Assembly (NCBI GenBank): GCA_945859975.1
Contig: CAMAPH010000030.1
Coordinates: 1 to 37,172, forward strand
Source: Chthonomonas calidirosea
GTDB taxonomy: Bacteria; Armatimonadota; Fimbriimonadia; Fimbriimonadales; Fimbriimonadaceae
Direction of reading: 5' to 3'
DNA length: 37,172 nt
The notes under the pieces are model-generated. The model had not been told where the DNA came from, searched no databases, and was given only the letters and a program-made list of their open reading frames with translations. A program made the translations under genes and the position numbers. Below are positions 1-37,172 of this stretch, piece by piece (position 1 is the stretch's first letter; the number at the start of each line of letters is the position of its first letter).

Positions 1-124
1 CACCGAGAGGTTTGGTTGCGCATGCTTCAGAGCGACGATTGTCGGGCGCCCCGTTTAATGGGCAACGCCACTATTCCTGACGGAACAAATCGACTGATCG
101 TTGCGGCGAAGCGAAGGAGATTCG

Positions 125-751
125 ATGCTACCAGGCATTTTAGGGCGAAAAGTGGGCATGACTCACCTCTTCTCCGAGGACGGAAAAATGATTCCGGTCA
201 CGGTTTTAGAGGCTGGTCCTGTCTTCGTTACCCAAATCAAAACAGAAGAGAAAGACGGATATTCGGCAGTTCAAGTTGGCTATGAAGAGATGAGCGATAA
301 AAACCTCACCTTCCCAAAGCACGGTCACTTGAAGAAAGCCGGTTTAACAAAGAACCTTCGAACCCTGCGCGAGTTTCGACTTAGCGGCAAATCGCCGTTC
401 GAACTCGGACAGGAAATCAAGGCAGACATTTTCGCCGACGGCGAAGTGATCACGGTCACCTCCACCAGCAAAGGTAAAGGTTTCCAGGGTGGCGTCAAGC
501 GCTATCACTTCAAAGGTCAGCACATGACTCACGGTTACATGACTCACCGACGGCCGCTCTCGAGCGGTGCAACTGGTCCTCAGCGCGTCTTCAAGGGCGT
601 TCGAAAGCCAGGTCGAATGGGTACGGATACCGTTACTCAAAAGGGACTCAAGGTTGTGAAGGTCGATGCCGAGCGAAACCTCATCATGGTTAGCGGAAGC
701 GTCGCCGGACCGAACGGAGCCCTCGTCACCATCAACAAGGTGGGCAACTAA
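125..751 (+). CDS. rplC: 50S ribosomal protein L3
   Basis: GILGRKVGMT, PVTVLEAGP, SKGKGFQG motifs; ATG at 125 preceded by SD AAGGAG (114-119), preferred over the ORF-track start at 101. Confidence 0.98.
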   Translation: MLPGILGRKVGMTHLFSEDGKMIPVTVLEAGPVFVTQIKTEEKDGYSAVQVGYEEMSDKNLTFPKHGHLKKAGLTKNLRTLREFRLSGKSPFELGQEIKADIFADGEVITVTSTSKGKGFQGGVKRYHFKGQHMTHGYMTHRRPLSSGATGPQRVFKGVRKPGRMGTDTVTQKGLKVVKVDAERNLIMVSGSVAGPNGALVTINKVGN

Positions 752-1410
752 TGGCAGAACTGATTGTTAAAAGCCGCGATGGAAAAGAAGTAGGCAAGCG
801 AACGCTCTCGCCAAACTTCGATACCGTCCGCGTTAGCATGACCTCGCTTCACCGCGTGGTCGTTGCCGAAGAAGCCAACAAGCGACAAGGCACCCAGAAG
901 ACCAAGACCCGAAGTGAAGTTCGTGGTGGTGGTCGAAAGCCGTACAAGCAGAAGAAGACCGGTAACGCCCGACAGGGAACCATCCGAGCTCCTCACTATG
1001 CCCACGGTGGTATGGCTCTCGCCCTTACGCCTCGAGACTACGAAAAGAAGGTCAACAAGAAGGAGCGACGAGCTTCTATCCTTGGCGTTCTTGGCGCTCA
1101 GGCAGAAGTTGGCAACGTGACCATCATCGATTCGCTGGTGTTCGATGTTCCTCGAACCAAGGATGCAACCGCATTCCTTAAGAACCTTGGTCTCGAAGGC
1201 GCACGCCGAATCCTCATCATCCTTCCGCAGTACGACGAAGCAACTTATAAGAGCTTCCGAAACCTGCAGAACGTGGAAGTTCGAACCGCACCTACCGTCG
1301 ATCAAAGCGAAAAGAGCCAAGCGTTCTCCGCCCGAGATCTGATGGTCGCAAAGAACATCATCATCGTACAGGCAGCTCTCGATCGAATCGAGGAGGTTTG
1401 GGCTAAGTGA
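751..1410 (+). CDS. rplD: 50S ribosomal protein L4
   Basis: RQGTQKTKTRSEVRGGGRKPYKQKKTGNARQG motif; follows rplC with TAATG overlap. Confidence 0.98.
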   Translation: MAELIVKSRDGKEVGKRTLSPNFDTVRVSMTSLHRVVVAEEANKRQGTQKTKTRSEVRGGGRKPYKQKKTGNARQGTIRAPHYAHGGMALALTPRDYEKKVNKKERRASILGVLGAQAEVGNVTIIDSLVFDVPRTKDATAFLKNLGLEGARRILIILPQYDEATYKSFRNLQNVEVRTAPTVDQSEKSQAFSARDLMVAKNIIIVQAALDRIEEVWAK

Positions 1411-1751
1411 AAAATCCTTACGAAATCATCGTTCAGCCACACATCACCGAGAAGTCGGTTGAGTTGAGCTACGGCGATCCTAAGATCCGAGAAGAATCGG
1501 AATTGGTTCGCAAATACACCTTCATTGTTCAGCACACCGCGAACAAGATCGAAATCAAGAAAGCGATTGAAGCCATCTACAACGATGGTCGCCAGAAGGA
1601 TGACTCGATCGTGGTAACGAGCGTTCGAACCATGACCGTTCTCGGTAAGAAGCGACGCCGCTCCCAAAAGAGTGCCGGCTACGAGCCAGACCGAAAGAAG
1701 GCAATCGTTACTTTGAAGAAGGGGCAGTTGCTGGAGGACTACGGAGTCTAA
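1407..1751 (+). CDS. rplW: 50S ribosomal protein L23
   Basis: PHITEKS, YTFIV...[22 protein letters not shown] start; position between rplD and rplB. Confidence 0.96.
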
Positions 1752-1752
1752 G

Positions 1753-2586
1753 ATGCCGACCAAACAGTACAAACCAACATCGCCTGGCCGACGCCATATG
1801 ATCGGCGCGGATTACTCCGAGGTTACAAAATCGAAGCCAGAGAAAAGCTTAACGAAAGCTAAGCCAAAGTCTGGTGGACGTAACCACTTCGGACGAATCA
1901 CGTCGTTCAACCGTGGCGGCGGTAACAAGCAGCGATACCGAATCATCGACTTCAAGCGAACGAAGGACGAAGTGAAGGCGAAGGTCGCCGCGATCGAATA
2001 CGATCCGAACCGAACTTGCCGAATTGCTCTTCTTCACTATCTTGATGGAGAAAAGCGATACATCCTCGCTCCAAAGGGCCTCGAAGTTGGCACTCTGGTG
2101 GAAAGCGGCGCACAGGCAGACATTCTGCCCGGCAACGCACTTCCGTTGAAGAACATTCCGTTGGGAACCCTGGTTCACAACGTTGAGCTTCAGCCAAACA
2201 AGGGCGGCCAGATGGTTCGATCTGCCGGAGCATCCGCACAGGTTATGGCGAAGGAAGGCATGTATGTCACCCTTCGACTTCCAAGCGGAGAAATGCGAAT
2301 GGTCCACAACACTTGCCGCGCAACGGTAGGAGAAGTGGGTAACGCAGAGCACGAGAACGAAGCACTGGGTAAAGCCGGTAAAGCTCGAGGCCTTGGCCGA
2401 AAGCCACACGTTCGTGGTGTCGTTAAGAGCCCACGAGACCACCCACACGGTGGTGGTGAAGCCAAGTCGCCGGTTGGACGAAAGAAGGGTCCAGTCGACC
2501 GATGGGGCAACAAGTCTTTGGGCGAAAAAACCCGAAGCAACAAGCGAACGGACAAGTTCATTGTTCGACGCCGCGACAAGAAGTAA
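1753..2586 (+). CDS. rplB: 50S ribosomal protein L2
   Basis: [24 protein letters not shown] motifs. Confidence 0.99.
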
Positions 2587-2604
2587 AGTCGCGAAAACAA
2601 AGAT

Positions 2605-2642
2605 GGAGACCACGATTGCTCGTGGTCTCCTTCTTGTTGTTT
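2605..2642 (+). terminator. Intrinsic terminator-like hairpin after rplB
   Basis: Perfect 11-bp stem GGAGACCACGA(2605-2615)-TTGC-TCGTGGTCTCC(2620-2630) followed by T-rich TTCTTGTTGTTT; A-rich 5' flank. Confidence 0.75.
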
Positions 2643-2718
2643 AGAGGGTGCCAATTTCCGATATCTCCAGGGAATTCTTGGCTCTCAGCGCAACCATAAA
2701 CCGGCGCGGACAGTCAGG

Positions 2719-2748
2719 TTGCATTAGATACACAAGGTTGGGTACCAT
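2719..2748 (+). promoter_or_regulatory. Putative sigma70-type internal promoter for rpsS-rplE
   Basis: TTGCAT(2719-2724)-18 nt-TACCAT(2743-2748) in the 252-nt rplB-rpsS gap, downstream of the terminator. Confidence 0.55.
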
Positions 2749-2838
2749 TCCTGTTTGTGCCCGACCGAGATTAGGGATTAGGCACCGATTAACTTGTCTC
2801 AGCAGTATTTTCGCCGCTGAGATTAATAACGGAGGAAT

Positions 2839-3126
2839 ATGGCAAGAAGTTTAAAAAAAGGTTACTTCGTTGACGATCACCTGCTAAACAAGGTGGTCCT
2901 GCTCAACGAAAAGGACGAAAAGCGACTCATCAAGACATGGAGTCGACGATCGACAATCATTCCCGATTTCATTGGACACACCTTTGCGGTGCACGATGGA
3001 CGGAAGCACGTGCCCGTGTTTGTTACCGAAAATATGATCGGTCACAAGCTCGGTGAATTTGCGCCAACGCGAACCTATAAGGGTCACGCCGGCGGCCTCC
3101 CAGAGCGAGGAGTGAAACTCCGCTAA
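2839..3126 (+). CDS. rpsS: 30S ribosomal protein S19
   Basis: [32 protein letters not shown] at 2831-2836. Confidence 0.99.
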
Positions 3127-3140
3127 GAGGAGGGGAAATC

Positions 3141-3740
3141 ATGGAAGTTCGAGCAGTTGCAAAATTTATCCGGGTACAGCCACGAAAAGTCCGGCTCGTT
3201 GCCCGCGAAGTCCGAGGAGCGCCCGCTGCGCTCGCGGCCCACAAGCTTCGATTCCACCCAAGCAAGGGTGCGAAGGCTCTGCACAAGGTTCTGGTTTCGG
3301 CCATGGCCAACGCCCAGGAGAATCACGGCATTAGCCCTGACTTGCTCCGCATTTCGAACATTGCTGTAGACGAAGGTCCGCACATGAAGCGAATGCAGGC
3401 CCGCGCAATGGGTCGAGGCAATCGAATCCTTAAGAAGACCAGCCACATCACCGTGACGGTTGAGGATTACGATGGCGAGCAGACCGTTAAGCCGCACGGC
3501 ACCAAGGCCAAGCCGCGACCAACTCTGGCCGGCAAGCGTGGCAAGAAGGGATCTGCACCAGCAGCTCCAGAAGCGGCCGCCCCAGTAGCCGAAGTGGTTG
3601 AGGAAGTCACAACGCCGGAAATCACCAGCGAGGAAGTCACCGAAGTTGTGGAGTCCGTCGAAGTGACGCAAGCCGCCGCTGAAACTGAAGCCGCCGCAGA
3701 AGCCACCCCGGCACCGACCGAAGAAGGAGAGAACAAGTAA
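3141..3740 (+). CDS. rplV: 50S ribosomal protein L22 with long C-terminal extension
   Basis: PRKVRLVA, SAMANA, ARAMGRGNRILKKTSHITV; followed by ~90 aa basic then Glu/Ala/Thr-rich tail. Confidence 0.97.
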   Translation: MEVRAVAKFIRVQPRKVRLVAREVRGAPAALAAHKLRFHPSKGAKALHKVLVSAMANAQENHGISPDLLRISNIAVDEGPHMKRMQARAMGRGNRILKKTSHITVTVEDYDGEQTVKPHGTKAKPRPTLAGKRGKKGSAPAAPEAAAPVAEVVEEVTTPEITSEEVTEVVESVEVTQAAAETEAAAEATPAPTEEGENK

Positions 3741-4555
3741 TGGGTCAGAAAATCCATCCAGTCGGCCTTCGCGTCGGCGTAATTCGTGGTTTCGATTCGA
3801 ACTGGTACTACGGAAAGAAAGGCTACGCAGCCGCCCTTCTGCAGGACCACCGAATCCGTGAGTTCATCAAGATGCGAACCGGTCTTGGCATCGTTAGCCG
3901 AGTTGAGATCGAGCGAGCAGCCAATCGAGTTAAGGTGAACGTATTCACTTCTCGCCCAGGTGCCATCATCGGCCGCGGCGGGAAGGGAATCGACGAGCTT
4001 TCCTATATCCTGAACAAGCTGGTCCGCCAAGGCGACCCAACGAGCATGGTTCAGGTGAACGTTACGGAAGTTCGCCAGCCAGAACTCGACGCTCAGCTGG
4101 TTGCAGAGAACATCGCTGCTCAGCTTGAAAAGCGAGTCAGCCACCGACGAGCCATGCGACAGGCCATGACCCGAGTCACCCGAATGAACGGACGAGGAAT
4201 CAAGGTTCTCATCTCCGGTCGATTGAACGGTTCGGAAATTGCACGATCGGAAGGCGACAAGCTCGGAAAGATTCCACTCCACACGATTCGAGCCGATATT
4301 GATTACGGCCTTGCCGTCGCAAAGACCATCTACGGAACGGTCGGAGTTAAGGTTTGGATCTACAAGGGTGAAGTTCTTCCGGAGCGACGCATGCGAGAGC
4401 TTGCTGAAGGTCCACGTGAAGAGCGACGCGAACGACGACCACGGCGCGAAGACGGAGATCGAGAGCGACGACCGTTCTCGCGAACCCGAGACGAGAACGC
4501 GCCAGCCCAAGACCAAGGAGCAGCACCGGCTGCAAATCCTGGAGGTGAAGCCTAA
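3740..4555 (+). CDS. rpsC: 30S ribosomal protein S3
   Basis: [25 protein letters not shown] motif, [21 protein letters not shown]. Confidence 0.99.
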
Positions 4556-5184
4556 TGTTAATGCCAAAGCGAGTTAAAGGTAACCGACGAAAGATGCACC
4601 GAGGACGCATGTGCGGCCGGGCAAATCGCGGTAACACCATCGCCTTCGGCGATTACGCGATAGTGTCGCAGGATCCACAGTGGGTCACCAGCCGACAGAT
4701 CGAAGCCGCTCGAATTGCCATGACCCGCCACATCAAGCGAGGCGGAAAAGTCTGGATTCGAATCTTCCCAGATAAGTCCTACACCAAGAAGCCACTCGAA
4801 ACCCGAATGGGTAAGGGTAAGGCGCCGATCGAAGGCTGGGTAGCCGTCGTGAAGCCAGGCCGAGTCCTGTTCGAAATGGCGGGCCCTCCGCTTGAAGTGG
4901 CGAAGGAAGCCATGCGACTTGCGATCTTCAAGCTGCCAATGCGCTGTAAGTTCATGACCAAAGCCGACATGGCGAAGGACTTGGCAATGCGCGGCGGACA
5001 GCGGACCCTGAAGGCAGTGAAGACGGCGGAAGTCGTTGAAGCTGAACCCCTAGGACTCGAAGTGACCGACGTGAACGTAACCGAAACCACCGCGTTCCCG
5101 ACCGAAATCTTGGAAGCCGTAGAAGCTACGGAAGCCATGGAAACGGTTGAATCGACGGAAACCACGGAGACCACCGAAGAATGA
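4555..5184 (+). CDS. rplP: 50S ribosomal protein L16 with acidic C-terminal extension
   Basis: [30 protein letters not shown]; ~70 aa extra C-terminal tail. Confidence 0.98.
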
Positions 5185-5393
5185 AAGAAACGAAAGCACC
5201 TGATCTCCGAGAGAAGTCGGTTCCAGAGCTTGAAGAGTTGATTCGCCAAGAGCGAATCAACCTCTACAACGCTCGCCGCGACCTGGTTTTCCGTCGCGTT
5301 ACCGATACGACCAGCTTGAAGGCCCGACGACATAACATCGCTCGGATGCTCACGATCATCACCGAGAAGAAGCGAGGAAATGCGAATGGCTGA
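5181..5393 (+). CDS. rpmC: 50S ribosomal protein L29
   Basis: [10 protein letters not shown]...[11 protein letters not shown]; position between rplP and rpsQ. Confidence 0.95.
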
Positions 5394-5688
5394 AGAAACC
5401 CCACAGGTAGAAACCACTGAGGTTGCGGAAGTTACGGAAGAGCGAGGCCGACGTAAAGTCCGCCGAGGCATCGTAACCTCTAGCAAGATGGAGAAGACGG
5501 CCGTCGTCCGCGTCACCCGACGTGTGCAGCACCCGCTGTACGGCAAAGTCGTTATCCGATCCGAGAAATTTAAGGCTCACGACTTGCTGGGCTGCGACGA
5601 AGGAGACACTGTCGAGATTATGGAAACTCGCCCGCTTTCGAAAGAAAAGCGATGGCGCGTTACCCGAATCCTCGAGAAGGTCAAGTAA
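5386..5688 (+). CDS. rpsQ: 30S ribosomal protein S17
   Basis: [28 protein letters not shown] 5386 is better spaced from GAGGA than ATG 5380. Confidence 0.96.
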
Positions 5689-5769
5689 CCCAACGGGGCC
5701 AACTTTGGCCCCAAACCATCCACGCCCACCTCGATTGTTCGAGACGGCCTCTGGAATTGGAGCAAACCG

Positions 5770-6141
5770 ATGATTCAGCAATTTACAAGATTAAAAGTCG
5801 CCGACAACAGCGGCGCACGCGATGTCATGTGCATCCGCGTCCTCAAGGGCTCCCAGCCGCGATATGGCCGAATCGGCGATGTGATCGTAGCTTCCGTTAA
5901 GGTTGCAACGCCAAACATGCCGGTTAAGAAGGGAGAAGTCATCAAGGCCGTTATCGTTCGAACCAAGCGACCGGTTCGACGCCGCGATGGCAGCACCCTA
6001 CGGTTCGATGAAAACGCTTGCGTTGTCATCAACCCCGCAAACCTGGAACCACGAGGTACCCGAATCTTCGGACCAGTGGCCCGAGAACTTCGCGATAAGA
6101 ACTTCATGAAGATCGTATCGCTGGCACCGGAGGTGCTGTAA
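5770..6141 (+). CDS. rplN: 50S ribosomal protein L14
   Basis: [34 protein letters not shown]. Confidence 0.99.
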
Positions 6142-6143
6142 AC

Positions 6144-6557
6144 ATGCCAACCAAAGCAGAATTTAAGGCAATGAAGAAGAAGCCGATCAAGCTGAAACTT
6201 CGACGCGGAGACAAGGTAGTTGTCATCGCTGGGAAGGATAAGGGAGAAACCGGTTTCATCGCGGCGATTTCGCCACGAGAACAAAAGGCGATCATCCTCA
6301 AGGAGAACGCGGAGAACCCAGAGCAGCCGCTACCTTTGAACGTTGCGATCAAGCACCGAAAGGCGAAGACGCAGCAGGAGCGATCGGCTCGAGTTAAGAT
6401 TCCAATGCCAATCCACGTGAGCAACCTAATGCTCCTGGACCCTAAGACAAACGAACCAACGCGAGTTGGACGACGCGTCGAAGACGGCAAGATCCTTCGG
6501 TACGGAAAGAAGTCGGGCGAATTGATCCCTGACCAAAAGCTTCCTGGCGAAGCCTGA
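6144..6557 (+). CDS. rplX: 50S ribosomal protein L24
   Basis: [16 protein letters not shown] motif, [14 protein letters not shown]. Confidence 0.97.
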
Positions 6558-6596
6558 TAACAAAGTAGGGCCTGGTCAGCAATCAGGCAAAGAACA

Positions 6597-7193
6597 ATGG
6601 CAAGAAAAGCAAAAGAAGAAACATCGACTTTGGTTGCGGGATCTCTCCCGAAGCCACGAATCCGGGCTAAGTACAAGGACGAAGTCGTGCCTAAGATGCG
6701 CGAGCAGTTCAAGTACAAGTCTGTGATGCAGGTTCCACGACTCGAAAAGATCGTGATCAACATGGGTACCGGCGCATCGGACAAAGATCCGAAGCACCTT
6801 GAGAACTCCATGCGAGACATGGCACTTATCGCCGGCCAAAAGCCAGTCTCAACCGTCGCAAAGAAAGCCGTTTCGAACTTTAAGATTCGAGAAGGGCTCA
6901 AGGTCGGCTGCAAAGTCACCCTCCGCGGCGACAGCATGTACCACTTCTTCGACCGACTGGTCACCGTGGTTCTTCCGCGAATCCGAGACTTCCAGGGCGT
7001 CTCGCCGAAGTCATTCGACGGTCGCGGCAACTACGCGATGGGTCTGAAAGAGCAGTTGGTCTTCCCAGAAATCTCCTACGACACCTTCGACCGAATCCGC
7101 GGTATGGATATCATCATCTGCACCACCGCCGGTACGGACGAGGAAGCCCGAGCCTTCCTGAAGGCCATGGGCCTTCCACTTCGCGAGAAGTGA
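6597..7193 (+). CDS. rplE: 50S ribosomal protein L5
   Basis: [38 protein letters not shown]. Confidence 0.99.
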
Positions 7194-7210
7194 GGAGCTA
7201 ATTCATCTAA

Positions 7211-7246
7211 GGCGCGCCCCAATTCTGGGGCGCGCCTTTTTTGTTT
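7211..7246 (+). terminator. Rho-independent terminator ending the r-protein cluster after rplE
   Basis: GGCGCGCCCCA(7211-7221)-ATTC-TGGGGCGCGCC(7226-7236) + TTTTTTGTTT. Confidence 0.92.
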
Positions 7247-7293
7247 GAAGAATTTCTCCGACGCTTGGGTCTAGAGTACGTGGAGCGATTCTT

Positions 7294-7806
7294 ATGTCGC
7301 TAGTTTTCCAGGCCATGCACGCCGTCTCCGGCCTCTTTGCGCGGGCGAAGCGTTCGGAGGATGTTGTCAATGCCTTCCTGCAGAACGAGCGGCCTTGGAT
7401 GTATCGACTCGCGCTCAGCATCACCCAGCGGCCAGACTTGGCCGAGGACGTCGTGCAGGAGACCCTGATTCGATGCTGGCGATCGACCAAGAAGCTGACC
7501 ACGGTCAATGATCTTAAGGCTTGGTGTCGTCAGGTTCTGGTCCGAAGAGCCATCACGGCCCTAAAGGCCCAGGATTCAAGCGAACTGCCAGACATTGAGG
7601 TCCCAAGTCAAGTTGACCGGCAAGTGAGTGTTCGCTTAGTACTGGAGTCTCTCCCGACAGAATCACGCGCCATTCTGGCTCTGTCCTACTTTGAAGGTCT
7701 GTCCTACCAAGAGATTTCCGATACGCTCGAAATTCCAGCAGGGACCGTCGCCAGCCGGCTCAACACAGCCCGAGAAAGATTCCGCGATGCTTGGGAGGCG
7801 AAATGA
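7294..7806 (+). CDS. ECF (sigma-24 family) RNA polymerase sigma factor
   Basis: Region 2 AEDVVQETLIRCW, region 4 LSYFEGLSYQEISDTLEIPAGTVASRLNTAR. Confidence 0.93.
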   Translation: MSLVFQAMHAVSGLFARAKRSEDVVNAFLQNERPWMYRLALSITQRPDLAEDVVQETLIRCWRSTKKLTTVNDLKAWCRQVLVRRAITALKAQDSSELPDIEVPSQVDRQVSVRLVLESLPTESRAILALSYFEGLSYQEISDTLEIPAGTVASRLNTARERFRDAWEAK

Positions 7807-8069
7807 AAGATCCGCTAGAGCAATTCTACGAGCAGTTTCACGACGCCGAAGTGCCAGCTCGATTGGTGCACATTGATGTTCCCATGCTTGAAAAGCGCCG
7901 AACGGTACGAGAACTTTCCGTATGGATGACGGCTTTCGTTCTTACGTGGGTGTGTACAAGCGCACCAACCTGGACCGCCGTTTCCGTTCAGCCCACCTTC
8001 GCCTGGACCTCAGTTCTGAGCCGACAACTTGAGCCGATGGCATCACTTGAGGCGGAGGTAGGGAAGTGA
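7803..8069 (+). CDS. Small single-TM protein, probable anti-sigma factor
   Basis: ATGA overlap with ECF stop; 88 aa; one hydrophobic stretch (SVWMTAFVLTWVC); position is typical of anti-sigma genes. Confidence 0.6.
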   Translation: MKDPLEQFYEQFHDAEVPARLVHIDVPMLEKRRTVRELSVWMTAFVLTWVCTSAPTWTAVSVQPTFAWTSVLSRQLEPMASLEAEVGK

Positions 8070-9712
8070 AGCTGTCCGAAAAAGACTGGTTGCGCTACTC
8101 GCTTATCGCCGCTTTGGCCGTGTTTCTTGCGGTGTGCCTGAATCCGAGTTCGACTTGGATCATTCGACGGACAGCGGCGGTTCTGCGAGGGGAGTTTTCA
8201 GTGTTAGAGGAGACCTTTGCGTCGAGCCAACTCTTAATCCGGCGAGAACTATCAGCGAAGTTTGCAAATTTCACCCGTCGAGGAAACGGTGGATTTGAAT
8301 CGCTAGAGCGCACGGCAAACTTAATGAGCAAGACGGATGATCCCGTGGCCGATGGCATCTTTGCCCGGAACGGCGCCGGGGACTTGGCCGCGATGTTCGG
8401 GAAAACAGAGCGCCAGATTCCCGGCCAGTTACGGGAGCGGTTAGTTAAGGAATTTGATTCAGCGGCCGAGAAGGCCCCCGACAACATGCTGTTTCCATTA
8501 CTCGCAATGTTCGCGTTTGAGGGGGCATCCGACACCGACAGAATGAATCAGTATCGAAAGCTTGCCGCAAGCCGAACCAGCTACACCAGCTACGTTCAAC
8601 CCGAAGCCGAGCGAAACTGGCAGACGTACTTAAAACGGCATTCGTACGATGGGGAAGCCGCAAGGATCTTCGCCTATTACGGAATTGCTTTGCCGCATCT
8701 GTCGCTGTTGCGCCAAGTCGAACAGCTCCAATTGAAAGGAGCCCCACGAAGCGATCCGCGTCGGGTCGAGTGGTTAGCTATTGCGCATCGAATTTACGCC
8801 GACGCTGACACGACGATTGAGATTCTCGTTGACGTCACGGCGATGGACATTGCAATTGCCGTAGATCCTTCAACGTCCAATCCGATCGGTCCGCTGGACA
8901 AGCGGCTTCCGTATCTTCGCGAGCAGGCAGCCAAATTCAAAGTTGTTCATCCAGAGGCCGCGTACATGGTTGACGATCTGATGAAGGCTAAGCACGGACT
9001 CAATAGCGGTCGAGTCACCCCGTTCGAGACAAATCCACTTGGACTGCCGTTGACACCAGCAGGAATGGCGGCGGCTGTTCTGCTCATTGTTGTAGCCGTC
9101 GCAGGGTTGATACGAACCTTCGTCGAACGCGCGAAGGGACTAGAACCATCCCTCAACCTTGCCCCTTACGCGATCATTGCGGGGTATCTGCTCATCCGTT
9201 CCGGAATGGAGAATTTCACCGAGGCGCTACTTTGGACTGGCGTGGTTCTCCTAGCCCCGGCAATCTTAGCCGCGACGATTCCGCACCCCAGGGCAGCTGG
9301 CTACGTCGCACTGGGAACAGGTGTTCTCTTTCTACTCGGCGGTCCGGCGCTTGGGCAAATTGGCGACGTCTGGATCATCTCGGGCTTTTTGTTAGCGATG
9401 TCCTTTGTTCCGCTCCTCAAGCACCTGATTCTTCCCGGTGCCGTGGTCACGCTTTCATTCGGGCTTGTCGTTACCTCCCTTGCGCTGCAACCGAACTTCG
9501 GACCGCTAGTTGCGCTTGGGTGGCTCATGGTGGTCTCCTTACCAATGCAGCATCTGAAAACGCGAACCCTGGCCGCGCTCATCGCCGGGGCGGCGATTCT
9601 CTTCATCGCTGGGGTTGTGGTGCAGGTGTCAGAAAACGAAAGGCTTCGAGCAAACACGGACTTGTTCGCCGAGGAAGTAATAGAAATGCGCCGGGCGATA
9701 AATCCTTCATGA
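8066..9712 (+). CDS. Hypothetical polytopic membrane protein
   Basis: 548 aa; N-terminal TM, ~300 aa soluble helical region, then about 7 hydrophobic segments; GTGA overlap with upstream gene. Confidence 0.8.
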   Translation: MKLSEKDWLRYSLIAALAVFLAVCLNPSSTWIIRRTAAVLRGEFSVLEETFASSQLLIRRELSAKFANFTRRGNGGFESLERTANLMSKTDDPVADGIFARNGAGDLAAMFGKTERQIPGQLRERLVKEFDSAAEKAPDNMLFPLLAMFAFEGASDTDRMNQYRKLAASRTSYTSYVQPEAERNWQTYLKRHSYDGEAARIFAYYGIALPHLSLLRQVEQLQLKGAPRSDPRRVEWLAIAHRIYADADTTIEILVDVTAMDIAIAVDPSTSNPIGPLDKRLPYLREQAAKFKVVHPEAAYMVDDLMKAKHGLNSGRVTPFETNPLGLPLTPAGMAAAVLLIVVAVAGLIRTFVERAKGLEPSLNLAPYAIIAGYLLIRSGMENFTEALLWTGVVLLAPAILAATIPHPRAAGYVALGTGVLFLLGGPALGQIGDVWIISGFLLAMSFVPLLKHLILPGAVVTLSFGLVVTSLALQPNFGPLVALGWLMVVSLPMQHLKTRTLAALIAGAAILFIAGVVVQVSENERLRANTDLFAEEVIEMRRAINPS

Positions 9713-9895
9713 GCTGGCGATATTCAAACCAGTCAGCAGATCCATCAACCGGCCATCACCTCGTAAAAACTCGTGGTTTCACAAAACTGACGATTCCTCT
9801 ACCATCATATTTGGCAAGCGTAGAATCAACGGATCGTCCGGTTCATCATCAAATTTGACAAGAATGACTGGGGGCCCAACTACATAGTTCTATGC

Positions 9896-10741
9896 ATGGG
9901 TCGCAAAACCGGCTTCACCCTCATCGAACTCCTCGTTGTTATCGCAATCATCGCCATCCTGGCGGCGATCCTATTCCCCGTGTTTGCGCAAGCCAAAAAC
10001 GCCGCCAAGAAGACGGCGAGTTTGTCGAACGTTAAACAAATAGGGACCGCGACCGTTTTGTACGTTGGAGATTACGATGATGTGATCGTTCCGCTGCGCT
10101 GGCTCAGCTTCAATCCTGCGGAGCCGTTGGCGACCCAGTATCCGACCGCTTGTCAGGGCGGAGCATGCTTTTTCTTCTATCCCGTTCTGTTCCAACCCTA
10201 CACGAAAAACACAGACCTGTTCCTTTGCCCAGCCGACAGAAACGAGGATGCAACGCAAGCCGACAGCCAAGGGCGAGGTCGACTGAATAAGCAATCGTCT
10301 TTGTATTGGTACAACACCGGCTTCTCGCCCAGCTACGGCATGAATGCCGAGTACCTCAACACCGTCAGCGTGTCGGGCTTTGGCACGAAGTCGTACGCAG
10401 GGAAGTCAGCTACCAGCTTCGAGTCGCCTTCTCAAACCGTTGTATTCGCCGAAGCGACTGCCAAGGACACTGGTTCTCCTGGTCGGCCTGGCCCAACGAT
10501 CGACGTCGGCTTCCACCGCATCGTGCCACCAAGCGGAGCTTCGTCCCCGTCTGCGGCTTGGGTCAGCTTCACTTATCCCAATGCCGCAAGCCAAGGTCAG
10601 CTCTGGGGCCGGTTCCAGCGAGATAAGGTGCTGATTAGCTGGCTCGATGGCCATGTGTCGTACCCAGCCATTCGAAGCTTAGTGGGCACAAACGAGAGCA
10701 CAGAATCCCTCGACCGAGCTTTCAACGGTCGAGGGTTCTAA
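9896..10741 (+). CDS. Prepilin-type N-terminal cleavage/methylation protein (DUF1559/H-X9-DG-like)
   Basis: G^[24 protein letters not shown] class III signal; SNVKQIG..YVGDYDD; C-terminal WLDGHV. Confidence 0.93.
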
Positions 10742-10743
10742 AC

Positions 10744-12099
10744 TCAGCGGCGAACGCGCTGCAGCAAACTTTGGAGCCGGCTTCGGCGAGAGTTTGCTGC
10801 GGCGCTAGGGCTATCGAAGGTGTAGGCGGTCACCATCAAAAACATCTCATCGTTCGTTTCCTCACCCCAGGTCACTCGCTTTGGCGGGTTGTTTGGGTTG
10901 TGAGGATTGTCGGAAGAGTTGTCATAGGTCGCTTCGACAATTTGCTTCGTGCCTTTGGGCAGCTTTAAGGGTTCCTTGAGGGAATAGTTGAGCTGCCAGT
11001 TGAAGTCCCAGTCGTCGACGTGAACGAGCGGTTTCACCGTGCCGTCTGGCAGTTCGAACCATGATTTCATGTCCCGTCCGAGGAGGTGCATGTGCGGCAT
11101 GGTTTGGTGAATCGTCACGTCTTCTCGATAGACGTACTCTTTGCGCATCTTGTAAGCTTTTTCGCCTGCCGGAATGTTCACGGCGAAGTTGAACAACCAG
11201 TTCAACTTCATTTCTCGCTCGGGAGCTTCTTTCGCAAAGTACAGAGCGACGCGGGTCTTGTCGGTTTCGGGTTTGCCAGATTTGTGATAGTGGACCTGCA
11301 TCACCAGCCGGGTACCGGGATTGATCCGATAGGCCGTGCCCTCGTTGAGATAGGTTGCCCGAATGCCGGGCGCCCATCCGCCGAGCGATCCGCTTGGGAT
11401 GAAGCCAACTCCGCCTCCTTGGCCGATGTAACCCGGCTGCCCGTCCGTTGTCCCGGCCACAAGCTTGTCTGATGCTCCACGCTCGTCGAGGAACATGATG
11501 ACGTGGTGGACAACTTTGCTGTTACCTGGCTTTACGTCAATGGCACGTACAAATCGAGGTTCGGCAAAGTTGGTTGGAATGACGAAGTTTCGGTAAACAT
11601 CTTCGCCTTCTGGAGCAAGGTTGTAGGCTCGCTCGGGCTCGATGATCGTGTCCGGCTTGCCGAGCGTCCATTCACCGCCGCTAAACGTTGGCGGTTTTGG
11701 TTCCTTTTCTTTCGCACCCCGAGGTGCACCTTGATCTGCCCAAACTTTCAGCGTCGCGATCTCGGTTTCGGAAAGGCGGTTCTCGTGCTTAAACGAACCG
11801 TAGCCTTCCTTCGCTTTCCACGGCGGCATCCGGCGTGAGCCGGTCGTCGCGGCAATCATTTGAGACCACTTCTTGGCATCTTCAAACTTAACCAACGAAA
11901 ACGGACCAACTTCACCGGGGCGATGGCATTCGACGCAGCGATCGTTAATGATCTTGGCAACGTCGGTCGCATAGGTCGGCTTCGCCGGAACCTTTATCGC
12001 TGGCTTCGAGCTCTTTGGCGAGTCGGCTTTTGCGCCAGAAGAAACCACCCCGATGGTAGTCACCGTGGTTACAGCAAAGATGGCAAAGGTCCAGTTCAT
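10744..12099 (-). CDS. Secreted c-type heme + copper type II ascorbate-dependent monooxygenase-like protein
   Basis: Signal peptide; CVECH heme motif; VVHHVI, QVHYH, PHMH and DEM motifs resembling PHM/DBH copper ligands. Confidence 0.85.
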   Translation of the reverse strand: MNWTFAIFAVTTVTTIGVVSSGAKADSPKSSKPAIKVPAKPTYATDVAKIINDRCVECHRPGEVGPFSLVKFEDAKKWSQMIAATTGSRRMPPWKAKEGYGSFKHENRLSETEIATLKVWADQGAPRGAKEKEPKPPTFSGGEWTLGKPDTIIEPERAYNLAPEGEDVYRNFVIPTNFAEPRFVRAIDVKPGNSKVVHHVIMFLDERGASDKLVAGTTDGQPGYIGQGGGVGFIPSGSLGGWAPGIRATYLNEGTAYRINPGTRLVMQVHYHKSGKPETDKTRVALYFAKEAPEREMKLNWLFNFAVNIPAGEKAYKMRKEYVYREDVTIHQTMPHMHLLGRDMKSWFELPDGTVKPLVHVDDWDFNWQLNYSLKEPLKLPKGTKQIVEATYDNSSDNPHNPNNPPKRVTWGEETNDEMFLMVTAYTFDSPSAAANSRRSRLQSLLQRVRR

Positions 12100-12176
12100 C
12101 GGTAAATTGATGATACGATATTGCGCCGTACGAGTTCACCGGCTTAGGGACTTTCTGAGCAAACTTCTTTGCCAAG

Positions 12177-12182
12177 TAGAAT
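12177..12182 (+). promoter_or_regulatory. -10 box of probable leaderless promoter for the SDR gene
   Basis: TAGAAT 6 nt upstream of GTG 12189; no SD. Confidence 0.55.
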
Positions 12183-12188
12183 GTTCGA

Positions 12189-12929
12189 GTGGCAGTCAAG
12201 CGGGTTTTGGTCACCGGCGCATCTCGTGGCATCGGTCGGGCGATTGCACTGAAGCTAGCATCGGACGGATGGCAGGTCGCCATACATTACAACTCCGCCC
12301 GGGCAGAAGCAGAATCTCTTGCTCTCGAACTCGGAAATAGCGCGAGCGGAATCTATTCCGCAAACCTCTCCGAGCCCGATCAAGCCGCGCAGCTGTGGGG
12401 CGCAGCCAAAGCAGATGGCCAAGTCGATGCCCTCGTGAACAATGCGGGCATCTACATTCCCGTGCCGTTCACCGCGACTGAAACCGAATTCGAAGCAGCG
12501 CGGAAGGCGATGTTCGCCGTCAACTTTGAATCTCCGCTAAAACTCATTCGTTCTGCGGTCCTCGACTTCGCAACCCAAGGTGGCGGAAACGTCGTGAATG
12601 TCGCCAGCCGCGTTGGATTCCGCGGGGAAGCGAGTGCATCCATGTATGCCGCTAGCAAAGCCGCACTGATCAACTTGACTCGGAGCCTGGCGGTTGAACT
12701 CGCCAAGCAGAACATCACGATCAGCGGAATTGCACCGGGATGGGTGGACACTTCGATGGCCCGGGATGGAATGCAGGACCGGTTGCCGAGCATTCTCGAA
12801 ACGATTCCCCTTGGCCGCATGGCGAGTCCAGAGGACTGCGCCGAAGTTACAGCGTTCCTTTTGAGGCCGGAAGCGAAATACCTGAGCGGGGTCGTCGTCG
12901 ATATCAACGGAGCGAGCTACTTCCATTGA
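12189..12929 (+). CDS. Short-chain dehydrogenase/reductase (FabG-like)
   Basis: TGASRGIG, NNAG, YAASK, IAPGWVDT. Confidence 0.95.
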   Translation: MAVKRVLVTGASRGIGRAIALKLASDGWQVAIHYNSARAEAESLALELGNSASGIYSANLSEPDQAAQLWGAAKADGQVDALVNNAGIYIPVPFTATETEFEAARKAMFAVNFESPLKLIRSAVLDFATQGGGNVVNVASRVGFRGEASASMYAASKAALINLTRSLAVELAKQNITISGIAPGWVDTSMARDGMQDRLPSILETIPLGRMASPEDCAEVTAFLLRPEAKYLSGVVVDINGASYFH

Positions 12930-14044
12930 TTCTTGCTGCATCTTTCCTCTTCGCTCTTCAGGCTGAGCCACCCCGACTACGAACCCAGTTGCCAAATCGT
13001 GCAACGATCCTCGTGGAGAGGTTGCCGGCGGCAGATTACGTCTCCGTCCAGATTTGGATCAACTCCGCCTCGTTTCCTGACCGCTTTGCCACCCACGGAT
13101 ATCGACACCTCTTGGAGCACTTCCAAGCCAAGGGGTTCGATAACCGCCTCGATTACCGCCTTGAATCGAAAGGCATGTTGCTCGATGCCGAGACCACGCG
13201 CGATGCCATAAAGTTCGGCGTCCGCTGCCAACCGTCGCAAGTCAAGCAAGCTATCCGAGCGATCGGCGATGTCCTGCGCCCACGCCTCGTGACCAAAGCC
13301 AATATCGAGATCGAGGCAAACATCATTCGCGAAGAGATTGCCCTCCGGGCAGGAGCTTCGCAACTCTCCGCGGACGCCTGGCTCAAGGCATTCGGTGAAA
13401 GTGGCTTGGATCCATACGGCAATCCAGACGTGCTGGCAAAGGCGGAGCCAATTGAGCTTCAAAACACATGGGTAGAAATGACGTCGCCCGAAAACCTAGC
13501 TCTGGTTATTGCTGGCAATGTCGAAATTGACCCGACGACGGAGCTTGCTAAAGAACTCCTCGGAACTCGAAAGGCCGTGAGCTCCATTACGGTTAAGGCA
13601 GACCGAACCGGAATCAACGATACCGTCGCCCGAAAGGGAAGCGCGATCGCTGCAAAAGTGGCATCGTTCCGCGAACCCGGCACCGCCGCTCGCATTGCCG
13701 CCGGTCTCGCGATTGCGAACTTAGTGCCCGCTAGCTACTTTCAGTACGGCCCTTCAAACGTTCCGGGCCTGGTCTTGGTCGGTTCAGACGAAAAGTCCAT
13801 AAATTGGGTGGACATCGTGGTGAAGGAAAATCCCGATGATCACTTTTCGGTGGCAAAGAAGCTGGTCGATCGATGGGTCGAAATCCAAACGACAGATCCA
13901 GCACGGGTGGCCGCTCTCCGCGGACGTCTCCTGGCTCAGTCACCCTCCCTCCGGCCAGAAACCTTGCTAGAGAACCTGCGAACCGTAACCGTGCCCCAGT
14001 TCCGTGAAGCCTGGAAGTCCTTCAACATCGAGGTGCGCCCTTGA
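12926..14044 (+). CDS. M16 (insulinase-like) metallopeptidase, catalytic subunit
   Basis: HLLEH inverted zinc motif and downstream EANIIREE; in-frame TTG at 12926 overlapping the SDR stop gives a signal-like N-terminus LILAASFLFALQA. Confidence 0.8.
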   Translation: MILAASFLFALQAEPPRLRTQLPNRATILVERLPAADYVSVQIWINSASFPDRFATHGYRHLLEHFQAKGFDNRLDYRLESKGMLLDAETTRDAIKFGVRCQPSQVKQAIRAIGDVLRPRLVTKANIEIEANIIREEIALRAGASQLSADAWLKAFGESGLDPYGNPDVLAKAEPIELQNTWVEMTSPENLALVIAGNVEIDPTTELAKELLGTRKAVSSITVKADRTGINDTVARKGSAIAAKVASFREPGTAARIAAGLAIANLVPASYFQYGPSNVPGLVLVGSDEKSINWVDIVVKENPDDHFSVAKKLVDRWVEIQTTDPARVAALRGRLLAQSPSLRPETLLENLRTVTVPQFREAWKSFNIEVRP

Positions 14045-15222
14045 TCTTGCCGCTCGTTCTTGCGCTAGCCGTTCAAGCCGTTCAAGCCGATCAAGCGACC
14101 GTCATCGAAGTTCGGTCCATGACTCCACGGCGCGTCGCCGTAGAGTGCGTCGTCAAGCTTCCGGAACTGAATCTGCGCGAAGAAAAAGCACTGGCAGCAG
14201 CGATCGCTGCCATGGAGATGGGAACGCGGCGCCACTCGGCAGATACGATGCAGGACTTGCTGGATGGGCAACGTCCAGAGATCACCCAATTTTCAGATCA
14301 CGTTCGCATCAGCTTGCTCGCACCCAGAGACGGGGCATCTTCTGCGCTCTCGATCCTTTTTGGATTAACTAATCAAACCGGCTTCGAGCTCAAATCGATT
14401 GCTGCGCTCGAGGCTCGGACGAAAGAGCGGATCGGGCAGGGCTACTGGTCTCGACTTTATCAATCCAAGATTGACGGACGGGTGCTGACGATGGGGGAAG
14501 TCGAGGGCACGTACAGCAAAGTCTTTCGGCGGAGCCAAATGGTGATCACCGTATCAGGCGCGCCGTCCACGGTCGAACCGACGCAATTGTGGCAATCCCT
14601 TGAAAGAAACTGGCAAAAGCGTTCAGTCCTGTTCCGAGAAGCACCCTCGGTTGCCGCTGAGGTGGACACTTACGGTTCCTCCGCCGTCGGTCTGAAAGGT
14701 GCGGAATTCGCGTGGGGAAGTCAGGGCCCCGCAAAACTCTTGGCGACGATTGCCCTCGGATCAGGCAAAGGCTCAGCCCTGTTCCACTCCTGGCGCCAGA
14801 AGAAGGGCTGGACCTATGTCCAAGAGTGCGCATGGCTTCCGACGAGAGCTGGATTCCAACCGGTGTTCGTCGGGATCACCGCAAATCCGGCAAACACTAC
14901 TGAACTCGAGCCCTGGCGCAGCGCTCTGTTGGAAGAAATCGAGGGTTGGAGCGAAGAAGATCGAGCCCGTGCCCTTGGCTTCGCAAACGGGATTTGGAAG
15001 AACGGAATCGGCTTTAGTTCGTTTCTCGGCTCCGCCGACCGCACGCTAACCACCTCCCCGAGCGATCAGGCCTATCTATTGGCCTATTGGTTTGCCAAAA
15101 CCGGAAGCGTTTTTGAGACGGATCGTTTCTTGAGCCTGCTCGAGAGCACCGATCTTGAAGCCCTCAGAGCTACGGCTAAGGAACTAGTTTCCGGTGCCGA
15201 GCTCGTCCGAATCGGAACCTGA
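14041..15222 (+). CDS. M16 peptidase non-catalytic partner subunit
   Basis: Signal peptide; no HxxEH; LGSGKGSALF...RQKKGWTY resembles the M16B R/Y motif; translationally coupled to the HxxEH gene. Confidence 0.7.
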   Translation: MILPLVLALAVQAVQADQATVIEVRSMTPRRVAVECVVKLPELNLREEKALAAAIAAMEMGTRRHSADTMQDLLDGQRPEITQFSDHVRISLLAPRDGASSALSILFGLTNQTGFELKSIAALEARTKERIGQGYWSRLYQSKIDGRVLTMGEVEGTYSKVFRRSQMVITVSGAPSTVEPTQLWQSLERNWQKRSVLFREAPSVAAEVDTYGSSAVGLKGAEFAWGSQGPAKLLATIALGSGKGSALFHSWRQKKGWTYVQECAWLPTRAGFQPVFVGITANPANTTELEPWRSALLEEIEGWSEEDRARALGFANGIWKNGIGFSSFLGSADRTLTTSPSDQAYLLAYWFAKTGSVFETDRFLSLLESTDLEALRATAKELVSGAELVRIGT

Positions 15223-15993
15223 CACCGGAATCGAATCGACATAATCGGGATTGTGAGAGCACAGCGGCCGAAAGTCGCAGCCCTCACAAAGCGGTTTCCA
15301 CTTCGGAACCACATCGTCCCAATCGGAGGCAAGGATTTGTCCGCCGATGCTGAGAATGTCGCTTTCCAGTTGGGCCAACTCAGATTCGGAAAGCGAGACT
15401 TCCGCCCGATCATTGGACTTCAATGCGACAATCTGGGCCGAAATCTGGTTCTCGGGAAATTTCCGCTTAAGGATCAGCTGATAGATCCCCATCGCCGGAT
15501 CGTTTCGAATCTCTTCCTCGGAAACCGTTTCGCGTCCGGACTTGTAGTCCACAACCCGCCACTTGCCCTCTCCGATCTCGTCAATCCGGTCAATGCGGCC
15601 CAGAAGTACAAATGGACCGAGGTCAACTTGGTAAGACTTTTCGACAAACAACGTTCGGCCTTCTTTCGGTCGTGCTTGTTCTGCGGCAATGTGCCGAACG
15701 AGAATTTCTTTCCCTTCGCCGAAAGCGTCCATCATGTCCTCCGCGCTTTCGTAGCCGGCATCGATCCAGCTTTCTTCTAACGCCGCTACCGCTTCCTCGG
15801 TCGTGGCGACGCCGGTATCGGCCGAATCATGAAATCGCTCAAGCACGCGGTGCAGGGAAGTTCCGAAGCTGTAGTAGCTCTTCGCTCGCAGATAAAGCTT
15901 CCCGCGTGGGTCAATGTAGGTGTACCGATACTTCACCGGGCATGCCAAGTACGTGGTGATCTTGGTTGGACTGAGACTTTTCTTCCTTGGCAT
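15184..15993 (-). CDS. PD-(D/E)XK nuclease, RecB/AddB/Cas4-like with probable Fe-S cluster
   Basis: LSPTKI..YLACP, GTSLH, E..., GRIDRID, VVDYKSG, YQL, C-terminal CxxC-x5-C. Confidence 0.9.
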   Translation of the reverse strand: MPRKKSLSPTKITTYLACPVKYRYTYIDPRGKLYLRAKSYYSFGTSLHRVLERFHDSADTGVATTEEAVAALEESWIDAGYESAEDMMDAFGEGKEILVRHIAAEQARPKEGRTLFVEKSYQVDLGPFVLLGRIDRIDEIGEGKWRVVDYKSGRETVSEEEIRNDPAMGIYQLILKRKFPENQISAQIVALKSNDRAEVSLSESELAQLESDILSIGGQILASDWDDVVPKWKPLCEGCDFRPLCSHNPDYVDSIPVSGSDSDELGTGN

Positions 15994-16050
15994 CGCTCTG
16001 TTTTACTCGCTTACGTTCGAATGTGCCTCCCTTCAGATTAGTTGTCTCGG

Positions 16051-16056
16051 TAAACT
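16051..16056 (+). promoter_or_regulatory. -10 box of probable leaderless promoter for the E2 gene
   Basis: TAAACT 6 nt upstream of ATG 16063. Confidence 0.55.
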
Positions 16057-16062
16057 CAAGGC

Positions 16063-17334
16063 ATGTCCGTTGAGATCCTGATGCCCGAATTGGGTGAGTC
16101 CGTTCACGAAGGCACGGTGAGCCGGTGGCTCAAGAAAGTCGGTGATACCGTAAAAGAAGACGAGCCGATCGTGGAGATCATGACGGATAAAGTCAACACC
16201 GAACTTCCGTCGCCTGCATCAGGCGTTTTAACGCAGATTCTCATTCAAGAAGGCGAACTGGTTCAGGTCTTCGCCGCCATGGGCGTGATCGAGCCTGCTG
16301 GCACCGCCGTACCGGCCGCAGCCGCACCAAAGCCAGCCGATGCCCCGGTGGCCGAAGAGAAGCCGATCGAAGTTGCTGCTCCGGCAGTTGCCGCCCCAGA
16401 ATTGAACTCCGACGAGCGACGGTTCTTCACTCCGGTAGTGAAGTCGATGGCCAAGGAAAGCGGCGTTTCAGATGCCGAACTCGCAAGCATTACCGGTACC
16501 GGCGAGGGCGGCCGAGTTACGAAGGCCGACCTTGAGAAGTACCTCGCTGAAGGCCGAAAGCCAGTTGCTGCTAGCAAGCCAGCTGCAAAGGCTCCGGAGC
16601 CTAAGGCCGTGGTCGCACCAACGGTTGCAGGACCTGAGCAAGAGCTCGTTCCGCTTGCCGGAATGCGAAAGATGATCGCCGAGGCAATGGTTCGATCCTC
16701 GCAGGTTCCGACGGTTTCCACCGTAACGGCTTGCGATGTGACGAACATGGTCAAGTTCCGAGACATCAACAAGGAGTCCTTCCTTGAGACCTACGGCGTC
16801 AAGCTCACCTACACGCCATTCTTCATCAAGGCCCTCGCCGAGGCGCTCATGGAGTTCCCGCTTGCCAACGCGCAGCTCACCCCAGACAACCAGATTCTGA
16901 AGACAAACGGCGTCCACATCGGAATCGCCGTTGCCCTCGGCAAGAACGGAGACGAAGGGCTGATCGTTCCGGTCATTCGAGACTGCCACAAGAAGAACCT
17001 GATTGAGATCGCAAAGGACCTGGATGGGATCGCTAAGAAAGCCCGAGCCAACAAGCTCGGTCTGGCGGACGTTCAGGGCGGAACCTTTACGCTCACGAAT
17101 CCCGGAACCTATGGCGCAATGTTCGGAACGCCCATGATCAACGCTCCGCAGGCCGGCATTCTTGGCACGTATTCGATCGCCAAGCAGCCAGTGATCATGG
17201 ACGACATGATTGCGATCCGGTCGATCATGCACCTGGTGCTCACCTACGATCACCGGTTGATCGATGGCATGCTCGCGGGCAAGTTCTTGGCCGGAGTTCG
17301 AGATCGGCTTCAGAACTTTGACTTCTTCAAGTAA
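16063..17334 (+). CDS. 2-oxoacid dehydrogenase E2, dihydrolipoamide acyltransferase
   Basis: Lipoyl domain TDKV, subunit-binding GTGEGGRVTKAD, catalytic DHRLIDG; substrate class not resolvable from sequence alone. Confidence 0.95.
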   Translation: MSVEILMPELGESVHEGTVSRWLKKVGDTVKEDEPIVEIMTDKVNTELPSPASGVLTQILIQEGELVQVFAAMGVIEPAGTAVPAAAAPKPADAPVAEEKPIEVAAPAVAAPELNSDERRFFTPVVKSMAKESGVSDAELASITGTGEGGRVTKADLEKYLAEGRKPVAASKPAAKAPEPKAVVAPTVAGPEQELVPLAGMRKMIAEAMVRSSQVPTVSTVTACDVTNMVKFRDINKESFLETYGVKLTYTPFFIKALAEALMEFPLANAQLTPDNQILKTNGVHIGIAVALGKNGDEGLIVPVIRDCHKKNLIEIAKDLDGIAKKARANKLGLADVQGGTFTLTNPGTYGAMFGTPMINAPQAGILGTYSIAKQPVIMDDMIAIRSIMHLVLTYDHRLIDGMLAGKFLAGVRDRLQNFDFFK

Positions 17335-18176
17335 TGCCAGAACTGCCAGAAGTTGAGTCAGTCCGGCGCCTGATGGCGTCGGCACTGATCGGGCAGCGAT
17401 TGATCGACGTGGAAGTGGTGCCGGACGAAATCGTCTGCTCGGGTCACTCGACGGAAGAAGTTGATGCTGCCCTGCGCAATCGGGTTGTTACCGGAGTTCA
17501 TCGTCGCGGCAAGTTCTTCTGGCTTACTTTCGATTCGCCACCGGTGGTCTTCGGCCACCTCGGAATGGCGGGTTGGATTAGAGAAGTCGGCGCCGATTCG
17601 CTTCGACTTCATTCGCATGGGGAAGCTCCGATGGACGAGGAAAATGGCCGTCCGAGGTTCCTGAAGCTCCTCATGAAAGCCGAGAACGGTCGGCAGATTG
17701 CCTTCACCGATTCCCGCCGCTTCGCCCGAATATGGCTCGGCGAATCCGCCGAAACCAACGATCGCGTGAAGAAGCTTGGCCCAGACGCTTTCAACGAAGC
17801 ACTATCCGTCGCTGACTTTACGAAGGCGATCCAAAAGCGAAAGGCACCGATCAAGGCGATTCTTCTTGATCAGTCTCTCATGAGCGGAATCGGAAACTGG
17901 ATCGCGGACGAGGTGTTGTATCACGCAAGAATCAATCCGGCGAGGATCGGAACGAGCATCTCGGACTCGGAATCGGAGCGACTTCATGCATCTATTGCCT
18001 ACGTCCTTGACCTTGCGGTAAACGTGGAAGCGGACTACACCAAGTTCCCAGAGAACTGGCTGTTCCATCACCGCTGGGGTGGCAAAAAAGGGGCAGACTT
18101 GATCGAAGGTCGAGAAATTCAGCGCGACACCGTTGGAGGGCGAACAACTGCATGGGTTCCCGCAATTCAGCTTTAA
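17334..18176 (+). CDS. mutM: Fpg/Nei family DNA glycosylase/AP lyase (zincless-finger type)
   Basis: MPELPEVE, RRGKF, HLGMAG, D.RRFARI, LGPD, H2TH GIGNWIADEVL; C-terminus has no Cys4. Confidence 0.92.
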   Translation: MPELPEVESVRRLMASALIGQRLIDVEVVPDEIVCSGHSTEEVDAALRNRVVTGVHRRGKFFWLTFDSPPVVFGHLGMAGWIREVGADSLRLHSHGEAPMDEENGRPRFLKLLMKAENGRQIAFTDSRRFARIWLGESAETNDRVKKLGPDAFNEALSVADFTKAIQKRKAPIKAILLDQSLMSGIGNWIADEVLYHARINPARIGTSISDSESERLHASIAYVLDLAVNVEADYTKFPENWLFHHRWGGKKGADLIEGREIQRDTVGGRTTAWVPAIQL

Positions 18177-18631
18177 CCATCAGAGCTGCCGAACTCTCCG
18201 AAATGGATGAGGTTCGCCAACTTTTTCGCGAGTACCAAACCGAGCTCAACGTCGATCTCTGTTTCCAGTCATTCGAAGAAGAGCTTGATTCGCTTCCGGA
18301 AAAATACGCGCCGCCCAAAGGCCAGTTACTGCTCGGAATGGTTGATGGCACCATACAAGGATGTGTGGCGTTCCGTAGCCTGGACGCAGGCGTTTGCGAA
18401 ATGAAGCGGCTCTTCGTCCGGCCAGCCGCACGTTCAGCTGGCTTGGGAAGACGGCTTGTCGCCGAGATACTGTCGCATGCAAAGAGTGCCGGCTACGAGT
18501 CGATGGTGCTCGATACCCTCGATCGTCTTCACTCGGCGCGACTGCTGTATGAACGCGCAGGCTTCGTCGAGGTTCCGGCGTACTACGAGAACCCACTAGA
18601 AGGCGTGATTTTCTTGCAGCGAAAACTCTAG
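18152..18631 (+). CDS. GNAT family N-acetyltransferase
   Basis: DLCFQSFEEEL..LP..Y, CEMKRLFVRP..R..GLG, LYERAGF. Confidence 0.9.
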   Translation: MGSRNSALTIRAAELSEMDEVRQLFREYQTELNVDLCFQSFEEELDSLPEKYAPPKGQLLLGMVDGTIQGCVAFRSLDAGVCEMKRLFVRPAARSAGLGRRLVAEILSHAKSAGYESMVLDTLDRLHSARLLYERAGFVEVPAYYENPLEGVIFLQRKL

Positions 18632-18636
18632 GCCGC

Positions 18637-18664
18637 TTGCAGGTCGTCCTTTCAGTGTTATTCT
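18637..18664 (+). promoter_or_regulatory. Putative extended -10 promoter for the tandem 445-aa genes
   Basis: TTGCAG(18637-18642)-16 nt-TATTCT(18659-18664) with TG at 18656-18657. Confidence 0.5.
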
Positions 18665-18680
18665 GTTACGCAGACCAGCC

Positions 18681-20018
18681 ATGAAGAACCTTCTGACTCG
18701 CGCAAGCATCGTGTCCAGTATCGCCCTTGTTGCCGCTTCAGCGATGGCTCAGCCGTTCACGCAAAGTTCAATTGCCGGAAATGACAAAGCATGGATGCTA
18801 CTCAGCCCGAAATTTGTGGCAGATGGTGAGTGTACGGATCTGGGTTGGTCGTCCGATGGACGATTCCTGCTTGTTAACCGTTCGCGGATGGAGCTGACAA
18901 CGAAGTACATCCAGCAGATTTTCTCAAAATCGTCTGCGCCGCAAGAACCGCCACCAAGCCTTGGAGAGATCGTCACCTTCTCGATGGAAACGGGCAAGTC
19001 CAGGGTGATCTATAAGTACGACGCATCCTTGTTTCGCGCCGAGAGTAAGTGGCTTGGCACAGGAAGCGCGGTCATTTTCTCCTTGCAATCCAATTTGACG
19101 TCGCTTATCAGCGTGTTTGTCAGCACGGCCGATGGAGATGTTAAGCAATTGAACTTAGGCGAAAAGGTCAACCTGATCCAGTACTTCCCATCACCCACGC
19201 GGGCTGAGATGGTGATTCAATTACACAGTGAGTCAGATGGAATGACCGTTCAACGGGTGAACTCGTCGGGTCCGGTCGGCCGAACCTTAAAAACCGCGAG
19301 CGGAAGCGAACCAGTTGCTTACCTGAAGAACGGGAACGAGATTCTCTTTGCTGGCATGCGCCGAACAACTGGACCACTCTCGTCTGACGGCAAAACTAGA
19401 GAAGCCGAAGCCTTCTTTGAAGCCGTTAATGTTCAGACAGGTGCAACACGGCCCGCGACGAAATCGGAGTACGACGCAGCCTACGACGGCGAAGAGCCGC
19501 AACTGGCACTTGATGAAAAGCCGGTTCAAGTCGATTCAAAGCTGAAGCCGCTGACATCCGCAATTTTTCGGTCTGCGGATGAACTCGTGCTGATTGCCGC
19601 CGATGTGTCCCTGGTAAAGCCAAACCGACAACTCACCGGCGTGGCCTACGTCTCTCAGGGCACGATATTTGTTCGACCGATTGCGGAGGTGCCACTCGCA
19701 GCCTTCCTAGATGCTAAGGACGCAGCGGAGCGAACTAAGATCATCAGTAATGCAAAGCAGGTCGCTTTAGGACTTATCATTTATGCAGCTGATAACGATG
19801 ACAACTTGCCTTCAAATCAGGGAAAGTGGCAGGATTCGATCTTCCCGTACCTCAAAGACCGAAACACGATGGACGGGTTTGTTTTAGCATTTAAGGGAGG
19901 GAGTATTTTAAAGGTAGAAGACCCTTCCAAAACGATCATGGGATACATTCCGGGGAAGGGTGGTCGAGCCGTTGCTTACGTAGACGGTCACGTGAGGTGG
20001 ATCAAAGATGGCAACTAG
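18681..20018 (+). CDS. Secreted protein: propeller-like N-region + C-terminal pilin-like (DUF1559/H-X9-DG-like) domain, paralog 1
   Basis: Signal peptide ending AMA; WSSDGRFLL TolB/WD40-like motif; SNAKQVALGLIIYAADNDDNLP and AYVDGHV. Confidence 0.8.
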   Translation: MKNLLTRASIVSSIALVAASAMAQPFTQSSIAGNDKAWMLLSPKFVADGECTDLGWSSDGRFLLVNRSRMELTTKYIQQIFSKSSAPQEPPPSLGEIVTFSMETGKSRVIYKYDASLFRAESKWLGTGSAVIFSLQSNLTSLISVFVSTADGDVKQLNLGEKVNLIQYFPSPTRAEMVIQLHSESDGMTVQRVNSSGPVGRTLKTASGSEPVAYLKNGNEILFAGMRRTTGPLSSDGKTREAEAFFEAVNVQTGATRPATKSEYDAAYDGEEPQLALDEKPVQVDSKLKPLTSAIFRSADELVLIAADVSLVKPNRQLTGVAYVSQGTIFVRPIAEVPLAAFLDAKDAAERTKIISNAKQVALGLIIYAADNDDNLPSNQGKWQDSIFPYLKDRNTMDGFVLAFKGGSILKVEDPSKTIMGYIPGKGGRAVAYVDGHVRWIKDGN

Positions 20019-21345
20019 AGCGTCCGCCGCGCTTTTGGCGTTAATTCCGCTGCTTGCCTTTGGCCAGACTCGGTCTCAAAATTCCGTCAACTGGATCCTT
20101 CCGGTCAAGGACAAAGCGCTGTTTTTCATGCCCGCCAAGTTCGTTTCGGAAGGGGAAGTCCGCGAGATGTTTTGGTCGCGGGACGGAAAGTATCTCCTTG
20201 TGAATCGTACGTCTCAAGCCGTAACCCCCGAGATTCTGGAAGCGCAGTTTAAGCCATCGGCAAGTGGGGTCTCCATGCCGAAACTGGTAGGCGAGATCCT
20301 TGTATGGAATTCGGTAACGGCAACAACTCGCAGCATCAAGAAGTACGATGCCGAGACGACTCAAGTCAGTGCTCGATGGCTTGGCAATGCGAACTCGGTT
20401 ACGTTTACGTTCACCTCACAAAAGGCTCGCACTGTTCAACTGTTCTCTAGTACCGCTGATGGTTCTGTGCGAGAACTGCCTCCGTTTCTGGATAGCATCG
20501 AGAGCACCATTTCTCCCCTAACAAATTCCGCCGAGGCTCTACTAACGCTGAGAGGTGTCGATGGTCTGGAAACGGTGCGAAAGTTCAACGTGTCGCTTCA
20601 GTTTGGCCCAGTCCTCAACCGCTCCACCGAGCAGTTCAAGAAGTTCCTTGCAAGCTCAAATGAAGTCGTTGTCAGCCCACTGGTACCGACGGACGAGAAG
20701 GGCAAGCCAGTGAGCTCCGTGCCAACGTATCGCGGGATCAATGCGGCAACCGGACAGGGCCGGTCCTTGACCGAAGCCGAAGTCAATCCGCCAGTTGAAC
20801 CTGAGGTGCCGTTAAAGGAGCCCAAAGATCCCACGCTAGTCAGCTCGGACATGTCATTCAGTCTGACCGGAGGCGCAACGCGGATCGTTTTGATCAAAGC
20901 GGAAAAGGAATCCGTCCTTGTCAGTGGTGACGCGACGATGGCTTTGGCTAATGATCAGTTGACGGCAGTCGCCTTCCAAACGCAGGGAGTGATCCTCGTC
21001 CGACCGATTGCGACGGTTCCCCTCGCGATGTTCGAATCTGCGAAAGTGGAAGCCGAGAAATCCAAACTGATGACCCAAGCCAAGGAACTCGTAAAGGGTT
21101 TCGGATATTACGCCCAAGATCATCACGACACGCTTCCGGGGCCCGGTGGAAACTGGAAGTCAGAGCTCCAACCGTACATGCTTCATGCGGGCCTGCTCGA
21201 GGGGTTCGTGCTCGCTTTCGAGGGTGGGGTCGTTAGCTCGGTCGAGAAGCCCGGCGAAACGGTGCTGGGTTACGTCTACGGGCGAAACGGCAGAGTAGCC
21301 GCCTATCTCGATGGCAGCGTGCGGTGGATTCCGAACGGCAAGTAA
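20008..21345 (+). CDS. Secreted protein: propeller-like N-region + C-terminal pilin-like domain, paralog 2
   Basis: Signal peptide; WSRDGKYLL; colinear similarity to paralog 1 (DKA..PKFV..GE, QG.I.VRPIA.VPLA.F, GFVLAF.GG, AYLDGSVRWI). Confidence 0.8.
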   Translation: MATRASAALLALIPLLAFGQTRSQNSVNWILPVKDKALFFMPAKFVSEGEVREMFWSRDGKYLLVNRTSQAVTPEILEAQFKPSASGVSMPKLVGEILVWNSVTATTRSIKKYDAETTQVSARWLGNANSVTFTFTSQKARTVQLFSSTADGSVRELPPFLDSIESTISPLTNSAEALLTLRGVDGLETVRKFNVSLQFGPVLNRSTEQFKKFLASSNEVVVSPLVPTDEKGKPVSSVPTYRGINAATGQGRSLTEAEVNPPVEPEVPLKEPKDPTLVSSDMSFSLTGGATRIVLIKAEKESVLVSGDATMALANDQLTAVAFQTQGVILVRPIATVPLAMFESAKVEAEKSKLMTQAKELVKGFGYYAQDHHDTLPGPGGNWKSELQPYMLHAGLLEGFVLAFEGGVVSSVEKPGETVLGYVYGRNGRVAAYLDGSVRWIPNGK

Positions 21346-21354
21346 CCTAGCAAC

Positions 21355-22197
21355 ATGGTTGAAGGCCGCTGGGACTTAACGATTCATGACGTCAAAGGTG
21401 ACTACCCAAGTTGGGTGGATCTTTCTCCGCAGGAGGGCTGGTTTGTCGGACGGTTTGGAAGCGCTCGCCCAATCCCGACGATCTCCCTCACCGAAAACTC
21501 CGTAGAATGGGCCCTTCCGAAGCAGTACGAAGGTCGAGAAACGGATCTGCAGTTCACCGGAACGCTCACCGAAGATGGCATTTCCGGCACAACGACGAAC
21601 GACAGTGGTGAAGTGGTTCAGTGGTCCGGTCGAAAAGCTCCCGCACTCCCGTCAACGGATAGTCCCGTCTGGGGTGAGGTCGTCTCGCTGGTCCAATCGG
21701 ACCTCAGCCACTGGCACCCACGAAGCCCAGAATGGACGAACCAGTGGAGCATCACCGCAAATGGTCTCGAGAACGCAGGCGTCGGAACCGACCTGATCAC
21801 CCGAAACACCTTTGGTGACTTCCGACTGGTGGCCGAGTACCGGTACCCGAAGGGTAGCAACTCTGGCATCTATCTTCGCGGGAGATACGAGTTCCAAATC
21901 CTCGACGATCACGGACACGAGCCAACCGTCGGAAGCAGCGCCGCGATCTACGGATTCCTTATCCCGAGCGAGAACGCCGTTCATGCGCACGACGAGTGGA
22001 ACACCGCCGAGGTCACGCTGCTCGGTCGGTTCATTACGGTCGTGCTAAATGGCAAAACCGTCATCGAGAACGCGGAAATTCCCGGCATTACGGGTGGCGC
22101 CCTGGAGTCCCGAGAAGACCTGCCCGGCCCTCTCTTTGTTCAGGGAGATCACGGTCCTGTGACCTTCCGAAAACTGGACCTGTATCCGAGAATCTAG
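21355..22197 (+). CDS. DUF1080 (3-keto-disaccharide hydrolase-like) protein
   Basis: FGDFRL..EY, NSGIYLRGRYEFQILD, EWN, GPLFVQGDHGPVTFR. Confidence 0.88.
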   Translation: MVEGRWDLTIHDVKGDYPSWVDLSPQEGWFVGRFGSARPIPTISLTENSVEWALPKQYEGRETDLQFTGTLTEDGISGTTTNDSGEVVQWSGRKAPALPSTDSPVWGEVVSLVQSDLSHWHPRSPEWTNQWSITANGLENAGVGTDLITRNTFGDFRLVAEYRYPKGSNSGIYLRGRYEFQILDDHGHEPTVGSSAAIYGFLIPSENAVHAHDEWNTAEVTLLGRFITVVLNGKTVIENAEIPGITGGALESREDLPGPLFVQGDHGPVTFRKLDLYPRI

Positions 22198-22198
22198 G

Positions 22199-23584
22199 CT
22201 AGAACGCGGGGGACCACAGGTCCTCCGCGTCGCTCTCGTCTTCGGAAAGCAGTAGACCGGGCGCCGCGCTGACCGGCGCGGAAGGGCGCTCGATGGGAAC
22301 TCCCGTCGTCGCCTTTTCTTCCAGATGGAGCTCCTTGGCTCGATCCTCTGCACCAGGAGAAACGGGCCAAACCGTACCGGCCGCCCAGTAACTTTCCAAA
22401 AACTCCGCCCACACGCGCTCGTAAACCGCAATCGTCTGGGTAGCCAGATTCGCCCAGGAAAAGTCCGTCGAGAGCCGATCCTTGGCTTGCTCCCTAATCT
22501 TCGCCGCCCGTTCAGGGTCTTGCAGAACCCGCGACACACCCCAAGCGAGGGAAGCGGTGTCTCCGGCGAACGTTGTAGTTCCGGTCAAATCATGGCTAAC
22601 CACTTCGGGAAGTCCACCCGCGTCGGAGCAAACTACCGACGTTCCAGCCGCCATCGCCTCAAGCGCGACAATCCCAAAAGGTTCGTAAAGCGAAGGGAAC
22701 ACCGCAACGTCGGCACAGCGATACAGTTCCAGTAGCTTTCGCCCAGAGATAAATCCGGTGAAGTGGATTCGAGATCGCAATCCGGACCAATCCACGAAGC
22801 CTTCAAACTTCTCGCGATTACCGCCGCCGGCGATCACAAAGCGAGTGTTCGGCTCGGCCGCTAGGATCGCGTGGGCAGAGTTCAGCAGAACCTGAATGCC
22901 TTTCTCTCGCACAAATCGGCCGACGTAAAGCACGATCTTCTCGTCCGGTGCCGCATATTGCTCCCGGGCCGCGAGCCGTTCGGCTTCGGTCCAATCGAAC
23001 TTGAACTTGTCCGCATTTACGCCGTTAAAGATGACGTCCGTCTTTTCCCACGGACAGTTGAACGTGCGGTGAACTTCACCGCGCATGAACTCGGAGCAGA
23101 TGATCACGCGCCAGGCTTCGTAAGTGAGCCAGTACTCCTGGTCGTGGATGTAGCGGGAAACGTTGTTGTGAATTCCGCCATGTCGACCGGTCTCCGTAGC
23201 GTGGACCGTCGCCACCATTGGAAGCTTGTATTCGTACTTCAGCTCCCGGGCTGAATCAAGCGAAAGCCAGTCGTGGGCATGAAAGATGGTTGGTTGTCCG
23301 CCGGGTCGCCAGTCTTCTAGCAGCTGCCGAACCCGCAAGTCGGTTGCTTGGTTCAGAAGCTGGATTTCGTGCAGAAAGTCGTTCGGCGTTCCGGAGAGCT
23401 CGACTCGGTGGACATGCACACCGGAAGCTTCCGTCTCTTCGTTGGGGGCATTGGGCGTCGCCTTGGTGACAACGTGGACCTCAACGCCTTGCTTGACCAG
23501 TTCTTGCGAAAGCTCGTAGACGTGCGGGCTGATGCCTCCCACAATCCGAGGCGGGTATTCCCAAGAGAGCATCATCACGCGCAT
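22199..23584 (-). CDS. Glycosyltransferase family 4
   Basis: MRVMMLSWEYPP..VGG, HAHDW, YVGRFVREKG, PSLYEPFGIVALEAMA; ATG 23584 preferred over 23635. Confidence 0.93.
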   Translation of the reverse strand: MRVMMLSWEYPPRIVGGISPHVYELSQELVKQGVEVHVVTKATPNAPNEETEASGVHVHRVELSGTPNDFLHEIQLLNQATDLRVRQLLEDWRPGGQPTIFHAHDWLSLDSARELKYEYKLPMVATVHATETGRHGGIHNNVSRYIHDQEYWLTYEAWRVIICSEFMRGEVHRTFNCPWEKTDVIFNGVNADKFKFDWTEAERLAAREQYAAPDEKIVLYVGRFVREKGIQVLLNSAHAILAAEPNTRFVIAGGGNREKFEGFVDWSGLRSRIHFTGFISGRKLLELYRCADVAVFPSLYEPFGIVALEAMAAGTSVVCSDAGGLPEVVSHDLTGTTTFAGDTASLAWGVSRVLQDPERAAKIREQAKDRLSTDFSWANLATQTIAVYERVWAEFLESYWAAGTVWPVSPGAEDRAKELHLEEKATTGVPIERPSAPVSAAPGLLLSEDESDAEDLWSPAF

Positions 23585-23594
23585 AGCGACTTGA

Positions 23595-24437
23595 TTATGC
23601 GGCAGGTTCGCCCGATTCGAGGACGTAGATTTCACGATACGCGCGGAACAGCTCGAGCCCGAAGAAGAAAATTTGGGCGGTGTAGAAAATCCAGAGGAGC
23701 AAAATGACCAGCGCGCCGGCGGATCCGTACGCTTTCGTCACCGGAATAAGCTCGAAGTAGTAACCCATCAAGTTTCGGCAGAGCCAGATCCCGATGGCGG
23801 TCACCGCGGCGGCAGGCCAAACTTCTCGCCATTTCACCGCAATCGGTGCAAGCGTCCGAAACCAGATTCCGACCAGCCCAATCAGCACCGACAACAGGCT
23901 AACCATCGTAAAGACTTTGGCAACCGGACCCGCGAAGCGTTGAGAAAGCCCAACCAGCACCGAATCCGCAAAGAACCAGAGCAAGGCCGTTCCGCCGTAA
24001 ACCAAAACCCCAAGGAACGCCCGAGCTCGCATGATGAGCCAGTTCTTCACGACGTGCCCTTTCATCGTGTAGCCGAAGACGGTATTCACCCCATCTTGTA
24101 GCGCGACGAACAGGTTCGAGGCGGAGAAGAAGGTGATTGCAAAGGAAAGAAGCGTTGCAAGAATCCCGTTCTCTGGCTTCTTCGCTCCGGCAATGACCTC
24201 GCCAACGTAATCGGCGGCTTCCTTTCCGACCGCATCTCGAATCTGGGCAAGGATCGGCTCGTTTGCCCCTTGCTGCCCGAACCACTGCGCCGCAACGTAC
24301 ACGCCAACCACCAAGGTCGGCGCGATACTGAGCGCCGCAAAGAAGCTGAACGCCCCGGCGAGGCGAGCTAAGTTGTGTGGGCCCGAATTGTCGATGGCCC
24401 GGATGATCCAAGCGCGTAGTTTTTCGAATCTGGTCAT
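23595..24437 (-). CDS. YihY/virulence factor BrkB family membrane protein
   Basis: LAGAFSFFAALSIAP, YGSAGALVILLLWIFYTAQIFFFG; ATG 24437 preferred. Confidence 0.9.
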   Translation of the reverse strand: MTRFEKLRAWIIRAIDNSGPHNLARLAGAFSFFAALSIAPTLVVGVYVAAQWFGQQGANEPILAQIRDAVGKEAADYVGEVIAGAKKPENGILATLLSFAITFFSASNLFVALQDGVNTVFGYTMKGHVVKNWLIMRARAFLGVLVYGGTALLWFFADSVLVGLSQRFAGPVAKVFTMVSLLSVLIGLVGIWFRTLAPIAVKWREVWPAAAVTAIGIWLCRNLMGYYFELIPVTKAYGSAGALVILLLWIFYTAQIFFFGLELFRAYREIYVLESGEPAA

Positions 24438-24476
24438 GTGCGAAATCCTCGCGCTAACGTAGTATCCCAAGAAGTC

Positions 24477-25529
24477 ATGTCGATCGCCGTGTCCGAGAAC
24501 CCGAAACTACTTTCCCTCACGGATCGCGGATTGTATTGCAAGGTCGGAGATTTTTACGTCGATCCGTGGCGATCGGTAGAGAACGCGGTGATAACCCACG
24601 CTCATTCAGACCACGCCAGGTGGGGAATGAAGCGCTACCTGTGCTCTCAAGAGGGCGAAGGTGTGCTCCGAAGGCGACTCGCACCGGAAAGCAATATCTC
24701 CTCCTTTGCCTACGGTGAGTGGTTGAACATCAACGGAGTCAACGTTTCGTTGCACCCGGCTGGCCACATACTTGGCTCGGCTCAGGTGCGAATTGAGCTG
24801 GATGGGGAAGTCGCCGTGGTGTCGGGCGATTACAAAACCGCACCCGACACGACTTGCTCTGCGTTTGAACCCGTGCGATGCCATACCTTCGTGACCGAAT
24901 GCACGTTCGGATTGCCGATCTATCGTTGGGATACCGATGAGGAAATCTTCGCTTCGATCAACGAATGGTGGAAAGAGAATCAAGCGCGCGGTCGGTGCTC
25001 AATCCTCCTGGGCTACGCCCTCGGAAAGTCGCAAAGGGCGCTTTCTGGGCTAGATCCGAGCATCGGACCAATCTTGGCTCACGGCGCGGTGCACGCGATG
25101 AACGAGGCATACCGAGAAGCGGGGATTTCGCTGCCGATAACCCGAAGGCTCGGCGAACTTCCGACCGGTTTTGACTTCGCACAGGCCCTTGTTTTGGCCC
25201 CGCCCAGCGTTCAGGGCTCAACGTGGCTCCGACGCTTTGGCGAAGTCTCGACCGCGTTCATGTCCGGCTGGATGGCGGTTCGTGGCGCCAAACGGCGACG
25301 TGCAATGGACCGCGGGTTTGTTCTGAGCGACCATGTTGACTGGCCGTCTTTGCTCGGTGCGATCGAATCAACCGGAGCTGAGCGCATCTGGGCGACCCAT
25401 GGCTACACAAACATCCTCGTTCGGCATCTGAAGGAGCAAGGGAAGTGGGCCGAGGTTCTTTCCACCGAATGGGAAGGCGAGCAAGACGCAAGCGAACCCG
25501 GGACCGCTGAGCAGGAGGACCAGGCGTGA
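24477..25529 (+). CDS. Ligase-associated DNA damage response exonuclease (metallo-beta-lactamase/beta-CASP)
   Basis: GLYC..GDFYVDPW, ITHAHSDH, AGHILGSAQ, SGDYK, TECTFGLP, LSDHVDW, THG. Confidence 0.93.
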   Translation: MSIAVSENPKLLSLTDRGLYCKVGDFYVDPWRSVENAVITHAHSDHARWGMKRYLCSQEGEGVLRRRLAPESNISSFAYGEWLNINGVNVSLHPAGHILGSAQVRIELDGEVAVVSGDYKTAPDTTCSAFEPVRCHTFVTECTFGLPIYRWDTDEEIFASINEWWKENQARGRCSILLGYALGKSQRALSGLDPSIGPILAHGAVHAMNEAYREAGISLPITRRLGELPTGFDFAQALVLAPPSVQGSTWLRRFGEVSTAFMSGWMAVRGAKRRRAMDRGFVLSDHVDWPSLLGAIESTGAERIWATHGYTNILVRHLKEQGKWAEVLSTEWEGEQDASEPGTAEQEDQA

Positions 25530-27109
25530 GGGATTTTGCGAAGCTGTATCTCGAACTGGATTCCTCCAATCGGACCAACGACAAGGTCGCGTTTATGGTG
25601 GAGTACTTCCGGACGGCGTCGCCCGAAGACGCGGGCTGGGCGGTCTACTTCCTCACCGGACGCCGGCCCAAGCGTCCTTTTGCAAGCACAAAGTTTCAAC
25701 TCTGGGCGGCCGAGACGGCAGGAATCAGTCCTTGGCTGTTCACTGAGTGTTATGATGCCGTCGGAGACCTCGCCGAAACGATCGCGCTGGTCTTGCCTCC
25801 GCCGGTTCAGGAAAACACCGAGGGGCTGGCATGGTGGGTCCAAAACGTCCTGCTGATTCTGGCGAGGGAACCCGAAGAGAGCCAGCGCCAAATCGTTCAA
25901 AAGAGCTGGGAGAAGCTGAGCCATTCGGAACGGTTTGTATTCAACAAGCTCATTACGGGGGCTTTTCGGGTTGGCGTTTCTCAGGAACTGGTCGTAAGGG
26001 CGCTGTCAATTTCAAGTGGTGTGCCGCAAGCAACCCTGAGCCATCGCCTGATGGGCGATTGGACCGCCGGTTCGCTATTCTTCGAAAGCCTGTTGTCGCT
26101 GGATCACGACGTAACGGAAGATTTAAGTCGGCCGTACCCGTTCTGTCTTGCTCATCCGCTGGAGGCGGAGGCAAGTTCGTTGGGCGACCTTTCGGATTGG
26201 GATATCGAATGGAAATGGGACGGCATCCGAGCCCAGGTCATCCGGCGAGGCGGTAACACCTACGTCTGGTCGCGTGGCGAAGAGCTAATCACCGCTCGCT
26301 TCCCGGAAATCGCCGCAATCGGCGACCGATTGCCCGAAGGCACGGTCATCGACGGGGAGATATTGGCCTGGTCTGACGGCCGACCACTCCCGTTCGCCGA
26401 GCTTCAGAAACGCATTGGCCGAAAGACGGTGGGCGCAAAGCTGCTACAAACGGTGCCTGTAACCCTGATTGCCTTTGATGTCTTGGAATTCCAGGGCCGA
26501 GATGTTCGGGCAGATCCGTTGTCCGAGAGGCTGCAAATTCTTACCCAACTCAAGACGAGCGGACTTGTTGAGGTTCCAATGCCCGCGCAAGTCAACGAAT
26601 GGTCGGAACTAGCAGCCGTTCGAGAGCAGGCCCGCGATCTGCGTGTCGAAGGGCTAATGCTCAAGCGGAAATCGAGCGTTTACGGCGTCGGGCGTAAGCG
26701 TGGAGACTGGTGGAAATGGAAGCTCGAGCCATTCACCATCGATGCGGTCCTCATTTACGCCCAGCGGGGAAGCGGCAAGCGCGCATCGTTGTACACCGAC
26801 TACACGTTTGCCGTTTGGAATGACGAGAAACAACTCGTCCCCATCGCGAAGGCCTATTCAGGTCTGACCGACGCGGAAATTAAAGAAGTTGATGCCTTTG
26901 TCCGGAAGAACACGCAAGACAAGTTCGGCCCCGTGCGAACGGTGACGCCGATGCTCGTTATGGAACTAGCGTTCGAAGGGATTCAGAAGTCCAGCAGGCA
27001 CAAAAGCGGCATTGCGGTCAGATTTCCGAGGATCGCCCGATGGCGGCATGATAAAGGTCCAGACGATGCCAACACTCTGGCGGAAATCAAGAGCCTGATT
27101 CCAGACTAA
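25526..27109 (+). CDS. ATP-dependent DNA ligase (ligase-associated DNA damage response type)
   Basis: EWKWDGIR adenylation motif, DGEI, FDVL, EGLMLK, WWKWK, RHKSGIAVRFPR. Confidence 0.96.
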   Translation: MRDFAKLYLELDSSNRTNDKVAFMVEYFRTASPEDAGWAVYFLTGRRPKRPFASTKFQLWAAETAGISPWLFTECYDAVGDLAETIALVLPPPVQENTEGLAWWVQNVLLILAREPEESQRQIVQKSWEKLSHSERFVFNKLITGAFRVGVSQELVVRALSISSGVPQATLSHRLMGDWTAGSLFFESLLSLDHDVTEDLSRPYPFCLAHPLEAEASSLGDLSDWDIEWKWDGIRAQVIRRGGNTYVWSRGEELITARFPEIAAIGDRLPEGTVIDGEILAWSDGRPLPFAELQKRIGRKTVGAKLLQTVPVTLIAFDVLEFQGRDVRADPLSERLQILTQLKTSGLVEVPMPAQVNEWSELAAVREQARDLRVEGLMLKRKSSVYGVGRKRGDWWKWKLEPFTIDAVLIYAQRGSGKRASLYTDYTFAVWNDEKQLVPIAKAYSGLTDAEIKEVDAFVRKNTQDKFGPVRTVTPMLVMELAFEGIQKSSRHKSGIAVRFPRIARWRHDKGPDDANTLAEIKSLIPD

Positions 27110-27591
27110 ACGGACTCTTCGTCTTCCAGCATGCCGGGAATGAGCTCCACCGTGATCGTCTCGGTGTCAAAGTTGACTTCCTTCACGAAGTTTTCAACGA
27201 ACGGAATCATCAGCTCGCCGATCACAAGCGTTTCATGGGCAGGAGTACTGACGACTTCATCGACTTCGCCGAGCTCTCGGCCGTCGACCGTCACGACTTT
27301 AAGATTGATCAGGTCATCAAGAAGAAACTCGTCGTCCTCAAGCTCCGGACGTTCGGAGTCTTCGATGTCGATGAACTGCCACTGGAGGGCTTGGGCAGCC
27401 GACATCGTGGTGATGCCATTAAGATTGAGCAGAGGGCGGCCTTTGTGGACCACCGAGGTTTCAATCGTGTACCAGTTGGTACCAACGAGAACCTTCGTCC
27501 CAACCGCAAACCGTTCGAGAAATTCGGTTTGCGGCTGTACTTTTAACTGTCCGCGAATGCCATGCGCACCGACGATCTGGCCTATTCGCAT
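27106..27591 (-). CDS. rimM: 16S rRNA processing protein RimM
   Basis: IGQIVGAHGIRG, EF..DDLI, MIPFV; follows rpsP-KH. Confidence 0.95.
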   Translation of the reverse strand: MRIGQIVGAHGIRGQLKVQPQTEFLERFAVGTKVLVGTNWYTIETSVVHKGRPLLNLNGITTMSAAQALQWQFIDIEDSERPELEDDEFLLDDLINLKVVTVDGRELGEVDEVVSTPAHETLVIGELMIPFVENFVKEVNFDTETITVELIPGMLEDEESV

Positions 27592-27605
27592 GTTACGGAG
27601 CTGAT

Positions 27606-27845
27606 TTATTCGGTAACGACTTTGACGTAAGCCTTTTCGCGAGACTTGCTGGCGACGGCGCTAACGACAAATCGGATCGCGTTGATAACGCGTCCGCTCT
27701 TTCCGATGACCTTACCAACGTCGTCTGGCTCAACCGTCACGTGGAACGTGCGGGTGCCCATTTCGAGCTCTTCTTCGATGGTCACCTTTTCTGGGCTATC
27801 AACGACGCCCTTAACGAGGGATTCAACGAGTGGTCCGTAGCTCAT
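27606..27845 (-). CDS. khpA: KH-domain RNA-binding protein (KhpA/YlqC)
   Basis: DVGKVIGKSGRVINAIR; between rpsP and rimM. Confidence 0.92.
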   Translation of the reverse strand: MSYGPLVESLVKGVVDSPEKVTIEEELEMGTRTFHVTVEPDDVGKVIGKSGRVINAIRFVVSAVASKSREKAYVKVVTE

Positions 27846-28240
27846 TCTGCGTCTCCGGCGGTTTCGGCGGCGGCAGCAGCTGCGATTTCGGCATCTTCAG
27901 CAACCGGAACAGCGACTTCCGTCGTTGCCGTGGTGGCTGGAGTTCGCTTGTCGAGGTACGAGAACTGCTTCTTGTGTTGAGGTCGCTCTTCGAGATACTT
28001 CGGTAGAACGCCAAGTCGGTTCAAGATGTAGGCCGCGGTTTCGGTTGGCTGGGCACCATTTCGAAGCCAGAAGAGGGCTCGATCTTCCTTGACTTCCAGC
28101 CGCTTTGGCTGAGCAATCGGGTCATAAATGCCGAGGGTCTCAACAAACTTTCCGTTTCGTCCTGTGTTGCTCTCGGCAACCACAATTCGATAGAACGGTC
28201 GGTTCCGTTGTCCTAATCTTCGCAGTCGAATCTTTACCAT
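27842..28240 (-). CDS. rpsP: 30S ribosomal protein S16 with C-terminal extension
   Basis: MVKIRLRRLG..RPFYRIVVA, LGIYDP, WLRNGAQPTET. Confidence 0.98.
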   Translation of the reverse strand: MVKIRLRRLGQRNRPFYRIVVAESNTGRNGKFVETLGIYDPIAQPKRLEVKEDRALFWLRNGAQPTETAAYILNRLGVLPKYLEERPQHKKQFSYLDKRTPATTATTEVAVPVAEDAEIAAAAAAETAGDAE

Positions 28241-28275
28241 GCTTTCTCGTTTTCGGTTCGGTGATCAGCTTCCGC

Positions 28276-29613
28276 TCATCGGCGTCTGCCGCCGCCCATC
28301 TTCTGGAATCGGCCTTGCATCTGCCCAAGCTGCTTCATGCTTCGACGACTCTGATAAAACTGTTTCAACAGATGGTTGACTTCTTCCACCGTTGTGCCTG
28401 AGCCTCTTGCAATCCGCTTACGTCGCGAACCGTTAATTATATCCGGATTTGCTCGCTCTTGTGCCGTCATGCTGTAGATGATCGCTTCGATGCGCTTCGT
28501 ATCGGCTCCGTTGATCTGATCCAGCGCCTCTTCGGGGATCTGCGCACCTAGTCCGGGGATCATCTTGAGGATGTTCTTCATCGGCCCCATCTTCTTCATC
28601 ATCTTGAAGGTCTGGAGCATGTCGTTGAAGTCAAAGTTGCCTTTCGACAGCTTGTTCTCGACGAACGACATGTCCTCACCGGCGAACGCCGCCTCGGCCT
28701 TTTCGATGATTCCAAGCACGTCGCCCATGCCGATGATGCGCTCGGCAACTCGCTCAGGGTGGAAAATATCGAGCGCTTCAACTTGCTCGCCAACGCCGAT
28801 AAATCGCACCGGAACGCCGGTCGCCGCGCGGACGCTGAGCACCGCACCGCCGCGCGTGTCGCCGTCCATCTTCGTAAAGATCGCGCCAGTGATCGGAATC
28901 AGGTTCTGGAACGCCTCGGCAACGTTGACCGCTTCCTGACCAGTTGTCGAGTCAAGAACCAGGAACGCCTCGTGTGGCTTTACTGTCTGGGAGACCTGCT
29001 TCAGTTCCTCCATCAGGTCCGCATCGATGCTCAACCGACCCGCGGTGTCGACAATCAGCACGTCGCGCATCAGATACTTCGCGCGCTCAAGGGCCTCTTT
29101 CGCGATCTGAACCGGGTTCGTGCCGTCGGTCTTGGCATAGACCGGAACCTCGACCTGCTCGCCCAAAACTTGAAGCTGCTTGATCGCCGCCGGGCGCTGA
29201 ATGTCACACGCCGCAAGCATCGGCTTTTTGCCCTGCGCGATCAGATACTTGGCGAGCTTCGCGCAGGTGGTGGTTTTTCCAGATCCCTGAAGTCCGCACA
29301 TCAGGATGACCGTCGGCGGTTCCGATCCGTAATTGAACTTGACGCCTTCGCCGCCGAGCGTCTCAAGTAGCTCGTCGCGGACAATCTTAATGATCGTCTG
29401 GTCCGGCGTAAGGGAAGCGAACACCGCCTCGCCAACCGCCTTTTCCTTCACCCGGGCGATGAACTCTTTCGCGACCTTAAAGTTAACGTCGGCTTCGAGA
29501 AGCGCAACCCGGATCTCTCGCATGACCTCGGTCACGTCGGCTTCGCTCAATCGCCCCTTGTTTCGAAGGCCATTAAGAATTCCGGCGACGCGACGGGTCA
29601 GGTTGTCCAGCAT
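28276..29613 (-). CDS. ffh: Signal recognition particle protein Ffh
   Basis: ALLEADVN, GLQGSGKTT, DTAGR, TKMDGDTRGG, M-domain SRRKRIARGSG. Confidence 0.99.
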   Translation of the reverse strand: MLDNLTRRVAGILNGLRNKGRLSEADVTEVMREIRVALLEADVNFKVAKEFIARVKEKAVGEAVFASLTPDQTIIKIVRDELLETLGGEGVKFNYGSEPPTVILMCGLQGSGKTTTCAKLAKYLIAQGKKPMLAACDIQRPAAIKQLQVLGEQVEVPVYAKTDGTNPVQIAKEALERAKYLMRDVLIVDTAGRLSIDADLMEELKQVSQTVKPHEAFLVLDSTTGQEAVNVAEAFQNLIPITGAIFTKMDGDTRGGAVLSVRAATGVPVRFIGVGEQVEALDIFHPERVAERIIGMGDVLGIIEKAEAAFAGEDMSFVENKLSKGNFDFNDMLQTFKMMKKMGPMKNILKMIPGLGAQIPEEALDQINGADTKRIEAIIYSMTAQERANPDIINGSRRKRIARGSGTTVEEVNHLLKQFYQSRRSMKQLGQMQGRFQKMGGGRRR

Positions 29614-29630
29614 TGCTTTAAGGGTACCGG

Positions 29631-30899
29631 TTACTTCGGATTAAGAATCGCGTACACCACGGGCGCTAGATTCTTTGCGTACACCTCATAGCCCGGCGCG
29701 CCAAGGTGAAGCCCGTCTGGCATCAAGGCTTTCGGGATCGATTTGTCGGGATCAAGGAACTTCGCGCCGAAATCCACGAACCTCACCCGTTGCCCATCTG
29801 CCGCCTTCGAAATGGCTTTGTTGAACTCCGGGACCACATAACGGAAGGCAGAATCAGGATTTCGGTCGGTGGGGAAGATTCCGACGAGCAAAATCTGCGC
29901 TTTCGGGCATCGCTGTTGAACCTTGGAGACGATCAGCTTGACCGCTTCGCCCGTACGCTCCGCTCCAAATTGATCTTTCCAGAGGTTGTTGGCCCCAACC
30001 GCGACAATCACAAGCTCCGGAGAAAGGCCATCTAAAAGACCATCATGGAGACGGTAAATCAACTGATTCGTCCGGTCACCGCGAATCCCAAGGTTCACCG
30101 CGCCGAGCTTATCGAAGTATCGCGCCCAGACTCGCTCGTCCCAGAGCTCGGTGATCGAGTCTCCCAGGAAAACAACCTTCGGGTTGGTCGCCTGGAGCAG
30201 ACGCTTTTGCCGCTCGTGGACGGACAGCCAAACCTCCGTGTCCCCCTGAAAACGACCCAAGTACGGCTCAATCGGATCCTGCTCGGGCATCGGCGGCGGT
30301 GTCGCGAGTTCGGGCGACAGCGACATCCCGGGCACCGGCTCAAACCGAATCCGATCAACCCAGATCGAACCAGGCCCCACCGTGTTAAACCCAACCTTGA
30401 GCTCCCGGGCATCTTCGGGCACGGTTAAATCCTGTTCAAAGTTGATCCAATCGACCGGCCCTTCCACGACCAACAGGTTCATCGAGCCCACCGGCTGACC
30501 CGATTCGCCGAGAAATTGCACCCAAACCTGCGTCCAAAGATTGCCCTCGATCCGCACGTGACCGCTGATCTTAAAGGTCGTGCCCGGTTCGGCCGACATG
30601 CGCTGAGCAACTGATCCCTCACCGTATTCGGAAATCAGCCGAAGCGAAGCCTGCCCGTCAACTTTGACCTTCTCATCGCGTCGCAAAGACACGCCTTCGC
30701 TTGCGCCTTTGACGAGCTTCCATTCTTCTGGCGTCTTGATGCCCCATTCCATGCTCCCGTTTCGAAGGCGAGGAACGTAGGGAAGTGCGGTGTTCGCCCC
30801 GTTCGGATTCGGCTGCGCCCAAGCACCCGCAGCGGCAAGGACAACTAAGAGGCCGGTAAGGGATTTTCGGTGGGAGGAACGGGCGGTTTTCTTCTCCAC
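29631..30899 (-). CDS. Secreted SGNH/GDSL esterase with N-terminal carbohydrate-binding-like (CBM4/9-type) domain
   Basis: GDSIT, GIRGDRT, GANN, DGLH blocks; NGSME...WVDRIRF beta-sandwich-like region; in-frame GTG 30899 gives a signal peptide ending AWA; start uncertain. Confidence 0.82.
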   Translation of the reverse strand: MEKKTARSSHRKSLTGLLVVLAAAGAWAQPNPNGANTALPYVPRLRNGSMEWGIKTPEEWKLVKGASEGVSLRRDEKVKVDGQASLRLISEYGEGSVAQRMSAEPGTTFKISGHVRIEGNLWTQVWVQFLGESGQPVGSMNLLVVEGPVDWINFEQDLTVPEDARELKVGFNTVGPGSIWVDRIRFEPVPGMSLSPELATPPPMPEQDPIEPYLGRFQGDTEVWLSVHERQKRLLQATNPKVVFLGDSITELWDERVWARYFDKLGAVNLGIRGDRTNQLIYRLHDGLLDGLSPELVIVAVGANNLWKDQFGAERTGEAVKLIVSKVQQRCPKAQILLVGIFPTDRNPDSAFRYVVPEFNKAISKAADGQRVRFVDFGAKFLDPDKSIPKALMPDGLHLGAPGYEVYAKNLAPVVYAILNPK

Positions 30900-32014
30900 T
30901 GGCCAAAGAGGATACCGTTTAGCCCCATTTTTTCGACGGCAAAAGCGAATCCGCAAGAGATCAGAACCGTGCCAAACCAGACGATTGGAACGTTGATGTA
31001 GCCCTTCGGGAGCAGCCGTGAGACGCTCGGTGAGGTCAAAACAACCAGGAACGCCGGATGCGCGAGGTAGATCGCCAGCGAGTTCTTGCCGAGCCATGCG
31101 AGGGAGGTTTCTACCGTCCGCGGAACTGGCAATAAAAGCGAAAGGAAAACAACCAACCACGCCACGTGCGAGGTGTAAGCAATGCTCAACTCTTGCAAAC
31201 CAATTCCCGCGCCAGGTCGCTTTGCCAGAAGCGCAGTGTGCGCTTGCAGGTAGGAAATGCCATTCACCAACGCTGACGCCAAAACAAAAACGACGAGCCA
31301 CTGCAAGTGTCGTCGATTTTCGCCTTCAACCGGTTGCACTTGGTCAACCCGCGCGTCGTCCGCAACGTTTCCTTTAAGCCGCCCGATCTGCCGATCAATT
31401 GGCGTGGGATTGAGGCCGTACCAAATCGCGGGCAAAAGCATCGGCGCGTACCCCAGCGCAAAGCTCCCAAACGAAACAACCACGTGCGTTTGCTTCTGGA
31501 TCGTCAACACAACGAACTCAAAGGCGACCGTAAAGGCGATCATCGCCCAGAAACTGAACTTGAACCGCTTGAAAATCCAAGCGAACAACGGCACGATGAG
31601 GATCAGCTGCGCAATCAGCACCATAAAATACAGGTGGTAGGCCGACTTGCCGAAACTCAGCTCAAAACCGATCCGCGAAAGACTCGGCCACGGCTCCGAG
31701 GTGCCAGCCCGCGTCCGAAACGTGATGTAAATCAGGCTCCACAACAAATACGGATGAGCCAGGCTGACAAACCGCGTCTTGACGAACTCCCAAAGATCGG
31801 ACTTGCGCTCAAGCGAAATCGTCCACAGCCACGCGCTGATCAGCAGAAAGCACGGGACGGCAAAAGCGGCGGCAAGGTTCATGTATCGCAGCCACCACCA
31901 AAACTGACTGCCTTCGACGGCGATCTGCCGAGACCGATTCCCGGTGACGTGGATCGTAATAACCGCGAGAATCGCGATTCCTTTCGCCACATCAAACCGA
32001 ACGTTCCGCGACAT
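30845..32014 (-). CDS. Acyltransferase family 3 (OafA-like) membrane protein
   Basis: DVAKGIAILAVITIH, FAVPCFLLIS, YHLYFM, LGKNSLAIYLAHP; about 10 TM; start 32014 or 32053. Confidence 0.92.
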   Translation of the reverse strand: MSRNVRFDVAKGIAILAVITIHVTGNRSRQIAVEGSQFWWWLRYMNLAAAFAVPCFLLISAWLWTISLERKSDLWEFVKTRFVSLAHPYLLWSLIYITFRTRAGTSEPWPSLSRIGFELSFGKSAYHLYFMVLIAQLILIVPLFAWIFKRFKFSFWAMIAFTVAFEFVVLTIQKQTHVVVSFGSFALGYAPMLLPAIWYGLNPTPIDRQIGRLKGNVADDARVDQVQPVEGENRRHLQWLVVFVLASALVNGISYLQAHTALLAKRPGAGIGLQELSIAYTSHVAWLVVFLSLLLPVPRTVETSLAWLGKNSLAIYLAHPAFLVVLTSPSVSRLLPKGYINVPIVWFGTVLISCGFAFAVEKMGLNGILFGQWRRKPPVPPTENPLPAS

Positions 32015-32072
32015 GCTCGAATGATTCTGACGCGCCAGCCCAAATTTGAGCACCGGCCCGCTTCATTACTCG

Positions 32073-32103
32073 TTTCCGATAATCATTATTATGAAATCGG
32101 AAA
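32073..32103. promoter_or_regulatory. AT-rich palindrome containing a Fur-box-like site
   Basis: TTTCCGAT(32073-80)..TCAT-TATT-ATGA..ATCGGAAA(32096-103); CGATAATCATTATTA (32077-32091) matches 12 of 14 defined positions of TGATAATnATTATCA. Confidence 0.5.
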
Positions 32104-32115
32104 AGAATTCTGTCA

Positions 32116-32141
32116 GGGAGAGCGTTTGACTCTCCCCTTTT
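32116..32141 (+). terminator. Terminator-like hairpin on + strand
   Basis: GGGAGAG-7 nt-CTCTCCC followed by CTTTT. Confidence 0.45.
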
Positions 32142-32185
32142 GCTTCCGGTGAAATTGCACCAACGAATGCGATTCAGGCTCGGCT

Positions 32186-32213
32186 CGTGCCCGGCACTAA
32201 CGCGCCGGGCACG
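32186..32213. repeat. Perfect 10-bp GC-rich inverted repeat spanning the lipoprotein stop codon
   Basis: CGTGCCCGGC(32186-95)-8 nt-GCCGGGCACG(32204-13). Confidence 0.7.
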
Positions 32214-32772
32214 GGTTGAAACTTACAAATTCTGCCCGCCGAGCATAGTTGTAGGAGTACGTTCCACTAAGATTGAACGAGCTTCCAGCAATATTCCTGA
32301 ACGTGGCATTAATCTCAAATGTCGTCCGATCGCCGTCAATCGCGATGACACGAACCCCGCCGTCACTCGCATCATAAGCGGCATCACGCTCAGGACCCGT
32401 ATCGGCCTGCCAATCCGAAACACCAGCCGAAATTCCACCACCGGTACCGAACGTTACCTCTTGTCCAAGAATCAAAGTTTCCGGGCGAAATGCCACTATG
32501 CGTAGCTCTCTTGGTCTACCATTCTCGCGAGTAAAGCTCGCGTAGAACCCAATTTGCCGCCCACCGCCCGTGTCTTGTGTTAGCAAATTACTACACCGAT
32601 ACTTTTTAGTGGTGATCGGGCTGGTATCCACGCTGGGAGATGCTGAGGTTACCATCAGATTCCAGGTAGCGTAGTCAGCGATGGTGGAAACAGGGGGAGT
32701 AGAGGAACTAGTATCGTTGCCACCACAGCCAACCAGTGCGAACATGACGATAATGAGCGATGGGTTTTTCAT
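32197..32772 (-). CDS. Hypothetical lipoprotein
   Basis: MKNPSLIIVMFALVG^C lipobox, Ser/Thr/Pro linker, beta-rich domain; ATGA overlap with upstream gene. Confidence 0.82.
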   Translation of the reverse strand: MKNPSLIIVMFALVGCGGNDTSSSTPPVSTIADYATWNLMVTSASPSVDTSPITTKKYRCSNLLTQDTGGGRQIGFYASFTRENGRPRELRIVAFRPETLILGQEVTFGTGGGISAGVSDWQADTGPERDAAYDASDGGVRVIAIDGDRTTFEINATFRNIAGSSFNLSGTYSYNYARRAEFVSFNPCPAR

Positions 32773-34778
32773 TGGGTTCTTCTCTGGACGGTTGCGGACT
32801 CATCTCTTCGGTAAATTTCTAAATTGGTACTGGTTGTGCTTTGGGTGTACACCCTATCTACTACTAATGATGTGGACCCGGCAATGCGAGCCCGGCGATT
32901 ACTTGGCATGGAAAGCCTCCCATATCGATCGGTGAATTTTGGTTCCAACATCCATCCAATCGATAGGTCCGACGGGTAGCTGTTATCGCCTAACAGCTTG
33001 GCGTAAGATAGCGTATTGTTTGGGTCGTTGTTAAAGCGAGCTAAGCAATAGAAGCAACCAAGATCAATGCTGTAACCAGCCGCGCTTAGGGCTGAACCTT
33101 CCCCGACATCACCCACCGGCTGGCCATACGTCCGGCCATAGGCGCAGCTGACACGAATGCCTTTCGTCCCGTCATGATACGTACTACATTGATTCTTTGC
33201 TGCAACAAACAACGGGTTTTCGCCCATGAAGGCACCTAAGCAGCGATCTTCCAAAATGAATGGCGTATAGACTCCGAGCGAGTTCCCATCAATGCCATCT
33301 GAGCACGACCACTCTAATTCGCATCGTACGAAGTACGCAAACACGTTTCCCTCGACCGATGCCAAAGATGCATCGACCCCCGAGGAACCTATAACTGTTG
33401 AACCGAACCTCACTGCGCCATCAACCATGAGAAACTGGATCGGGACAGGGTTCGTCGTGGCAACCTTAAGAACAGAGTTTCCTCCCCAAAGCTCGACGTC
33501 TTTGAATGCATAAATGGTTGCCGGATCTTGTGCCGAACCACCCGTCAAGGTGATGTTTGCGGTAGTGCCCTGAATGAACCCAATTGAAGGTTTGACGTTT
33601 GGCTCATTCGCATAAGTGTCGCCTGGGGCGCTTGTCGTCTTTTTGTCAAAAGTTCGAAGCGTTGATTGTAAGGAAGTCGTCCACATCCTTCCTCTTGCCG
33701 TGCCAGCGTCCGCGGATGAGTACGGTGCAATCAATGGTGAACGATCCGTTACCGATCCATTAATTCGCTCGTAAAAAGGCTCATACATTACAAGGTTTGG
33801 GTTCACGACCTGCGGAAACTCAGTCTTTACAGTGCTGTCATTCCCTACTACCGGGTCAAACAACGAGCTTAAATCCGATGTTGCAAACTCGAAGTTCGAG
33901 ATGACGGCGCGGACACCGGGAATGCTACTTGCGAACATGCAGTCCTTGTCGAAACTTGGACGCGTAGTTGTACCAACTTCTTTCAAATCCCGCTTCAAAA
34001 ACAAGAATCCAGATTCCAAAACATAGAAGCATCGTTCGCCAACCAAGATCGTTTTGCGTGGACGATAGGGATCATTTCCCTTATTGCTGTCAGAGTCACC
34101 ATCCGTAGCGTTAGGATGGCTTGGCAAGACATAGCACAGCGGATAATCTTGCCCGCGAAACCTACAAATACGTATGTAATAGGCAGGTGCTATGAGATCA
34201 GAGTCGGTGATGAGCTTATTGAAGAACTGCATCTCTTCTTCCGGCCAATCAACGGAAGACTTATACAGGCCAGAAGAGTTTCGGAAGAGCTTAAAAGAGT
34301 CTGTAAACGGTTGCCCGTACTGCACGAAATCAGGGCCGAAGAAGTCTATCGGCTGCGAACCAACCGCCGTGGCGTCAGCTGTCGTTGCTGTTATCCGCGC
34401 GAAATCAACTTCTACCCAGGAGTCATTGCTCTCTGCTGTTGGCTGAGCTTCGGCATACTGAATGGTTTTACCTTCATTTGTTGCCGTAGTCTCGGTAATA
34501 GTGATACGATAGAAACCAGAGAACGGGGTGATATAAAGATCCCGATTGTCTACCCATGTGTAGATTTGTTTTGCGATTGCAGGCTTAATGCCATTATCTG
34601 TCCGCCAGTTTAGGAAATGAAGAGTTACGGTGATCGATGCGTCGGTAGGCTTCTTCAGTCTTACGGTCTCCGAACGATTCGGGAGGAACCGCTCCGCAGG
34701 AGTAACAATATTCACATCGTTCCCAAATTCAAGCGTAGATGTCGTATCCAGCAAAAACATCGCATCAGACCATGCCAT
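32769..34778 (-). CDS. Hypothetical 669-aa beta-rich protein in low-GC islet
   Basis: Long open frame coupled to the downstream lipoprotein; no signal peptide; family not recognised. Confidence 0.78.
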   Translation of the reverse strand: MAWSDAMFLLDTTSTLEFGNDVNIVTPAERFLPNRSETVRLKKPTDASITVTLHFLNWRTDNGIKPAIAKQIYTWVDNRDLYITPFSGFYRITITETTATNEGKTIQYAEAQPTAESNDSWVEVDFARITATTADATAVGSQPIDFFGPDFVQYGQPFTDSFKLFRNSSGLYKSSVDWPEEEMQFFNKLITDSDLIAPAYYIRICRFRGQDYPLCYVLPSHPNATDGDSDSNKGNDPYRPRKTILVGERCFYVLESGFLFLKRDLKEVGTTTRPSFDKDCMFASSIPGVRAVISNFEFATSDLSSLFDPVVGNDSTVKTEFPQVVNPNLVMYEPFYERINGSVTDRSPLIAPYSSADAGTARGRMWTTSLQSTLRTFDKKTTSAPGDTYANEPNVKPSIGFIQGTTANITLTGGSAQDPATIYAFKDVELWGGNSVLKVATTNPVPIQFLMVDGAVRFGSTVIGSSGVDASLASVEGNVFAYFVRCELEWSCSDGIDGNSLGVYTPFILEDRCLGAFMGENPLFVAAKNQCSTYHDGTKGIRVSCAYGRTYGQPVGDVGEGSALSAAGYSIDLGCFYCLARFNNDPNNTLSYAKLLGDNSYPSDLSIGWMLEPKFTDRYGRLSMPSNRRARIAGSTSLVVDRVYTQSTTSTNLEIYRRDESATVQRRTQ

Positions 34779-34852
34779 ATCTGTCAGACGAGCAAGAATG
34801 AGACCACGTTGCGCATTTTCGAAAAGTTTTTGTTATTTCTATGAATTGCAAA

Positions 34853-35512
34853 CTATCGTAACCACGTTAGTTGAACAGGCACTTCCCGGCACTCGGTTCC
34901 CGTCGTCACGATCACCCGGTCACTCTCGCCGGGCCGAATGCGGCTGCAACCGGTAAACGTTCCAAAGCTCGGCAGCACCGTCACGTCAGGCGTGATCCAA
35001 AAGCACGGGACGGTCATGCTCTGTCGGCCTCGACCATCCAAACCGTAACCCGGATGCAAATGGCCGGCCAACACGTGGCCCTCATCCATCGGCTCTGGTT
35101 CGTGCCGCAATCGAAACGGCCCAACCGCGGCTCCATCCGGAATCGTCTGAATGTCGCTCCCTACCGGAAGCTGCCCCGATTTGCGGTCGTGGTTGCCTTC
35201 GACCAGCAAAATTTCTACCGAAACCCGACTTCGCCAGGACAAGAACTGTTCAACCGCTTCCGCCGTTTTACCCTGCCGCGCATGCCACAGGTCGCCAAGA
35301 ATGATTAGCCGCCGCACGCCGGAATCCAGAGCCTGAGAAAGCTTCTCCAAAGTCGCCACGGTCGACCCAGGCGGCACCGGAAGTCCCTGCGATCGAAAGC
35401 TTGCCCCCTTTCCGAGGTGAATATCGGCCACAAACAAGGTCGACTCGCTCGGCCAAAACAGCGTGCCATCGGGCCGAAACTCGACTCCCTCCCCGGCCAA
35501 CTGCGTGCGCAT
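34853..35512 (-). CDS. pdeM: Ligase-associated DNA damage response metallophosphoesterase/endonuclease
   Basis: ADIHLGK, LGDLWH, GNHD, HEP, GHLHP, LPSFGTFTG; directly downstream of the Lhr helicase. Confidence 0.92.
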   Translation of the reverse strand: MRTQLAGEGVEFRPDGTLFWPSESTLFVADIHLGKGASFRSQGLPVPPGSTVATLEKLSQALDSGVRRLIILGDLWHARQGKTAEAVEQFLSWRSRVSVEILLVEGNHDRKSGQLPVGSDIQTIPDGAAVGPFRLRHEPEPMDEGHVLAGHLHPGYGLDGRGRQSMTVPCFWITPDVTVLPSFGTFTGCSRIRPGESDRVIVTTGTECREVPVQLTWLR

Positions 35513-35543
35513 GCCTTCTTATACCTCGTCAGGTGTCTACCGT

Positions 35544-37172
35544 TCAGACCAGGTTCCCGGCCGCCATTTCGAGTTCATCCACCAGTCGATTGATGCGATC
35601 GGCGGTGGTTTCGTTGGTGACAGTCTCGCGCAGCCGGTCCACCAGAATCGGAAACGACATCGGCGTCGGGCGCTCCGGCTGCGTCAAAACGAGTTCGCTT
35701 TCCGATAACCGCTTCAAGGCAATCGCCAATCGGCTCTGCTCCAACTGCCGCTCCAGCACTTCCCGTTGTGCCTGTTGCAGCAGCATATTGTCCGGATCGA
35801 AGCGTGTAAAGACATCGAATAGCAGGCCAGTCGAAACTTGCAACTGCCGTGCCGACTTATTCATTCCGGGGTAGCCCTGAAAAACCAGCCCCGCGATCCG
35901 GGCAATCTCTCGAAACTGTCGCTTTGCCATCTCGACTGAGTTCAGCGAAGCCAAAATGTCCGGCCCCAGGTTCCGGCTGCTAAAAAGCCCACCCTCAATC
36001 TCCCCTTCAATATCAATCGGAGTTACGCTGAGAAGTTCAAACCCGTAGTCGTTGCAAGCAATCGTAAAGGTGACCTTTTGATTTTGCGAAATTCGATGCG
36101 CGCACAGCGCCGCGAGCCCTTCGTGCACCAACCGACCCTCGAACGGATAAAAGAACAGGTGGTGCCCTTCTTTGCTCTCAACCTGCTCGATCAGAAATTC
36201 ATCGTGCGCCGGCACCGCCGACCACCGGGCTTGAAGTTCAAGAATCGGCGCAAGCATCTCCATCTCGGGAGACCGAAGTTCCCCGTTCCGCGCGTGGTCC
36301 AGCTCTTCCCTAATCGCCTGCGAAAGCTCACTGGATAGCGGCAACCGCCCCCCGCTCCACCGTGGCACCGCCCCTTGCACGCTTGAGACCTTCTTCACGT
36401 AAGCGGTCATGTCTCGGATGTTCAAAAACTGAACCGGACGCCCCGCAAAAATGAACTTGTCCCCGGGCTTAAGTCGAGATAAGAACGATTCCTCCACCGT
36501 CCCCAGCACCGATCCGCCCTGGTATCGAACCGTCATGGCCGCATCGCTGACGATGGTGCCGATGCTCATTCGGTGCCGATGCGCGATGTCCTTGTCCTCA
36601 ACGCGATACCGCCCGTCTTCGCCCAGAACAACCCGGCGGTACTCAGGATAAGCACGCAGACTCTCCCCTCCGCGCACCACGAAGTCAAGCGTCCAGTCCC
36701 AATCGCTCAACGTGAGATCGCGGAACGACCGCGTGGTCTTGACCTCTCGATAGAGCTCTTCAGCATCAAAACCCGGCCCAACCGCGATGGTCACGAGATG
36801 CTGAGCGAGCACGTCGAGCGGGCGAAGAACGCCTTCCCGAGCCTCCACCTTCCCCGCCATCGCCGACTCCCGCGCGGCGGCGATATCCACCATCTCGAAG
36901 GCATGGGTCGGCACGCAAGTCACCCGAGAAGCCGCGCCCGGCCGGTGCCCGCTTCGCCCAGCACGTTGCAAGAGCCGCGCCACGCCCTTCGGCGACCCCA
37001 CCTGAATCACGCGATCTACCGGCGAAAAATCGACTCCAAGGTCAAGGGACGACGTGCAAACGACCGCCCGGAGCTTGCCCAGTTTCAGCCCCATTTCGAC
37101 CGCCTCACGAACCTCCCGATCCAGCGATCCGTGGTGCAGGCCAAGCACCCCTTTCCATTCCGGCTTCTCGTC
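35544..37172 (-). CDS. Ligase-associated DEXH-box (Lhr-core) helicase, 5' truncated by window edge
   Basis: HHGSLD, CTSSLDLGVD, LLQRAGRSGH, RMSIGTI, PFEGRLVHEG, FREIARIAGL; frame is open to the window end. Confidence 0.95.
   Translation of the reverse strand, partial: DEKPEWKGVLGLHHGSLDREVREAVEMGLKLGKLRAVVCTSSLDLGVDFSPVDRVIQVGSPKGVARLLQRAGRSGHRPGAASRVTCVPTHAFEMVDIAAARESAMAGKVEAREGVLRPLDVLAQHLVTIAVGPGFDAEELYREVKTTRSFRDLTLSDWDWTLDFVVRGGESLRAYPEYRRVVLGEDGRYRVEDKDIAHRHRMSIGTIVSDAAMTVRYQGGSVLGTVEESFLSRLKPGDKFIFAGRPVQFLNIRDMTAYVKKVSSVQGAVPRWSGGRLPLSSELSQAIREELDHARNGELRSPEMEMLAPILELQARWSAVPAHDEFLIEQVESKEGHHLFFYPFEGRLVHEGLAALCAHRISQNQKVTFTIACNDYGFELLSVTPIDIEGEIEGGLFSSRNLGPDILASLNSVEMAKRQFREIARIAGLVFQGYPGMNKSARQLQVSTGLLFDVFTRFDPDNMLLQQAQREVLERQLEQSRLAIALKRLSESELVLTQPERPTPMSFPILVDRLRETVTNETTADRINRLVDELEMAAGNLV

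Follow-up and report, generated by a model that had tools for sequence, protein, structure and literature searches.

The tandem pair and its surroundings

Near the middle of a 37,172-nt stretch of DNA from Chthonomonas calidirosea (contig CAMAPH010000030.1; hereafter the window) lie two genes that the original prediction described as overlapping, well-diverged paralogs of equal length, and this description is borne out (Table 1). The start of ORF2 and the stop of ORF1 share 11 nt, and the two 445-aa proteins align over 418 aa at 34% identity (E 2e-79), with 30% identity in the propeller-like domains and 44% in the C-terminal modules. The pair was also said to stand behind an extended -10 promoter, and of this the string TGTTATTCT is indeed present; together with TTGCAG at 18637-18642, 16 nt upstream, it agrees weakly with the consensus (8 of 12 positions, counted by hand), but a sigma-70 scan of positions 18000-22600 placed no site on the + strand; the two sites that it did return, where 1.4 would be expected, are on the - strand.

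Table 1. Coordinates in the window of the tandem pair, the parts of its products and the other features discussed
Feature	Positions	Strand	Remark or basis
TGTTATTCT, the 'extended -10' string	18656..18664	+	string present, putative
ORF1, first tandem copy	18681..20018	+	445 aa
ORF1 putative Sec signal peptide, aa 1-23	18681..18749	+	ends AMA then Q; cleavage site inferred
ORF1 beta-propeller-like domain, aa ~30-338	18768..19694	+	AlphaFold2 model, Foldseek, ESM Atlas
ORF1 C-terminal leaderless pilin-head module, aa 339-445	19695..20015	+	hhalign, BLASTP, model
ORF2, second, more diverged tandem copy	20008..21345	+	445 aa
ORF2 putative Sec signal peptide, aa 1-19	20008..20064	+	ends AFG then Q; inferred
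ORF2 propeller-like domain, aa ~30-338	20095..21021	+	comparison with ORF1 domain
ORF2 C-terminal module, aa 339-445	21022..21342	+	comparison with ORF1 module
DUF1080 (3-keto-disaccharide hydrolase) gene	21355..22197	+	9 nt past the ORF2 stop
Prepilin-type protein (N_methyl + DUF1559/SBP_bac_10)	9896..10741	+	281 aa; comparison protein

The DUF1080 gene that follows the pair may be co-transcribed with it; its product has no obvious signal peptide, and among the loci fetched for comparison (given here as L numbers) it adjoins the pair only in L001 and L002. Apart from the protein encoded at 9896 (the window pilin), no ORF in the window is prepilin-like, and neither Pfam nor the neighbouring genes pointed to any pilus or secretion genes there. 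A 548-aa ORF (8066-9712) that separates the window pilin from an ECF sigma gene was considered as an anti-sigma factor and set aside, as it has no Pfam match and looks like a polytopic membrane protein.

The N-termini of both ORF1 and ORF2 appear Sec-like by eye, with a basic n-region, a hydrophobic core and AMA or AFG ahead of Q, and in the model of ORF1 the pLDDT falls below 50 at aa 1-5 and 12-26. Neither protein matches the N_methyl models (PF07963, TIGR02532), on which the window pilin scores 33.4 bits, and a prepilin motif within the first 70 aa is found in 0 of 159 family proteins, 127 of which have an N-terminal hydrophobic stretch. The earlier call of a Sec-type rather than a prepilin signal agrees with these findings, and both proteins are presumably exported by Sec.

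Homology of the C-terminal module to prepilin heads

In ORF1, the C-terminal module is made up of a long helix (aa 339-371), two short helices and a three-stranded sheet, and ends in AYVDGHVRW, while in ORF2 TQAKE replaces SNAKQ and DGSV replaces DGHV. The model of the module (pLDDT 95.3) has its long helix at residues 9-41, then the short helices, and strands at 89-95, 98-103 and 108-112, and this succession of helix, loop and three-strand sheet is the order expected of a pilin. The helix had been likened from the outset to that of the window pilin, a similarity that stands for ORF1, where aa 342-374 and pilin residues 30-62 are identical at 14 of 33 positions (BLASTP E 1e-6), but not for ORF2 alone, which gave nothing significant against the window pilin by BLASTP (best E 0.74).

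Such a resemblance could in principle be chance, or the convergence of an amphipathic helix, in which case the C-terminus would be unrelated to pilins. The BLASTP result for ORF2 speaks for this, as do the library models: Pfam DUF1559 (PF07596; gathering score 23.3 bits) matches neither ORF1 nor ORF2 at E<=0.1 and, with the threshold relaxed to E<=1, picks up 5 of 23 family members (lowest E 0.0083), and TIGR04294 covers only its profile positions 11-22 of 22 and scores 13.8 and 15.3 bits (the latter for ORF2) against a cut-off of 19, with 12 of 23 members matched at E<=1 (lowest E 0.0048). The end motif claimed to be shared with the pilin is therefore present, in that DGHV matches TIGR04294, but it remains below that model's cut-off. 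Foldseek adds to this side of the argument, since among solved structures the module model found no significant pilin match, with no PDB match at E<=0.001 and the best pilin (5vxx_A) at rank 19 with E 2.3 and TM 0.33, so that assignment of a pilin fold rests on sequence homology and the order of secondary structure.

However, profile comparisons argue strongly against coincidence. Alignment by hhalign of 53 modules with 40 relatives of the window pilin, the prepilin alignment having been collected independently, gave 98.4% and E 5.9e-15 over 56 columns, and sets the module helix against pilin residues 29 onward, past the hydrophobic segment; in ORF1, what comes before helix 339-371 is not a hydrophobic alpha1-N but beta strands belonging to the propeller-like domain. 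When the family HMM was run against 6036 ORFs from the window and the fetched loci (which were fetched by a ...DGHV.W pattern and are thus enriched for the DGHV.W motif), the 121 matches comprised 58 full-length members, 40 prepilins and 23 others; in all 40 prepilins (E 1e-7 to 1e-17; the window pilin at E 5.7e-8) the matched helix has the leader within the 45 aa before it, and 29 of them give a second, collinear match at the DGHV end. Furthermore, a leader-bearing compact prepilin in L051 aligns in a single piece to HMM positions 346-448, leaderless DUF1559 proteins of L043 and L060 do so over the full length of the module, and in a profile search of the PDB the top matches of the module are type IV pilins (the best, PilE1 8pfb, at a marginal E of 0.061). 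Homology of the last ~105 aa to the head of DUF1559-type prepilins is supported by these sequence comparisons, and I regard coincidence as close to refuted.

The original claim that the last ~100 aa mirror the pilin head needs one correction, in that the two are homologous but the module is minimal, ~105 aa as against the ~250-aa head encoded at 9896. Like the DUF1559 prepilins, the family has the SN.KQ...Y..D.DD helix, PY.K(N/D) and the C-terminal ..Y.DGHV.W strand in the same order; unlike them, it is devoid of a class III leader and of a hydrophobic alpha1-N (0/159), and its head is short (prepilin heads have ~200-250 aa) and has a ~300-aa propeller-like domain in front. It also departs from H-X9-DG proteins, as both library models stay below cut-off and the His nine residues before DG occurs in 0 of the 154 members that have DG in their last 40 aa, where Gly takes its place in 116 and DG is followed by H in 131.

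The propeller-like domain, the pair and the family

The beta-rich middle region that had been predicted is evident in the full-length AlphaFold2 model of ORF1 (pLDDT 83.1), which has ~25 strands between aa 30 and 338, but WS.DG..L is not the repeat motif it was taken for, as it occurs once per protein at aa 56-63 (WSSDGRFL being the sole instance in ORF1). With the full ORF1 model, Foldseek returned WD40 G-beta, TolB (7mx5, E 1.1e-6) and the S9-type propeller of a lasso-peptide isopeptidase, at E ~1e-7 and probability 1.00 with a TM of only 0.2-0.3, and the ESM Atlas neighbours of the propeller region are PD40/DPPIV_N propellers (TM 0.39-0.45), mostly those of S9 peptidases. Sequence libraries were less forthcoming: Pfam (E<=0.1) and NCBIfam gave no match above cut-off for ORF1 or ORF2, Pfam PD40 matched one of 23 family members (E 0.092), and the best E of phmmer with ORF1 against PDB sequences was a meaningless 1.7. 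On the strength of the models, aa ~30-338 are predicted to form a propeller-like domain of the PD40/WD40 class.

Periplasmic propellers of the TolB, PD40 and DPP-IV kind are similar in their PD40-like WS.DG..L motif, in being the Foldseek and Atlas neighbours, in Sec export and in housekeeping neighbourhoods. TolB itself carries its small domain at the N-terminus, whereas the small alpha/beta domain of ORF1 and ORF2 is C-terminal and apparently pilin-derived; in addition, PD40 is matched in only 1/23 members, TM values span 0.2-0.45 and no tol-pal genes were seen nearby.

Since the structural neighbours are mostly S9 peptidase propellers, one may imagine catalysis or metal binding as the task of this small module, with its conserved polar set (K-Q on the helix, Y..D.DD, PY.K and DGH) forming the active or metal site and the propeller offering it a substrate in the manner of propeller-gated S9 peptidases. 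The module does contain invariant or near-invariant polar residues (K359, Q360, D371, Y390, T418, R429, D435 and H437), and the motifs K-Q, D.DD, PY.K and DGH are also conserved in prepilins. However, K359, Q360, D371, Y390, D435 and H437 could be purely structural, the His of DGH is lost from ORF2 and other second copies (DGSV, DGTV), and no enzyme family was matched in Pfam, NCBIfam or the PDB, all of which makes a catalytic or metal-binding role very improbable in my view.

The family is large. An exhaustive profile search found it in 818 50%-identity cluster representatives at E<=1e-30, almost only in Armatimonadota records, with 14,669 matches at E<=1e-3, and the best 150 matches listed all begin at or before profile position 74 and all reach at least position 444 of 449; the 22 relatives returned by a word-indexed homologue search are a large undercount by comparison. 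The propeller is fast-evolving and the module conserved, with mean pairwise identities of 24.6% and 50.1%, respectively, over 253 pairs. In a quick tree that kept all 58 full-length matches, including the fragment L028_119_682, tandem copies group within lineages, on which ground an ancient A/B paralog pair was rejected, and ORF2 forms one clade with its orthologues in L001 and L002 (support 100); the pair thus appears to be a lineage-specific tandem duplicate, and duplication seems to have recurred within lineages. Neither Pfam nor NCBIfam contains a family that combines a propeller with a leaderless pilin head, and no description of this architecture was found in the literature searched on DUF1559, on H-X9-DG, on Armatimonadota prepilins or pilins and on pilin-like propeller proteins of Planctomycetes, in line with the earlier impression that it had not been described.

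Prediction of an ORF1-ORF2 complex gave an ipSAE of 0.76 (best of three controls 0.00), a mark that 116 of 157 solved complexes attain, as do 2 of 215 mismatched pairs, rates that apply only roughly here because own alignments were used. At least 82% of contacts recur between runs, partner pLDDT is at least 83, and each chain contributes the same stretches to the interface (residues 39-49, 72-83, 282-308 and 319-345), so that the two proteins are predicted to pair through their first and last propeller strands with both modules left free. The score expresses the confidence of a model and is no measurement. Paralogs may owe such a score to a homodimer interface inherited from their ancestor, and the interface predicted here is probably of that kind.

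A prepilin-type head without leader or alpha1-N

The DUF1559/H-X9-DG proteins (PF07596, TIGR04294) of Planctomycetota, Verrucomicrobiota and Armatimonadota form large paralogous families that are among the largest in these phyla, and no DUF1559 protein is known to have a ligand or partner. One report gives the family as of unknown function and counts, in one planctomycete, 68 DUF1559/H-X9-DG paralogs, two of them essential (PMC10632474). The search for other domains fused to the module, suggested with the original prediction, proved fruitful, as the leaderless module is found behind zf-HC2 anti-sigma domains (L047, L066), behind a BlaR1 peptidase M56 (L074), behind DUF3352 (L049, L060) and ahead of a thioredoxin domain (L048), and L045 and L064 have it twice in tandem; of the 16 proteins of this kind, 6 match Pfam SBP_bac_10 at or above the cut-off. 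This shows that nature employs the DUF1559 head in the absence of the helix that builds filaments, in a family of propeller proteins spanning the Armatimonadota as well as in other proteins.

From established knowledge of pilins, prepilin peptidase processing needs the class III leader and the filament core needs alpha1-N, so a module with neither can be neither processed by the peptidase nor polymerised into the core of a pilus or pseudopilus, and its occurrence on anti-sigma, BlaR1-type, DUF3352 and thioredoxin proteins suggests to me a binding domain that is soluble and extracytoplasmic. My working interpretation, to which I would give an even chance, is that the pair encodes Sec-exported propeller-like proteins in which a minimal DUF1559 head plays this part: Sec would export each ~450-aa protein; the module, as a minimal DUF1559-type prepilin head (the alpha1-C helix, a short PY.K loop and a small antiparallel sheet with DGHV at its end), would bind the same ligand or partner as the heads of DUF1559 proteins; the variable propeller would provide a second, diversifying surface; and the paired propeller edges would leave both modules free. 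Its use without the filament helix recasts the DUF1559 head as a free-standing extracytoplasmic module, and the ~105 aa offer a soluble, well-predicted construct (pLDDT 95.3) for structure determination and for ligand or partner fishing.

It is also conceivable, although unlikely, that the module mimics a pseudopilin, which is the strongest version of the tip adhesin, cargo or sorting role proposed originally, and serves either to dock the protein on the tip of a type II secretion or type IV (pseudo)pilus or to mark it as cargo. The module is, after all, homologous to the heads of that machinery's own clients, and a conserved tail on a variable head fits a docking or sorting module. In the sister lineages L008 and L009, moreover, the family gene closes a row of type II secretion genes, which in L009 runs on one strand through gspG, gspH, a third N_methyl gene, gspK, PilN-like, PilO/T2SSM-like, secretin and LTXXQ genes (L008 has the order secretin-LTXXQ-family gene in common), and an alignment of the module to the GspG of L009 is in register, the module sharing with GspG/PulG the helix, W...PY, a short aromatic strand and a Gly-rich turn in the same order. 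Yet this alignment is weak and not significant (hhalign 18%, E 0.0013), the module has neither the leader nor a T2SSG Pfam match, and the linkage is confined to 2 of 44 loci within one lineage; in L010, a GspG homologue lies 9.4 kb off on the opposite strand.

In 42 loci, where a ±2-gene scan covered 150 of 154 neighbours, the adjacent genes are mostly housekeeping; they differ between lineages, no conserved partner gene turned up, and clusters of neighbours are common only within lineages. Against a pseudopilin mimic also stand the missing alpha1-N, which rules out canonical incorporation into a filament, and the occurrence of the module on inner-membrane-anchored anti-sigma and BlaR1-type proteins, which could not be cargo. 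In addition, HMM-matching prepilin genes lie within the fetched flanks of 8 of 44 loci, and a cultured Fimbriimonas relative is reported to have 79 PulG-type genes in 5.23 Mb, of which 14 lack the methylation motif (PMC4072686), so that a pilin 9 kb from the pair is not informative. The more specific proposal, that a leaderless DUF1559 head allows the type II pseudopilus or a tip to recognise Sec-exported proteins for export or surface display, I consider improbable; if it were true, the leaderless head would be a defined, transferable and folded signal for type II secretion or docking, which is rare for that system, and recognition by the type II system would account for the strong conservation and large number of DUF1559 heads.

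Two known kinds of protein help to place the architecture. The PilY1/PilC tip adhesins, which function with pilins, are likewise large, Sec-exported, non-pilin beta-propeller proteins; however, the propeller of PilY1 is C-terminal, PilY1 is not known to have a pilin-like domain, and the genes reside in minor-pilin operons, whereas here the propeller is N-terminal, gives no Pfam match (E<=0.1) and has no minor-pilin operon nearby. The modular pilins of Streptococcus sanguinis also unite a pilin module and an unrelated globular domain in a single chain, but their pilin module is N-terminal, keeps the leader and alpha1-N, and polymerises. In ORF1 and ORF2 it is the extra domain that is N-terminal, and, much as the original prediction proposed, the Sec-like N-terminus and propeller-like domain stand ahead of a homologous head in exactly the place of the pilin leader and hydrophobic helix.

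The tandem pair and its family

ORF1 and ORF2 are each exactly 445 aa, the start codon of ORF2 lies 11 nt within the ORF1 gene at GATCAAAGATGGCAACTAG, and the two proteins share 34% identity over 418 residues (E 2e-79), which bears out the original prediction of overlapping, well-diverged paralogs. An extended -10 promoter had also been claimed for the pair, and the string TGTTATTCT is indeed present at 18656-18664, but a sigma-70 scan of 18000-22600 returned no + strand site, and a promoter at this position is a guess; the claimed WS.DG..L repeat is withdrawn, since the exact motif occurs once per protein (aa 56-63) and is therefore not a repeat. Both N-termini open with a few basic residues, continue into a hydrophobic core and end at a site of small residues (AMA then Q in ORF1, AFG then Q in ORF2); they are putative Sec signals from which Sec export is predicted. 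An N-terminal hydrophobic stretch is found in 127 of 159 family proteins and the prepilin motif in none of the 159, as expected of the non-prepilin signal proposed earlier.

The window genes are largely housekeeping and no pilus or secretion machinery was found among them; at protein level the window shares 98% identity with L001, a chromosome labelled Fimbriimonadaceae bacterium. The called ribosomal ORFs L22, S3 and L16 carry C-terminal tails of 60-90 aa past their Pfam domains, and the 451-aa ORF has weak matches, all below cut-off, to cbb3-type cytochrome c (E 9.6e-5) and to the two halves of copper type II ascorbate-dependent monooxygenase (E 6.5e-5 for the C-terminal and 0.058 for the N-terminal domain).

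Features of the window and of the fetched relative loci (L numbers) discussed in the text
Record	Position	Feature	Remarks
Window	3141-3740	L22 ORF	199 aa, Pfam domain aa 5-108
Window	3740-4555	S3 ORF	271 aa, domains end at aa 207
Window	4555-5184	L16 ORF	209 aa, domain aa 10-134
Window		Ribosomal protein operon
Window	7294-7806	ECF sigma factor
Window	8066-9712	548-aa ORF	No Pfam match; looks like a polytopic membrane protein
Window	9896-10741 (+)	Prepilin	Only prepilin of the window
Window	10744-12099 (-)	451-aa ORF
Window	Directly upstream of pair	Fpg, GNAT acetyltransferase
Window	18681-20018 (+)	ORF1
Window	20008-21345 (+)	ORF2
Window	9 nt downstream of pair	DUF1080/3-keto-disaccharide hydrolase	Then GT4 glycosyltransferase
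Window		Ffh, DNA ligase, Lhr-type helicase	Further genes
L008	6-5480	Secretin, LTXXQ (Spy/CpxP-like), family gene	Same strand
L009	61-11302	gspG, gspH, third N_methyl gene, unassigned ORF, gspK, PilN-like, PilO/T2SSM-like, unassigned ORF, secretin, LTXXQ, family gene	One strand
L047	928-1722	N-terminal zf-HC2 anti-sigma domain, degenerate pilin-like membrane helix, module	Armatimonadia MAG contig
L066	5540-6418	As L047	Armatimonadia MAG contig
L074	8864-10468	BlaR1-type peptidase M56 (E 6.4e-37), module	Armatimonadetes MAG contig; leaderless module is the C-terminal extracytoplasmic domain
L049, L060		DUF3352, module	A Verrucomicrobiota and a Brocadiia record
L045	268-1626	Signal peptide, unassigned domain (~170 aa), two tandem modules	One chain
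L064	194-1543	As L045	One chain
L048		Module, then thioredoxin
L044, L052, L058		Other large proteins with module

Neither protein matches Pfam at E<=0.1, and in NCBIfam only TIGR04294 (H-X9-DG C-terminal domain) appears, below cut-off. A word-indexed search gave 22 relatives, and a profile search run exhaustively over 1.84 billion representatives gave 818 matches at E<=1e-30, rising to 1562 at E<=1e-10, the best 150 being 382-508 aa long and spanning the profile from position 74 or earlier to at least 444 of 449. Run on contigs taken from one genome per species, the family HMM recovered 58 full-length members at 44 loci (window counted), all labelled Armatimonadota except L002, labelled only 'bacterium', and L022 (JADZEW010000028.1), labelled a Methanoregulaceae archaeon. 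In the tree, the L022 family protein and the L023 copy are close sisters, and because the neighbours (GT4, FeoB and others) match those of two Fimbriimonadaceae loci, L016 and L023, this contig is probably mis-binned. The family is nearly restricted to Armatimonadota records.

A propeller-like domain followed by a pilin-like module

In support of the beta-propeller-like region originally proposed, the AlphaFold2 model of ORF1 (23 family sequences; pLDDT 83.1, pTM 0.70) places about 25 strands in aa 30-338, with Foldseek neighbours in the PDB that include WD40 G-beta subunits, TolB (7mx5), the lasso-peptide isopeptidase propeller and oligogalacturonate lyase (E about 1e-7, TM only 0.2-0.3), and the ESM Atlas, working from a model of its own, lists PD40/DPPIV_N/S9-peptidase propellers as structural neighbours (TM 0.39-0.45). 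Low as these TM-scores are, I accept the domain as a predicted propeller-like one of the PD40/WD40 class.

The module model (pLDDT 95.3) consists of a helix of 33 residues, two further, short ones and three antiparallel strands, the last being the DGHV strand. ORF1 aa 342-374 match aa 30-62 of the window pilin at E 1e-6, but ORF2 alone gives no significant BLASTP match to it; at the family level, hhalign of 53 modules (DNA references from the window and loci) against 40 relatives of the window pilin, gathered independently of the modules, gives 98.4% (E 5.9e-15) and pairs SNAKQVALGLIIYAADNDD with a 19-residue prepilin stretch and PYLKD with PYTKN. Of the 6036 ORFs in the loci and window taken together, 121 match the family HMM: 58 are family members, 40 are prepilins and 23 belong to neither group; all 40 prepilin matches begin within 45 aa after the leader motif, a second, collinear match at the DGHV end is reported in 29 of them, and a compact leader-bearing prepilin in L051 aligns in a single piece to HMM positions 346-448. 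That such a resemblance should have arisen by chance is barely credible. Searched with the module profile, PDB sequences give type IV pilins as best matches, albeit marginal ones (PilE1 8pfb, E 0.061), and Foldseek with the module model gave no significant match, its first pilin ranking 19th at TM 0.33. Pfam DUF1559 matches only 5 of 23 family members at E<=1 and TIGR04294 matches 12 of 23, all below cut-off. The pilin-like character predicted for the last ~100 aa hence stands for ORF1 and for the family, but not for ORF2 taken alone or at library cut-offs, and I conclude from these alignments that the module is homologous to prepilin heads, as a reduced form of the DUF1559-type head with a putative pilin fold, formally outside Pfam DUF1559 and TIGR04294. 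The His of the H-X9-DG domain is missing in all 154 family members with DG. A catalytic or metal site in the module seems very unlikely.

The module helix begins where pilin alpha1-C begins, directly behind a beta strand belonging to the propeller-like domain, and has neither a hydrophobic helix nor a cleavage motif ahead of it, so that the propeller does stand in place of the hydrophobic pilin helix, as first supposed, and the filament-forming parts are absent from this architecture. In type IV filaments, a protein without leader and hydrophobic helix is neither a prepilin peptidase substrate nor a helical-core subunit. The module would be a soluble binding domain for the ligand or partner of DUF1559 heads, a reading in which my confidence is evenly balanced.

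Neighbouring genes, duplication and predicted pairing

The original prediction was that the module may dock a tip adhesin or cargo on (pseudo)pilus tips, or act as a sorting tag, and a conserved tail behind a variable head speaks for this (mean family identity 50.1% in aa 339-445 vs 24.6% in aa 30-338; 253 pairs), as does a type II secretion linkage in one lineage. No neighbour recurs from one family lineage to another, and the two genes on either side at 42 loci (150 of 154 neighbours scanned) are for the most part housekeeping ones (anthranilate synthase, DUF192, 2-hydroxyacid dehydrogenase, P-II, KdsB-type cytidylyltransferase, RelA/SpoT, CoaBC, DAHP synthase, FeoB). The one exception is this linkage in the sister lineages L008 and L009, where LTXXQ and the family gene come after a compact run of type II secretion genes; phmmer with the L009 row proteins picked up the secretin block in L008 alone and, in L010, a GspG homologue at a distance of 9.4 kb. 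Flanking prepilins that match the family HMM occur at 8 of the 44 loci, and such proximity is expected by chance because a cultured Fimbriimonas is reported to have 79 PulG-type genes (65 with a methylation motif) in 5.23 Mb (PMC4072686). Docking or sorting I consider unlikely, and the soluble binding domain remains the preferred reading.

Two or three tandem full-length copies occur in 13 of the 44 loci, several with overlapping stop and start codons, and in a quick tree built with IQ-TREE from all 58 rows (SH-aLRT support only) they mostly cluster within their own lineage, the duplication behind the window pair being shared with no loci but L001 and L002 (support 98 for the clade of six). 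This grouping argues that the pair reflects a recent, recurrent kind of event, and an ancient two-component system was therefore rejected. Second copies tend to degrade the motif, which suggests relaxed or altered constraint: ORF2 has TQAKE for SNAKQ and DGSV for DGHV. In the downstream copies of the window, L001, L002, L027, L029 and L031, the most conserved module residues are repeatedly lost, DGHV giving way to DGSV, DGTV, DTSA or DSHA and SNAKQ to TQAKE.

Mature ORF1 and ORF2 are predicted to bind each other as a dimer, with a complex score of 0.76 (best of three controls 0.00). Of 157 solved complexes 116 attain the mark for such scores, as do 2 of 215 mismatched pairs; these counts apply only approximately here, since the prediction used alignments of my own. 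Contact agreement between runs is at least 82% and partner pLDDT at least 83, and the predicted interface uses the same residues of both chains (39-49, 72-83, 282-308, 319-345), that is, the first and last propeller-like strands plus the opening turn of the long helix, with no other part of the module named in it. Because close cousins can pass the complex test, what is predicted here may be the interface of an ancestral homodimer.

The module on other architectures

Propellers and DUF1559-type heads are both of a known kind; their combination, and the leaderless use of the head on many architectures, are absent from the protein family libraries searched (Pfam, NCBIfam) and not described in the available text of the literature searched. 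The search for other fused domains found several proteins in which what precedes the module is not a prepilin leader, and since these loci were chosen by the ...DGHV.W motif, the table gives examples, not frequencies; Pfam SBP_bac_10 is at or above cut-off in 6 of 16 module proteins scanned. Such arrangements show the head to be a portable extracytoplasmic domain, including on proteins of membrane-sensor architecture.

In the anti-sigma-type proteins of L047 and L066 the membrane helix resembles an uncleaved, degenerate prepilin alpha1-N (..FSIVEALILLFVVVV..FPVFAR..) and the C-terminal DUF1559 head ends HNGG...DGHVKW, so that a whole pilin would in effect provide both the membrane span and the sensor of an anti-sigma factor. 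In the two-module proteins of L045 and L064, both modules come with a helix and an HNGG...DGHV end of their own.
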